64,000 nucleotides of DNA. Source: an uncultured delta proteobacterium (lineage in GTDB: Bacteria > Desulfobacterota > Binatia > UBA9968). Below the pieces are notes generated by a model, which was not told the DNA's origin, did no database searches, and saw nothing but the letters and a program-made list of their open reading frames with translations. The stretch is taken from NCBI GenBank assembly GCA_963760795.1, contig CAVXEP010000012.1, forward strand, positions 1-64,000. Reading direction: 5' to 3'. The position numbers were made by a program, and so were the translations under genes. Every line of letters starts with the position of its first letter. Within the stretch, counting starts at the first letter, position 1. Below, in pieces: positions 1 through 64,000 of this stretch.

Positions 1-212
1 GGGTCAAGCCAAGTCTCCGCATTCCTTTCGGCCCCTGGCTAGCTAAAGCATGGTCGTATCGGTCAAAGCAGAGTCTGGCATTCGAATTCACTGCTTGCGT
101 GAATAGGCTGCGGGAATGGATGTGACTTCGATATATTGATCGGTTCACCGAGTGGTGAAAACCCGACTACAATGAAAAAATGCCAAAACCGACGGACCAG
201 CGCTTCGCGCCG

Positions 213-1432
213 CTACTCGTATCGCAGCGCGTCGATAGGATCTAAACTCGCCGCTTTCTTGGCGGGATAAAAACCGAAGAAGACGCCGACGGCGCCGGAG
301 AAGAGAAAGGCAACGGCGACGACAACCGGATCGATCAGGGTCGGCCACTGCGCCCAGGTCTTGAGCAGTTCGGAACTGCCGATGCCGAGGAGGATGCCGA
401 TGATGCCGCCGGTGGCGGCCATGACGACGGCCTCGACGAGAAATTGCAGCATGATGTCGCGACTGCGCGCGCCGACGGCCATGCGGATGCCGATCTCGCG
501 GGTGCGTTCGGTGACCGACACCAGCATGATGTTCATGATGCCGATGCCGCCGACCAGCAGCGATATCCCGGCGACGCTGCCGAAAAGAATCGCCATCACC
601 CGCGCCGTGCTCTGCGCCGCTTCGGCGATGTCCGAAAGATTGCGCACGGTGAAATCGTCCTCGCGCCCTTCGGCGATGCGGTGGCGCTGGCGCAGCAGCA
701 ATGTGATCTGCTCCTGGGCTTCCTGGACGTGTTCGGCGTTGACGGCACGGACGACGATGCTCTGCACGAAGGTGATGCGCATGAGCCGCTTCTGCATGGT
801 CGTGTAGGGAATCATCACGGTGTCGTCTTGATCCTGGCCTTGGCCGGTCTGGCCTTTGCGGGCGAGAACGCCGACGATGCGAAATGGAATATTGCGAATG
901 CGGATCACGCGAATCGATCGGATCGTCGTTGCCGAACAACTGGCGCGCCACGGTCTCGCCGATCACCGCCACCTTGGCGGCGCAATCCATATCGCCCTCG
1001 TGCAGAAAGCGGCCGGCCTCGATTTGCCAGTCGCGGATTTGCTCGAAACTCCGGCGCCACGCCTTGGGCCAAAGTGCCCCAGTTCAGATTGCCGGCGATC
1101 AGTTGTTCCTGGCGGCGCATGACCGGCGACGCGTAGGCAACCGATCGCAGTTCGCGGGTCATGGCGCGGGCGTCGGTGTCGACCAGCGTGTTGACATTGC
1201 CGGTGCCGGCGCGCACGCCGCCTTGGACGTTGCTGCCGGGCAAAACGATCAAGACATTGGTGCCGAGAGCCGCGATCTGCGAGCGAATCGTCGCTTTGGC
1301 GCCCTCACCGATGGCGACCATGGCGATCACCGCGCCGACACCGATGATGATGCCGAGCATGGTGAGAAAAGCGCGCAGCTTGTTGCGCGCCAGGGCGCGC
1401 AGCGCGATGCGGAACGTCATCAACCAGCGCAT
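213..1432 (-). CDS. MacB-family ABC transporter permease (frameshifted; pieces 905..1432, ~910..1050 and 213..908)
   Basis: N-term 'ALRALARNKLRAFLTMLGIIIGVGAVIAMVAIGEG', C-term 'GIGIMNIMLVSVTERTREIGIRMAVGA...YPAKKAASLDPIDALRYE' typical of MacB/FtsX-like permeases. Confidence 0.92.
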
Positions 1433-2147
1433 TCACGCCTCCGGTTTCACCAACACTTGGTTATTGGGCTTGTCGGAAATCACTGCGCCGTCGCGGAAGA
1501 CGATTTGCCGCTTGGCATGCTCGGCGATGTCGGGCTCGTGGGTGACCAGAACGATGGTTATACCCTGTTCGCTGTTGAGCCGCTGGAACAAAGCCATGAT
1601 CTCGTTGCTGGTCGCCGAGTCGAGATTGCCGGTCGGCTCGTCGGCGAGAATCAATGACGGCCGATTGACCAACGCGCGGGCGATGGCGACCCGCTGCTGC
1701 TGGCCGCCGGAAAGCTGATTGGGCATATGATCGAGACGCTCGCCCAGACCGACGAGGCGAGAACTTCGACCGCGCGCTCGATGGCGCTGTTTGCCGGCAA
1801 AGCCGTTGTACATCGTCGGCAGCTCGACATTTTCCAGCGCCGTGGTGCGCGACAGCAAATTGAATCCCTGAAAGACGAAACCGATGCGCTGGTTGCGGAT
1901 ATGCGCCCAGTCGTCGCGCGACAGCGAGCCGACCTCCTGGCCTTCGAGGAAGTAATTGCCGCTGGTCGGGCGGTCGAGGCAGCCCAAGATATTCATGAAC
2001 GTCGACTTGCCGGAACCGGACGCGCCCATGACCGCAACGAACTCGCCGCGCTCGATGGTCAAATTGACGCCGCGCAGGGCCGGCACGTCGACATCGCCCA
2101 TGCGGTAGGTCTTTATGCAGATCTTCGACGCGAATGACTTCGCTCAT
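1433..2147 (-). CDS. ABC transporter ATP-binding protein, MacB/LolD type (frameshift near N-terminus; start MSEVIRVEDLHK at 2147)
   Basis: Walker A GASGSGKST, LSGGQQQRVAIARAL signature, ILADEPTGNLD, VTHE switch. Confidence 0.93.
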
Positions 2148-3457
2148 CGATCCGCCGAAGCCGGGCCCGCACTGCTGGGGTTGGAACGGATTGGCCACAC
2201 CGCTCTGGGGCGGCGCCGCGGCGGCGCTCGACATGCGCGATGATCAGCGGATCGTTCTCGTTGAGCGCCGGCGATAACCTCGGTGTGCGATCCGTCGGTG
2301 ATGCCGAGCTGAATCTCGACCGGCTGGGCTTTGTTGTCCTTGAGCACATAGACGGTCACCTGCGCGCACGCGCCGTCCCTCGCCGCCGCCGCGCCGCGCC
2401 GCCGCCGCGGCTCGTGCGCCGCTGGGCTGATGCGCCGCCCACCCGTCCCTGCTCCTGGCGCAGCAAATCCTGCGCCTCGTTTTTCTGGTCCGGCGGTTTG
2501 AAGCGCATCGCCATGTTGGGAATCGTCAGCGACGTCTTCCTGCGCTGACGAGAAACTGCACGTTGGCGGTCATGCCGGGCTTGAGCAAGAGTTCCTTGTT
2601 GTCGATGCGCACCACGGCGTTGTAAGTCACCACGCCCTGGACGTTGATCGGCGCGTTGCGCACTTGATACACCTTGCCGCGAAAGCGCCGCGCGCAGGAA
2701 ACGCGTCGACGGTAAACGTGACCTCCTGTCCTTCCCAAACGTTGCCGACATCGGCCTCGTCGACGTTGCGTGTGCACTTCCATCTTGGAGAGATCGTTGG
2801 CGATGGTAAACAGGGTCGGCGCCTGACAGCGATGCCGCGACCGTCTGGCCGACATCGACGTTGCGCGAAATCACGATGCCGTCGACGGGCGAACGAATGA
2901 TCGTGTTGTTAAGGTCCACCGCGACTTGATTGATCGCGGCCTGGGCCTGCGCCACCTGCGCTTTATTGACGTTCGACCTGCGCGACCGCGCCGAATCGTA
3001 GGCGGTTTGCGCCGCGTCTAATTCGCTCTGCGACGACGAGCTCGCGCTTTTGCAGTTCTTGGTGCGTCTCCAACGTCCGGTTCGGCATCTTCGACGCTGA
3101 CTTTGGACTTCGCCAGGTTGGCCTGCGCGGCGATCACATTGGCCCGCGCTTGATCCACCGCGGCGTTAAACTTGTCCTGGTTGAGTTGGGCGACGATCTC
3201 GCCGGCTTTGACCTTGCGAATTGAAGTCGGCGAAGAGCTTGTCGATGGTGCCGGAAACCTGGCTGCCGACCTGCACCGTGCCACCGCCTGCAGAGTGCCG
3301 GTCGAAGAAACCACTTGGTGAATGTTCGCCTTCGCTACCGGCGTGGTGAGAATACGGCGGCTCTTTGGGTCCATTCGCCCATACGCCAATAAGCGAAACC
3401 GGCGCCGCCGGCGGCAAGCAGCAAAACCACCGTGATTATCGTTTTCTTAAACTTCAT
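2144..3457 (-). CDS. MacA/HlyD-family efflux periplasmic adaptor (several frameshifts)
   Basis: Fragments: N-term MKFKKTIITVVLLLAAGG, 'VQVGSQVSGTIDKLFADFNS', 'IRSPVDGIVISRNVDVGQTVAASL', 'GVVTYNAVVRIDNKELLLKPGMTANV', 'VEIQLGITDGSHTEV'. Confidence 0.85.
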
Positions 3458-3931
3458 GACTCCTCGCGCAGCAGGCGAAATACTTTCGCGGCAAAATCAT
3501 TGGGATCGCGCTTGGTCATGCGCCGGTACGTCAAGCCCGGTGGTGATCTCGGCATTGGGCTCCTGGTCCTCGATGACCTGCTCCAAAGTCATGCGAAAGC
3601 GCGATACTGGCGCCGCCCCGGTCATCTCGTAATGTAGCTCGCGCACGCTGCCCTTGAGATAATAATTGACGCCTTTGTCGGAGATCATCAGCGTCACCTT
3701 GCCGGCTTGCCGCAAATTCTTCGACGTCGAGCTGTCCTTCCACACCGCGATGTCGAGGGTCGAGGCATCCTTGGCGACGATTTCATAATAGGACAGCAGC
3801 GCCGGATGGGCCCAGCCGGCCTCGTCGATGGTAAAGATCGGAATGATTTTGCCTTCGTGGCTTTCGACCTCGCCGCCGCCGAGCCGCTCTTGCAACGCCG
3901 CCGGTAATTCTTTGCCTAGTAGCTGTGACAT
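3454..3931 (-). CDS. PNPOx-like split-barrel flavin-binding protein, resembles PhdC/YclD prFMN maturase family (probable frameshift near C-terminus)
   Basis: 'LPAALQERLGG...IFTIDEAGWAHPALLSYYEIVAKD..LDIAVWKDSSTSKNLRQAGKVTL...NYYLKG'; alternative-frame tail LTYRRMTKRDPNDFAAKVFRLLREES ends in an ATGA overlap with the next gene. Confidence 0.7.
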
Positions 3932-3955
3932 GGTGAATCAATACTCCTCAGATCC

Positions 3956-4437
3956 TTAGACGCTTATGGCTCCAAAACGCAGTTCCTGGCGCTTGCCAAA
4001 CCCCTGCGCGTTGTCGATAAAGAACAGTTTCTCGGGCACCACGCAATAGAACTTAACTTTCAGGAACGCCTTGTGAAACACCCCGCTCGTCGGATCGGTA
4101 AAGAGCTTGATGACTTCCGGGTATTTGAGGCATAGACGGCCATCGCTTTGGCCTTTGCCGTCATCCCGTCGACGAGCTCGACCCGGCCTTCAAGCTGAAT
4201 GCCTTTGATCTTGCGCCAGTCCTGATAGTCTTCCTGGACCGTCACGGCCACGCGTCCGTTGGCCGCCAAATTCTGGCAGTGGCGCGATTCCGGCGCCGAA
4301 AAGAAATACAGCCGCAAATCATCGCTGGCAAAAAACACCGTGGCCGCCCAAGGCACGTCGCCGGCGCAGGTCGCCAGCGTCATGGTGTTATGACTTTTCA
4401 AGTAATCGACTATCTGTTGTTTGAGCTCGTCAGCCAT
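3956..4437 (-). CDS. Pyridoxamine 5'-phosphate oxidase-like FMN-binding protein (frameshift ~4130)
   Basis: '[12 protein letters not shown]...[39 protein letters not shown]...IKGIQLEG', reconstructed tail '[24 protein letters not shown]'. Confidence 0.85.
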
Positions 4438-4497
4438 CGACGCAGCGGAATCTACGAGAATCGCCGCCTGACAACAAGCGCGGGCGCCGTGCCGGCG

Positions 4498-5549
4498 TCA
4501 AGCGGAGCGGACCAGGGTCGAGCGGCGCAACGACTCCAGGTTCGCCGCCCCGACACAGAGCATTGCGACCTTGAGTTCCTGAATAATCCCACCGATGAAT
4601 TTTACCACTTCGCCGGACGACTCCAAAGCCGCGGCGAGCAGCGGCTGGCCGAAGGCCGCCAGGTCGGCGCCGAGGGCGATGCTCTTGGCAACGTCGAGAC
4701 CGCTGCGAATGCCGCCCGAGGCGACCAACTGAATTTCCGGCAAAGCAGCCCGTACACCGACCAACGCTTCCTCGGTGGGTATTCCCCAGTCGGTGAAAGT
4801 TGTGCTGTAGGGCTTGCCTTGTTGGCGTCGCGCGCTGGGCTTCAACGGCGGACCAGGCGGTGCCGCCTTTGCCGGCGACATCGATGGCCGCGACGCCGGC
4901 GCGATGTAAACGTTTGGCGACCTCGACCGAAATACCGTTGCCGACTTCTTTGACGACGACGGGGACTTTCAACTCGCGGCAAACCGCGGCGATCTTTTCC
5001 GTCAGTCCCTTGAAGTTGCGGTTGCCCTCGGGCTGGAGCGCTTCCTGCAGCACATTCAAATGCAGAATCAAAGCGTCGGCGCCGATCATCGCAACCGCGC
5101 GCCGGCACTGCTCGATGCTGTAGCCATAGTTCAACTGCACCGCGCCCAAGTTGCCAAACAATAGAATATCCGGCGCGACATCGCGCACTTGAAACGATGC
5201 GGCAGCGGACGGCTCTTCAATGGCGACCCGCTGAGAACCGACCCCCATGGCGATGCCGAGTTGCTGCGCCGCCGCGGCGAGATTGCGGTTGACCTTGCGC
5301 GCCAGATCGAAACCACCGGTCATCGACGAAATCAAGATCGGTGCTTTGAGCTTCTTACCGAGAAATGTCGTCGCGACATCGATCTCGTCGAGATCCAGTT
5401 CAGGCAGAGCGTTGTGAATGAAACGATAGCGGTCGAATCCGGTGCTGGAATGGCCGCTGACACTGCGCGGTGTCGAGGCAAATTTCCAGATGCTGTTTTT
5501 TGCGCGCTTGGGTTTGGCTGAGGGCTTTACTGGCCCGGGGGCGTGGCAT
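4498..5549 (-). CDS. fni: Type 2 isopentenyl-diphosphate delta-isomerase (FMN-dependent IDI-2), frameshifted
   Basis: N-term [10 protein letters not shown], 'ISSMTGG', 'MGVGSQR', 'NLGAVQL', '[14 protein letters not shown]', 'VVKEVGNG', 'DVAGKGGT', 'DWGIPT', '[19 protein letters not shown]'. Confidence 0.93.
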
Positions 5550-5569
5550 AGTTCAGAGAGCCGCCAAAG

Positions 5570-6229
5570 CTAGCGCTGCTTCTTCGCTTCCTTGCGCTCT
5601 TTGGCCGCGCTGATCGGCGTCGGCTTGGGCTTGGCCGCGTCGGGATGGCGGCTCATGCCGGCGTCGTCCCAGCGGTGAAATAGTTCGACATCGATGTCGA
5701 ACTGATCGAGGATGCGCGTCACCGTCTGATTGATCACGTCGTCCAAAGTCTTCGGCCGATGGTAAAACGCCGGCACCGGCGGAAAAATGATCGCGCCCAT
5801 GCGCGTGAGCGTCGCCATCGCTTCGAGATGGCCCAAATGAAGCGGCGTCTCGCGCACCACCAGCACGAGTTTCTTGCGTTCTTTCAAAACCACGTCGGCG
5901 GCGCGCACCAACAGATCGCCGCCCAGCGAATGCGCGATGGCGCCCATGGACTTCATCGAGCAGGGCGCGATCACCATGCCCGCGGTGCGAAATGAGCCGC
6001 TGGAAATGCTCGCGCCGACGTTGTTAACGTCATGCACCACGTCGGCCATGGCTTCGACATCTTTGACCGAATAGGGCGTTTCTACTTGGATCGTCATCTT
6101 GCCGGCTTTGCTCAAGACCAGATGGGTCTCGATATCGTCAATCTTGGAGAGAATTTCCAACATGCGCACGCCATAGATCGCACCGGTGGCGCCGGAGACG
6201 CCGATAATGAGCCGCTTCTTGGTATTCAA
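5570..6229 (-). CDS. ubiX: Flavin prenyltransferase UbiX
   Basis: 'IIGVSGATGAIYG', 'ASISSGSF', 'APCSMKS', 'RAADVVLKERKKLVLVVRETPL', 'PPVPAFYHRP'; TTG start overlaps the upstream stop. Confidence 0.95.
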   Translation of the reverse strand: MNTKKRLIIGVSGATGAIYGVRMLEILSKIDDIETHLVLSKAGKMTIQVETPYSVKDVEAMADVVHDVNNVGASISSGSFRTAGMVIAPCSMKSMGAIAHSLGGDLLVRAADVVLKERKKLVLVVRETPLHLGHLEAMATLTRMGAIIFPPVPAFYHRPKTLDDVINQTVTRILDQFDIDVELFHRWDDAGMSRHPDAAKPKPTPISAAKERKEAKKQR

Positions 6230-6634
6230 CTGAGAAACTCCACCGTAAGTTGATCGCCGTCGTTAACCCGGAAATGATCTTTCAGGCGCACCGGCGCGAC
6301 AATTTCAATTTTATCCTGCGGATAATTATCCACTTCGGGAAGCAAGATCGCGCCACCGACCTTAATGGCTATCCGCCTCTTGATATAGGTCGACGCGATA
6401 TAACTTCGCGCCGCAATGACCGGCCGATGCCGGCGTCAAGGGCGTCCCGGCATGATCACGCTGCACCCGCCGCCAGATCTGGGCGTCTTCGGCGCCCTTG
6501 GGCCGGACATTGAGGGTCGCTGGAAATGGATGATAGCCCAGGCGCTCGTTTAACAAATCCTGCACCCAATCGAGCGCCATAAACGATGACGCTTGCCCCA
6601 GGTCGGAAAAAATGATTCCGCTCAATCTTTCCAT
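6226..6634 (-). CDS. CTP-dependent riboflavin kinase, archaeal type (DUF120), frameshift ~6365
   Basis: 'LSGIIFSDLGQASSF...LGYHPFPATLNVR' plus reconstructed C-term 'GAILLPEVDNYPQDKIEIVAPVRLKDHFRVNDGDQLTVEF' matches the CTP-RFK pattern (PxPGTLN; E(I/V)IAP..LR..L.DGD.V). Confidence 0.8.
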
Positions 6635-6655
6635 CGTTGTCGCGCGCGAAATAGT

Positions 6656-7429
6656 TTAATGGCCCGACAGCGATGCGGCTTTGCCGCCGCGGCGGATCTT
6701 GATCACCTCGCCGAGTATCGACAAAGCGATTTCCGCCGGCGTCTCGGTGGCGATGTCGAGACCGATGGGCGCGTAGATGCGTTCGATCGCCTCCTCGGTG
6801 ACTTTCTCCTCATCGCGGAAACGCTGAAAGCACGCCTTGATGCGTCGCCGGCTGCCGATCATGCCGATGTACTTGGCTTTGCTGTGAATGATATTGCGCA
6901 GACAGGGCTCGTCGTAAGCATGGCCGCGGGTAATCAAGACGATATAGCAAGACGGCGTGAGGGTCATTTCCTTGAGCATCTGCGCCATGTCGCCGGTCAA
7001 CACTTCATCGGCATCGGGAAACCGCTCGCGGTTGGCGTAGAGCAAACGGTCATCGATCACGGTGACGTGAAAATCGAGCACCTTGGCGATCCTGACCAGG
7101 GGCACGGCGATATGACCGGCGCCGACGACGATGAGCTTGGGCGGCGCCGGCATCACTTCGAAGAATACTTCGAGCTTGATCGTGCTATCCGGGATCGCCA
7201 GCGAAACCAACTGCGACTTTTCCGCCCGCGCATGGCTGTCGCTCTCGCGCACCAGGGCGGCCACCACTCTGGCGTCGCCGATGGTTTCCACCTGCGCCTT
7301 GCCGTCGCGGATCAGACACTTGGCGCCGGGTTGGATTTGCCCGTCGCCGGTGACTTCGACGACCGTGACCAGCACCGCCGCTTCGCCCTGCTCGGCGATC
7401 TTGACTAACTCCGCGGACAGCGAACTCAT
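6656..7429 (-). CDS. XdhC-family Moco-insertion chaperone, C-terminal (Rossmann) part
   Basis: 'KLIVVGAGHIAVPLV', 'VIDDR', 'VLITRGHAYD', 'YIGMIGSRRR', 'YAPIGLDIATETPAEIALSILGE'. Confidence 0.92.
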   Translation of the reverse strand: MSSLSAELVKIAEQGEAAVLVTVVEVTGDGQIQPGAKCLIRDGKAQVETIGDARVVAALVRESDSHARAEKSQLVSLAIPDSTIKLEVFFEVMPAPPKLIVVGAGHIAVPLVRIAKVLDFHVTVIDDRLLYANRERFPDADEVLTGDMAQMLKEMTLTPSCYIVLITRGHAYDEPCLRNIIHSKAKYIGMIGSRRRIKACFQRFRDEEKVTEEAIERIYAPIGLDIATETPAEIALSILGEVIKIRRGGKAASLSGH

Positions 7430-7821
7430 TTGCCGCTTACCGCCTCCTGATCGCGTTCCTGCCACCAAGGATCGATGAAGACATTCATGATACCGCCGCA
7501 TACCGCCGGGCTATCCGAGGAGATATCGTCGAGTAAATCGACGCGCACCGTGCGCGGCTTGCGCGAGCGGATCACTTCGATAGCTTCGCGTTTGACATCG
7601 GCCTCGCCGCAACCGCCGCCGATGGTGCCCAAAATTTCGCCCCAAGCGGTTACGACCATTTTGGCGCCGACTTCGCGCGGCGTCGAGCCCTTGGTCGAGA
7701 CGATGGTCGCCACCGCGACGGTCTCGCCTTTGGCGAGAAACTCGTTGACCTGATGATAGATCGTTTCTTTCTTTTTCGCTTCTAAATCCGCGTCCGTGTA
7801 ACAAGCGCCGGGTCCAGCCAT
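7426..7821 (-). CDS. XdhC/CoxI-domain small protein (N-terminal XdhC module)
   Basis: 'VATIVSTKGSTPREVGAKMVV...GTIGGGCGEADV...AVCGGIMNVFIDP'; AGGAGG RBS before the ATG at 7821. Confidence 0.9.
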   Translation of the reverse strand: MAGPGACYTDADLEAKKKETIYHQVNEFLAKGETVAVATIVSTKGSTPREVGAKMVVTAWGEILGTIGGGCGEADVKREAIEVIRSRKPRTVRVDLLDDISSDSPAVCGGIMNVFIDPWWQERDQEAVSGK

Positions 7822-7907
7822 GTTCGCACCTCCTGAATGATCGACGATGGAGTTGAAGATCGAGGATTGCCATCCTCTTTCCATCCTCAACCTTGGGTTA
7901 TGGTAAG

Positions 7908-9122
7908 TCACGCCACCATTTTCTCGAGCGTTCGCCCCAAGGCAACCAAACTATTGACATTGTGCACCGACAAAAACATATCCAAATACGGCAGCGCCGC
8001 TTGCATGCCTTTGCACAGCGGTTCGTAATTCTCGCTCGCCAGCAAAGGGTTGAGCCAGATGATTTTCTTGGCGCGCCGTTTGATGTCCTGCATTTCTTTT
8101 TCCAACAGGCTGACGTCGCCGCGGTCCCAGCCGTCGCTGATGATCACCACCACCGTGCGGTGGGTCACCATGCTCGGCGCGAAATTGCGATTGAAGGTAT
8201 GCAGCGAGCGGCCAATGTTGGTGCCGCCGGACCAGCCAAGAATAGTGCCGGAAATCTTGTCCAAAGCATCGACAATATTCTTGGTGCGGATCAGATGGGT
8301 AATCCGGCTGAGCGATGTGCTAAAAACAAAAGTCTCGACGCCCCACAGTTCGTTTTGCAGGCCGTACATGAACTGAATCAAAAACCGGCTGTAACAATCC
8401 ATCGAGCCGCTGACGTCGCACAGGAGCACGACTTTGGTTTTCTTGATGCGCCGCTTGCGATGCGCCATCTCGATCACTTCGCCGCCGTATTTCATGCTGC
8501 GCCGCATGGTCGCGCGCGGATCGATCACCGGACCTTTGCGGCCGATTTTCTTGCGCCGGCTGATCTGAGTGGCGATCTTGGTGGCGATCAGCAGTATCGC
8601 TCTGGCGATGGCGCGGCTTTCCTCGGTGCCCATCTCGCTGAAGTCCTTGCGGTTCATCAGCTCCTGGGCGCTATAGGTCGGCACCGCGAACTCGTCGAGA
8701 TTTTCCAGCGGCAGATTCTCATTGGCGATCGCCTCGGAGGCGGCCTCTTCGATGCCGCCTTCCTCGTCGCCGCCCTCCGGGGCGTTGGACTCGGTGGGCG
8801 TCCCTTGAATGTCCATCGTCTCCATCGGCACGCGCTCATAACTCTGCTCGCGCCAGAAACAATCGAAGAGCATGTCGAAGACCGGAAAATCTTCTTTTTG
8901 CGAGATCAAGTTGGCGCGTAACAGCGCGCGAAAATCGCCGCGCGCGGCGATGTCCACCAAATCCACCGAACGGGAGGCGTCGAGGATCTGGCTCAGGCTG
9001 ACCTTGACGCCGAGATGTTTCAAGGCGCGGCCAAACGCCATCATGTTCGGCAAGGTGCCCTTGCCGCGCACCGAGGCGACTTTGTTGACCGCCTCCGCGA
9101 CTGTTTCGGGAGTGATATCCAT
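7908..9122 (-). CDS. CoxE-like VWA-domain protein
   Basis: 'IDPRATMRRSMKYGGE', MIDAS 'LCDVSGSM', 'WSGGTNIGRSL', 'IISDGWDRG', 'IWLNPL'. Confidence 0.92.
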   Translation of the reverse strand: MDITPETVAEAVNKVASVRGKGTLPNMMAFGRALKHLGVKVSLSQILDASRSVDLVDIAARGDFRALLRANLISQKEDFPVFDMLFDCFWREQSYERVPMETMDIQGTPTESNAPEGGDEEGGIEEAASEAIANENLPLENLDEFAVPTYSAQELMNRKDFSEMGTEESRAIARAILLIATKIATQISRRKKIGRKGPVIDPRATMRRSMKYGGEVIEMAHRKRRIKKTKVVLLCDVSGSMDCYSRFLIQFMYGLQNELWGVETFVFSTSLSRITHLIRTKNIVDALDKISGTILGWSGGTNIGRSLHTFNRNFAPSMVTHRTVVVIISDGWDRGDVSLLEKEMQDIKRRAKKIIWLNPLLASENYEPLCKGMQAALPYLDMFLSVHNVNSLVALGRTLEKMVA

Positions 9123-9128
9123 CGATCT

Positions 9129-10049
9129 CTAACTGACTAGCTCCGGCGATGTGCGCAGCAGCGCGTCGAGACTGAACTGGCGGTTTTCCACCTGCTCACG
9201 CAGGTGGCTCAAATCTTCGCGGTATTTGAACACACAGCCCATGGTATCGATTACCGATTTGTCATCCAATTGTTTACGGTTGAGCGCTATCAGCGCCGAC
9301 GCCCAATCCAAAGTCTCGGCGACGCCGGGGCGCTTGTAGAAATTCATTTCGCGCACCTTTTGCATGAAAGCGCAGATTTGCTGCGCCATCCGGGTTTCGA
9401 CGTCGGGAAACTTGGTGGTGATGATCTCGTATTCCTTGTCGAAGGTCGGGTACTCGATCCAGTGGTATAAGCAGCGCCGTTTCAAAGCGTCGTGGATTTC
9501 CCGCGTGCGGTTGGAGGTGAGAAACACATAGGGCCGATGCTTCGCCGTCACCGTACCCAATTCGGGAATGGTGATCTGGAAATCGGACAAGACTTCCAGC
9601 AGAAACGCCTCGAACTCCATATCGGCGCGGTCGATCTCGTCGATCAACAGCACCGGCGGATTGGCATCCTCGCTTTGAATCGCTTCGAGCAGCGGCCGTT
9701 TGACCAAGTAGTCCTGGGTGAAAATCTCGGTTTCGACTTTCTTTTTATCGCCGCGCTCGATCTCTTCGAGCTTAATGTGAAGCATCTGCTTAGGATAGTT
9801 CCACTCGTAAAGGGCGGTGCTGGCGTCGAGCCCTTCGTAGCACTGCAGGCGGATCAATCGCGCGCCCAGGACTTTGGACAATACCTTGGCGATTTCGGTC
9901 TTACCGACGCCCGCCTCGCCTTCGAGCAGAAGCGGTTTGCCCATAACCAGCGATAAATAGACCACGGTCGCCAGGGAACGGTCGCAGACATACTTTTCCG
10001 TCAGAAGAATTTCTTGAACTTGCTCGATGGTCAGCTGTTTCGGATCCAC
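9129..10049 (-). CDS. CoxD-like MoxR-family AAA+ ATPase
   Basis: 'PLLLEGEAGVGKTE', 'LIRLQCYEGLD...ALYEWNY', 'LLIDEIDRAD', 'LTSNRTREIHDALKRRCLYHWI'. Confidence 0.93.
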   Translation of the reverse strand: MDPKQLTIEQVQEILLTEKYVCDRSLATVVYLSLVMGKPLLLEGEAGVGKTEIAKVLSKVLGARLIRLQCYEGLDASTALYEWNYPKQMLHIKLEEIERGDKKKVETEIFTQDYLVKRPLLEAIQSEDANPPVLLIDEIDRADMEFEAFLLEVLSDFQITIPELGTVTAKHRPYVFLTSNRTREIHDALKRRCLYHWIEYPTFDKEYEIITTKFPDVETRMAQQICAFMQKVREMNFYKRPGVAETLDWASALIALNRKQLDDKSVIDTMGCVFKYREDLSHLREQVENRQFSLDALLRTSPELVS

Positions 10050-10088
10050 GCTTGATTCATCCTTTGCAGTTAATTGTTGCAGGGCCGG

Positions 10089-10330
10089 TCAGGCGGGAAT
10101 TTTTAGGCTGCGATACGAGTGTAAGATCGCCTCGAGAACCCCTCCGCCAATGGCCCTAGCCTTGTCGGAAATCGTGTCAACATACCCCCTTTCACCCCTT
10201 GGATCAACGTCGCCGAGCTTCATGCCGGCCCGAGTTTCTACACCGTCATGGAGCATGCCGCGGATCAGCCCGGCGATCGCCGAGCGCACCGGCTCACCGG
10301 CGATTTCGCCAACGATTTCCCCGGCGAGCC
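10089..10330 (-). pseudogene. C-terminal fragment of YqeB-like (selenium-dependent molybdenum hydroxylase system) protein
   Basis: 'GEIVGEIAGEPVRSAIAGLIRGMLHDG...GMKLGDVDPRG...TISDKARAIGGGVLEAIL'; in-frame stop just upstream and no room for the N-terminal part. Confidence 0.75.
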
Positions 10331-10337
10331 ATTGGTC

Positions 10338-10357
10338 TATGATTTATCTAAATCATA
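10338..10357. promoter_or_regulatory. Perfect 9-2-9 inverted repeat, candidate operator
   Basis: TATGATTTA-TC-TAAATCATA in an AT-rich gap upstream of the cox/ubiX gene run. Confidence 0.45.
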
Positions 10358-10446
10358 ACAAAGCGCATTGCGCGATCAAAATCGGCGAAAATGACAGTTC
10401 ACACGGGAATACTCAAGTCCATCGACAGCCGCCCGCGCACTCGGAC

Positions 10447-10485
10447 AAAAAAAAGCCGCCCGATGAGCTTGACCCATGGGCGGCT
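10447..10485 (-). terminator. Rho-independent terminator after the T2SS cluster
   Basis: AGCCGCCC...GGGCGGCT stem followed on the minus strand by a U8 tract. Confidence 0.7.
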
Positions 10486-10505
10486 AATCGGCAAAAGCCT
10501 CGCGA

Positions 10506-12294
10506 CTAGTATGCCGCTATATAGGCATCCTTGTACTGGTTTTGAGCCATCAGTGTTCTGCGCAGTTCCGCGGCGTCTTTAAGGCTTTCCAATTGACCTA
10601 CGCGCACGCGGTGCCACACTTTGTAATTTCCATGGGTGACTCTCACGTAGGCGTGGTAACCCAAGCGGCGGAGTTTTTGCGCTAACGATTCAGCCCCGCT
10701 ACTCTCGGCTATTGCCGCTACTTGCACGGTCCATGTCCGTCCGCTGGCCGTGGGCTTTTGCGGCTGCACCGGTTTAACGGCAGCCGCCAGGCGGCGCTGG
10801 CGCCGCTACTGGCACGGCTTGAATAAATGAAAGTACCTGCTCTGGCGGCATCGGCGCGATGCTTGGCTTTGGCTGGGTGTTAGCCGGCACGGCCGGCTGA
10901 TAATTCTGCGCCAGCCATACCGGTTCGGTCGATTGCGGCACAGCCATCGGCGGCATCATCCGGCCTGTAAGTGGATCGTTCGATAGTAAAGTGACATTGC
11001 CAATAAACGCCGGCAACGCGGCGCGCGGCCCAACCGGTGGCGTGGCCGGCTCCGGCTGTCGCTGATCGTACTGGTAATACTGGTTCGGATCCGGTAGCGG
11101 CGGCAGTGGACGCGGCGGCAAGAGTCGCTCGCGGTCCTGCATAAGTCGTTCGAGTTCCGCCCGTACCTTCTCGAGCCCAGCTTTGAAGTCGCTCGTAACG
11201 ATCTTGGCTTCATCGCGATTACGAATCACTCGCGGCGTGATCAACATGATCAGTTCGGTGCGATCGGTGGCGTCATTGGTCGTGCCAAAGAATCGCCCGA
11301 TGACCGGAATGTCCATCAGATAAGGGATGCCCGATCGGCCCTTGCGTTTCAGCTCGCCGATCAAGCCACCGATCACTAAAGTCTCGCCATCTTGAACCAC
11401 TGCCGTGGTTTCCGCGTCTTGAGTGTTGAACGCGGGGAACGTGTCTTGCCCCACCGTGACATCCTCGCCGCGCGCACTGACTTCCGCCTTAATTTGCAAA
11501 TTCACTAATCCTCGTGAATTCACCTGTGGAATGATCGTCAGTATCCGGCCGGTGTTGCGGTACTGAATGGTCGTGGATTGTGACAGAGTGGCTACCGAAC
11601 CCGTTGCCGCCTGAAGAGTCCCGGTTGGGATCGGCTCCTCGCTGCCGACCTGAATTCGCGCCGGCTTGTTGTCGCTGGCAATCACGCTCGGCGACGAAAG
11701 TAGCTTAATGCGCGAATTTGTCGCCGCGGCGCGTGATCATCGCTGACACCGTGTCGTCACCGACGATGGCGCTGAGTCCAGCCGCGCCTAAGAATGCGGG
11801 TGAAGCCGGGAAAAGCGTTCCTAATGTTTTGATTGCCGCGTTTGAACCGAATGTCTGGCCGAAAATCGTTTGACGGGATTTGCGAAACAGCTCGTAATCG
11901 ACGCCGAAGTCTTCGGAATCCCTAAGATCGATCTGCAATATCATCGCTTCGATCAATACCTGCCGTGGAATCGCATCGAGCTCCTTGAGAATATTTTTCA
12001 CGTTCTGATACTCTTGGACGGTACCATAAACGACTAATGAGTTGGTCGCCGGATCGGCGACGATACGCAATTGCTCCTGTTGTTGCTGCTGCTGCCCCGG
12101 TTGAGCTGGAACGGCTGGCCTTGGCACGACGCCGGTGCTGGTGACGGCGTCGTGACCTGGGGAGCTGGCGTCGCTGGAACTGGGACCTGGCCTGGCACAG
12201 GTACGGTCGCGAATGCTCCCGGACGGTTTTGCGCCTGCACACCGGACCAACTTCCGGCGATGACCACTAAACATATCGCAGTAAAATTTTTCAT
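10506..12294 (-). CDS. gspD: Secretin GspD C-terminal part: signal peptide, Pro-rich linker, end of N3, secretin domain, Pro-rich tail, probably fused to a SPOR domain (frameshifted)
   Basis: 'LRIVADPATNSLVVYGT...ILKELDAIPRQVLIEAMI', 'SDNKPARIQVGSEEPI', 'IQYRNTGRILTIIPQVN', 'DGETLVIGGLI...SGIPYLMDIPVIGRFFG...RTELIMLITPRVIR'; SPOR 'WTVQVAA...HRVRVGQL' at 10506..10769; start at MKNFTAICLVVIAGSWSGVQA is an inference. Confidence 0.8.
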
Positions 12295-13584
12295 CGCATT
12301 TGCCCTTGCTGTGAACCACCCGAACCAAACTGTCCTGAGCCACTCGAGCTGCCCGAATCCCCCGGATGGGTTGGAGCTGCCCGAAGAAGACCGATGTATG
12401 CTCTGCAAAGTCTGCGGCGCTGCTGCGCGCGCCGGTGGAAGGTTGGCCCAGCGCCTGGTTGAGCACGTCGGCGAGCTCGGTCGCCTTGCCGTTTTCCACG
12501 GGGTAGATGAATATCCTGCGACCCGGCCCTTCGGCAACCACGTCGATGCGGTCGAGCCACCGTTTAGCGTAGGTCCAAGCCGCTTCGCTATGGGCGATGA
12601 TCAGCAATTGGTTGATTCTTGGCAGCGGTACGAACTGCGCGGCAAAGTTCTCACTCTGGGGCGAGGAGGCCGAGAACGACTGCATGACTTTGGTCATCTC
12701 TTGGGATAGCTCCTCGGCGCTGGCGATTTTCGGCTGATAAATTTCCATGCGCGTACCGGCGAAAACCTGGACGTCGATGAGGTCGACGATCTCGGTTAAC
12801 CGCTGAATATTCAGCGGGGTGTCCATGACGATCAAAAAATTGCCGCGCGGGTTATCGATAATCTCGGCGCCCGGTTGCAAAAATGGCGTCAGCACCCGTT
12901 TCATTTCGGCGACCGTAAAAAACCGTACGGGGATCAGTTGTAAGGCAAAACTATCCTCGCGTCCTTGCGCCAGCGGGCGCGCCATCCCTTTGCCGTCCTT
13001 GATCGGCGTGATGTGATATAGATTGCCGGTGCGCACCGCCACCGCGCCATTCATGCGTAGCAGCTGGTGAAAGATCGGCATCAGATCCTCGGCGCGCAGC
13101 GGCTCAGCGCTATTGATCGTCACCGTGCCTTTGACCTCGGGATCGATCGTGTAGGTCAGCCGCAGTTGCTGGGCGATAATGTGGATAATCTCGACTAGAT
13201 CGGCACGGTTGAAGTTAAGAGAAACCATGCCGCCGGCGGGAAAAGAAGATCCCGGGCTACCGCGCCGGATCGGTGGCCCGGAACCGCCGGCACAGCGGGT
13301 TGAGCGGTATCGTTCGGATCGGCCGGCACCGGTTGCCCCGGCGACGGCGTGACCTGGCCCGGCGCTTGGACTGGCGCAGGTAGGCGCCGCGGCAAAACTG
13401 GCGGCCGCGGCCCTGGCGGTATATTTGGATCTCCAGGAATCTGCGGCTGTGCGGGGTTTGGGCGTGGCTGAGTGGGAGTCGGCGTAGGGATCGGCACCAC
13501 TGGCGGTTGCTGTGACCCTGCCGGGCTGGTAACCGTCGTTGCGAAAATCAGCACAGCCATGCGTGAAACACTTTTTAAAGACAT
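12291..13584 (-). CDS. gspD: Secretin GspD N-terminal part (signal peptide, Pro-rich region, N0-N1-N2, start of N3; frameshifted)
   Basis: AGGAG RBS before ATG 13584; 'VSLNFNRADLVEIIHII...YTIDPEVKGTVTI', 'IFIYPVENGKATELADVLNQALG'; G/S-rich tail ends GSGGSQQGQMR* at 12291. Confidence 0.75.
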
Positions 13585-13603
13585 AGGATCGCTCCTTCTC
13601 CAC

Positions 13604-14278
13604 TCACGACTCGGGGCCGCCACTGCCGGGCACCGGTATCCGTCCCCGTCTTGGCAGGTTGGGCAATACCCTGGGCACCGGCACTGGGTTGCCGGTGGGC
13701 GGCGCCTGAATCTGTCCCGGCGCAGCCGCGGGCCGAGGCGCAACGTTATCGACCTTGCGAAAGTAATCCAGCAATACTTCCACCCGCGTCGCGTCGCGGG
13801 CAAAAACTACCCGCTGGTCGGTGATCTCCGTCAGCCTAAATCCTTCGACATTGTCGCCGACTTTCAAACGCAAAATGGACGCGGCCTGTGCACCGGGTCG
13901 TTGTCCGGCAACCGGCTGGCCGGGTGCCAGGTTGGCGCCATCCTGGACAATCGCCACGCGATTGTTACCGATGATCACAGTGCCCACTAGAATCATGCCA
14001 CGCACACGTTGGACGGCTCGGGAATTTTCTTCCGCATCGCGCGACGCACCCGCTCCCCTTTCAGGATCGAAAAGGTTCTTGCTAATAATCGCTTCGGTAC
14101 CGATCGACGGCCGCGGCGTCAGTAAAAGCTGCTGTTCCGTGCTAATCGCCGCCGGCCTTTGCGCCATAGGTCCGGGAATATCCCAAGGGCCTGCACGCCA
14201 AGAGCGATAGGTCGTCCATCCAACCAAACCGATGGCCACTGTAATAACGATGCTTAATAACGCGGATCGAGTAAGAAT
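13604..14278 (-). CDS. GspC-like T2SS protein (TM anchor plus HR domain)
   Basis: N-terminal TM, 'KNLFDPERG', 'ILVGTVIIGNNRVAIV', 'LKVGDNVEGFRLTEITDQRVVF'; position before gspD; start uncertain. Confidence 0.7.
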   Translation of the reverse strand: MLTRSALLSIVITVAIGLVGWTTYRSWRAGPWDIPGPMAQRPAAISTEQQLLLTPRPSIGTEAIISKNLFDPERGAGASRDAEENSRAVQRVRGMILVGTVIIGNNRVAIVQDGANLAPGQPVAGQRPGAQAASILRLKVGDNVEGFRLTEITDQRVVFARDATRVEVLLDYFRKVDNVAPRPAAAPGQIQAPPTGNPVPVPRVLPNLPRRGRIPVPGSGGPES

Positions 14279-14508
14279 ATCGCTCTTCCTCCAGAAACCT
14301 CAGAAATATCCGGGCAATCAACCACGTTGCCCGGCAAGCATCGAAGTAGCCTCAAATTGTACAACGTAGTTCTCAGAATTCATACTTTATCTTCCATATT
14401 TAACCTGACCAATCGAGCGTTGAGCAAATCTTCACGTCCGGTACGGCTTCATATCACCGCGATCTAGCCTGGGGCAGTTGACCAAAGATGTCGTCGGTTG
14501 AGCGCAAC

Positions 14509-15177
14509 CTAGACAGGTTTATCCGGCGCTGCTTTCGTTGGGTTCGACGGCGCTCCCGGCTTCGCCGCAGGCACCGGCTGAGCCCGGGCAAAGCCGACAA
14601 CCGTAAGACTGACTCTAAGGTTTTGTTGGGCCGCCGGTTGTGCCCCGGGGACTTGAGGGAAGCCGACCGGACGGAATAGAGAACGGACGTTGATCTCGTC
14701 GATGACTAAGAGCTTTGGCGCGCTTTCGATCCCGCGAATCAAACTGGCCAGTTGTTGCACCTGGCCGCCGATCTCCATTTGGATGGCGATTTTGGAAAAT
14801 GAGCCGCTCGGCTCGGGATTGAGCACGCGGGTAGTGATGACTTGGGTGCCCTCGCGGGTCGCCAGCAACTGCACCGTCTCCTGGAGATCGGACGCGGTAA
14901 CCGAAGGGGTATCCCCGGTCAACAGCGCCGGTTCGATGGTTTTGATCTGATTCTGTGCCGCAGCCAGGGCCGCCAATAACGAATCTTTCTGGCTCAAGTA
15001 TCGCAGGTTTTTTTGCAGTAATTGTGGCTGGCTTTCGAGTTGGCCCTTAATCGTCGCCCGGCGCTCGAGCAGCGGCGTGGCGATTGCCGTCTTGACGATA
15101 AAGAACAACATGATCGCGCCGGTCAAAAAAACCAGCCCCCGTTCGCGCTGCGACAACCTTTGCCAAAACTGCTTCAT
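14509..15177 (-). CDS. gspM: Type II secretion protein GspM
   Basis: 'WQRLSQRERGLVFL' TM, coiled coil, 'LIRGIESAPKLLVIDEINV'. Confidence 0.8.
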   Translation of the reverse strand: MKQFWQRLSQRERGLVFLTGAIMLFFIVKTAIATPLLERRATIKGQLESQPQLLQKNLRYLSQKDSLLAALAAAQNQIKTIEPALLTGDTPSVTASDLQETVQLLATREGTQVITTRVLNPEPSGSFSKIAIQMEIGGQVQQLASLIRGIESAPKLLVIDEINVRSLFRPVGFPQVPGAQPAAQQNLRVSLTVVGFARAQPVPAAKPGAPSNPTKAAPDKPV

Positions 15178-15186
15178 GACTTCGAT

Positions 15187-16749
15187 TTACTTTCTTTGGG
15201 CGCTACTTGCGGAACCTCTCTGGCAGTCCGCGACTGGCGGCTCCTTGGCGGCGTCTTTAGGTTTTTCCACTTCCGCCTTCAACGAAAACGTTTCGCGGTT
15301 GTCCCGGCCGCGATTAGACGGTGCATTGAACGCGACATTCTCGAACACCGGCGAGCGCTCCAACAGTGGAATCAACGCCGAGGCATTTTCTGCGTTGCCT
15401 TGAACCTCTAAGACACCGGCCCGGTAACGCAGATTGGAAAGATGAGCGCTGTTGGGCACGACCTTCGACAATTCGTCAAGGATTTTGAGAACTTCGCCGC
15501 GGCGTCCCTGGAGCTCGGCCAAGCTGCCAATCTCCTTGCTCAGCTGCTGTAACTGATTTTCTTCGCGGCGTAGCGCTTCAATGGCCGCCTCGAATTTCTG
15601 GTTCTCGCGCTGCAACTGACGCAGACGCATCTCGTCCTTGATCGGATAGCTAATCCCCCAGGCGATCAGCGCGAGCGCCAAAAGCCCACCGAGGACGGTA
15701 TTGACCATTGACAGCGCCTTGCCGCCCGCCGGCTCGGGATTTTCATGACGCAGAAAATTGCCGATCACCGAGGCTTCACGGATACCGCGTAACGCCGCCC
15801 CCACGGCCGGCAGCGCCGCCTCAGGAAGAGGCGTTTTTAACCCACTGAAGCGGTGCCCGCCCAAGCTTTGCAGCTCCTCGGCGGCAGCGAACTTTTCCGC
15901 CGGCAACCCGGTCATGTCGCCGATATTACCCCACCGGTAGCACTTATCGACATTGGTGAGATTCTCTCGCAGCAACTCTCGGCCCGCACCCTGCGCCCAT
16001 TCCGAATGGGGCAAGCGATGCGAGAATAGAACTTGATGAGAAGCGCTCCAACTCGTCGCCTTTGACTCGACCCCGAGCAGGTCCCAGCTGTGCTCGCTCG
16101 CCGCTAGAATCGCCGTACGGGAGTTATTGGGGCCAGTGGAATAAAGCGCGTAATTGAGCAGCGCCGTGACGTCGGGCTCGACGCCGGCGGGCTTGATGCC
16201 GAAGGACTCCAGCAAGCTTACCAGGCCGTCGACGATGGTTTTTTGCACGGCAACGACGTAAAGGCTCAGCTTGTCGCCTTTCTTGCCGTTGGCCAGATAG
16301 TCGTAGTAGATTTCATCGCGGCGAAAGGGCAGCTGCCGCTCGATCTCGTACTGTAAAACTTGCTCGATATTATCCTGCGCCGCCAGCGGCAGGAATATCT
16401 GCTGTATCATCACCTGGTCTTGCGGAATACATAGATAAACCGCGTCGCGCCCGGCGTTAAAATGGGGCAATAGAGAAACCATCGCCTGGCGCAGACTGCG
16501 CTCGCGCGAATCGTTCTCGGCCTTAAGCGCGATCTCTTTAACGTCTTCGGCCACCCAGCCGGTGATATCGGCGATCGCCGGACGCGTGTCGCTGTGCGGC
16601 AAGTCGCGGTCCTGCTGGTCGAGCAGCGCTACGTTGAGCAAGCTCTTACGCAGGCGCACCATCACCAGGCGGTCCTGCATGACGTAAAGCCCGACGCTTC
16701 TGAGAAAGTCGGCGCGCGAAAGATCTTGTAAGCGCTGTCCTAGGCCCAT
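15187..16749 (-). CDS. gspL: Type II secretion protein GspL (PilM-like cytoplasmic domain plus PilN-like periplasmic domain)
   Basis: 'LPLAAQDNIEQVLQYEIERQLPFRRDEIYYD', TM, 'ILDELSKVVP...LEVQGNAENASALIPLLERSPVFENVAF'. Confidence 0.82.
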   Translation of the reverse strand: MGLGQRLQDLSRADFLRSVGLYVMQDRLVMVRLRKSLLNVALLDQQDRDLPHSDTRPAIADITGWVAEDVKEIALKAENDSRERSLRQAMVSLLPHFNAGRDAVYLCIPQDQVMIQQIFLPLAAQDNIEQVLQYEIERQLPFRRDEIYYDYLANGKKGDKLSLYVVAVQKTIVDGLVSLLESFGIKPAGVEPDVTALLNYALYSTGPNNSRTAILAASEHSWDLLGVESKATSWSASHQVLFSHRLPHSEWAQGAGRELLRENLTNVDKCYRWGNIGDMTGLPAEKFAAAEELQSLGGHRFSGLKTPLPEAALPAVGAALRGIREASVIGNFLRHENPEPAGGKALSMVNTVLGGLLALALIAWGISYPIKDEMRLRQLQRENQKFEAAIEALRREENQLQQLSKEIGSLAELQGRRGEVLKILDELSKVVPNSAHLSNLRYRAGVLEVQGNAENASALIPLLERSPVFENVAFNAPSNRGRDNRETFSLKAEVEKPKDAAKEPPVADCQRGSASSAQRK

Positions 16750-16799
16750 GAGTCTTAGCGGTTTAAAAAGAAGTTAACTACGCCATATTACCTGAAAGC

Positions 16800-17817
16800 T
16801 CAAGGTTGCGATAGTCCAATTTCCCGATCGAGCCAACGGAGGATCTCGAAGCCTTGGGCGCCGCCGAGCCTGACCACCCCTTTGACCCGGCGCGCCGCGC
16901 GGGAATCCGTTGGCCGGCCTTCGGCGTCGACCGCGACCACCGATGGGTTGGTAAAAATAAACGATTGCAACATCGGGTCACCGGATCCGACACCCAAGAG
17001 CGGCAGCAAGTCGGTCAAGGTTTTATCCGACAAACGTTTGCGTTCCTCGACGAAGCTGCGGCATTTCTCCATCGGAATACCGGTCATGGCGTGAATCACC
17101 TGCGCCGTGGCGGTGCGCAGGTTGACCCGGTCGATGGGACTGTCGATGGTGAAGACCTCGCGCAATCCGATCCGCGCCGAGCGCTCCGACCGTGCATCGC
17201 TGTCGTCGGCAGAACCATAATAGAGCGCTGGCGTCATGCCGCGAATCCACAAGAGATCCTCGACGCTATCGAGGGGGCCGTTCTTCGCCGAATAGGCCGG
17301 CGACAGTGACCCATAATAATCGCTTTCGGCGCCATTGGTGCGGTGCAGCTCGTCGGGATCGCGCCAGTCCATAATCGAGTCGACAAGAATATCCACCACC
17401 GACGCCGTCCACCCCAAGATTGGAAAATACCCGGCGTAAAGTCTCTTCGTTGACGCGATTGAGATTGATTTTACCGCCCTCGTCGACCAGCCGCACACGA
17501 AACCCGCCGCTGCCAAGTTTCTCCTCGCGCCAACTGCCGTCAAACAGATCGCTCTTTGCAGGATCGGCCGGCGGATTGCCGCCCCTGGCCTGATGGATGA
17601 AATCGTACAAGCCGCGCTCAAAACCGGCTACGGCAAGATAATAACCTTGCGTCTCATCGCTGAAACGATGGGTCGCCTCCGCTTCTTCACGCACCGAGGC
17701 GCTAAAGTCGAATGCGACGACGAAGAGAAAAATAAATATCCACAAAACCACGATCAGCGCCACACCGCGTTGGTTGCCGAGTAACCGATTGGCGTTTTTT
17801 GCGATGACCGGCTTCAT
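16800..17817 (-). CDS. gspK: Minor pseudopilin GspK (frameshift ~17400)
   Basis: 'QRGVALIVVLWIF', 'LVDEGGKINLN', 'DSIMDWRDPD', 'AKNGPLDSVEDLLWIRGM', 'RVNLRTA'. Confidence 0.9.
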
Positions 17818-18481
17818 TGGGACAGCACCGCCAGCATCAAGGGAAATACCCAGCGCACCTCTTTGCCATCGGCGTCGATAAAAGTCATGCGCAGAGCGCG
17901 CGGCAGCCGGCGCCGCGTCGTCGCCGTCCCAGCGCTCTTCCCAGTTTTCTTTTTCCCCCTCGGCATCGAGATAAGCGAGCTGAAAATCGCGGATGACCTT
18001 CGAGAATCACCAAACTATGGCGTTGCCCGCCGTCACTGGCATCGCCGCCGACGCGAACCGGCGCGGTCTCCGCCAGCCGTACCAGCGCGCGGCCGTTATC
18101 AGCCTCGTCCTTTTCTATGGCGATCTTGGCCATGCCGCGGCCGCCCATGGCGTGGGAATAGGACGATACGAAAGTCACACTGTCGCGCTCGCCGTCGAAA
18201 AAAATCGCCTGCTCTTGAATCGACCCGCGGTAGGGATAAGCGGATCGGATATAGGTCGCCAGCAGATCGCCGATGGAACGGGTCTTTTGGTTGCGGCTAA
18301 AACTCGCCGCGGATTTTTCCACCGCCGTGTGGCCGAGGGAAAAAGCGCCATAAAGCACCCCGCCCATGAGCGCAAAGATAGTGATCGCTAACACTACTTC
18401 GATCAAGGTAAAGCCGCCGGCGCCATGAAAGCCGCGTCGCGGCTTGCCATCGTCAGGGATCGCGCTCCATCTCGAACTCAT
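17814..18481 (-). CDS. gspJ: Minor pseudopilin GspJ (frameshifted)
   Basis: Prepilin motif GFTLIEVVLAITIF; reconstructed stop overlaps the gspK ATG. Confidence 0.82.
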
Positions 18482-18888
18482 GGATTGCCCTTGCGCGCTA
18501 GCCGCAACGTCTTTAGTTCCACCCGGCGTTCTCTCTCACCGTCAGCCACGGTCATTTCGACGGCGACTTCTTTGAGCTCCCAGTTGCTGCCCAAGTTTAG
18601 CGACGGCGCGGTATCGCGCTGCGTTTGAATCTGCGTGCGCCAGCGGCTGGCCGGCGCCACCGTACCGTTCTCCGAGCCGTCGCGCAGATTGGGGCGAGCC
18701 AGCAACTCGTCCATGACCCGCGCGCCTTGGGCGATCGCGTCGGTCTGCACGTTGCTGCGCGACGCCAAACGCAGGCCGAGGGAAAATATTTGCAGCAAAG
18801 TCACCACGCCTAAACCGACGATGGTCATGGCGATGAGCACTTCGAGCAATGTGAAGCCGTCTTTACCGCGACCCATGAAAGCTTTCAC
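18478..18888 (-). CDS. gspI: Minor pseudopilin GspI
   Basis: GFTLLEVLIAMTIVGLG prepilin motif; size and position. Confidence 0.85.
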   Translation of the reverse strand: MKAFMGRGKDGFTLLEVLIAMTIVGLGVVTLLQIFSLGLRLASRSNVQTDAIAQGARVMDELLARPNLRDGSENGTVAPASRWRTQIQTQRDTAPSLNLGSNWELKEVAVEMTVADGERERRVELKTLRLARKGNP

Positions 18889-19353
18889 GACTGACCGCCA
18901 CGGCTGACTTCGATCTTGCCGGTGAGCGGTTCGAAACGAATCAGATAGGAAATCGAATTGGCACTACTGACGATGACGATCTCGCCGCCGAGGCTGCTGC
19001 CGTTGGGAAAGAAATAAAATCGCTTGGTGTCGCGCTCCATCGCTTCGCCGCCTTCGATGGACGCGATGCGCACATCCTCGGGGAGATGGACCTCGCGAAC
19101 CTTCGGCACGAAATAGGTGTTGTGCGCCATGCTGACGATCAGCTGCTGAGCGACGCCGTCGACTAAGCGCGCGGCTCCGCAGCTGCCGCGCCACCGCGGC
19201 CAAGCCGAGCGCCGAACTGCGCACTTCGCGCTCCTGCAAGCGCCGGCCGATATTGGGCAGGACGATCGCCATGCTGATGCCCATGACCACCAGCACCAGG
19301 ACGAGCTCAAGGAGCGAGAATCCCCGGCTATCTTTCCCAGCTGGTAATGTCAC
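18885..19353 (-). CDS. gspH: Minor pseudopilin GspH (frameshift ~19165)
   Basis: GFSLLELVLVLVVMG motif; C-term 'FYFFPNGSSLGGEI...IRFEPLTGKI'. Confidence 0.85.
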
Positions 19354-19741
19354 GGTTATTGCCGTCGCCCCCGGGGACGCCGTCGGCGCCATAGGAAATA
19401 ATATCGTAGACGCCATGATCCCCCGGACTCTTGTAGACATAGGGCTTGCCCCAAGGGTCCGGCGGCAGATCTTTTCTGAGATAGGGACCATCCCAGCGGT
19501 CGACGCCGCCGGGCTTTTGCATCAAGGCCGCCATGCCTTCCTGGCTAGTCGGATAACGCCCGACGTCGAGGCGAAAGGTGTCAAGCGCGGTGCCGAATAA
19601 CTCGATCTGCGCCTTGGCCGCTTTGGCGGTGGCCTTTTCTTCCTGTTTAATGAATTGCGGCACCACCAGCCCAGCCAGCAGGCCGATAATGATGACCACG
19701 ACAATCAGTTCGACGAGGGTAAACCCGGCTTGGTTCTTCAT
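19328..19741 (-). CDS. gspG: Major pseudopilin GspG
   Basis: GFTLVELIVVVIIIGLLA, 'ALDTFRLDVGRYPT', 'WDGPYL', 'DPWGKPYVY', 'SYGADGVPGG'. Confidence 0.96.
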   Translation of the reverse strand: MKNQAGFTLVELIVVVIIIGLLAGLVVPQFIKQEEKATAKAAKAQIELFGTALDTFRLDVGRYPTSQEGMAALMQKPGGVDRWDGPYLRKDLPPDPWGKPYVYKSPGDHGVYDIISYGADGVPGGDGNNRDITSWER

Positions 19742-19762
19742 AGCTTGGTTAAGAGATTTCGC

Positions 19763-20984
19763 TTATTGTATTTCATTGATGCTGAATATCGCCATCAACA
19801 TGGAGATGACGACCACTGCGATGATCAGTCCCATCCCCAATATCAATACCGGTTCCAGCAACGAAGTTAATCTTTTCGTCGATCGTCGGACCTCTTGATC
19901 GTAGAACGACGCCACCTCGGTCAACATGCCATCCAATTTCCCCGACTCCTCGCCGACCGCGATCATGTTCAGAGCCAAGATCGGGAACAAACCGCTCTCG
20001 CTCAACGGCCGCGCCATGCCCTTGCCCTCGCGCACGCGCACCTGCACCTGGCCGATGGCCCGGGCCAAGAGCCGGTTGCCGACGACGCCTTGCACCGTAC
20101 CCAAGGCTTCGAGCAGCGGCACGCCGCCGCGGAGCAACGCGGATAACGTCCGGGAAAAACGCGCGGTCTCAAATTTTCGCACCAAATCGCCAATCAACCA
20201 GGCCTTCAAGCATAAACGATCCCATTCGCTTCTGCCCTCGGGATTTTTCACGTAAAGAATCACCCCGGCGACCGCGGCGACGACCACCAACAATACCAGC
20301 CAGCCATAGTCTGACAGCATCTGGCTAAAGTCGATGACTACTTTGGTGATCCAGGGAATCGCTTTGCGGTTGTCATGGAACAGCGCGGCGAACTTTGGAA
20401 TGACGAAGAGAAACAAGACGATCAACGACGCGCCGGCCGCGGTGGCTAAGATAATCGGATAGATTAACGCCGATTTGATCTCCTCTTTGAGCGCGGTGGT
20501 GCTTTCCAAGTATTCGGTTAAATAGCGCAGGACGCTTTCCAAAATGCCGCCGGCTTCACCGGCGCGGATCATGTTGACGTAAATTCGGGGAAATATCTGC
20601 GGGTGCTCGCCCATCGACACCGCGAGGGATTTGCCGGCGCGCACCGCTTCGACCAAGGAGCGCATCACCTTGGTGAATTCGCCGCCTTCGAACAGATTAC
20701 CGAGGATCGACAAACTGCGATCAAGCGGCAAGCCGGCGTTGAGCAAGGTGCGCGAGCTCACGGGTGAACTGCAGCAACTGCTGCTGGCTGACCTTGCGTT
20801 TTTCGAACAGCGGCCGCTGCTGGCGTACCGCGCCGACCGCGCGTTCGGACGGCATGGCGATGCGCAGCGGCACACAGCCCATCTCGCGCAGGCGCGATAC
20901 CACGCTCTGCTCGGCATCGGCTTCCATCACGCCTTCAACCACTTTGCCAGCTTGGTCGGCGGCCCGATATTGGTAAAACGCCAT
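19763..20984 (-). CDS. gspF: T2SS inner-membrane platform protein GspF (frameshift ~20760)
   Basis: 'MAFYQYRAADQAGKVVEG', 'LLNAGLPLDRSL', 'MIRAGEAGG', 'SALIYP', 'MIAVGEESGKLD', 'LLEPVLI'. Confidence 0.93.
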
Positions 20985-21074
20985 GACGATTTTTTACGTT
21001 ATGATCAGACGAGTTAGGATCAAAAATATCATGACCGGCAATCAGCCACTACCGATCAAATGGACTGCCGCGAA

Positions 21075-22775
21075 CTAACCTTCTTCGCGGGTCACGCGCA
21101 CCACCTCAGCCAAGGTAGTCGTCCCCTGGCGAACTTTATCCCAGCCGTCCTCGCGCAGAAGGCGCATGCCCTGCTGGACGGCGAGATTGCGGATGCCATT
21201 GGCGTCGGCCTTTTGGTTGATCAATTTGCAAATATCCGTCGTCACCGGCAGCAGCTCGAAGACGCCGACACGGCCCAAATAACCCGTGCCGCTGCAAGCT
21301 TCGCAGCCGGCCGCTTCCCAGATTGTATGCAACGGTTCGCCATTGGCCAGCGCCATCTCGGGCGCCACGCCCTCCAGTCCGGTAAACGGCACTTCTTTTC
21401 GGCAATTCGAACAGAGGCGGCGCACCAAGCGCTGCGCCAGCACGCCCAGCAGCGACGACGAGAGCAGATAATCCTGCACACCCATCTCTAGAAGCCGCGA
21501 GATCGCGCCGGCGGCATCGTTGGTATGCAGCGTGGAAAACACCAAGTGGCCGGTAAGCGCCGCCTGCACGGCGATCTCGGCGGTCTCGGCATCGCGAATT
21601 TCGCCGACCATGATCACGTCGGGGTCCTGGCGCACGATCGAGCGTAGCCCGTTGGCGAAGGTCAAACCGATTTGCGGCTTGACGTGGATCTGGTTGACAC
21701 CGCCCAACTGATACTCGACTGGATCTTCGATGGTGATGATTTTTTTGCCCGGATCGTTGATCTTCTGCAGCGCGCCGTAAAGCGTGGTGGTCTTACCACT
21801 GCCGGTGGGCCCGGTGACCAAGATCATGCCATGGGGCTTCAAGATCATCTCGTTAAAACGCGCCAGTTGCACCGGCGGAAATCCCATCGTCTCCAACTGG
21901 GTAAAAATCTGCCCGCGCTCGAGCAAGCGGATCACCACGCTTTCGCCGTAGAGCGTCGGCACCGTGGCGATACGCAGATCGATATCCTTGCCGCCCAATC
22001 TGGTTTTGATCCGGCCGTCCTGCGGCAAGCGCCGCTCGGCGATATTGAGCTGGGCGAGAATTTTTAAACGCGAGATCACCGCGCCCTTCAACTGCCGCGG
22101 CGGCGACTCGACTTCGTGCAAAATGCCGTCGATGCGGTAGCGCACCTTGAGTTGATTTTCGAAGGGCTCGATATGCACATCCGACGCCCGGCTTTCGAGG
22201 GCGCGGACCAGCATCTGATTGACCAGCCGGATGACCGGCACTTCCGAGGCCATGTCGCGCAAATGGGCGACATCTTCATCTTCCGCGATACCGTCAAAAC
22301 CTTGGGCGGACTCCTCGGTGGTCCCATCGGCAGTGTAACTGCCGCCGTACAACGCTTCGATACGGGCGGCGATCTCTTTTTCCTTGGCGAGCACCGCTTT
22401 GACCCGTAAACCGGTAGCCAACTCAATCGCATGCAGCCGCGAGAGTTCCATGGGATCGGCGATGGCGACGATCAAGTCGCGCCCCTCGATCTTCACCGGC
22501 ACCATGCGCGCCAACTTGAAAAAATCGCCGATGTTGGCCGGTAGGTCGAAGGGCAACGGCGTATTCGGGATATCGCGCAGCGACATGAGCGGCAGATCGA
22601 AATGATCGCGCATCACCGGCAGGAGATCTTCTTCGGACAAAAAACCGAGCTCAACCACCAGCCGGCTAAGCGGCGCTTGTTGCTCCTCCTGGAGCTGGCG
22701 CACCCGCTCCATTTCCTCGCTGGAGAGCATCTGCCGTTCGATCAGACGCTCCGCCAGACTCACTTGTGTTTCCAT
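21075..22775 (-). CDS. gspE: T2SS ATPase GspE
   Basis: 'RASDVHIEP', 'RRLPQDGRI', Walker A GPTGSGKTTT, 'TIEDPVE', 'RQDPDVIMVGEIRD', tetracysteine motif. Confidence 0.96.
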   Translation of the reverse strand: METQVSLAERLIERQMLSSEEMERVRQLQEEQQAPLSRLVVELGFLSEEDLLPVMRDHFDLPLMSLRDIPNTPLPFDLPANIGDFFKLARMVPVKIEGRDLIVAIADPMELSRLHAIELATGLRVKAVLAKEKEIAARIEALYGGSYTADGTTEESAQGFDGIAEDEDVAHLRDMASEVPVIRLVNQMLVRALESRASDVHIEPFENQLKVRYRIDGILHEVESPPRQLKGAVISRLKILAQLNIAERRLPQDGRIKTRLGGKDIDLRIATVPTLYGESVVIRLLERGQIFTQLETMGFPPVQLARFNEMILKPHGMILVTGPTGSGKTTTLYGALQKINDPGKKIITIEDPVEYQLGGVNQIHVKPQIGLTFANGLRSIVRQDPDVIMVGEIRDAETAEIAVQAALTGHLVFSTLHTNDAAGAISRLLEMGVQDYLLSSSLLGVLAQRLVRRLCSNCRKEVPFTGLEGVAPEMALANGEPLHTIWEAAGCEACSGTGYLGRVGVFELLPVTTDICKLINQKADANGIRNLAVQQGMRLLREDGWDKVRQGTTTLAEVVRVTREEG

Positions 22776-22795
22776 GCTGGTTCCTAGTTTTTGCG

Positions 22796-23179
22796 CTATT
22801 TTCGCGCCGTCGAATCCGCTCTGCCGTAGCGGTCTTCCAAGCGCACGACATCGTCGAGTTCGGGCGTCGAGACCTCCAAGACATCGCAGTCTTCGATGGC
22901 GATCATGCGATGCTTCATTAGCGGCACAATGTGCAAACTCTCGCCCGCCGCCAAACGCAGCTTGTGCTGCCGGCCGTCCTTTTCAATATCCAATTCGAGC
23001 ACGCCGGAGAGCAGCCGAATCGTCTCATCTTTGATGTTGTGGTATTGGTAACTCAACGATTCGCCCTTGTTGATGTGCAAGACCTTGCCGACATAGCGCT
23101 CGGTGTGAGCCCAAATCAGTTCATAACCCCATGGTTTATCGACAATTTTATCCGGGTGGGTCAATCGATCATCCGTCAT
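22796..23179 (-). CDS. Cupin-domain protein (mannose-6-phosphate isomerase-like)
   Basis: 'KPWGYELIWA...LSYQYHNIKDETI...HRMIAIEDCDVLEVSTPELDDVVRLEDRYGR'. Confidence 0.8.
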   Translation of the reverse strand: MTDDRLTHPDKIVDKPWGYELIWAHTERYVGKVLHINKGESLSYQYHNIKDETIRLLSGVLELDIEKDGRQHKLRLAAGESLHIVPLMKHRMIAIEDCDVLEVSTPELDDVVRLEDRYGRADSTARK

Positions 23180-23310
23180 CGATAGCGATGATAGCAGATT
23201 AAGCCACTGCGGCCAACAAATTGTCTAAACCTATCTCGATAGGTCTGAAGGCGCCTTCAGTAGAATCTCTGTTATGCAGAATTGAGGACGACGGGGAAGG
23301 CCAGTAGCGC

Positions 23311-25630
23311 CTACCTCACGGCACTCTTCGGATTGCCCAAGCCGAGCAGACTAAAGTTGACACTGAAGCTGGTTTTCTCGGGGTTAACATCGTGCTTGAC
23401 GCCGAAAGAAACCGACCAGCACTCGCAAAACGACATGAACTTACTGATCGCCCGAAAGCCGATGAACCGGTTATCGCGGGCATCGTAAGTGCTGCTGAAA
23501 TTGAACAGCAGATTGTCGGTGACATGGTACAAAAGACTGTTGTTGATATTGCCCACGGTATTTTTTGTGCAGCTGGAGTCGTTCGGATTGATTAAACACA
23601 AGTCGATGTCGGCATTGGCATTTTCGGCGAGAAAACTGTTCGGCCCGCGGCGCAAGAAGTGATAACTCAGGCTAAAGGAATTCGGCCGATTGAAATCGGC
23701 GTCGAGCGAGCGCCGGAATCGGCCGCGGATCTGTGATCGCCACACCGGCGAGGATCTGGGTAAACTGCCACGCTCCAGGGTTCACGCCACCGTCCAAACG
23801 AAAGTCGAGAAACGACGCCGGAGTCAAACGCAATCGCAGATCGAGATCGGTAAGGCTATCGCCGCCTTTGCGCTCTTTATCGATATCGTAGGACAACGCC
23901 ATCCGGAACGATGCCAACTCCCGCACATCGCCGGTCGCCGTCGGGCTAAGATATTCGGTGCTGCTGTCAAGGATTTGATCACCGAGAGGACTGGGGGATT
24001 TCCCCCATAGGCGATTATTGACTGCAAAGGTAACTACGTTACGGCGGTTAACACGATCTATGTTGTCCATGATCGGAATTTTGTCCTGATTGACCCCTGG
24101 AACAAATAGATAACTGATCTCAGGTTCAAAAACATGCTTGACCTGCTTTAGACCCAGGCTATCGACCGCAAAGACACGGCTCAACGCAGTGTTAAGGTTA
24201 CCGCGAATTTCGACCAGCTCGCGTGACACATTGTGCGCCGAGGAATTCACCGGCGGACTGTACAAATGATAGAAGGTTTCGCGTGGCGCGACACTTAACG
24301 ACCCGTTGACAACCGAAGCGAGTTTGAACGGCAGCACCGCTTCCGGGCGGAGATCGAATCGAAGACCGTCACCGGGCTCGCGCCGGATATAATTCGTCCC
24401 ATCCACCGACCAGCGCAGCTCTAACGGAAACCCCGGGAAGAACCGTCGGCCCCAAAACCCAATCTGCGGCGTGCGCAAAAACGTGGTCTTATCGGGCTGA
24501 ATGAAGTCTTGATAAAAGTTGAACTCCCCTTTGAAGAAGGTATCGCCCCAGTTTTTGAACAAACCCATGCGCGACTCGCCGTAACGGCTGCGGCGAATAT
24601 TCCCCTCCTGGCCAAGCGGCAGGTCGAAGCGCCCGATCAGTTCACGCGTAAACAAATCATCGCTGTACGCCGCGCTGTCGCTGTAGGTTAGCCAATCGGA
24701 CGCTGTGGTATAACGGTGCGAGCCGAAAATGTTCCAGCGGTCTCTGGGAATATGCGGATCGGCGATGGTTGGGTCGACCACCGTTCGGTGTTGCCGCCAA
24801 CCTTCATTGAAATAGGAAGATTCAAACTTGAAGTCCGAGTTGCGATCGAACTGCGTGCGAAATTCGCCGATGATTCCAAACCGCGTGCGCGTCTCAATGT
24901 CAACGGACAAGGTGGCGTCAGTGTTTTTCGAGATCGCCCAGAAAAATGGTTGCAGATATTGAAAACCGTCTTTGTTCGAGCTGCCAATATTGGGAAATAG
25001 GAAACCCGTCTGGCGCTCACTATTCAGCGGAAAAAATCCATAGGGAATGTACAGCACCGGCACATCCATGATGTAGAAATAGCCATTTTTGATCGTGCCC
25101 GTGCCGTCGAGGGTGAGATCCATCTGCTCGGCGAAGAATTTCCAAGACGGCGCGCCCGACTCGCACAGGCAGGTGGTAAAAAATCCATCGTCGATGTGAT
25201 AGCTCTGGCCGCCAAACTTTTCGAAGCGGCGCCCCGAGACGCTAATATGGCCCTGCTCGAGGAAAAGGTCGGCGTTGTGGAGCTCACCGGTTTCCTTCTC
25301 CATGTTCATGCGTAGCATGTCAGCTGATTTGATTTTCCATTCCGGATCGTCCAGCGTCACCTGACCCTTGGCTTCGACCTCCTGGGTCGACCGGTTCATG
25401 CGCAACTCGTTGGCCTTGAGCGTGGTTTCTTCCCGTTTGATCTCGACATTGCCGGTCGCCTCGATCAGGTTGCCACTGTCACTCGACGACAAATTGTCAG
25501 CCTGCAAGTTGATCGGCGCCGCGGGATTATTCGCCGCCGATTGCGGCCCCTGCGCCGCCCAGCCATTCGCGAGCAACGATAGCAGCGCCAGGAGTGCCGC
25601 AAACGGTAACGAGATCGGTCGTAAGGTCAT
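23311..25630 (-). CDS. lptD: LPS-assembly protein LptD (frameshift ~23700)
   Basis: Signal peptide, OstA-like N-domain, 'FTTC...PSW', 'PVLYIPY...ERQTGFLFP', C-term 'CECWSV...FSLLGLG'. Confidence 0.88.
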
Positions 25631-25655
25631 GGTCTTTCTTGTCTGCAACCGCGCA

Positions 25656-26945
25656 TCAACTTGCCAGCGTGGACCGCGCCGCGGCGATTTCTTGCAACAT
25701 CGGCCGAATTTCACCGAGAAGATAAAGCGAACCGGCGACCACGATCACATCATCGGGAGCGGATTCATCGATGAGCACGCGTAACGCCGCGCGCGCATCC
25801 GCGTGACTTCGGCTCGCCACCTGGCCGGCAAAGTTTCGCGCCAACTCGGCCGGATCCGCACTACGCTCCATGGCGACTTTGGTGAAGGTCACTTGCGAAA
25901 CTACCTCGGTCAAGCGCGCCAGCATAAGCCGCCAATCTTTGTCCGACATGACGGCGAACAGGAGCTTGATCTTGCGCCCGTGATAAATCTTAAGCTCCTG
26001 CACCAGCGCCAGCACGCCCTCGCCATTGTGGGCACCATCGATGACCACGGTCGGCCGCTCCAACATGACTTCCAATCGTCCCGGCCATTGGACAGTCGCC
26101 AAACCGGCGCGGATCGCCGCTTCGGATACCGGCAAGCGATCCTGAACAACTTCCAACGCCGCAAGCGCCACCGCGGCATTACGCCTTTGGTGCAGTCCGC
26201 GGAGCCTCAGCGATAAATTGGAATAATATTGTTTTACTCCTGTATAATCGAAAAACCCTTCATTTTTCAAGGAAAAATTGAAATCTTCACCAAAGAAATA
26301 GGCTTTTGCACCTCGTTCCGCGGCTGTCTGGCGAAACAACTCATGCACCGCCGCACTGACCGCACCGCAGACCACCGGAATACCCGGCTTGATGATGCCG
26401 GCTTTCTCGCCGGCGATCGACAATAGATCGGTGCCCAAAAACGCTTCATGATCCTTCGAAATCGTCGTGATCAGCGCGACTAACGGCGTGATCACATTGG
26501 TCGCATCGAAACGGCCGCCCAAGCCGACCTCGATCACCGCCACATCGGTGGGATGGCGGGCGAAGTAGATAAACGCCATCACCGTCACCACTTCGAAATA
26601 GGTCAGCGTGATGTCGGCTGCCGCCGTTCGCCGCCAGATCTCTTCGGCGATGGCGACGACTTCATCTTCGGCGATTTCCTGGTCGTCGATCTTGATGCGC
26701 TCGGTAAACGACACCAGGTGGGGCGACGTATATAAAGCGGTACGGTAGCCAGCGAGTGATAGAATCCGCTGGAGTATCGCCGAGGTCGAGCCCTTGCCGT
26801 TGGTTCCGGCGATATGAAGCGAAGGGAATTTTCGTTCCGGATGGTCAAATAGCTTTAGCGCGCCGGCGACTCTATCGAGGCGCAGATCGATGGCCCCGCC
26901 GTGCAGATTATAAATCCGTTCAAGAGTTTCAGAATAGCTAGCCAT
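25656..26945 (-). CDS. folC: Folylpolyglutamate synthase/dihydrofolate synthase
   Basis: 'HIAGTNGKGST', 'YTSPHL..FTERI', 'EVGLGGRFDATNV', 'WPGRLE', 'DGAHN', 'AGSLYL'. Confidence 0.96.
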   Translation of the reverse strand: MASYSETLERIYNLHGGAIDLRLDRVAGALKLFDHPERKFPSLHIAGTNGKGSTSAILQRILSLAGYRTALYTSPHLVSFTERIKIDDQEIAEDEVVAIAEEIWRRTAAADITLTYFEVVTVMAFIYFARHPTDVAVIEVGLGGRFDATNVITPLVALITTISKDHEAFLGTDLLSIAGEKAGIIKPGIPVVCGAVSAAVHELFRQTAAERGAKAYFFGEDFNFSLKNEGFFDYTGVKQYYSNLSLRLRGLHQRRNAAVALAALEVVQDRLPVSEAAIRAGLATVQWPGRLEVMLERPTVVIDGAHNGEGVLALVQELKIYHGRKIKLLFAVMSDKDWRLMLARLTEVVSQVTFTKVAMERSADPAELARNFAGQVASRSHADARAALRVLIDESAPDDVIVVAGSLYLLGEIRPMLQEIAAARSTLAS

Positions 26946-27000
26946 AGAGCTTAGCAGGTCCTCGGCAACCCTCGGCAGATTCCGCGCATTCCTTTGGAGG

Positions 27001-27813
27001 TCAAGCTATCTTGCGGGCTAGTTTCATTGCCCGTTTGAGCTGGGCGACAAAGGCCCCGGCTTGCTGCACCTTGTCAGCTTTGCTTTTGCCTTGCTCGATG
27101 CGCTGCACCAAGGCGCTGCCGACCACGGCCGCGTCGGCGAACTCGGCGATCCAGGCCGCTTGTCGCGGCGTCGAAATGCCGAAGCCGACGCCCACCGGCA
27201 GCACCGTCACCTTACGCACCTGGGCGACTTGGCGGCGCAAATCGCTGTCGAAGGACTGCCGCGCACCGGTGACACCGGTCACCGAAACATAATAAATAAA
27301 GCCGCGCCCGTGGTGTGCCACCAAGCGAAGGCGGTCTTCATCGCTGGTGGGCGACAAGAGAAAGATGACGTCGAGATTGCCGCGGTCGGTGCAGCTTTTA
27401 AGTTCGCCGCTCTCTTCCGGCGGCAGGTCGACGCAGAGTACGCCGTCGGCGCCGGCTTGTGCCGCTTGCGTGGCAAACTTGTCGAGCCCGAAGCGGAAAA
27501 ACGGATTGTAGTAACCAAAGAGAATTATTGGCATTTCGGAAGTGCGGCGGAAATCGCGTACCAAGCGGAATATCGCCGGCAAGGAGATCGGGTTCTTCAA
27601 AGCCCGCTCCGACGAACGCTGAATCGTCGGGCCATCCGCCGACGGATCGGAAAACGGAATGCCTAACTCGATGGCATCGGCGCCGCCCGCTTCCAAGGCA
27701 CGCATGATTTTCAGCGTAGTCGCCAAGTCGGGGTCGCCGGCGGTGATAAATGGAATCAGCGCCGCTTCACCGCGTTGCTTCATTGCAATAAACTTTTTTT
27801 CAATACGGCTCAT
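27001..27813 (-). CDS. trpA: Tryptophan synthase alpha chain
   Basis: 'PFITAGDP', 'IELGIPFSDPSADGPTIQ', 'VSVTGVTG', 'VGFGIS'. Confidence 0.97.
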   Translation of the reverse strand: MSRIEKKFIAMKQRGEAALIPFITAGDPDLATTLKIMRALEAGGADAIELGIPFSDPSADGPTIQRSSERALKNPISLPAIFRLVRDFRRTSEMPIILFGYYNPFFRFGLDKFATQAAQAGADGVLCVDLPPEESGELKSCTDRGNLDVIFLLSPTSDEDRLRLVAHHGRGFIYYVSVTGVTGARQSFDSDLRRQVAQVRKVTVLPVGVGFGISTPRQAAWIAEFADAAVVGSALVQRIEQGKSKADKVQQAGAFVAQLKRAMKLARKIA

Positions 27814-27893
27814 AAGTAAATTCAAACTAGCCGTTCAACGGTTCAGGGTTCAATCGTTCAACGCCCCCCCTCAACTGAACTCTTGAACGATTC

Positions 27894-29114
27894 TTATAAT
27901 TTCACTCCGAGATAGTCGCCGACGGTGATCATATCTTTGTCGCCGCGGCCGGAAAGATTGACGATGACGATTTGGCGTTTCTTGAGTTTCGGCGCCAAAC
28001 GGCGCGCCACCGCGATCGCATGGGCGCTTTCCAGGGCGGGAATGATCCCTTCGACTTCGGCGAGAAAGCGGATCGACGCGATCGCTTCGTCGTCGGTGGC
28101 CGAATCGAACTGCACCCGGCCTTGGTCGCGCAGATAACTCAACTCAGGGCCGACCCCAGGATAATCCAAGCCCGCCGCCACCGAGTGGGTTTCCTTCACC
28201 TGACCCTTGTCGTCTTGCAAGAGATAACTCTTGCTGCCGTGCAAAACCCCAACCGCACCGCGCTGAATGGTCGCCGAGTGTTTGCCGGAACCAAGCCCAT
28301 GGCCGGCAGCTTCGACGCCGAGCATCTTGACTGACTTGTCTTTGACGAAGGGAAAAAACAGCCCCATGGAATTGCTGCCACCGCCGACACAGGCGAGTAG
28401 ATAATCCGGCAGCCGGCCTTCTTTGTCAAGAATCTGCCGGCGCGCTTCGCGGCCGATGACCGATTGGAAATCCCGCACCATCATCGGATAGGGATGGGGT
28501 CCGGCCACCGAGCCGATGAGATAATAGGTGTTGCGCACGTTGGTCACCCAGTCGCGCAGCGCTTCGTTCATGGCATCCTTGAGCGTCCGGCTGCCGGACT
28601 CGACCACCCGCACTTTGGCGCCCAGCAGCTTCATGCGAAAGACGTTGAGCGACTGGCGCTGGACATCTTCCGCGCCCATGAAGATTTCGCACTCCATGCC
28701 GAAGCGCGCCGCCACCGTGGCGGTGGCCACGCCATGCTGTCCGGCGCCGGTCTCTGCGATGATGCGCCGCTTGCCCATGTGCCGAGCCAAGAGAATTTGC
28801 CCCATGGTGTTGTTGATCTTATGCGCGCCGGTGTGGCACAGATCTTCGCGCTTGAGATAGACCGTCGCGCCGCCCAGGCTGCGGGTCAATCTTTCGGCGA
28901 AATAGAGCGGCGTTTCCCGGCCGACATACTCTTTAAGATAATACGCAAGCTCGCGCTTGAAGCCAGCGTCACGCCGCACCTGCGCGTAACCGCGCTCTAG
29001 CTCGGTCAATGCTGGCATGAGGGTTTCGGCGACGTAACGGCCGCCGTAGGGACCGAAATGGCCGCGCCGGTCAGGCACCTTTGGCAGCAGCGATAAATTC
29101 TTTGAGTTTGCCAT
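27894..29114 (-). CDS. trpB: Tryptophan synthase beta chain
   Basis: '[15 protein letters not shown]', '[15 protein letters not shown]', '[13 protein letters not shown]', 'NLSGRGDKD'. Confidence 0.97.
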
Positions 29115-29699
29115 GATCTTTGATACCTGGGCGCGCCTCCACGCCACTGCAGACATCGACACCAAACGGGTGAATCTTGCCGATCGCCTGGGCGACATTG
29201 TCGGCTCGCAGCCCGCCCGAAAGCAGAATCTTGCCGCTGTCAATGCCATCGAGCCATTCCCATGGAAACATCTGACCCGAACCGCCGAACCCCGCGGAAA
29301 AGGAATCGAGCAAATAGTAATCCGCCGGGAAATCCTTTCAAGGCGACGAGCGAAGCTTGCTCTTTGATGCGAAAGGCCTTGATCACTTTCAATTCCCAGT
29401 CTTGACAGTAAGCGCGCGTCCTCCTCGCCGTGAAATTGCAAGCCACGATACGCTTGCCGACCATCCGGCAATCGGCCCGCAGCCAACACGTCGTTGACCC
29501 GCGCTTTCGGCTCGTTGACGAACAGCGCCACATTGAACGAATCGCGCGGCAAGCACGCGATAATTTCCCGGGCCTTTGCCGGCGCGATGCAGCGCGGGCT
29601 CGGCGGATAAAAATTAAAACCTAGAATATCCGCGCCAAACTCCAGCGACTTCTCGGCGTCGTCGAGATTGGTAATGCCGCAAACTTTGATCTTGACCAT
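29071..29699 (-). CDS. trpF: Phosphoribosylanthranilate isomerase (frameshifted)
   Basis: 'KIKVCGITN', 'LQFHGEE', 'GGSGQMFPW', 'LSGGL', 'GVDVCSGVE'. Confidence 0.92.
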
Positions 29700-29742
29700 G
29701 TCGTGCTCATACTCGAAAATCGTGCCTAGCGCTTAACACGAG

Positions 29743-30520
29743 TCACGATAAGAGTTCCCTCAATTTTTCCCCGGGCGCGGGCGCGCGCATGAGCGACTCG
29801 CCGATCAGGAACGCGTGGATGCCGAGTTTTTCGACCCGGCGGATCTGCTCGATGCTATCAATGCCGCTTTCGCATATCGCCGGCATGCCCGCCGGCACCA
29901 GCGGCGCCAATTTTTCTGTCGTCGCCAAGCTCACGGCGAAAGTTTTCAGATCGCGGTTGTTGATGCCGATCAGCTGGGCGCCGGCGTTTAAGGCCGCTTC
30001 CAGCTCGCTTTCACTATGCACTTCCACCAGCGAGTCCATCTGCAATTCGCTCGCCTGCTGGCGCAGTTCGCCCATGAGTTGGCGGTCAAGCATCGCCGCG
30101 ATCAACAGCACCGCATCGGCGCCGAAGCTCTTCGCTTCGACGATTTGATAGGGATCGAGCATGAAATCCTTGCGCAATAGCGGCACCGCCACGCTGGCGT
30201 GAATCTGTTCGAGATAAGCCAGATCGCCCTGAAAAAAGCGCTCCTCGGTCAACACCGAAATCGCACTGGCCCCATGGCTCGCGTAATCCTTGGCAATCGC
30301 TACCGCATCAAAATCGGCGCGAATCAGCCCCTTGGACGGTGAGGCTTTCTTGACCTCGGCAACAATGCGCCGCTGGTTACCGCTGAGCGCCTTGGCGAAG
30401 CCGCGCGTCGGCGCATGGTAAAGCGATCGATCGCGTAGCGCCGCCAAGGGCAGCTCGCGCTGCCGGCGCGCGACGACTACGCGCACATGGGCCGCGATAG
30501 TGGCGCAGAATTTCAGCCAT
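29743..30520 (-). CDS. trpC: Indole-3-glycerol phosphate synthase (N-terminal frameshift)
   Basis: '[11 protein letters not shown]', 'ISVLTE', 'LRKDF', 'GINNRDL', 'ESGI', 'LIGESLM'. Confidence 0.96.
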
Positions 30521-31544
30521 GAAAAGCTACGCGGCGTTGGTCAGTTCGACCAGCTGCTGAGAGTTTTTGGCGCGCCTTGCCGCTATCGATAGATTCCGCA
30601 GCCAGCTTGATGCCATCCGCTACATTCGCGGCGCTGCCGCTGACGTAAAGCGCCGCGCCGCTGTTCAAGAGCACGACATCGCGCGGCGCGCCGGGGTTGC
30701 CGTCGAGCACGGCGCGGACGATCACCGCGCTCTCCTCGGCGCTGCCGCCATGGAGGTCGGCGAGCAGGCAACGTTTGAGACCGAACTGCTCGGGCTCGAT
30801 TTGGAACTCTTTCACCGCCCCATCGCGCAGCTCGGCTACTTTAGTCGGCCCGCATAGAGAAATTTCATCCAGGCCTTCGAGTCCGTGGACGACCATCGCC
30901 CGCGCGCTGCCGAGATTTTTCAGCACGTTGGCGACCATGCCGACCAAATCGCCGTTGTAGATGCCGATCAGCTGATGGGTCGCCATGGCCGGATTGGTCA
31001 GCGGTCCGAGCAGATTAAATATGGTACGAATGCCGATGTCGCGGCGCGGCTGCACGGCGTACTTCATCGCTTCATGGAGCAGCGGCGCGAACAGAAAACC
31101 GATACCGATTTGGGCGATGCACTGCTCGACCCGCTCTCTCGGCGCATCGACCTTGACGCCCAAGGCGCCCAAAACATCGGCGCTGCCCGACTGGCTCGAC
31201 ACCGAGCGATTGCCATGCTTGGCGACATTGACGCCGGCGCCGGCGACGACGAAGGCGGCGGTCGTCGAAATATTGAAAGTCCCCTTTTGATCGCCGCCGG
31301 TGCCGCAGGTATCGAGCACCGTCTTAGCACCGACGTTGACCCGGTGCGCTTTCTCGCGCATCACCCTGGCCGCGCCGGTGATCTCGTCGACGGTTTCGCC
31401 TTTCATGCGCAGGGCGGTCAGAAAGGCCGCCACCTGCAGCGGCGTCGCTTCGCCGGTCATGATCTGGTTCATGACATCGACCGTTTGCGCTTCCGTCAAG
31501 TCGATGCGGTTGACTAATTTATCGATGGCTTCGCGTATGTTCAT
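30513..31544 (-). CDS. trpD: Anthranilate phosphoribosyltransferase
   Basis: 'DTCGTGGD', 'FNISTT', 'KHGNRSVSS', 'NLLGPLTNP'. Confidence 0.97.
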
Positions 31545-32251
31545 GACCGATCGTCGCCCGGCTCACTTGGATGGCGGCGAACGCTTTCGCATAGTTTTCT
31601 TTGTCCTTGAGCGCGCCAACGATTTTGTCGGCTTCCTCACGCGAGCCGTACTTGCCGACGCTGACCCGATACCAGGGTTTGCCGCGGAATTCGACCTCGT
31701 TGACATAGGCGTTGTAGCCTTTATTTTTCAGTCGATCAACCAACTGTTTGGCCGACCGCTCGTCGGGAAATGCGTCCACTTGCGCGCGCCACACTTTACC
31801 CTCAGCATCGATGCTTTCGCTCTTGGCGCTCTCAGCCGCCGGTTCGGGTTTGTCGGCTTTACTTTCCGTCAATTTACGCCGACTGGGTGTCCGGTTTAGC
31901 GACAGCCTTGGTCTCCTTCACTTCGGCGCGGGCGATTTTCTCCGACGGCTTCACGTCCTTGATGGGCTGCTCGGCCTGCGCCTGGGCGTTGCGGGACTTG
32001 GCTAGGGTATCGTAGAAAGTAATTTCATCGTTCTTCGCTGCCGCGCCAGCGGCTGCCCCGGCTGGCTTGACCGGTATCCTTACCAGAGGCTCGTCTTTTT
32101 TAAGAATCTTTCGCTCTTCGAGTTCTTTGCCGACCATCATGCCGATGAGAAATACGACGATGGATGCCAAGGTAAATGTACCGCCCAGGATGATCATCTG
32201 GCCGCGGCTAAGATAGTAACGGCTGTCTTTGCCTCTACGGTTCTCCGCCAT
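31519..32251 (-). CDS. SPOR-domain cell-division protein (FtsN/DedD-like; frameshift ~31875)
   Basis: N-terminal TM, 'EITFYDTL', C-terminal SPOR 'WRAQVDAF...[10 protein letters not shown]...WYRVSVGKY'. Confidence 0.85.
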
Positions 32252-32282
32252 TTCGATTAACCCCTTGCCCTTCACGGACTGG

Positions 32283-33972
32283 TCAAACTTCGGTTTCCGC
32301 CCTTGCGGCCATTTTCATCGGTGCATCGACACCGAGAATCTCCAACCCCCGGCGAATCGTCTTTTGAATATTCGCCAAAAGCAGCAAACGCGCCCGGCTC
32401 AAGTCGATATCGTCGGATACCACCCGGTTGCGGTTGTAGTAACGATGAAACTCGCCGGCGAACTCTAGTAAATAAAATACCATGCGGTGTGGTTCGAGCT
32501 CGCGCACCGACTCCTCCAACACGTCGTTGAACTGAATCATCTTACGGATCAACTCCAGCTCTTCCGGCAAGCTCCAAGCGCTCCACCGGCACCGACTCAA
32601 GCGCGCCCAGGGCAACACCGTTTTTGGCAGCTTGCTCGAAAATACTCGCCACCCGCGCGTGGGCGTACTGCACGTAGAATACTGGATTCTCGCTCGATTG
32701 TTTCTTCGCCAACTCCAGATCGAAGTCGAGATGGCTGTCCGACTTGCGCATGAGGAAGAAAAACCGCGCCGCGTCGCGCCCGACTTCTTGGAGCACGTCT
32801 TCGAGAGCAACGAATTCGCCGGTGCGTTTACCCATGCGCACCGGTTCGCCGCCGCGGGTGAGCTGGACCATCTGGACCAGCACCACCTGCAAAGCATCGG
32901 CGTCGTAACCCAGGCCCTGCATCGCCGCCTTCAAGCGCGGCACATAGCCATGATGATCGGCGCCCCAGACGTTGATCAGTTTGGTAAACTTACGCTCAAA
33001 TTTGTTGCGATGATACGCGATGTCGGCGGCGAAATAAGTCAGCTCGCCGTCGCTCTTGATCACCGTACGATCTTTATCGTCGCCGAATTGGGTCGAGCGA
33101 AACCACTCGGCGCCGTCTTGAGAGTAGAGCAAACCGCAGCTCGCGCAGGCGCGCCATCGACTGCGTCACTTCGTCACGCTCGCGCATCGCCTTCTCGCTG
33201 AAATAAGAGTCGAAGCGGATGCCGAACTCGCCCAGCTGGCCACGGATGGTGTTCGAGCAGCGAATCGCCGCCAACTTGCCGAAAGAACGCCACCGCGCTG
33301 GCCTTGTCCGGCACGCAAATATTTGTCGCCGTCGCGGGCTTTCACCTCGGCGGCGAGCGTCGTTGACGTAGTCGCCCGGGTACCCGCCCTCGGGAAACTC
33401 CGCCGGCTGGCCCAATTGCTCAAGGTAGCGCGCATACAGTGACAAGCCGAGATTCTCCATCTGGTTGCCGGCGTCATTGACGTAATACTCGCGCTCGACG
33501 GTGAAACCGGTGGCTTCGTGCAAGCGCGCCAGGACATCGCCGATCACTGCGACCCGGCCATGACCGACATGGAGCGGCCCGGTCGGATTGACGCTGGCGA
33601 ACTCCACCTGCACTTTGCGCGCCATGGCCGATATCGATCTTGTCATGTTGGCCCGGCGGCGATCTCGCGCAGTCTGGGCAAAGTAAAACTTCGGCGTGAA
33701 CGCGAAATTCAAAAATCCCGGTCCGGCGATCTCTTGGCGCGCCAGCAGGCCGTCGGGATCGTCGATATTTTTTAGGATCGCTTCGGCGATCATGCGCGGG
33801 TTTTTTTTGCGCTCTTCGCCCACAGCATGGCGACGTTCGACGACAAGTCGCCGAACTCGCGCTGCTTCGGCGGCTCAAGATGCAGAGCGGGGAGCTCTGC
33901 GATATTCAGCTCTCCGTCCTTTGCCATCTTCTCGATAGCTTGAGTTAAAAGTTCCCTAAGATGACTTCGCAT
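32283..33972 (-). CDS. argS: Arginine--tRNA ligase (multiple frameshifts)
   Basis: '[10 protein letters not shown]', 'AGPGFLNF', HIGH-like '[12 protein letters not shown]', '[11 protein letters not shown]', 'WGADHHGY', '[12 protein letters not shown]', '[10 protein letters not shown]'. Confidence 0.94.
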
Positions 33973-34321
33973 CGCGCTTCTTAAATCATCCGCCGCCATG
34001 CCGGCCGGCAAATTCACTACCGGCCAGAGGATCCAATTGAAATTTTTTGGGATAAACGATTAACGATGAAGCAATGTAACTGAATGAAATGTCCCGTGCA
34101 AACCGAAATTCCAGCTGCCATCAATTCGTTCCATCATCCAAACAGCCAGACGAAGGTGCCCACCCCAATTATCCTCGGCAGGAAATCCTGTCCCGTAGAG
34201 CGAAGACAGATCGAACATTCCGCCGTAAAAATTGGACCTAACAAAGGCGCCAGGAAGCACCAGCATACACAGAATCCTTCTCGTCACCGAAGCGCGGCTG
34301 CGGCCACAAACCAACCGCGCA

Positions 34322-34853
34322 CTATAGTGCGATCAGCTCCGACACTGAAGTTCGATCAGCTCCGACACTCGAGGAGATAACCATAAGCAGCTGCCAATTC
34401 CTAGTCAGATCTGAGGCCAGCCGCAGCTCTAGTCTCTCCATCGAAAACCAACCCTGCTTCTGCATCAACACCGCGGCCTTCTTGATCAGCTCCATCGCCA
34501 GCTTCATGTTCAAGTCTTCGAGTTCCTTGAAGCGTATACAGCTTCGTCCGGTAACTTTGCCGATTCGGCTTTTGTTCTTCTCCGCAAGGTAGCCGTCCTT
34601 GTCACAGCCACAGATATACAGGCTGACCTAATTCTTCTGGCTGGTTAGACCGACGACGAACCAATCGCCCTCCCGGCCGCTGGCGTACTTGTAGCGGTAC
34701 AGGCCGTAACCGAGCATGCCGTGCATGATATGCGTTTGAATTTCGGCACCGCAGCGCGAATCGCTTTGTGAATCGCGCTTACTATCTTCCGGCGCGGTGC
34801 CGCCAAACTGGCAAGATAATCGCTTGGGTTTTAACCTGCGGGTTAGCGCGCAT
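34322..34853 (-). pseudogene. DUF1801 (YdhG-like) family gene, disrupted
   Basis: Reconstructed 'IHKAIRAAVPK...GMLGYGLYRYKYASGREGDWFVVGLTSQKN*VSLY...GRSCIRFKELEDL'; in-frame TAG at 34628-34630 plus indels. Confidence 0.7.
34330..34369. repeat. 17-bp direct repeat with 6-bp spacer
   Basis: CGATCAGCTCCGACACT at 34330-34346 and 34353-34369. Confidence 0.8.
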
Positions 34854-34882
34854 GGCTTGGTAACCCGTCGAAGGCCTAACCG

Positions 34883-35420
34883 CTAGCGCAATGTCAGAAA
34901 CTTCGCGGGGACATTCTCGACTAAAAACAGAGGCCCGCACTCGTAGAAGCGAACTCCTTCGGCGTGATGCCGCCTGAGCGTCGATGACGAGGATCACCGG
35001 CGCCGTATCATGCCGGCGCGCCACCGACTCGGCCTCCGCCGCCGTGACGCTCAAATGCACATACTGACGGTCGCGCGGTTCGAGGCCACGGCGGAGCATC
35101 GACTCTGCCAGGTCCCGCGCCGCGCCAAAATAAAGCTCGACTGGCGGCTCAGCCAACCTGCCGCCGAGATCGACTGGAAACGAATGACCGTAGGTCGCGC
35201 GAACGTTATCGCCGCGAATCTCGAAACGCTTCTTCGAGCCACCGACGATCAGCGCGCGTATCTGTTCCTCGCTGACATCGTAGAAGCGCTGCCGCACCAG
35301 GTCGACTACATCTTGCCACGGCGCGAAACCCTCGCCGTCGATCGCCAAGGGATAATCCTTGGGTTTGTGACGCAAGAGGAACGTCAAAAAGCGCGACAGT
35401 CGTTCCGGTGCCAGCGCCAC
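34883..35420 (-). CDS. RNA 2'-phosphotransferase (KptA/Tpt1 family; C-terminal frameshift)
   Basis: 'LSRFLTFLLRHKP', 'IDGEGF', 'KKRFE', 'VRATYGHS', 'GLEPRDRQYVHLS', reconstructed 'LFLVENVPAKFL'. Confidence 0.88.
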
Positions 35421-35430
35421 GTTATCCTCG

Positions 35431-36309
35431 CTATGTTTTCGCCCCGGTGATGATGTCGTAAACGTTGCAGGCGATGCCGGTGGCTTCATAACCGTCCTGG
35501 CCGGTGGCCTGGGCGATGGAAAACATCTGGTAGGCCAAGGCGACGAACGGCATCGGCACTTCCATCTCCCGCGCCATGTCGAGGCCGAAACCGACATCCT
35601 TGGGCATCCACGACTTGCGCGGTTTGTACTTCTTGCTGACGATGATCTCCATGATCCGGTCGATGGCGACTGAATCCTGCTGGGAATTTTTCAGGATCGT
35701 GCGAAAGGTGTCTTCGCTGAGACCGCCCTTTTTCAGCCAAGCGCAAGTCTCAGCCAGACTCAAGTGCACCACCGCGGCGAACATCGCCATGGCGTTTTTC
35801 ACCAGCTTGGCGTTGCCCAGCTCACCGACGAAAATGATCTTGTTACCCATCGCCTTGAAGATATCCTGATGCTTGTCGAACACCGCTTTCGATCCCGATA
35901 GCCAAAGCGACAATGTGCCGGCCGCAGCCGCCTCTTCGACCCCGCCCGCTGAACCATCGAGAATTGTCCAGCCCTTTTTCACAAGCTCAGCTTCGACGCC
36001 GACGATGGTCTTCTTGTCGATGCTGCTGAAATCGATCCACGTCTTGGCGCCGCTGGCGGCTTCATGCAGTCCGCCTTTGCCCAAGCCGACGGCTTGCACG
36101 GCTTGATTGTATGGCAACATCGAGCACACCACGTCGCATGACTCCGCCACCGCTTTGGGCGAGTCTTTGAACACCGCGCCCTGGCCTTCCAGGCCTTGGC
36201 ACTGCTCGCGGCGCAGATCGGTGATGATTAGCTTATTGCCGGCCTTGATCAAGTTGGCCGCCATGCCGCTGCCCATGCCCCCGGTGCCGATGAATCCTAG
36301 ATTTGCCAT
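35431..36309 (-). CDS. NAD(P)-dependent oxidoreductase, 3-hydroxyisobutyrate dehydrogenase family
   Basis: 'LGFIGTGGMGSGMAANL', 'GELGNAKLVKNA', 'MPKDVGFGLD'. Confidence 0.88.
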   Translation of the reverse strand: MANLGFIGTGGMGSGMAANLIKAGNKLIITDLRREQCQGLEGQGAVFKDSPKAVAESCDVVCSMLPYNQAVQAVGLGKGGLHEAASGAKTWIDFSSIDKKTIVGVEAELVKKGWTILDGSAGGVEEAAAAGTLSLWLSGSKAVFDKHQDIFKAMGNKIIFVGELGNAKLVKNAMAMFAAVVHLSLAETCAWLKKGGLSEDTFRTILKNSQQDSVAIDRIMEIIVSKKYKPRKSWMPKDVGFGLDMAREMEVPMPFVALAYQMFSIAQATGQDGYEATGIACNVYDIITGAKT

Positions 36310-36342
36310 GTTGCCTCCCGAGAAATTTAGGTGAATTGATAA

Positions 36343-36724
36343 TCAGTCTACCAACCGCACGCCTGCCGGCCATAGAACCAGCACGACCGTCTCGCCAACC
36401 GCCCGCGGCGTATGCACCGACTGGGGATCGAGAAACACCACGTCGCCGGATTCGTACTCACCGGTTTCATCGCCGATCTTGCCCTTGAGCACCAGATAAA
36501 ACTCGCCGCCCAAATGCTCATGCTTCACGAACGCGTCGGGCGAAGCATCGGCCGCGATGCGATAGAGCACCAACTCGCGCTGGCCCTGCCGCGCCAAGCG
36601 CGACATCGCCAGCCCATTGCCGAAGTCGCGCCAACGTCAATCGAGCCAGTGCCGCATCGTCGAGCTGAATCGAGAGAAAATCGTTAAGCGAGCGGCGCAA
36701 TACGCCAGTGCCATTTTCCGCCAC
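36343..36724 (-). CDS. ChrR-like cupin protein (frameshifted)
   Basis: 'FVKHEHLGGEFYLVLKG.I.DETGEYESGD..FLDPQSVHTP'. Confidence 0.7.
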
Positions 36725-36960
36725 GGCGTTTAACTATCACGACTAATCAGTGAACAAAAGACGGGAAGGCTGGCTCGACAAGAGGCAACGCAGGGACAGC
36801 GCTGAAGTTGCAAAGGCGATCGCCAGGGTGCGGTCAAAATACTGCCAAGCATTGCTTCTCTACTGAGTTCTATCAAAGTTGCCGTCGGCGCGTTCGCGCA
36901 TCGGAACTGGGACGCAAAGAAGGTCGGGATTTCTTGGTGGTCCTCGCAAAACTTTTTACG

Positions 36961-38790
36961 TCACGAGCGCAGCCACTCGACGATCCGCTCGACGCAGACT
37001 TCCGGTCTGGCCTCCAACGTGCGCAAGTGGATCTCCGGGGTTTCGGGCGCTTCGTAGTCGCTGTCGATGCCGGTGAAGTTTTTTAGCTCGCCGCGCCGGG
37101 CCTTGGCGTAAAGGCCCTTGACGTCGCGGCGTTCGCATTCCTCCAATGGCGTGTCGACGAATATTTCGACGAACTCGCCGGACTCGAACAAACCGCGCGC
37201 CAGTTCGCGTTCAGCGCGGTAAGGCGAAATGAATGAAACGATGACAATCAACCCCGCGTCCACCAGCAGTTTCGCCACTTCGCCGATGCGCCGAATGTTT
37301 TCGACCCGATCGGCTTCGGTGAAGCCTAAGTCACGGTTGAGACCGTGGCGCACGTTGTCGCCGTCAAGGATGTAAGTGTGCCGGCCGTCGACGTGTAACC
37401 GTTTTTCCAACAAGTTGGCGACGGTCGATTTGCCCGAGCCCGAAAGACCGGTAAACCACAAGCAGCGCGGCTGTTGCTGCTTCAAGCCCGCGCGCGCCGG
37501 CTTGGTCACTTCGAGCGCCTGCCAATGCACATTGACGGCGCGGCGCAGGGCAAAATGAATCACGCCGGCGCAGACGGTCTCATGGGTCAGCTTGTCGATT
37601 AATATGAACGCGCCCAACCGGTGGTTGTCGCGATAGGCGGCATAGGGCACCGGACGGTCGAAGCTGACATTGACGGTGGCGATCTCGTTCAAGCCCAGCG
37701 CTTTGGCCGCGAGGTGAGCACCGCTGTTGATGTCGAGACGATGCTTGATGTCGGTGATGCTCACATTGGCGGACTTGCTGTGAATTTGCCCGGCGTACGC
37801 GCGCCCCGGCAACATCGGATGTTCGCTCATCCAGAGAATCTCCGCCTCGAACTGATCCGCCACTTCGATTGGTCGGTCGGCGGCGGCAATGACATCGCCG
37901 CGGCTGGCGTCTATTTCATTCTCCAGCACCAACGTCACCGAATCGCCGGCATCGGCCTCTGGCAGGGGGCCACCCCAAACCGAGATTTCTTTGACGCTGC
38001 TGACAACCCCTGATGGACTGACACGCACGCGATCGCCGGGTCTAATCGAACCGCTGCCGATGCGTCCGGAGAAGCCGCGAAAATCCAGGTTGGGGCGATT
38101 GACCCACTGCACGGGCATGGTGAATGATTGCGTAGATTGGCGTTCGGCGCTGGGCACCGTTTCCAGCCAGTGCAGCAAACTCTGGCCATGATACCAAGGC
38201 ATCGTCGCTGGGGCTGGTTCAAGAATATTCTGCCCTTCGAGCGCCGACAGCGGGATCGCCGTGATGCTGGTGAACTCTAAATCCTGCGCGAACTGTCGGT
38301 AGGCTGCGTCAATTTCTTCAAACCGGGACTGCGACCAGTCGACCAGATCCATCTTGTTGATCGCCAGGGCGATATGACGGACGCCAAACATCGCCGCGAT
38401 TCGGCTGTGCCGTTTGGTTTGCGTGAGCACGCCTTTGCGCGCATCGATCAACAGCACCGCCGCGTCGGCGGTGGATGCGCCGGTGGCCATGTTGCGCGTG
38501 TATTGCTCGTGACCGGGAGTATCGGCGACGATAAAGCGCCGCTTGGAGGTCGAGAAAAAACGGTAGGCGACATCGATCGTAATGCCTTGCTCGCGCTCGG
38601 CCTGCAAGCCGTCGACGAGCAGCGCAAGATCGAGGCGTTCGCCTTGGGTGCCGAACTTCTTCGAATCGGCCATGAGCGCTTCAAGCTGATCTTCGAAGAT
38701 TAACTTGGTTTCGTACAGCAAGCGGCCGATCAATGTCGATTTGCCGTCGTCGACGCTGCCGCAGGTAATGAAGCGCAGGGTATCCATCAA
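36961..38790 (-). CDS. cysNC: Bifunctional sulfate adenylyltransferase subunit 1 / APS kinase
   Basis: '[19 protein letters not shown]', '[14 protein letters not shown]', C-terminal '[12 protein letters not shown]...[10 protein letters not shown]...[10 protein letters not shown]'. Confidence 0.96.
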
Positions 38791-39686
38791 AAATACCCTT
38801 CCTGTTTTTTTCGCTCCATGGAGCCGGCGCCGTCGTGATCGATGACCCGCCCTTGGCGCTCCGAAGTCGTGGCGCCGAGAGTTTCGGCGACAATTTCTGC
38901 GAGGGTGGCGGCGCTACTTTCGACGGCCGCCGTCAGCGGATAGCAGCCGAGCGTACGAAAACGCACCAAGCGCAGCTCTGGGGCCTCCCCGGGTTCGAGC
39001 GGCAGCCGATGGTCGTCAACCATGATCCATTGGCCGTAGCGTTTGACCACTGGGCGCTGGGCCGCGAAATAGAGCGGCACGATCGGAATCTGCTCGTGCT
39101 CAATGTAGCCCCAGATGTCCGCCTCGGTCCAATTGGATAAGGGAAAAACGCGAATCGATTCGCCGGGATGAATTCGCGTGTTGTAAAGGTTCCACAGTTC
39201 CGGCCGCTGCGCTTTGGGCTCCCAGCGATGGCCCGGTGCCCGAAAGGAAAAAATTCTTTCCTTGGCGCGCGACTTCTCCTCGTCGCGCCGGGCGCCGCCA
39301 AAGGCGACGTCGAAACCGTGCAGATCGAGCGCTTGTTTAAGCGCTTCGGTCTTCATGACATCGGTGTGAAACGCCGACCCATGGGTAAACGGACCGATCC
39401 CTTCGGCAGCACCGCGTGGGTTGGTATAGCGGATCAATCGGCAGCCGACTTCCTCGACAACCCGATCGCGAAACGCGATCATCTCGCGGAACTTCCAGCC
39501 GGTATCGATATGCAGCAGCGGAAACGGCATCGGCCCCGGATAAAAAGCCTTCTGCGCCAACCTTAACATCACCGAGGAGTCCTTGCCGATGGAATAGAGC
39601 ATCACCGGCTTGGCAGCCGTCGCCGCCACCTCGCGGAAGATTTCGATGGATTCTGATTCGAGTTGTGAAAATGTGCCGATGGACAT
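38787..39686 (-). CDS. cysD: Sulfate adenylyltransferase subunit 2
   Basis: '[13 protein letters not shown]', '[15 protein letters not shown]', '[11 protein letters not shown]', '[11 protein letters not shown]'. Confidence 0.97.
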
Positions 39687-39973
39687 TACGCGTTCGCCGA
39701 TGTTAGTAGTTTTTCATGGTGCGGGTATCGGCATAGACATCACCGAAATTATCACTGAAAACCGCGCCGGATAAATACGCCATTCCGACTCGAAGCGCAA
39801 GGGCCCGTCACTGACATATCGAACAGCAAGTCCAATCTGGCAAAACCATTGGCGCGTCAACCACTTACGCGCCGACTTGGCTCGGCTAAGCAGCCAACGC
39901 GAACCAGAACCGCCCGCCAGCTTGATGGTCGCCGGCGGCGGATCTGATCGAAGTCAATTGTCAGGGACACCTG

Positions 39974-40423
39974 CTAAGCGGCCGCGACTTGTTGCTGCTG
40001 TTCGCGTTCGCGGCGCCGCGCGCGGCGGCCTTTTTTCGCGCCAGCCGATGAGGCTTCAACGCCGGCTTCGTTACCGACCAGCTCGATCAATGCCATCTGT
40101 GCGGCATCGCCATGACGAACCCCCAGCTTGATGATTCTGGTGTAACCGCCTGGGCGATCCTTGAAACGCGGTCCGATGGTATCGAAAAGTTTCTGGAGCA
40201 CGGTTTTGTCGAAGAGGATGCTCGCCGCCTGACGGCGCGCGTGCAAGTCGCCGCGTTTGCCGAGGGTGATGACCCGTTCCACCCAACGGCGCAATTCTTT
40301 AGCCTTGGGGTCGGTGGTTTGAATCTTTTCCTCGCGCAACAGCGCGGTGATCAGATTGCGCATCAAGGCCCAACGATGGCTGGAGTTGCGGCTCAGTTGC
40401 CGGCCGGATTTGAGATGACGCAT
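39974..40423 (-). CDS. rplQ: 50S ribosomal protein L17
   Basis: '[12 protein letters not shown]', '[10 protein letters not shown]'. Confidence 0.97.
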
Positions 40424-40431
40424 GGTAACGA

Positions 40432-41454
40432 CTACTCCTTGTCAGGACTGCGCTTGCGCGCTTCGACTTCCGCGCGAGATGGAAAGTGATCCACTTTCAT
40501 GCCCAGTTCCAGGCCCATCTCGCGCAGGATTTCCTTGATCTCGTTCAAAGATTTATGGCCAAAGTTTTTCGTCCGCAGCATCTCGTGTTCGCTCTTCTGC
40601 ACCAGCTCGCCGATGTATTTGATATCGGCGTTTTGCAAGCAGTTCTGCGAACGCACCGAGAATTCGAGCTCGTCGACGCTGCGAAACAGGTTCTCGTTGA
40701 GCGGGATCGACGGCCCGTCGTCGCGCTTTTCCGGCCGCGGTTCGTCTTGGAAGTTGACGAAAATGCTCACCTGGTCCTGGAGAATTTTCGCCGCGAAGGC
40801 CATCGCGTCGTCCGGCTTGACGCTGCCGTCGGTGTGGACGTCGAACACTAAGCGATCGTAATCGGTACGCTGGCCGACCCGCGCGTTGGAAACCGTGAAG
40901 TTGACCTTCAGCACCGGCGAAAAAATCGCGTCGATAAAAATCGTGTCCACCGGCGCGCTCTCTTCTTTGTTACGCTCCGCCGGGACATAGCCGCGGCCGA
41001 GCTTGACCAATAATTCCATGTCGAGCCTGCCGTCGCGCGAGAGCGTCGCGATCTTGTGATCGGGATTGAGGATGTCGACCGCCGCCGATCCGCCGATATC
41101 CTTGGCGCTCACGACGCCTGGACCTTTAGCATCGATCTTCAGCGTAGCTTGTTCACCCTCGTTCAGCCGCAGGCGAACTTCTTTTAAGTTTAGAATGATT
41201 TCGGCAACATCCTCAGTGACGCCGGCCACCGTGGAGAATTCGTGCAAAACGCCCTTGATCCGCACCGCGACGATGGAGGCGCCCATGAGCGAGGACAAAA
41301 GAATCCGGCGCACCGAGTTGCCGATGGTTTGGCCGAACCCACGCTCGAACGGCTCCGCTGTAAAACGGCCAAACGTCGCTGTCAGAGTTCGCTCTTCCAC
41401 CTCCAACTGTTTGGGTTTGATCAGCTCCGTCCAATGCTTGTACATTGTCGACAT
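40432..41454 (-). CDS. rpoA: RNA polymerase alpha subunit
   Basis: '[20 protein letters not shown]', '[12 protein letters not shown]'. Confidence 0.98.
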
Positions 41455-41476
41455 ATCGTCTCCCAGGATTCGCTGC

Positions 41477-42103
41477 TTATTTCGAATACAATTCTACGAT
41501 CAGTTTTTCGTTGATCGGCATGGTGATATCGCTGCGCGTCGGCAGGATCTTGATGCGCCCGCTGAACGCTTCACGGTCGACTTCGGCCCAATCGGGCACG
41601 CCGCGGCGCTGCGACCCTTCCAACGCCGACATCACCCGGGTGATCTGCCGGCTCGGCTCCTTGACGGCAATCACATCGCCGACACGAACCGTAAATGACG
41701 GAATATTCACCTTCTTGCCATTCACCAATATATGGCCATGGCGCACCAAGGAGCGCGCTTCGGCTCTCGAGCTGGCGAAGCCCACCCGGTAGGTGACATT
41801 GTCGAGCCGCCGTTCCAGCAGCACCAGCAAGGTCTCGCCGGTAATTCCTTTGGTACGCGCCGCTTCGGTGAAGGTGCGGCGGAATTGGTTTTCCAATAGG
41901 CCGTACATGCGCTTCACTTTTTGCTTCTCGCGCAGCTGCAGGCTGTATTCCGAGAACTTCGGCCGACCCTGGCCATGCTGGCCGGGCGGGTAGGTGCGCC
42001 GTTCGATGGCGCACTTGTCGGTATAACAGCGCTCACCTTTGAGAAAGAGCTTAAGATTCTCGCGCCGGCAAAGTCGGCACACGGATTCAATATATCTAGC
42101 CAA
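41477..42103 (-). CDS. rpsD: 30S ribosomal protein S4
   Basis: 'CRLCRRE', 'QLREKQK', 'LERRLDNV'. Confidence 0.98.
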
Positions 42104-42124
42104 ACCTGCTTCCTCCTATAATGA

Positions 42125-42567
42125 TCAAACCCGCCGGCGTTTAGGCGGGCGGCAACCGTTGTGCGGGATCGGCGTAACGTCTTTGATCAGACTGATGCTG
42201 ATACCCGCAGACTGCAAAGCGCGCAGCGCCGACTCACGTCCTGCGCCGGGGCCCCGGACATAGATCTGGACCGTGCGCAACCCATGATCCATGGCCTTCT
42301 TGGCGGCGCTGTCGGCGGCTTGCTGGGCGGCGAACGGCGTGCCCTTGCGCGAACCTTTGAAACCCATCGCGCCGGCGCTGGACCAGGAAATCACGTTGCC
42401 CTGATAGTCCGAAATCGTCACGATGGTGTTATTGAACGTCGAGTGAATATGCACCACACCCTCGGCGATATTTTTGCGGCCGCGCCGTTTGCGCGCGCCG
42501 CCCGGTCGGCGGCCTTGGCGTCGCCCGCCGGCGCTTCGCTCTTCTTTTCATCCGCAGCATCTGCCAT
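42125..42567 (-). CDS. rpsK: 30S ribosomal protein S11 (frameshift in N-terminal extension)
   Basis: '[10 protein letters not shown]', '[14 protein letters not shown]', '[18 protein letters not shown]'. Confidence 0.96.
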
Positions 42568-42591
42568 GAGTTTCTCCTAAATTATCTATGT

Positions 42592-42972
42592 TTACTTCGT
42601 CGGCGCGGTTTTTTTGCCGGCGACGGTTTTGCGCGGTCCCTTGCGGGTGCGCGCGTTGGTGTGGGTGCGCTGGCCACGCACCGGCAAATTCTTGCGATGG
42701 CGCATGCCGCGATAGGAACCCATATCCAAGTGCCGTTTGATGTTACCGGTCACCTCGCGGCGCAGATCGCCTTCGACTTTGTAACTCTGATCGAGCACCT
42801 GGCGAATCTTAGCGACATCGTCGTCGCTCAAATCGTCACTGCGCAAATCCAGAGAAACTCCCGCCGCGGTTAGAATATCGCGCGATGTGCTGCGACCAAT
42901 GCCGTAGACATAAGTGAGCGCGATTTCCATGCGTTTGGCTCTCGGTAAGTCCACCCCTGCGATACGTGCCAT
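42592..42972 (-). CDS. rpsM: 30S ribosomal protein S13
   Basis: '[10 protein letters not shown]', '[17 protein letters not shown]'. Confidence 0.98.
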
Positions 42973-43027
42973 AGATCCTCACTTGGTTCGGAATTTCAAA
43001 TTACCGATTGCAAATTTCCCAAAAAAC

Positions 43028-43141
43028 TTAGCCTTGCCGTTGTTTGTGCTTAGTGTTCTCGCACAGCACCCGCACCACGCCCTTACGGCGAATCACCTTG
43101 CATTTGTTGCAAATCTTTTTGACTGACGCTCTAACCTTCAC
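43028..43141 (-). CDS. rpmJ: 50S ribosomal protein L36 (not in ORF track)
   Basis: GTG-start 37 aa [37 protein letters not shown]. Confidence 0.96.
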
Positions 43142-43155
43142 GGTTTCTCCTCTTG

Positions 43156-43374
43156 CTAGCGCTCGCGGAAGACGATGCGTCCGCGCGCCAAATCGTAGGG
43201 AGACAGCTCGATCTTCACCTTGTCTCCCGGCAGAATTTTGATGTAGTGCATGCGCATTTTCCCCGATATATGGGCTAACACCTTATGATGGTTGTCCAAC
43301 TCCACCCGGAACATGGCGTTGGGCAAGGTCTCTAGCACCGTACCGGTGACTTCGATGGCGTCTTGTTTTGCCAT
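43156..43374 (-). CDS. infA: Translation initiation factor IF-1
   Basis: '[10 protein letters not shown]...HISGKMR...SPYDL'. Confidence 0.98.
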
Positions 43375-43412
43375 AGGTAAATCGGGATTCCTTGCTGTCG
43401 TTCTCCTAAACT

Positions 43413-44171
43413 CTAAAGTTGACTCAAAATATACGGACCGTTTTTAGTGATCGCTATCGAATGCTCGAAATGGGCGGCCAAGCTACCATCTTTGGTCACC
43501 GCCGTCCAACCGTCTTCTTTAATTTCGACTTCGTAACCGCCGATATTAACCATCGGCTCCACCGCCAGGACCATGCCTTCTTTTAAGCGCAGGCCACGAT
43601 CCTTTTCGCCGTAGTTCGGCACCGGCGGCTCCTCGTGGAGCTTCTTGCCGATGCCATGACCGACAAAGGCTCGGACGACGGAATAGCCTGCATCCTCAGC
43701 AACCTTTTGCACCGCCGCGCCGAGATCGCCCAATCGTTTGCCCTCATGGAGCTGCTCGATTCCAGCGTAGAGCGATGCCTCGGTCACGTCCAATAACTTT
43801 TGCGCCGCTGCGCTTACTTTGCCGACCGCCACGGTCATCGCTGAGTCGCCGTAGAATCCGTCATAGATGACCCCATAGTCGAGGCCGACAATATCGCCTT
43901 CGCGCAAAGGGCGGTTTGACGGGATGCCATGAACGATCTCGTCATTGACCGAAGCACACAGGCAGCGCGGATAAACCCGGCCGGCGACGTTATAACCCTT
44001 GAACGCCGGAATCGCCTTGCGGCTCAGCGTCATTTCTTCGGCAATGGCGTCCAAATCCAAAGTTGTGATGCCCGGCGCCACGCGCTTTTTCAGCTCCTGG
44101 AGAACCTCGGCAACGATCACATTCGCTCTTCTCATGATCTCGATTTCTCGAGCCGATTTGAGCGAAATCAC
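43413..44171 (-). CDS. map: Methionine aminopeptidase type I
   Basis: '[11 protein letters not shown]', 'GHGIG..LHEEP', 'AVEPMVN', 'AHFEHSI'. Confidence 0.97.
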
Positions 44172-44833
44172 GGCGCCATGCCTCCCAAGGCTTTCATGAC
44201 CCGGGCGCGGATTTCATCGATGCTGCCAACGCCGTCGATCTCCCGCAAAATACCCTGGCGACGATAATAATCGACCAGGGGCGCGGTCTGAGCATCGTAG
44301 ACGGCTAAACGGTTGGCGATGGTCTCTTCCTTATCATCTTCGCGCTGAAACAATTCGCCGCCGCAGTGGTCGCATACTCCATCTCGCTTCGGTGGGTCAA
44401 AGACCATATGACACAGCGCGCCGCACTTTTTGCAAGTCCGCCTTCCCGCCAGCCGTTCGATAATGACTGCTCTTGGCACCTGAACCGACAGGACACAGTT
44501 CAAGCTCAGCGCCAATTTCTTAAGCAGCGCATCTAGGCTTTCGGCCTGAGGTATCGTCCGGGGGAAACCGTCCAGCAGAAATCCCTGAGCGCAATCCACC
44601 TGCTGCAATCGTTCGGCGATGAGGTTTATAATCAAATCGTCGGGTACCAAAGCCCCGCGCTTGATATAATCCCCAGCTTGCTTCCCGAGCGGCGATTGGT
44701 CGGCTACGGCTTTGCGAAGGATGTCTCCGGTGGAGATCTGAACCGCGCCAAATTCCTGCTCAAGCAACTTTGCCTGGGTTCCCTTACCCGCCCCCGGAGG
44801 ACCCAGCAGAACCACACGTGCACTGGCAGCCAA
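44168..44833 (-). CDS. adk: Adenylate kinase (Zn-lid)
   Basis: 'GPPGAGKGTQA', 'LDGFPRT', CxxC lid. Confidence 0.97.
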   Translation of the reverse strand: MAASARVVLLGPPGAGKGTQAKLLEQEFGAVQISTGDILRKAVADQSPLGKQAGDYIKRGALVPDDLIINLIAERLQQVDCAQGFLLDGFPRTIPQAESLDALLKKLALSLNCVLSVQVPRAVIIERLAGRRTCKKCGALCHMVFDPPKRDGVCDHCGGELFQREDDKEETIANRLAVYDAQTAPLVDYYRRQGILREIDGVGSIDEIRARVMKALGGMAP

Positions 44834-44836
44834 GAT

Positions 44837-46147
44837 TTAGCCCTTTCTGCCGCGCAACCTACCACGCTTCATGAAGCCTTCATAGTTCCTGCTGATCAGA
44901 TGGGTTTCCATCTGCGCCACCGTGTCCAGGCCGACGCCGACCACGATCAACAGCGCGGTTCCGCCAAAATAAAAAGGCACATTGAATTGCCGCACCAACA
45001 AGGATGGCAATAACGCGATCAAGCAGAGATAAACCGCCCCGCTCAAGGTTATGCGCGACAACACCTTTTCAATGAACTCAGCGGTTTTCTGTCCCGGTCT
45101 AATGCCTGGAATGTAGCCGCCAGCCTTTTTCATGTTCTCGGCCACGTCACTGGGATTAAACACCACCGCCGTGTAGAAAAATGCGAAAAAGATAATCAGC
45201 GCGATCTGAGCAATCTCATAGAGCCATTGACCCGGCGCCAGCATACCGGAAATTGTTTGAATCCAAGGATGCGCCGCGAATTGCGCCATGGTCGCCGGGA
45301 AAATTAACACCGATGAAGCGAAGATGATCGGAATCACGTTCGCGGTATTTACTTTTAGCGGCAAGTGCGAGGTCATGCCGCCGTACATACGCCGGCCAAC
45401 TACTCGTTTGGCGTATTGTACCGGGATGCGCCGTTGGCCGCGTTCGACGAAAATAATCGCGCCGATGATCGCGACACTGAGAACCAATATCACCAAAGCG
45501 ACCAAGGGTCCGAGCTCGCCATTGCGCATGAATTCAAAAGTCGACCAAATCGCCGAAGGCAGACGGGCGACAATTCCGGCGAAGATGATCAGCGACATGC
45601 CATTGCCGATGCCCCGTTCAGTGATCTGCTCGCCCAGCCACATGATAAACGCCGTGCCAGACGTGAGCGTCACCACAGTCATGAAACGGAAGGCAACACC
45701 GGGGTTGAGCACCAGCGGCGTGCCGCCCGGTCCCTGCGTGCCTTCCAGGCCGATGGCGATCATCGTGCCTTGGACGATGGACAGCAACACCGTGCCATAT
45801 CGGGTGTATTGTGTAATCTTGCGCCGGCCGACTTCGCCTTCCTTGGAGAGCCTTTCCAGATAGGGGAAAACCACCGTCAGTAACTGCAAAATGATCGACG
45901 CACTGATGTAGGGCATGATGCCCAGCGAAAAAACTGAAAACTGTTCCAACGCGCCGCCCGAGAACAGATTGAGAAAGCCGAATAGAGTATTTTTCTGTTG
46001 ATCGAAAAACGCCGCCATGGCTGCTCTATCGATACCCGGTGTCGGCACGTGGACACCGAGGCGATACACCGCTAGCATCCCCAGGGCGAAAATCACCCGG
46101 CGGCGCAGCTCCGGCACCCGCGATGCGTTTTGGAATCCGCTAAGCAT
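44837..46147 (-). CDS. secY: Preprotein translocase SecY
   Basis: '[12 protein letters not shown]', '[14 protein letters not shown]', 'IPGIRPG', '[12 protein letters not shown]'. Confidence 0.98.
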
Positions 46148-46593
46148 GAACGTTCGATTAACTCCGCTTTGCCGCCGGCCGCTTCGATCTTTTGTCTTGC
46201 GCTGGCGGAAAAGCCATGGGCGCGAATCGTCACCGCTTTGGTCAAGTTGCCCTCGCCCAAGACTTTGACTTGGCGATTCTTACCGCTAATCAAGCCGTGT
46301 TGGGACATGGTGTCAGGAGCGATGTCGCCAGCGCTGGCGAGCAGGTCCAATTGAGTTAGATTGACTACCGCCATTTCGATGCGAAAGATGTTGTGAAAAC
46401 CGCGTTTGGGCAAGCGCCGTTGCAGCGGCATCTGGCCGCCTTCAAAACCGGGCTTAGTATTGCCACCGGAACGCGAGCCCTGTCCCTTATGACCGCGGCC
46501 CGAAGTCTTCCCATGGCCTGAGCCGGGACCCCGGCCGACCCGTTTGCGATTTTTGCTCGAACCGGGTGCCGGTTTCAAATCATCGAGTTTCAT
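46093..46593 (-). CDS. rplO: 50S ribosomal protein L15 (true end probably ~46150)
   Basis: '[21 protein letters not shown]', '[17 protein letters not shown]'. Confidence 0.96.
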
Positions 46594-46595
46594 AA

Positions 46596-47093
46596 TTAGC
46601 GAATCTCCGCCAAGGTTTTGCCGCGCCGGTCGGCGATTTCTTCCGGCTGGCGCAAGTCGCGCAGCGCTTCGAATGTCGCTTTGACCATGTTATGCGGATT
46701 GTTCGAACCGAGACATTTGGTCAAGACATTTTGGATGCCGGAGGCTTCCACCACCGCGCGCACGCCGCCGCCGGCGATCACGCCGGTGCCGCCTGAGGCG
46801 GGTTTAAGAATCACATGGCCGGCGCCGTAATGTCCTACCACTTCGTAGGGAATCGTCCCGTCCATGATCGGCACGCGAATCAAATTCTTTTTCGCCTGCT
46901 CTAAACCTTTGCGAATCGCTTCCGGGACTTCCTTGGCCTTGCCCATGCCGTAGCCAACCACCGAGTGGCTATCGCCGGTCACCACTAAGGCGCTAAAACT
47001 AAAGCGCCGGCCGCCTTTAACGACCTTGGCCACCCGGCTGATGTGAACCACTTTTTCTTTCAATTCTAAACCTTGGGGATCGATCCGTTCCAA
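46596..47093 (-). CDS. rpsE: 30S ribosomal protein S5
   Basis: '[19 protein letters not shown]'. Confidence 0.98.
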
Positions 47094-47117
47094 AGCGACC
47101 TCTCGTTCAATTGCCGG

Positions 47118-47483
47118 TTAAAAGTCTAAGCCGCCTTCGCGAGCGCCATCCGCCACAGCCTTCACCCGGCCATGGTAGATAAACCCGTTGCGGTCGAAAA
47201 CCACGCTGGTAATATTTTTTTCCTTACAGACTTTGGCCAAGGCAACGCCGACTTGCTTAGCCGCATCGACACCGTTGTGCTTTTTTATCTGCTCGGCCAA
47301 TTCTTCGGACAGCGTGGACACCGCCGCCAAGGTTTTCCCTTGGCTATCCGAAATGACCTGCGCGTAAATATGCTTATTGCTACGAAATACACAAACTCGC
47401 GGGCGGAGATCCGTGCCGCGAACCTTTTTACGTACTCGAACTTTTCGCCGCTGCCGGCCGATATCTAGTCGCTTGCTCGACAT
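47118..47483 (-). CDS. rplR: 50S ribosomal protein L18
   Basis: '[11 protein letters not shown]', '[13 protein letters not shown]'. Confidence 0.97.
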
Positions 47484-47500
47484 CTCAAATCCTCGGTAGC

Positions 47501-48052
<552 letters not shown>

Positions 48053-48070
48053 ATTACACCTCGATCAGTC

Positions 48071-48475
48071 CTACCAAACAGTACAGATCAATTCACCGCC
48101 AACCTTGGCGCGCATCGCTTCACGATCGACCAAGATACCCTTGGGCGTCGAGAGCACATGGATACCCAATCCTTTGCGGATCGGCGTCGCCTCTTGGGAG
48201 CCGACATAGACCCGCCGACCGGGCTTGCTGACCCGCTTCATGCCGAGGATGATGGGCCGGCTTTCCCGGTCGAACTTCAGCGTGATGATCATCTCATCGC
48301 CGCCACCGATGGCGGCTTTGACCTTTTTTTGGTCCTTGAGATAGCCTTCATCGATCAAGACCTTGACGATGTTTTCTTTTAGATGCGAATAGGGCACCGT
48401 CACTTTTTGATGGCGCGCCCGTGAAGCGTTGCGAATCCGTGTAAGTAAATCCGCGATCGGATCGGTCATTCCCAT
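48071..48475 (-). CDS. rpsH: 30S ribosomal protein S8
   Basis: 'DPIADLLTRIRNA', 'SKPGRRVY'. Confidence 0.98.
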   Translation of the reverse strand: MGMTDPIADLLTRIRNASRARHQKVTVPYSHLKENIVKVLIDEGYLKDQKKVKAAIGGGDEMIITLKFDRESRPIILGMKRVSKPGRRVYVGSQEATPIRKGLGIHVLSTPKGILVDREAMRAKVGGELICTVW

Positions 48476-48490
48476 ATTAAACTCCAGCCT

Positions 48491-48676
48491 CTACCAACTG
48501 GCCTTGATCAGTCCGGGGATATTTCCCTTACGCGCGTTATCGCGCAGACATAACCGGCACATGCGGAAACGGCGATAAAATGCCCGTGAACGACCGCAGA
48601 GCGGACAGCGGTTGTATTCCCGCACTTTGAACTTGTTCGGTCGTTCGGCTTTGATTCTTAGACAAGTCTTGGCCAA
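48491..48676 (-). CDS. rpsN: 30S ribosomal protein S14 (Zn-binding type Z)
   Basis: 61 aa, 'RCPLCGR...MCRLCLR...PGLIKASW'. Confidence 0.96.
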   Translation of the reverse strand: MAKTCLRIKAERPNKFKVREYNRCPLCGRSRAFYRRFRMCRLCLRDNARKGNIPGLIKASW

Positions 48677-48693
48677 TGGAATTTCCCCCTAAA

Positions 48694-49233
<540 letters not shown>

Positions 49234-49265
49234 GGTTACTTCAATCGCCCCACTGGTCTAGCGAA

Positions 49266-49577
49266 CTAATCGAGCGCTTCGTTGCAACGGCGGCAGATGC
49301 GGATTTTTTTGCCGTCGGTGAGTTCCTTATGGCCGATGCGCACCGGCGCGTTGCACTTGTCGCACATCATCATGACGTTGGACACGTTGATCGCTGCTTC
49401 TTTCTCGACGATACCGCCGCTCTGCTGCGGTCCGCGTGGCTTGGTGTGCCGTTTGACGATACTGATCCTCTCAATGATGACTGCGTTTTTCTCCGGCAGC
49501 ACGCGCAGGACTTTGCCGGTCTTACCCCGTTCCTTGCCGGCAATCACCATCACGCTGTCGTTTTTACGAATCTCCAC
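49266..49577 (-). CDS. rplX: 50S ribosomal protein L24
   Basis: KOW 'VIAGKERGKTG', 'GGIVEKEA.I.VSNV'. Confidence 0.97.
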   Translation of the reverse strand: MEIRKNDSVMVIAGKERGKTGKVLRVLPEKNAVIIERISIVKRHTKPRGPQQSGGIVEKEAAINVSNVMMMCDKCNAPVRIGHKELTDGKKIRICRRCNEALD

Positions 49578-49601
49578 GAGCGATTTCTCCTCAATCTCCG
49601 G

Positions 49602-49970
49602 CTAAAGCACTTCAGGCGCCAGAGAAATGATCTTCATGAATTTCTTGGCGCGTAGTTCTCGCGCCACCGGTCCGAAGATACGCGTCCCCACCGGCTCTTT
49701 TTGATTGTCGATCAACACTGCGGAGTTCGTGTCGAAGCGGATGTAGGTTCCATCCGGTCGCCCCAGCTCCTTGGCGGTCCGCACCACCACGGCCTTCACG
49801 ACGTCGCCCTTTTTCACCTTGCCGTTGGGAATCGCTTCCTGCACCGCGACCACGATAATATCACCGACGGAGGCATAGCGACGCTTGCTGCCACCCAAGA
49901 CTTTGATGCACTGGACTCGGCGTGCGCCCGAATTGTCCGCCACATCCAGGTTAGAATTGGTCTGAATCAT
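49602..49970 (-). CDS. rplN: 50S ribosomal protein L14
   Basis: 'VADNSGA', '[13 protein letters not shown]'. Confidence 0.98.
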
Positions 49971-50004
49971 AGATCAGTCTCGACTCACTTTCATCGCCCA
50001 AACC

Positions 50005-50286
50005 TTAGCCGATGGCTATTTCGGGCCCCGATTTGGTCTTTTCCAAAACCTTGCTTACGCGCCAGCGTTTGTCGCGACTGAGCGGACGGCATTCAACCAG
50101 CAACACCCGGTCGCCGACATGGCACTGATTGGTTTCGTCGTGAGCTTTCACTCGTGAACGACGGCGTAAGATTTTTTTGTAACGCGGGTGAATCACCGCG
50201 CGTTCGATGGAGACCACGACGGTCTTTGCCATTTTATCGCTGACCACCACACCGCTACGCTCTTTTTGTAATCCTCTGCCTTCCAT
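50005..50286 (-). CDS. rpsQ: 30S ribosomal protein S17
   Basis: 'GVVVSDKMAKT', 'ECRPLSRDKRW'. Confidence 0.97.
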   Translation of the reverse strand: MEGRGLQKERSGVVVSDKMAKTVVVSIERAVIHPRYKKILRRRSRVKAHDETNQCHVGDRVLLVECRPLSRDKRWRVSKVLEKTKSGPEIAIG

Positions 50287-50288
50287 GC

Positions 50289-50492
50289 TCAGCCTTCCTG
50301 ACTCTGGAGCGCTTTTTCGCGCAAAATGGTTGCGACCCGGGCGAGATCCCGTTTGGTTTCTTTAAGCTTCATGGGATTCTCCAACCGGCTGGTCGCCCGC
50401 TTAAGCGCCAAATGGCCGATTTCTTCGCGCAAGGTCGCCAGCTTTTCTTGCAAATCTGCGGCGCTCATACCGCGAAGTTCTTTAGCTTCCAT
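50289..50492 (-). CDS. rpmC: 50S ribosomal protein L29
   Basis: Position, size and '[16 protein letters not shown]'. Confidence 0.94.
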
Positions 50493-50907
50493 GCACTAAT
50501 CCTCTGCGTTCGACCATTGTGGTGGCAATCGACAGCTTATGCGCCGCCAAACGAAATGCTTCCTTGGCGAGCACGGCTTCGACCCCTTCCATCTCGAATA
50601 GGATCCGTCCCGGTTGGACCACGGCGACCCATTTCTCGGTCGCGCCCTTACCTTTGCCCATGCGGGTTTCCAGGGGTTTCTTGGTCAATGGTTTGTCTGG
50701 GAAGATGCGAATCCAAACCTTGCCACCGCGTTTCAAATAACGCGTCAATGCGACACGAGCCGCTTCGATTTCCCGCGCGCTCATCCATCCTCGCCCCAGC
50801 GCCTTCAGCCCATAATCGCCGAATGCGAGTGTGGAACCTCGGTGCGCCGTGCCACGGCGGCGGCCCTTTTGCAGTTTACGAAACTTTACTTTTTTCGGTT
50901 CAAGCAT
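50482..50907 (-). CDS. rplP: 50S ribosomal protein L16
   Basis: 'WIRIFPDKP', 'RMGKGKG'. Confidence 0.98.
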
Positions 50908-50960
50908 TTTCTTAGTCGAGTTAAATTATTTATTCTAGCGCAACCAATCGATCCGCTGAA

Positions 50961-51623
50961 TCAACCGCCCATCATCGCTTTCTGCTGCTCTTCTTCCGCG
51001 GTCAATACCTCACCACGGAAGATCCAAACCTTGACGCCGATAATGCCGTAAGTCGTATGCGCTTCGGCAGTGCCATAGTTGACGTCGGCGCGCAGGGTAT
51101 GCAGCGGCACACGGCCTTCGCGATACCATTCCGTACGGGCGATTTCAGAACCGCCCAAGCGGCCGGCGCACTGAATTCTTACGCCCTGGGCGCCCATGCG
51201 CAAAGCCCGTGAGACACTTTCCTTCATGGCGCGCCGGAAGGCGACGCGACGCTCGAGCTGCAAAGCGACATTTTCCGAAGTCAATTGCGCGTCCAAGTCC
51301 GGCCGGCGCACTTCGTGAATGTTGATATAGGTCTCACGATGGGTGAGCTTGGTAATTTCTTCCTTGAGCTTTTCGATCTCGGCGCCCTTTTTACCGATGA
51401 CGATACCGGGACGCGCCGTGTGAATGTTGATCTTAGCCTTGTTCGCCGCCCGTTCTATTTCGATGCGCGAAATGCCGGCATGATAGAGCCGGGTTTTTAA
51501 AAATTTCTTGATCCGGAAATCTTCGTGTAAGAGCTTGGGATAGTCATGGCGGGCAAACCATTTGGAGTCCCAGGTCTCAATGACGCCTAGGCGAAACAAT
51601 TTCGGATGTGTTTTTTGACCCAT
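50961..51623 (-). CDS. rpsC: 30S ribosomal protein S3
   Basis: 'MGQKTHP', '[10 protein letters not shown]', '[10 protein letters not shown]'. Confidence 0.98.
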
Positions 51624-51629
51624 CGAAAG

Positions 51630-51974
51630 TTAACTCCTCCCCTCGGACTCATCGAGGATGATCGTCACATGGCTTAGCCGCTTACGAACACGCGTCGCAC
51701 GTCCTTGAGCACGTGAGGTAAAACGCTTCCACATGCCAGCCTCATCGACTTTCGCTTGCTTGACGAACAACCGGTCGACATCGACGCTCTGGGTGTTTTC
51801 CGCGTTGGCCACCGCCGTCCGCACGGTTTTGGCGACGATCCCGGCGGAGCGCTTGGGAATAAACTTGAGAATATTGAGCGCTTCCTCGACACCCTTGCCG
51901 CGAATTTGGTCTACCACCAAACGCACCTTGCGCGGTGAGACCCGGATAAATTTTGTGATCGCGCGTGTTTCCAT
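51630..51974 (-). CDS. rplV: 50S ribosomal protein L22
   Basis: 'RVSPRKVRLVVDQIRG', 'RAQGRA'. Confidence 0.97.
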   Translation of the reverse strand: METRAITKFIRVSPRKVRLVVDQIRGKGVEEALNILKFIPKRSAGIVAKTVRTAVANAENTQSVDVDRLFVKQAKVDEAGMWKRFTSRAQGRATRVRKRLSHVTIILDESEGRS

Positions 51975-52011
51975 GACTTCGTCAATCGTTCCTAATCGGT
52001 TATGGCTTGCC

Positions 52012-52329
52012 TTAACTCTTTGCCGGTGCGGCCCGCGGCGCACCACCGGTGTCCTTAGCATCACTCTTGCGATCCCCTGAATGCGCGTAGAATGTGCGCG
52101 TCGGCGAGAATTCACCGAGTTTGTGGCCGACCATATTTTCACTGACAAACACCGGAATGAACTTCCGGCCGTTGTGCACGCCGATGGTGAGACCGACCAT
52201 CTCCGGCGTCACCGTCGAACGGCGCGACCAGGTACGAATCACCTGGCGACCGCGGGTCTCCGCCATCGCCGTGACCTTCTTCTGCAAATGGTCGTCGATG
52301 AAAGGTCCTTTTTTAACCGAACGGGCCAT
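52012..52329 (-). CDS. rpsS: 30S ribosomal protein S19
   Basis: '[10 protein letters not shown]', '[13 protein letters not shown]'. Confidence 0.98.
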
Positions 52330-52331
52330 CT

Positions 52332-53159
52332 CTACCTACCTTTTCTCCGTGCCACGATATACTTATCGGTGGATTGATTTTTCCGCGTCTTATAACCCTT
52401 GGTCGGTTTTCCCCAAGGCGTCATAGGATGATTACCCTTGGACCGGCCTTCGCCGCCGCCATGGGGATGATCGACGGGGTTTTTCGCGATACCACGGCTT
52501 CCCGGTAGAAAGCCCAACCAGCGCATCCGGCCCGCCTTACCCCAGGAAACATTTTCCTGTTCGGCATTGCCAACTTGTCCCACCGTCGCGCGGCATTCGG
52601 CCAACACGTAGCGTAACTCGCCGGAAGGCAGCTTGAGCAGAGCATAAGTGCCTTCCTTGGCCATCAGCTGCGCGCCCAAACCGGCGCTGCGCACCAGCTG
52701 GCCGCCCTTGCCGATTTTAAGTTCAATATTATGGAGCAGCGTGCCCACCGGAATGAACTTAAGCGGCATAGAGTTGCCAGGTTGGATATCGATGTTGTCA
52801 TCGCCAGCAATCACCGTGGAACCGACCTGGAGCTTTTCCGGCGCTAGGATATAGCGCCGCTCGCCGTCAGCGTAGCAGAGTAGAGCGATACGCGCGGAAC
52901 GATTGGGATCATATTCAATGGCCTCGACCTTTGCCGGGACTTTGAGCTTGTTGCGTTTGAAATCGATCAAACGATAAAGCCGCTTATGACCGCCACCGCG
53001 ATGAAATGCGGTTATCCGGCCGGTATTGTTGCGCCCACCGCTATGGTTGTTGGGTTCCACTAATGCTTTTTCCGGCCGTGCCTTGGTCACCTCATCGAAG
53101 GTGTGGCCGGTGCGAAAACGCATGCCCGCGGATGTTGGCCGGTAAGTTCTAATCGCCAT
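52332..53159 (-). CDS. rplB: 50S ribosomal protein L2
   Basis: '[13 protein letters not shown]', '[12 protein letters not shown]'. Confidence 0.98.
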
Positions 53160-53191
53160 GTTATTATTCTCTAATCCCTAATGCTGACACT

Positions 53192-53482
53192 TTAGGCGGC
53201 GCCAAAAAAATCGATTTTGTCGCCTTCCTTGAGAGTTACGTAAGCTTTTTTCCAATCCGGTCGGCGTCCCTGGCTACGGCCGATGCGACGCACCTTGCCA
53301 AGATAACGGGCCATGCGCACTTGCTCGACTTTGACTTTGAACATCTGCTCCACGGCCTGCTTGACCTCGATCTTGTTGGCATTGGTGCGAACCTTGAACA
53401 ATACCTGATTTGCGCTTTCCGTCAGTGCCGTGCCCTTTTCAGAGATCAGCGGCGCTTTGATGATTTCATGTGGCGCCTTCAT
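53192..53482 (-). CDS. rplW: 50S ribosomal protein L23
   Basis: 'PLISEK', 'WKKAYVTL'. Confidence 0.97.
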   Translation of the reverse strand: MKAPHEIIKAPLISEKGTALTESANQVLFKVRTNANKIEVKQAVEQMFKVKVEQVRMARYLGKVRRIGRSQGRRPDWKKAYVTLKEGDKIDFFGAA

Positions 53483-54075
53483 GCCGCCAACCTTTCTTGC
53501 AAAAGTTTGAGCGCTCCATCGGTCAAAATCAGGTGCTCATAGCGCATCAAATCGTAAACATTCAAGCCCTCGACACGGAGCACTTTGATCTTAGGTATGT
53601 TGCGTGCCGACCGTTCGATCTTTTCATCCGGTTGCGCCACGACGATCACCGCGCTGGCAACCTTTAGTTCGGCCAATGCCTGCACCATGATTTTGGTCTT
53701 GGCCGCTTCGAGCTCAAACTTATCGACGACGATGAGCTTGCCTTCGCGATTCTTGAGACTCAAGGCCGACAACAGCGCTTCGCGCCGCGCCGAACGGGGC
53801 ATACGATATGAGTAATCACGCGGTGTCGGGCCGAACGCGGTGCCGCCACCAACCCAGATCGGTGACCGGGAACTACCGGCACGGGCGCGGCCCGTACCCT
53901 TTTGCCGCCAAGGCTTTTTACCGCCGCCGCGGACAAGTCCTTTGGTCTTAGTCGCAGCCGAACCGGCGCGCCGATTGGCCAACTGCATGACCACGGTTTG
54001 GTGCAGCAGATGGGGGCGGGTTTTGGCGCCGAAAATCGCGTCGTTGAGGGTTGGTTGGATAACGTGGACTTCCAT
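53479..54075 (-). CDS. rplD: 50S ribosomal protein L4
   Basis: 'GGGKKPWRQKGTGRARAGS'. Confidence 0.97.
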   Translation of the reverse strand: MEVHVIQPTLNDAIFGAKTRPHLLHQTVVMQLANRRAGSAATKTKGLVRGGGKKPWRQKGTGRARAGSSRSPIWVGGGTAFGPTPRDYSYRMPRSARREALLSALSLKNREGKLIVVDKFELEAAKTKIMVQALAELKVASAVIVVAQPDEKIERSARNIPKIKVLRVEGLNVYDLMRYEHLILTDGALKLLQERLAA

Positions 54076-54080
54076 TTTAA

Positions 54081-54713
54081 TTACCTTTTGACCGCCGGCC
54101 GCAAGATCACCACTCCCTGTTTCGCGCCGGGAACTGCGCCGCGCACGAACATTAAATTTTCCTCGGCACGGATATCGACGACCAAGAGATTCTGTGTGGC
54201 GATCTGCTCATTACCCCAATGGCCAGCCATCTTTTTGCCCTTGCGAACCCGGCCCGGATAAGAACGGTTACCGATGGAGCCGCCATGACGAAAGTACTCG
54301 TGGGTACCATGGGAACCTGGGAAACCGGCAAAGGACCAACGCTTGATGACGCCGGTGAAACCATGCCCCTTAGAGATACCCGCGACATCGATCAGATCGC
54401 CAATTTTGAATAGATCGGCGGCCTTAATTTCCTGCCCGACTTCATAGCCGGAAACATCGTCAAGACGAAATTCGCGCAACACCTCAAAGGCCCCTTTGCC
54501 AGCCTTCGCCATATGGCCTTGCTCGGCTTTGTTGACCCGTTGGGCCTTCTTGCTGCCAAAGCCAACCTGCAACGCGGTGTATCCATCCTTGGACGGCTCT
54601 TTCTTTTGGACGACAATGCAGGGTCCGGTCTCCACAACAGTCACAGGAACTACGTTGCCCTCGGCACTGTAGAACTGCGTCATACCAATTTTTCTGCCAA
54701 TTAGCCCAGTCAT
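54081..54713 (-). CDS. rplC: 50S ribosomal protein L3
   Basis: 'GRKIGMTQ', 'SKGHGF.GVIKRW', 'KMAGHWG'. Confidence 0.98.
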
Positions 54714-54760
54714 GATCTCATTCCCATCGGCTCTCGTTTAGTGCGACTCTTGTCAGTTGG

Positions 54761-55069
54761 TTACTGGAGCTTGATCTCCACATCCACACCCGCGGCGATA
54801 TCGAGTTTACCTAACGCGTCGATGGTTTGTTGGGTCGGTTCGAGGATATCGAGCAAGCGTTTGTGCGTACGGATTTCGTACTGATCTCGTGATTTCTTGT
54901 CGACATGAGGCGATCGGTTAACCGTGAACCGCTCAATCCGCGTGGGTAGCGGAATCGGTCCCGCGACCCGGCCGCCGGTGCGCCGCACGGTTTCGACAAT
55001 CTCACCCACCGATTGATCCAACACGCGGTGGTCATAGGCCTTCAGCCGAATCCTAATTTTCTCGTTCAT
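54761..55069 (-). CDS. rpsJ: 30S ribosomal protein S10
   Basis: '[10 protein letters not shown]', 'GPIPLPT', 'RTHKRL'. Confidence 0.98.
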
Positions 55070-57162
55070 ACGTCATCATCCGACTTGCCGTCAAATTTGG
55101 CGATAATGCCTTCAGCAACCGCCGAGGGAACAGGTTCATAATGGGAAAACTGCATCGTGTAAGTTGCCCGCCCTTGCGTCATCGAACGCACGTCCGTAGC
55201 GTAACCGAACATCTGCGCCAACGGCACCCGCGCATCGATCGCCTGGGCGGCCGGCCGGGTGTCCATACCAAGCACCTTGCCGCGCCGCGAGCTCAAATCG
55301 CCGATCACATCGCCCATGAAATCTTCAGGAACAACGACTTCCACCGACATAATTGGCTCGAGGAGCACCGGACTGGCCTTACGTGCTGCCTGCTTGAAGG
55401 CCATCGAACCAGCGATTTTGAAGGCGATCTCTGAGGAGTCGACATCGTGATAGCTGCCGTCAAACAGGGTTACTTTAACATCGACCACGGGATAGCCGGC
55501 GAGCACCCCATTATCGAGCGCCTCGCGAATGCCCTTCTCGACCGCGGGGATATATTCGCGCGGGATCGATCCACCCTTGACGGCGTCGACGAACACAAAA
55601 CCGCCGCCGGTGGCTTGCGGTTCGAGCTTGATCCAGACATCGCCGTACTGACCGCGACCACCCGTCTGGCGCACGAAACGGCCCTGCTGCTCGACCGCCT
55701 TACGAACCGTCTCGCGATAGGCAACTTGAGGCTTGCCGACGCTGGCGCCGACGCTGAATTCACGGAGCAAACGATCGACGATGATTTCTAGATGCAACTC
55801 ACCCATGCCGGAAATAATTGTCTGGCCGGTTTCTTCGTCGGTGCGCACTCGGAACGACGGATCCTCGGTGGCCAGTTTCTGCAACGACAGGCCGAGCCTT
55901 TCTTGGTCGGCTTTACTCTTGGGTTCGATGGCGATTGATATGACCGGATCCGGGAAATCGATGGACTCAAGGACGATCGGCTTATCTTCATCGCACAGGG
56001 TGTCGCCGGTGGTCGCGGTTCTTAGGCCCACTGCCGCGGCGATATCCCCGGCGTAGACGTCTTTGATCTCTTCCCGCTTGTTGGCGTGCATCTTGAGCAG
56101 CCGGCCGACTCGTTCACGTTTAGTTTTCGTCGAGTTATAAATGCTCGCGCCGGAACTGATGGAGCCCGAATAAACCCGGAAAAACGTCAAGGTACCGACG
56201 AACGGGTCGGTCATGATTTTAAAAGCCAACGCGGAAAACGGCACGTCGTCCCGTGCCGGCCGTTCATCCGGCTTGTCGGTACCGGCAACGACGCCTTTGA
56301 CCGGGGGGATATCGACAGGCGACGGAAGAAAGTCCACCACCGCGTCAAGCATCGGCTGGATGCCCTTGTTGCGGAACGCAGTACCGCAGACTACTGGAAC
56401 TATTTTTAGAGCGAGCGTCGCCTTGCGAATCGCCGCGCGCAGTTCGGCTTCGCTGATCGGTTTGCCGTCGAGATATTTTTCCATCAACGCTTCTTCGGCA
56501 TCGGCGGCCGCCTCAATCAGTTTTTCACGATATTCCTCAGCCTGTTCCTTGACATCGGCGGGAATCTCCTCTTCATGAAACTTTGCGCCCAAACTCTCGT
56601 CTTCCCAGATCACCGCTTTCATGGTGATCAGATCGATGATACCGGTGAATTTATCTTCGGCACCGATGGGCAGCTGCATGACCGCCGGACGGGCGCCTAG
56701 CCGGGTCTCGATCATCTTGACCACACGGAAGAAATCAGCGCCAAGACGATCCATCTTGTTGATGAACGCGAGCCGTGGAACACCATACTTATCTGCCTGG
56801 CGCCAAACGGTTTCCGTCTGCGGTTCGACACCTCCCACCGAACAGAACACCGCCACCGCGCCGTCAAGGACGCGTAGCGAACGTTCGACTTCGATGGTGA
56901 AATCCACATGGCCCGGCGTATCGATGATGTTGACCCGGTGGTCGCGCCAGAAACAGGTGGTCGCCGCCGAAGTGATCGTGATGCCGCGCTCTTGCTCCTG
57001 AACCATCCAGTCCATCGTCGCGGTGCCGTCATGCACTTCACCGATCTTGTAATTGATCCCGGTGTAGTAGAGGATCCGCTCCGTAGTGGTGGTCTTACCG
57101 GCATCAATGTGGGCCATGATGCCGATGTTGCGGGTTTTCTCTAATGCGACGGTTCTAGCCAT
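55066..57162 (-). CDS. fusA: Elongation factor G
   Basis: '[21 protein letters not shown]', 'DTPGHVDF', 'GMGELHL'. Confidence 0.98.
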
Positions 57163-57176
57163 TGTCTTTACGCCGG

Positions 57177-57208
57177 AAAAAAAGGAGGCGGTCTAACCGC
57201 CTCCTTTT
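57177..57208 (-). terminator. Terminator-like hairpin between rpsG and fusA
   Basis: Minus strand AAAAGGAGGCGGT-TAG-ACCGCCTCCTTTTTTT. Confidence 0.55.
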
Positions 57209-57231
57209 ACGAACTCAAACTTAAATTTTAC

Positions 57232-57702
57232 TTACCAACGATAGTGTGCGAAGGCCCGATTGGCCTCAGCCATGCGATGCGTGTCTTCTTTTTTCTTGAT
57301 CGCGGTGCCGCGATTGCTTGCGGCATCGATCAATTCCGCCGCCAATTTTTCTTCCATCGATTTTTCGGCGCGGTCGCGAGCCGCATCGATGAGCCAGCGC
57401 ATACTCAACGACAAACGCCGCTGCGGCCGTACTTCAACGGGCACCTGATAGGTCGCGCCGCCGACACGGCGCGAACGGACCTCGACGGTGGGCCGGGTGT
57501 TCTCGATGGCACGTTTGAAGATACCCAAGGAATCTTCTTTGGTCCTGGCGGTAATGATATCGAGGCTATGATAGAGAATCGATTCCGCGACGCTTTTCTT
57601 GCCCTGATTCATGATCGTGTTGACAAACTTAGCCACGACCTTATCGCCGTACTTGGGATCTGGTAAAATTTCTCGTTTTCTTACTTCACCTTTACGCGGC
57701 AT
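57232..57702 (-). CDS. rpsG: 30S ribosomal protein S7
   Basis: '[11 protein letters not shown]', '[15 protein letters not shown]'. Confidence 0.98.
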
Positions 57703-57707
57703 AAATA

Positions 57708-58079
57708 TTACTTCGGTTTCTTAGCGCCATATTTGGAGCGGCTTTGACGGCGATCTTGAACCCCGATGGAATCCAGCGTGCCGCGGACAATATGATAACG
57801 TACTCCGGGTAGATCCTTGACGCGGCCGCCGCGAATCAAAACCACCGAGTGCTCCTGTAAGTTGTGACCGACACCGGGAATGTAGGAGGTCACTTCGATG
57901 CCATTGGTTAAGCGCACGCGGGCAACTTTACGCAGCGCCGAGTTGGGTTTCTTCGGTGTAGAGGTGTAGACACGAGTGCACACACCGCGTTTCTGCGGGC
58001 AGCTTTGGAGCGCCGGCGCGGTATTCTTACGACGCTGCTTCTCCCGGCTCTGACGCACTAATTGACTAATAGTTGGCAT
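57708..58079 (-). CDS. rpsL: 30S ribosomal protein S12
   Basis: '[11 protein letters not shown]', '[10 protein letters not shown]'. Confidence 0.98.
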
Positions 58080-58188
58080 ACTTAATTTTTTCTCATCGAT
58101 CTCGCTAGGATTCGGAGGAGCGAATCAAACCTCTCAGGCTCCCTAGCAAAATCCTTTATTTAACAAAATTATCCGCAAATGTCAAAGC

Positions 58189-61100
58189 TTAGGCTTCCGC
58201 TACCTCGTGCAATTGAGCCACGCCGTCTTCCACTTCGTCGATTTCGATCTCGGCCTTGGCATAGTTGGTCACCCCAGTGCCGGCAGGAATTAGCCGGCCC
58301 ATAATGACGTTCTCTTTCAAGCCGCGCAGCAAGTCGACTTTACCTTGGATCGCCGCCTCCGTAAGAACCTTTGTGGTCTCCTGGAACGACGCCGCGGAGA
58401 TAAAGCTTTCGGTAGATAACGACGCCTTGGTAATCCCCAGGAGGAGCGGCTCGGCGACCGCGGGCTTGCCATTTTCGGCAATGACCCGGTGGTTTTCGTC
58501 CTCGAAACGCCACTTCTCGATCTGGTCGCCGACCAAGAACTCGGCGTCGCCGACATCTTTGATGCGCACACGGCGCAACATTTGACGCACGATGACCTCG
58601 ATATGCTTATCGTTGATGCGCACGCCTTGGAGCCGGTAAATCTCTTGCACTTCATCGACGAGATACTTGGCCAAGGCCTTTTCGCCAAGAATGTTAAGAA
58701 TGTCGTGGGGATTGGACGAACCGTCCATCAACGCCTCGCCGGCGCGAATGCGGTCGCCGTCATGGACGCTGATATGCTTGCCTTTAGGAATCAAATACTC
58801 GCGCGCCTCGCCAACTTCCGGCGTGACCACGACTTTGCGTTTCCCCTTGGTGTCCTTACCGAAAGAGACCGCACCGTCGATCTCACTGATCACCGCGAAC
58901 TCTTTCGGCTTGCGCGCTTCGAAGAGTTCTGCCACCCGCGGCAAACCACCGGTGATGTCTTTGGTCTTGGTGGTTTCGCGCGGGATCTTCGCCAAGATAT
59001 CGCCGGCGAATACGTCCTGGCCATCTTGCACGTTGATATGCGCGCCCACCGGAATCAAATAACGCGCTTCCGCGGTGGCGGTAAGTCGGGTGGTCTGGCC
59101 TTGCGTGTCCTTGATCGAAATGCGCGGCCGCTTGTCGATATCTTTGGAGTCGATGATAACCTTGGTCGATAGCCCGGTGCGCTCATCGACCTTCTCTTCC
59201 ATGGTGATATTTTCGATAACGTCGCCGAACTTAACCGGGCCGCTCACCTCGGTGAGAATCGGGATTGTGTAGGGATCCCATTCTGCCAGCAGTTCGCCGG
59301 CTTTGATTTTAGCGCCGTCCTTCTTTTTAAGTTTCGCGCCGTAGACCACTGGATAGCGCTCGCGTTCCCGCACGCGACCCTTCTCGCCCTCGGGATAATC
59401 GACGATGGCAACTTCGCCGTTACGGTTCATAACGACGAAATCGCCGTCTTTGTTGGTCACGGTGTTGACGTTGATGAACTTGAGATTGCCGTCATTGCGC
59501 GCCTCTAACGTCGTCTGTTCAGCGCGCCGGCTTGCCGTACCGCCGATGTGGAAGGTCCGCATGGTCAACTGCGTTCCCGGCTCGCCGATGGATTGAGCAG
59601 CGGTGACTCCGACCGCTTCGCCCATATTGATCATATGACCACGGCCCAAGTCGCGGCCGTAGCACATGATACAAACGCCACGGCGGGACGCGCAGGTTAA
59701 GACGGAACGAATCTTGAGCCGCTCTAAACCCGCATCCTCGACCCGCTGGACCAATTCTTCGTTGATTTCTTGGTTGGCCTTGACGATGACTTCGCCGGTG
59801 AAGGGATCGATTACATCTTCCAGCGCTACGCGGCCGAGCACACGGTCGCCAAGCGGCTCGATCACTTCGCCGCCCTCCATGAGCGGCGTGATCTCGATGC
59901 CATCCATAGTACCGCAATCTTCTTCGCCGATGACGGCGTCCTGAGCGACGTCGACGAGACGACGCGTCAAGTAGCCGGAATTGGCGGTTTTCAAAGCCGT
60001 ATCCGCGAGACCCTTACGGGCGCCGTGGGTCGAGATAAAATACTGCAGCACGGTCAAACCTTCGCGGAAATTAGCCGTGATCGGGGTCTCGATGATTTCA
60101 CCGGAGGGTTTCGCCATCAAACCGCGCATACCGGCCAATTGGCGAATTTGCTGCGCGCTACCGCGGGCGCCGGAGTCAGCCATCATGAAAATCGGATTGA
60201 AGCTCGGCACCGTAAACTCGTGCCCTTGTTCGTCAGTAATCTTCTCCGAACCCAAGTCGCCAAGCATTTGATCGGCGATGCGGTCGGTGACCTCAGCCCA
60301 GATGTCGACCACTTTGTTATAGCGCTCGCCGTCGGTGATTAGCCCATTCTTGTATTGTTCCTCGATCTCACGCACGTCGTCATGGGCCTTCTTGAGCATC
60401 GCCTCTTTGGTCGGCGGAATCAGCATGTCTTTAATCGAGATCGAGATACCCGCCTTGGTGGCATGGTGATAGCCGACATCTTTTAGTCGATCGGCGAGAA
60501 TTACCGTCGCCTTGTTACCGGCCAGACGAAAGCTGATGTCGATCAGGTTCGCGAGCTCTTTCTTCTTCATCACCCGATTGACTTCCTTGAAAGGAATCAC
60601 TTCGGGAACGACATCGTAAAGCAGTACGCGGCCGGTGGTAGTGTCGACCCGTTCACCGTCGATGCGCACGGTGATCGGCGCCTGGAGATCCACTTCGCCT
60701 TGGTCGTAAGCGACGCGAACTTCGGTTGGACTGCTGAACAACCGGCCGCTGCCCTTGGCGTGCAAGCGGTCGCGGGTCATGTAATACAAGCCCAAGACGA
60801 TATCCTGCGTCGGTACAATGATCGGCTTACCATGGGCTGGCGATAAAATATTGTTGGTCGACATCATCAAGGTGCGAGCTTCAACTTGGGCTTCGACGGA
60901 CAACGGCACATGCACGGCCATTTGATCGCCGTCGAAATCGGCGTTGTAAGCGGCGCACACCAGCGGATGCAGTTGAATCGCCTTACCTTCGATCAAAATC
61001 GGCTCGAAGGCTTGGATGCCTAAACGATGCAGCGTCGGCGCCCGGTTGAGCAGCACGGGATGTTCGCGGATGACTTCATCGAGAATATCCCAGACTTCCG

Positions 61101-62316
61101 GCAACTCGCGCTCGACCATCTTTTTGGCGCTCTTGATCGTCGTCACATGGCCGCGCTCTTCGAGTTTGTTGTAAATAAACGGCTTGAAAAGCTCGAGGGC
61201 CATCTTTTTCGGCAGACCGCACTGATGCAAGCGCAACTCAGGACCGACGACGATTACCGAACGGCCCGAATAGTCGACGCGCTTGCCCAGCAAGTTCTGG
61301 CGGAAGCGGCCGGTTTTGCCCTTGAGCATCTCGCTCAAAGATTTGAGCGGCCGGCGGTTTTGGCCGGTAATCGCCCGGCCGCGGCGACCGTTGTCGAATA
61401 AGGCATCCACCGCTTCTTGCAGCATGCGCTTTTCGTTGCGGATGATCATGTCCGGCGCGCTCAATTCCATCAGCCGTTTGAGCCGGTTGTTGCGATTGAT
61501 GACGCGGCGATAGAGATCGTTTAAGTCCGAGGTCGCGAAACGGCCGCCGTCGAGGGGTACCAGGGGACGTAGGTCCGGTGGAATTACCGGAATCACTTCC
61601 ATCACCATCCACTCCGGACGGTTGCCCGAGGTCCGGAACGCGGTCAAAACTTTTAGGCGCTTGGCCATTTTCTTGCGCCGCACTTCAGAATTAGCGTCGC
61701 GCATTTCCTGGCGTAATTCGTCGGCGACCTTAGGGATATCGATCTCTTTGAGCAGCTTACGCACCGCCTCGGCGCCCATTCCCGCGACAAACTTGCCGCC
61801 GTACTCTTCGACCGCCTTGCGGTAGCGCGCCTCGGTCAAGAGTTCCTTGTATTGCAGCGGCGTCTCGCCTGGATCGACAACGATATAGGACTCGAAGTAG
61901 AGCACCTTCTCGATGTCTTTGAGCGACATGTCGAGCAGCGCGCCGATGCGGCTGGGCAGGCTTTTCAAAAACCAGATATGAACGACCGGCGTGGCCAGTT
62001 CGATATGGCCCATGCGCTCGCGCCGTACTTTGGACTGAATGACTTCGACGCCGCATTTCTCGCAGACCACGCCGCGATGGCGCATGCGTTTATACTTGCC
62101 ACAGTTGCACTCGTAATCCTTGGTCGGACCAAAGATCTTAGCGCAAAACAAACCATCGCGTTCCGGCTTGAAGGTCCGGTAGTTGATGGTCTCCGGCTTT
62201 TTTACTTCGCCATGGGACCAAGAGCGAATTTTTTCCGGCGAAGCGACGGAAACTTTGATCGCGTTAAAACTGAGCGGATTTTTCGGTTTTTCAAATAAAT
62301 TAAACAGATCTTCCAT
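58189..62316 (-). CDS. rpoC: RNA polymerase beta' subunit
   Basis: NADFDGD catalytic motif, '[19 protein letters not shown]'. Confidence 0.99.
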
Positions 62317-62362
62317 ATCAGGATCACCTCCGGTGTGAGCGGCACAGCCGTACTGGGGTTAC

Positions 62363-64000
62363 CTACTTTTCTTCAACGAGATCGACATCCAAGCCTAGGC
62401 TTTGGAGCTCTTTCACCATGACGTTGAACGACTCGGGCAGTCCCGGTTCGAGCAGGTTGTCGCCTTTGACGATCGCCTCGTACATTCGGGTGCGCCCGAC
62501 GACATCGTCGGACTTGACCGTCAGCATCTCTTGCAAAGTATAGGCGGCGCCATAAGCCTCGAGCGCCCAGACCTCCATCTCGCCCAAACGCTGGCCGCCA
62601 AACTGGGCCTTACCGCCCAAGGGCTGTTGGGTAACGAGAGAGTAAGGTCCAGTCGAGCGCGCATGGATCTTGTCGTCGACCAAGTGATGCAGCTTCATGA
62701 TGTACATGACGCCGACAGTCACTTTGCCGTCGAAAGCTTCGCCGGTCCGGCCGTCGAACAAGGTCGCCTGGCCGCTAGCCGGCAAGCCGGCTTTGCGAAT
62801 TAAGTTAAAAATTTCTTCTTCCGCCGCCCCGTCAAATACTGGCGAAGCGATGCGCACGCCGTCGCGATATTTGGCCGCGAGCTTCAACACCTCGGCGTCT
62901 TTAGCACCGTCGATCAACTCGTTGGCATCGCGGGTATTCAAGTAGTCCTTCAAGCGCCGCCGCAGGGGATCGATATCGCCACCCTGCGCGCGTAACAAAT
63001 CGCCGATTTGGTGCCCCAAGCTACGTGCCGCCCAGCCCAAATGAGCCTCGAGAATTTGGCCGACGTTCATGCGCGACGGGACACCCAACGGATTCAACAC
63101 CACATCGACGGGAGTACCATCCTCTAAATACGGCATGTCCTCTTCGGGCAGGATGCGAGAAATGACACCCTTATTACCGTGCCGTCCGGCCATTTTGTCG
63201 CCCACTTGCAGCTTACGCTTGATGGCGACAAAGACTTTGACCATCTTGATGACGCCGGGGGGCAGCTCATCGCCGCCTTTGAGTTTTTCGATCTTGTCAT
63301 CGAAAGCATGCTTGATCAGGTTGACCTGAGTGGTCGTGCTCTCGATGATCCGGCCGAGTTCGCTTTCCACGGATTCATTATCGACTTGGATCTCACTCCA
63401 GTAGGACATCGGCAGCTGATCGAGATCCTCCTCGGTCACCTCCTGCCCCTTGTTGAGTAAGACCTTGCGGCTATCGTCGCTGATGCGGCTCGCCAAGCGC
63501 CGGCCAACCAGCAATTTTTTCAGCCGGCGGAGCGCACCTTCTTGGAGAATGCGCACTTCGTCATGCTGATCTTTACGTAGCCGGGTAACTTCTTCGTCCT
63601 CAATTGATCGGCTGCGCTCATCCTTGCCCAATCCTTTGCGCGAAAAAATCCTTACATTAATGACCGTGCCTTCGACGCCGGGGGGCACCCGCAGCGAGGT
63701 ATCGCGCACTTCGCCGGCCTTCTCGCCAAAGATCGCCCGCAACAGTTTTTCTTCCGGCGACAGTTGGGTTTCCCCCTTGGGGGTAATCTTGCCGACCAGG
63801 ATATGGCCCGGTTTAACCTCGGCGCCGATGCGAATGATGCCGCTCTCGTCGAGATCGGTAAGCGCCTCGTCGCCGACATTCGGAATATCCCGGGTGATTT
63901 CCTCGGGGCCTAATTTCGTGTCGCGCGACACGCACTCGAACTCTTCGATGTGGATCGATGTATAAATATCCTCTTTGACCACCCGTTCGTTGATGAGAAT
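62363..64000 (-). CDS. rpoB: RNA polymerase beta subunit (C-terminal part, runs off window)
   Basis: '[12 protein letters not shown]', '[18 protein letters not shown]'. Confidence 0.99.

Follow-up and report, generated by a model that had tools for sequence, protein, structure and literature searches.

The secretin GspD of a type II secretion system (T2SS) is encoded in the window, a stretch of 64,000 nucleotides, by two adjacent open reading frames (ORF1 and ORF2) that part within the N3 domain, each starting with a predicted signal peptide. GspD is expected to be one chain, but here a stop, a new start and a signal peptide interrupt it in 15 genomes. A preliminary description of this DNA had proposed a secretin split in the N3 loop into two exported-type proteins, and this was borne out by the same arrangement in 14 other genomes. 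The stop and the signal peptide lie at the matching place in all of these and so do not reflect chance. We consider it likely that this is a true gene fission in a disordered N3 loop of ~100 residues, and that two co-translated, Sec-exported halves re-form N3.

The locus sits on the minus strand inside a complete T2SS operon. The host is an uncultured soil bacterium, and the source names of its closest proteins read Candidatus Binatia. The features are as follows:

14509..15177, minus strand: gspM gene (T2SSM_b match), in the same operon as the secretin
13604..14239, minus strand: gene upstream of ORF1 for a 211 aa protein that matches no Pfam family and occupies the slot expected for a GspC-like protein
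12291..13584, minus strand: ORF1, with signal peptide, Pro-rich linker, N0, N1, N2, first beta-alpha unit of N3 and G/S-rich tail, as read in relatives
13510..13584 (end approximate), minus strand: ORF1 signal peptide, MSLKSVSRMAVLIFATTVTSPAGS..., at the same position in genomes G003, G013, G035 and G002
12443..12520, minus strand: N3a, the first strand and first helix of N3, RRIFIYPVENGKATELADVLNQALGQ (Secretin_N match)
12294..12442, minus strand: disordered G/S-rich tail with which ORF1 ends, forming the first half of the N3 loop
12291..12294, minus strand: ATGA junction, where the ORF2 ATG (12294-12292) overlaps the ORF1 TGA (12293-12291)
12232..12294, minus strand: ORF2 signal peptide, MKNFTAICLVVIAGSWSGVQA, with predicted cleavage before QNRPGAF
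12071..12231, minus strand: start of the mature ORF2 protein with its Pro-rich, poly-Q linker, forming the second half of the N3 loop; the window assembly shifts frame at ~12131
11960..12070, minus strand: N3b, strands 2 and 3 and helix 2 of N3, LRIVADPATNSLVVYGTVQEYQNVKNILKELDAIPRQ
11221..11959, minus strand: secretin pore domain of ORF2 (PF00263); the window assembly shifts frame at ~11733
10506..11220, minus strand: C-terminal Pro-rich linker and SPOR domain of ORF2 (SPOR match at ~10509-10769, stop at 10506-10508)

Domain matches place the locus among GspD secretins. The N0 domain (PF21305) was matched in a 632 aa frame of the window (E 2.9e-16), the N1-N3 repeats (Secretin_N, PF03958) in three stretches of which the last spans the N3 loop, and the pore domain (PF00263) in the ORF at 10774..11685 (E 2.2e-40), for which the best solved-structure matches were T2SS GspD chains. 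The ORF1 and ORF2 profiles tile the solved GspD 5wq7_A, matching residues 8-264 and 285-603, respectively. The operon context comes from T2SSM_b inside the window and from the full gsp set in the syntenic region of the closest relative, G003, where the order is gspE-F-G-(two pseudopilins)-J-K-L-M, a 214 aa gene, ORF1 and ORF2. The position of the 211 aa protein in the window suggests a putative GspC role. In G003 the counterpart of ORF1 is a clean 439 aa ORF, and Pfam finds only Secretin_N, Secretin and SPOR in ORF2, which retains only positions 30-65 of the 69 in the Secretin_N profile. G003 has the SPOR domain fused to the secretin, as do further relatives of both the split and the unsplit kind. 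The apparently separate ORF at 10506-10769 is in fact this C-terminus of ORF2, detached in the window by a one-base insertion at 10789. The Pro-rich linker that the preliminary description likened to the one in the first gene turned out to be the second half of the N3 loop, which unsplit relatives also possess.

We classed genomes by reading the loci directly; automatic open-frame length was not used, since it gave 1098 for G010 despite an in-frame TGA. Within the genus (31 genomes, of which 25 had a match and one was unreadable), the stop and second signal peptide were present in 12 of 24 readable genomes. Among other genera of the family, where 40 loci were read, they were present in 3 of 39 readable genomes. 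The remainder in both sets encode one chain of ~1000 aa. Adjacent "N0-N1-N2" and "signal peptide plus secretin" ORFs, which had been suggested as a check, do occur as pairs of the predicted kind in related genomes. Such pairs are clean in short-read assemblies of many contigs (G002, G008, G035, G010 and G033), and gene callers run on independent assemblies also report the halves: public protein sets from four sources contain many matching proteins of ~440 aa and ~590 aa that bear the name Candidatus Binatia. A search with the ORF2 N-terminus returned 57 ORF2-like and 55 unsplit proteins among the best 120 of 424 matches; with the C-terminal part of ORF1, 111 of the best 120 of 372 matches terminate in the loop. 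A wider profile search of 1.84 billion representatives gave 63312 matches, the short ones being mostly gene fragments. Among the best 150 of these, ORF2-like proteins were confined to the Binatia-type clusters P0041, P0241, P0243, P0244 and P0060, and to P0260, a 446 aa protein that carries only the second half of Secretin_N. In six pairs, dN/dS was 0.10-0.14 for ORF1 and 0.08-0.19 for ORF2. Both halves are under purifying selection.

The window assembly (G000) differs from G003 by frameshifting indels at six places in the secretin gene. Three lie in the junction region (+1 at ~12415, -26 at ~12347 and -1 at ~12131), in agreement with the approximately three corrections initially called for; a further three lie elsewhere in the gene (-1 at ~13279, +1 at ~11733 and +1 at 10789). 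ORF1 consequently shifts frame at ~13279, ~12415 and ~12347 in the window. As first described, the frame at 11705..13603 reads through without a stop; it is open over 632 aa and carries the N0 and Secretin_N matches. This read-through frame, whose conservation in relatives would have spoken for one continuous GspD, is not conserved as coding. In G003 the two real frames are separate and the third joins neither N0-N2 nor the pore domain; the read-through segment from ~12415 to ~12131 is an alternative frame of G+C-rich DNA. The extra frame breaks and the open read-through frame are most likely indel errors.

It is improbable that the secretin is instead a decaying pseudogene in G000, with the six indels as real mutations and a working split gene kept by the relatives. 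Six frame-disrupting indels within ~3 kb would fit such decay, as would the fact that none of them falls in a long homopolymer. Against this, indels are about as dense in the gene (6 in ~3.1 kb) as across the window (120 in ~52 kb), and other genes are affected. G003 has indels of its own; of the 120 sites, 59 have the longer open frame in G003 and 22 in G000, and at 39 the two are similar. Away from the indels, the proper frames contain no stops and the protein has 95-98% identity to that of G003. In addition, the base at 10789 is absent from relatives' contigs in four of four sequencing runs, these contigs being 90-99% alike and from relatives, not from this strain. Among the matches listed for the six sites, these contigs had a matching indel at 10789 and ~12415. 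Our search for a sequencing run of the window strain itself gave a best run sharing 0.35 of the sampled words, and none reached half.

A further question is whether N3 is rebuilt from the two chains. In a predicted model of an unsplit relative, N3a forms a strand (99-105) and a helix (111-121), and N3b forms strands and a helix at 224-252. The cut maps to the low-confidence loop between N3 helix 1 and strand 2, where pLDDT is 34-42. The ORF1 tail, in which this loop begins, contains a 27-base repeat of which G003 carries one copy more. N3a and N3b are the most conserved portions of their respective proteins: N3a is the densest run of invariant columns among 50 ORF1-like proteins, and N3b has the highest mean pairwise identity of all ORF2 regions (0.87). 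Prediction of a complex between the halves, run with custom alignments, scored 0.38, and the best of three controls scored 0.00; the partners had a pLDDT of 67 or more, and 90% or more of the contacts agreed between runs. Of 80 solved complexes, 58 reach the mark for this prediction, as do 2 of 110 mismatches; those that reach it with scores of 0.60 or below are only 7 of the 80, plus both mismatches. The pass may also reflect likeness only, because solved GspD structures exist. The two chains cut within N3 stand as originally described, and the modelling tentatively suggests that N3 could be rebuilt from them.

We think it quite improbable that both proteins are made and N3 is not rebuilt, with ORF2 forming the pore alone and ORF1 acting as an independent periplasmic adaptor or bound elsewhere. 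The complex score of 0.38 is not a strong one, and solved structures include secretins that are short and have few N domains (RcpA, pIV and BfpB); both observations would allow this reading. However, the orphan beta-alpha unit is the most invariant part of ORF1 and N3b the most conserved part of ORF2, which is hard to explain unless both still fold together. The unsplit orthologues in the same genus, at ~70% identity, also have the same sequence at both N3 halves.

At the junction, the overlap of the TGA at 12293-12291 with the ATG at 12294 was confirmed on the minus strand. The frame that closes ORF1 in the window ends ...GSGQFGSGGSQQGQMR at this TGA (ORF 12291..12560), and the ATG, with AAGGG 8 bases 5' of it, begins MKNFTAICLVVIAGSWSGVQAQNRPGAF..., followed by a Pro-rich stretch (ORF 12034..12537). 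Junctions vary among the 15 split genomes, yet all have two translation units: ten have the ATGA overlap, one a 2-base spacer, one (G065) a long spacer, and three an in-frame stop (TGA, TAG or TAA) plus 27 bases with GGAG. The typical signal peptide initially described at 12294 recurs in relatives; by the simple heuristic rules that we used for both the call and the cleavage site, 49 of 49 full-length ORF2-like proteins combine a positively charged n-region and a hydrophobic core with small -3 and -1 residues. Mean pairwise identity in this segment is only 0.35, compared with 0.87 in N3b. Judged from these features, the ORF2 N-terminus appears to behave as a Sec (SPase I) signal peptide, and export and cleavage are predicted. 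We considered a lipoprotein N-terminus, with the Cys in MKNFTAIC, and rejected it since this Cys is missing from most relatives. Searches for a donor of the signal peptide, in which its segment of 30 residues or 90 bases was compared with the whole G000 genome by tblastn and blastn, found nothing above chance level.

The variety of junctions also bears on whether a single chain is made by programmed frameshifting or stop read-through, the apparent signal peptide being an internal segment. We regard this as very improbable. Three genomes do have ORF1 and ORF2 in one frame parted by a single stop, and where the junction is ATGA, tens of codons upstream of it are open in the ORF2 frame. Nevertheless, the three in-frame stops are all different and the other junctions either need another shift or, like the long spacer of G065, are unbridgeable, so no single recoding mechanism covers them all; the hydrophobic segment moreover retains every signal-peptide feature in all 49 proteins. 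Finally, there is scarcely any chance that assembly created the split and that the real gene is the uninterrupted frame 11705..13603, which is open over 632 aa in an indel-prone assembly but from ~12415 to ~12131 joins neither half in G003, and which faces the clean ORF pairs of the short-read assemblies and the proteins from four public sources.

In the split genes, the two halves of the loop are kept apart by ~25-35 codons, which supply the ORF1 stop, a ribosome-binding region and the ORF2 start with its Sec-type signal peptide. Under gene fission, the two halves would then work as follows. ORF1 and ORF2 would be translated together, with translation coupled by the ATGA overlap in most cases, and each would be exported via Sec and then cleaved. 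In the periplasm the halves would re-form N3 by fragment complementation, and the finished channel would resemble a one-chain secretin made from two kinds of subunit. The split genes do not form one clade: four state changes are needed on the tree of the ORF1 part and five on that of the pore part. In AU tests of a single clade of split genes, a group named after the trees had been seen, the ORF1 part was not rejected (p 0.274) and the pore part was (p ~1e-55). This conflict between the trees may point to re-assortment of modules by recombination in the loop. It is conceivable, though we doubt it, that the split makes a modular two-component secretin in which a pore module, anchored through SPOR to the cell wall, is docked by a separately exported N0-N2 vestibule that completes N3, with loop recombination re-assorting the modules between lineages.

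Secretins are model outer-membrane channels, and the Binatia split is a natural split version of one. Split genes and one-chain orthologues at ~70% identity in one genus provide a ready comparison for whether the vestibule must be covalently joined to the pore. The same comparison bears on how exported halves find each other and on how signal peptides arise inside genes. Annotation pipelines label the halves "FtsN", "DedD", "SPOR domain protein" or "partial GspD"; because of this mislabelling, detection of T2SSs by single-gene models may miscount such genomes.

The Binatia secretin shares the N0-N1-N2-N3-secretin order and the gspE-F-G-J-K-L-M context with single-chain GspD (E. coli 5wq7; V. 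cholerae 5wq8 and 5wq9; 6i1x; PulD 6hcg; XcpQ 5wln). It differs in being two polypeptides, cut between N3 helix 1 and strand 2 and with an extra signal peptide. Further differences are two stretches of ~100 residues each, namely the N3 loop and the Pro-rich linker that follows the first signal peptide, and a SPOR domain at the C-terminus. Our search of the literature found no split T2SS secretin in bacteria. The rhizobial-type T3SS has a secretin in two genes, RhcC1 and RhcC2, which is conserved in its clade and whose significance is stated as unknown (PMC3574062, PMC3973906, PMC3459982, PMC4311626). As in Binatia, secretin function is shared by an N-terminal protein and a pore protein in a clade-conserved manner. 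One of these papers argues that RhcC2 was secondarily acquired as an entire Tad-type secretin, BON domain included, and regards RhcC1 as what remains of the old secretin (PMC3459982). On that account the rhizobial case is a gene replacement with the genes apart, whereas the Binatia genes are neighbouring pieces of one GspD. Unlike RhcC2, Binatia ORF2 has no BON match, has T2SS GspD as its best match and lies in a T2SS context, and unsplit orthologues show the exact cut. Some protists have a mitochondrial T2SS-derived GspD together with GspDL and GspDN1-3, and the paper on these proteins regards N3 as required for pore assembly (PMC8134430). As presented there, the mitochondrial case is eukaryotic, highly diverged and in several pieces, with a correspondence to N1-N3 that cannot be assigned. 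The Binatia split, by contrast, is bacterial and recent enough for unsplit orthologues of ~70% identity to exist beside it.

[quoted passage not shown] The first half, ORF1, comprises a signal peptide, a Pro-rich linker, N0-N2, strand 1 and helix 1 of N3 (N3a) and a G/S tail. The second, ORF2, comprises a new signal peptide, strands 2-3 and helix 2 of N3 (N3b), the pore domain, a linker and a SPOR domain. In the window the gene lies on the minus strand and its recognisable parts switch frames. The ORF list, three-frame translation and Pfam recovered, in place, all features of the preliminary description.

Parts of the secretin gene in the window (all minus strand; method in brackets)
13584: ATG of ORF1, with signal peptide and Pro-rich linker (translation)
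11705..13603, 632 aa frame: N0, N1, N2 and the beginning of N3 (Pfam N0 and Secretin_N)
12293-12291: TGA ending the G/S-rich tail ...GSGGSQQGQMR (translation)
12294-12292: ATG of ORF2, opening MKNFTAICLVVIAGSWSGVQAQNRPGAF (translation)
11705..13603, the 632 aa frame again: remainder of N3 and first part of the pore domain (translation)
10774..11685: ORF with the rest of the pore domain (PF00263)
10506..10769: ORF with the SPOR domain (Pfam)

Genes upstream of the secretin encode GspM subtype b (Pfam) and a 211 aa protein to which Pfam assigned no family. The G/S loop contains a 27-base repeat (SSGSGQFGQ-like unit, window ~12320-12400) whose copy number differs between the source genome, G000, and its closest relative among the genomes compared, G003 (L002).

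Over the secretin gene, G003 is 93.9% identical to the window in DNA, and in it both ORFs are clean, with 439 and 595 aa. Alignment with G003 placed G000 indels at ~13279 (-1), ~12415 (+1), ~12131 (-1), ~11733 (+1), ~12347 (-26, with one copy less of the 27-base repeat and one base more) and 10789 (+1); because of this last extra base, the SPOR domain (10506-10789, minus strand) looks like a separate gene. Across ~52 kb aligned there were 130 indels, 120 of them frameshifting (87 being extra bases in G000), and the secretin is thus no more affected than its surroundings. The longest open frame at the 120 frameshift sites was longer in G003 at 59, longer in G000 at 22 and similar at 39, which indicates noise in both assemblies and more of it in G000. 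The first 4 kb held 37 of the 120 (window 1-53100 against G003:C2:422000-475000), and gene models anywhere in this indel-prone window should be treated carefully. Relatives' contigs (90-99% alike) were compared from four soil-metagenome runs: the extra base at 10789 was absent in 4/4 runs and the base at ~12418 in 1/4; the other secretin sites had no matching indel among the rows listed. This indel pattern and the relatives' contigs make it probable that the extra frame breaks are assembly errors; less probably, the secretin is a genuine pseudogene in the G000 strain only.

We read the junction, the ORF1 stop and ORF2 start in the N3 loop, directly at each locus fetched. The genus set contained 31 genomes including G000, of which 25 had a match at E <= 1e-40.

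Junction state in the genus
Split, ATGA overlap: G000, G003, G013, G035, G002, G008, G040, G038, G036
Split, in-frame stop (TGA, TAG and TAA, respectively), 27 bases with GGAG, then ATG: G010, G034, G033
Single chain of ~1000 aa: G014, G016, G018, G005, G032, G011, G017, G004, G012, G039, G037, G042
Unreadable (contig end): G041

Thus 12 loci are split, 12 are single-chain and one is unreadable; G039, G037 and G040 were readable only after frame changes, and the unpublished genome G004 bears solely on its own place among the 12 unsplit. With this query the secretin was not found in 6 of the 31 genomes, including G006 and G007 (98-99% complete). The rest of the family comprised 59 genomes, 47 with a match. 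Among the 40 loci fetched, 3 were split (G068 and G069 from one genus, G065 from another), 36 were single-chain and one (G063) stops before the junction; loci at contig ends (G055, G070), weak partial matches (G077, G082) and unpublished genomes (G061, G064, G072) were left out. The outgroup, five loci drawn from two further families in the order, was single-chain throughout and without SPOR. These readings confirm the split secretin and support its earlier interpretation as a secretin made in two exported polypeptides, which would rebuild N3 between them.

Independent gene calls were collected by searching 5.8 billion proteins. Searching with residues 1-200 of G003 ORF2 yielded 424 matches, and the best 120 included 57 that begin like ORF2, 55 single chains with N0 and 8 others; most of the 57 are 585-616 aa long with Secretin_N, Secretin and SPOR but without N0. 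ORF1 residues 240-439 gave 372 matches; among the best 120, 111 terminate in the loop, 64-84 residues past the FIYPV motif, 6 continue into N3b and 3 are without the motif. Sources of the matching proteins include NCBI, JGI, ENA and Logan. Their names include 'SPOR domain-containing protein', 'cell division protein FtsN', 'general secretion pathway protein D' and 'Candidatus Binatia bacterium', and the name Binatia for the lineage is taken solely from such names.

At the same place, unsplit genes read ...GSFGQQSQPLGAYAAVPAPGQV..., versus ...GSGGSQQGQMR, stop, M-K-...-A-Q-A, QNRPGAFATVPVPGQV... in split genes; split genes therefore carry ~25-35 inserted codons that hold a stop, a start codon and a signal peptide. 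A search of the genome for a donor of this signal peptide found none. The inserted segments (...GVQAQNRPGAF, ...GVQWAQKRTKNAY, ...RWAQNRSGGAY, ...ASAQNPPAGGAF) look related across junction types, which argues for one origin of the split. As read from gene trees alone, without a species tree, split genes are not one clade, with 4 state changes in the ORF1-part tree and 5 in the pore-part tree. The ORF1-part tree places G038 and G036 among the other ATGA genomes, and the pore-part tree places them together with unsplit G014. For the ORF1 part the AU test did not reject a forced single clade of split genes (p-AU 0.274); for the pore part it rejected that clade strongly (p ~1e-55). This group was named after the trees were seen. 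The best-fitting history is a single fission with later recombination downstream of the junction; repeated fission, or re-fusion, is a less probable alternative. The N-terminal and pore-domain trees conflict for G038, G036, G014 and G005 (L048, L049, L060, L063). The pore domain starts with one of two sequence types, LIEAMILQ.DL... or LLDV.VAEVTL..., independent of split state. These patterns suggest recombination within the gene.

Judged by simple rules of our own rather than by a trained predictor, the N-terminus of every full-length ORF2-like protein (49 of 49) combines a net positive charge in the n-region with a hydrophobic window of 10 residues (Kyte-Doolittle >= 2.06, median 2.90) and, after that window, small residues at -3/-1. 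Mean pairwise identity in ORF2 is 0.35 for the signal peptide, 0.64 for the mature N-terminus, 0.87 for N3b and 0.71 for the pore domain. Variable sequence with constant physico-chemistry gives this N-terminus the look of a working signal peptide. In six pairs of split genomes, dN/dS was 0.10-0.14 for ORF1 and 0.08-0.19 for ORF2 (dS 0.6-2.8, the larger values saturated). Across 50 ORF1-like proteins, invariant columns are most densely packed in the N3a stretch R356-G380.

ORF1 and ORF2 profiles match the solved GspD 5wq7_A end to end (residues 8-264 and 285-603) and 5wq9/5wq8 at residues 4-261 and 271-598. An AlphaFold model of unsplit G016 (residues 268-545; mean pLDDT 51, usable for secondary structure only) gave N2 as strand-helix-strand-strand-helix, followed by a first N3 unit (strand 99-105, helix 111-121), ~100 residues at pLDDT 34-42 and a second N3 part (strands 224-228 and 233-238, helix 240-252). 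The cut therefore lies after helix 1 and before strand 2, in the N3 loop, as originally proposed. A complex prediction of ORF1 residues 270-402 with ORF2 residues 62-362, each entered as an alignment, returned 'weak support'; we infer that ORF1 and ORF2 bind each other chiefly because both orphan half-domains are conserved.

The window is syntenic with the G003 gsp operon region, which runs GspE, GspF, GspG, two further pseudopilins, GspJ, GspK, GspL (PilM/PilN-like) and onward to GspM(b), a 214 aa protein, ORF1 and ORF2. Directly downstream of the secretin are MoxR-type AAA ATPase, CoxE-like VWA and XdhC-family genes (window 9129-10049 onward; L014:13666-17045), a set typical of molybdenum hydroxylase or CO dehydrogenase maturation. 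Family secretins, split and unsplit, end in a peptidoglycan-binding SPOR domain after a ~150-residue Pro-rich linker (L014:17496-19283). A second secretin of ~690 aa occurs elsewhere in 5/5 genomes tested, split and unsplit alike. That of G000 (~680 aa) is unsplit, on another contig (G000:C17:115252-115776), with counterparts in G003, G013 and G016, and is probably the type IV pilus PilQ. Searching G000, G003 and G013 for secretins revealed no spare one-chain GspD. A profile search also returned giant secretins of 2100-5500 aa (P0374, 4205 aa; P0346, 2149 aa; P0278, P0283, P0299, P0325, P0353); two that were scanned have 39 and 20 Secretin_N stretches, then a single C-terminal pore domain.

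In the literature searched on split secretins, T2SS and Binatia we found no report of a two-gene bacterial T2SS secretin. Split secretins as such are already known, and the Binatia-like two-gene T2SS form is new among them. According to PMC8134430, GspD of the mitochondrial T2SS remnant of some protists is 'split into multiple parts', and two of these proteins each correspond to half of a single N domain. [quoted passage not shown] On that account, rhcC1/rhcC2 is a T3SS secretin formed by replacement, whereas the Binatia-like secretin is a bacterial T2SS secretin probably formed by gene fission.
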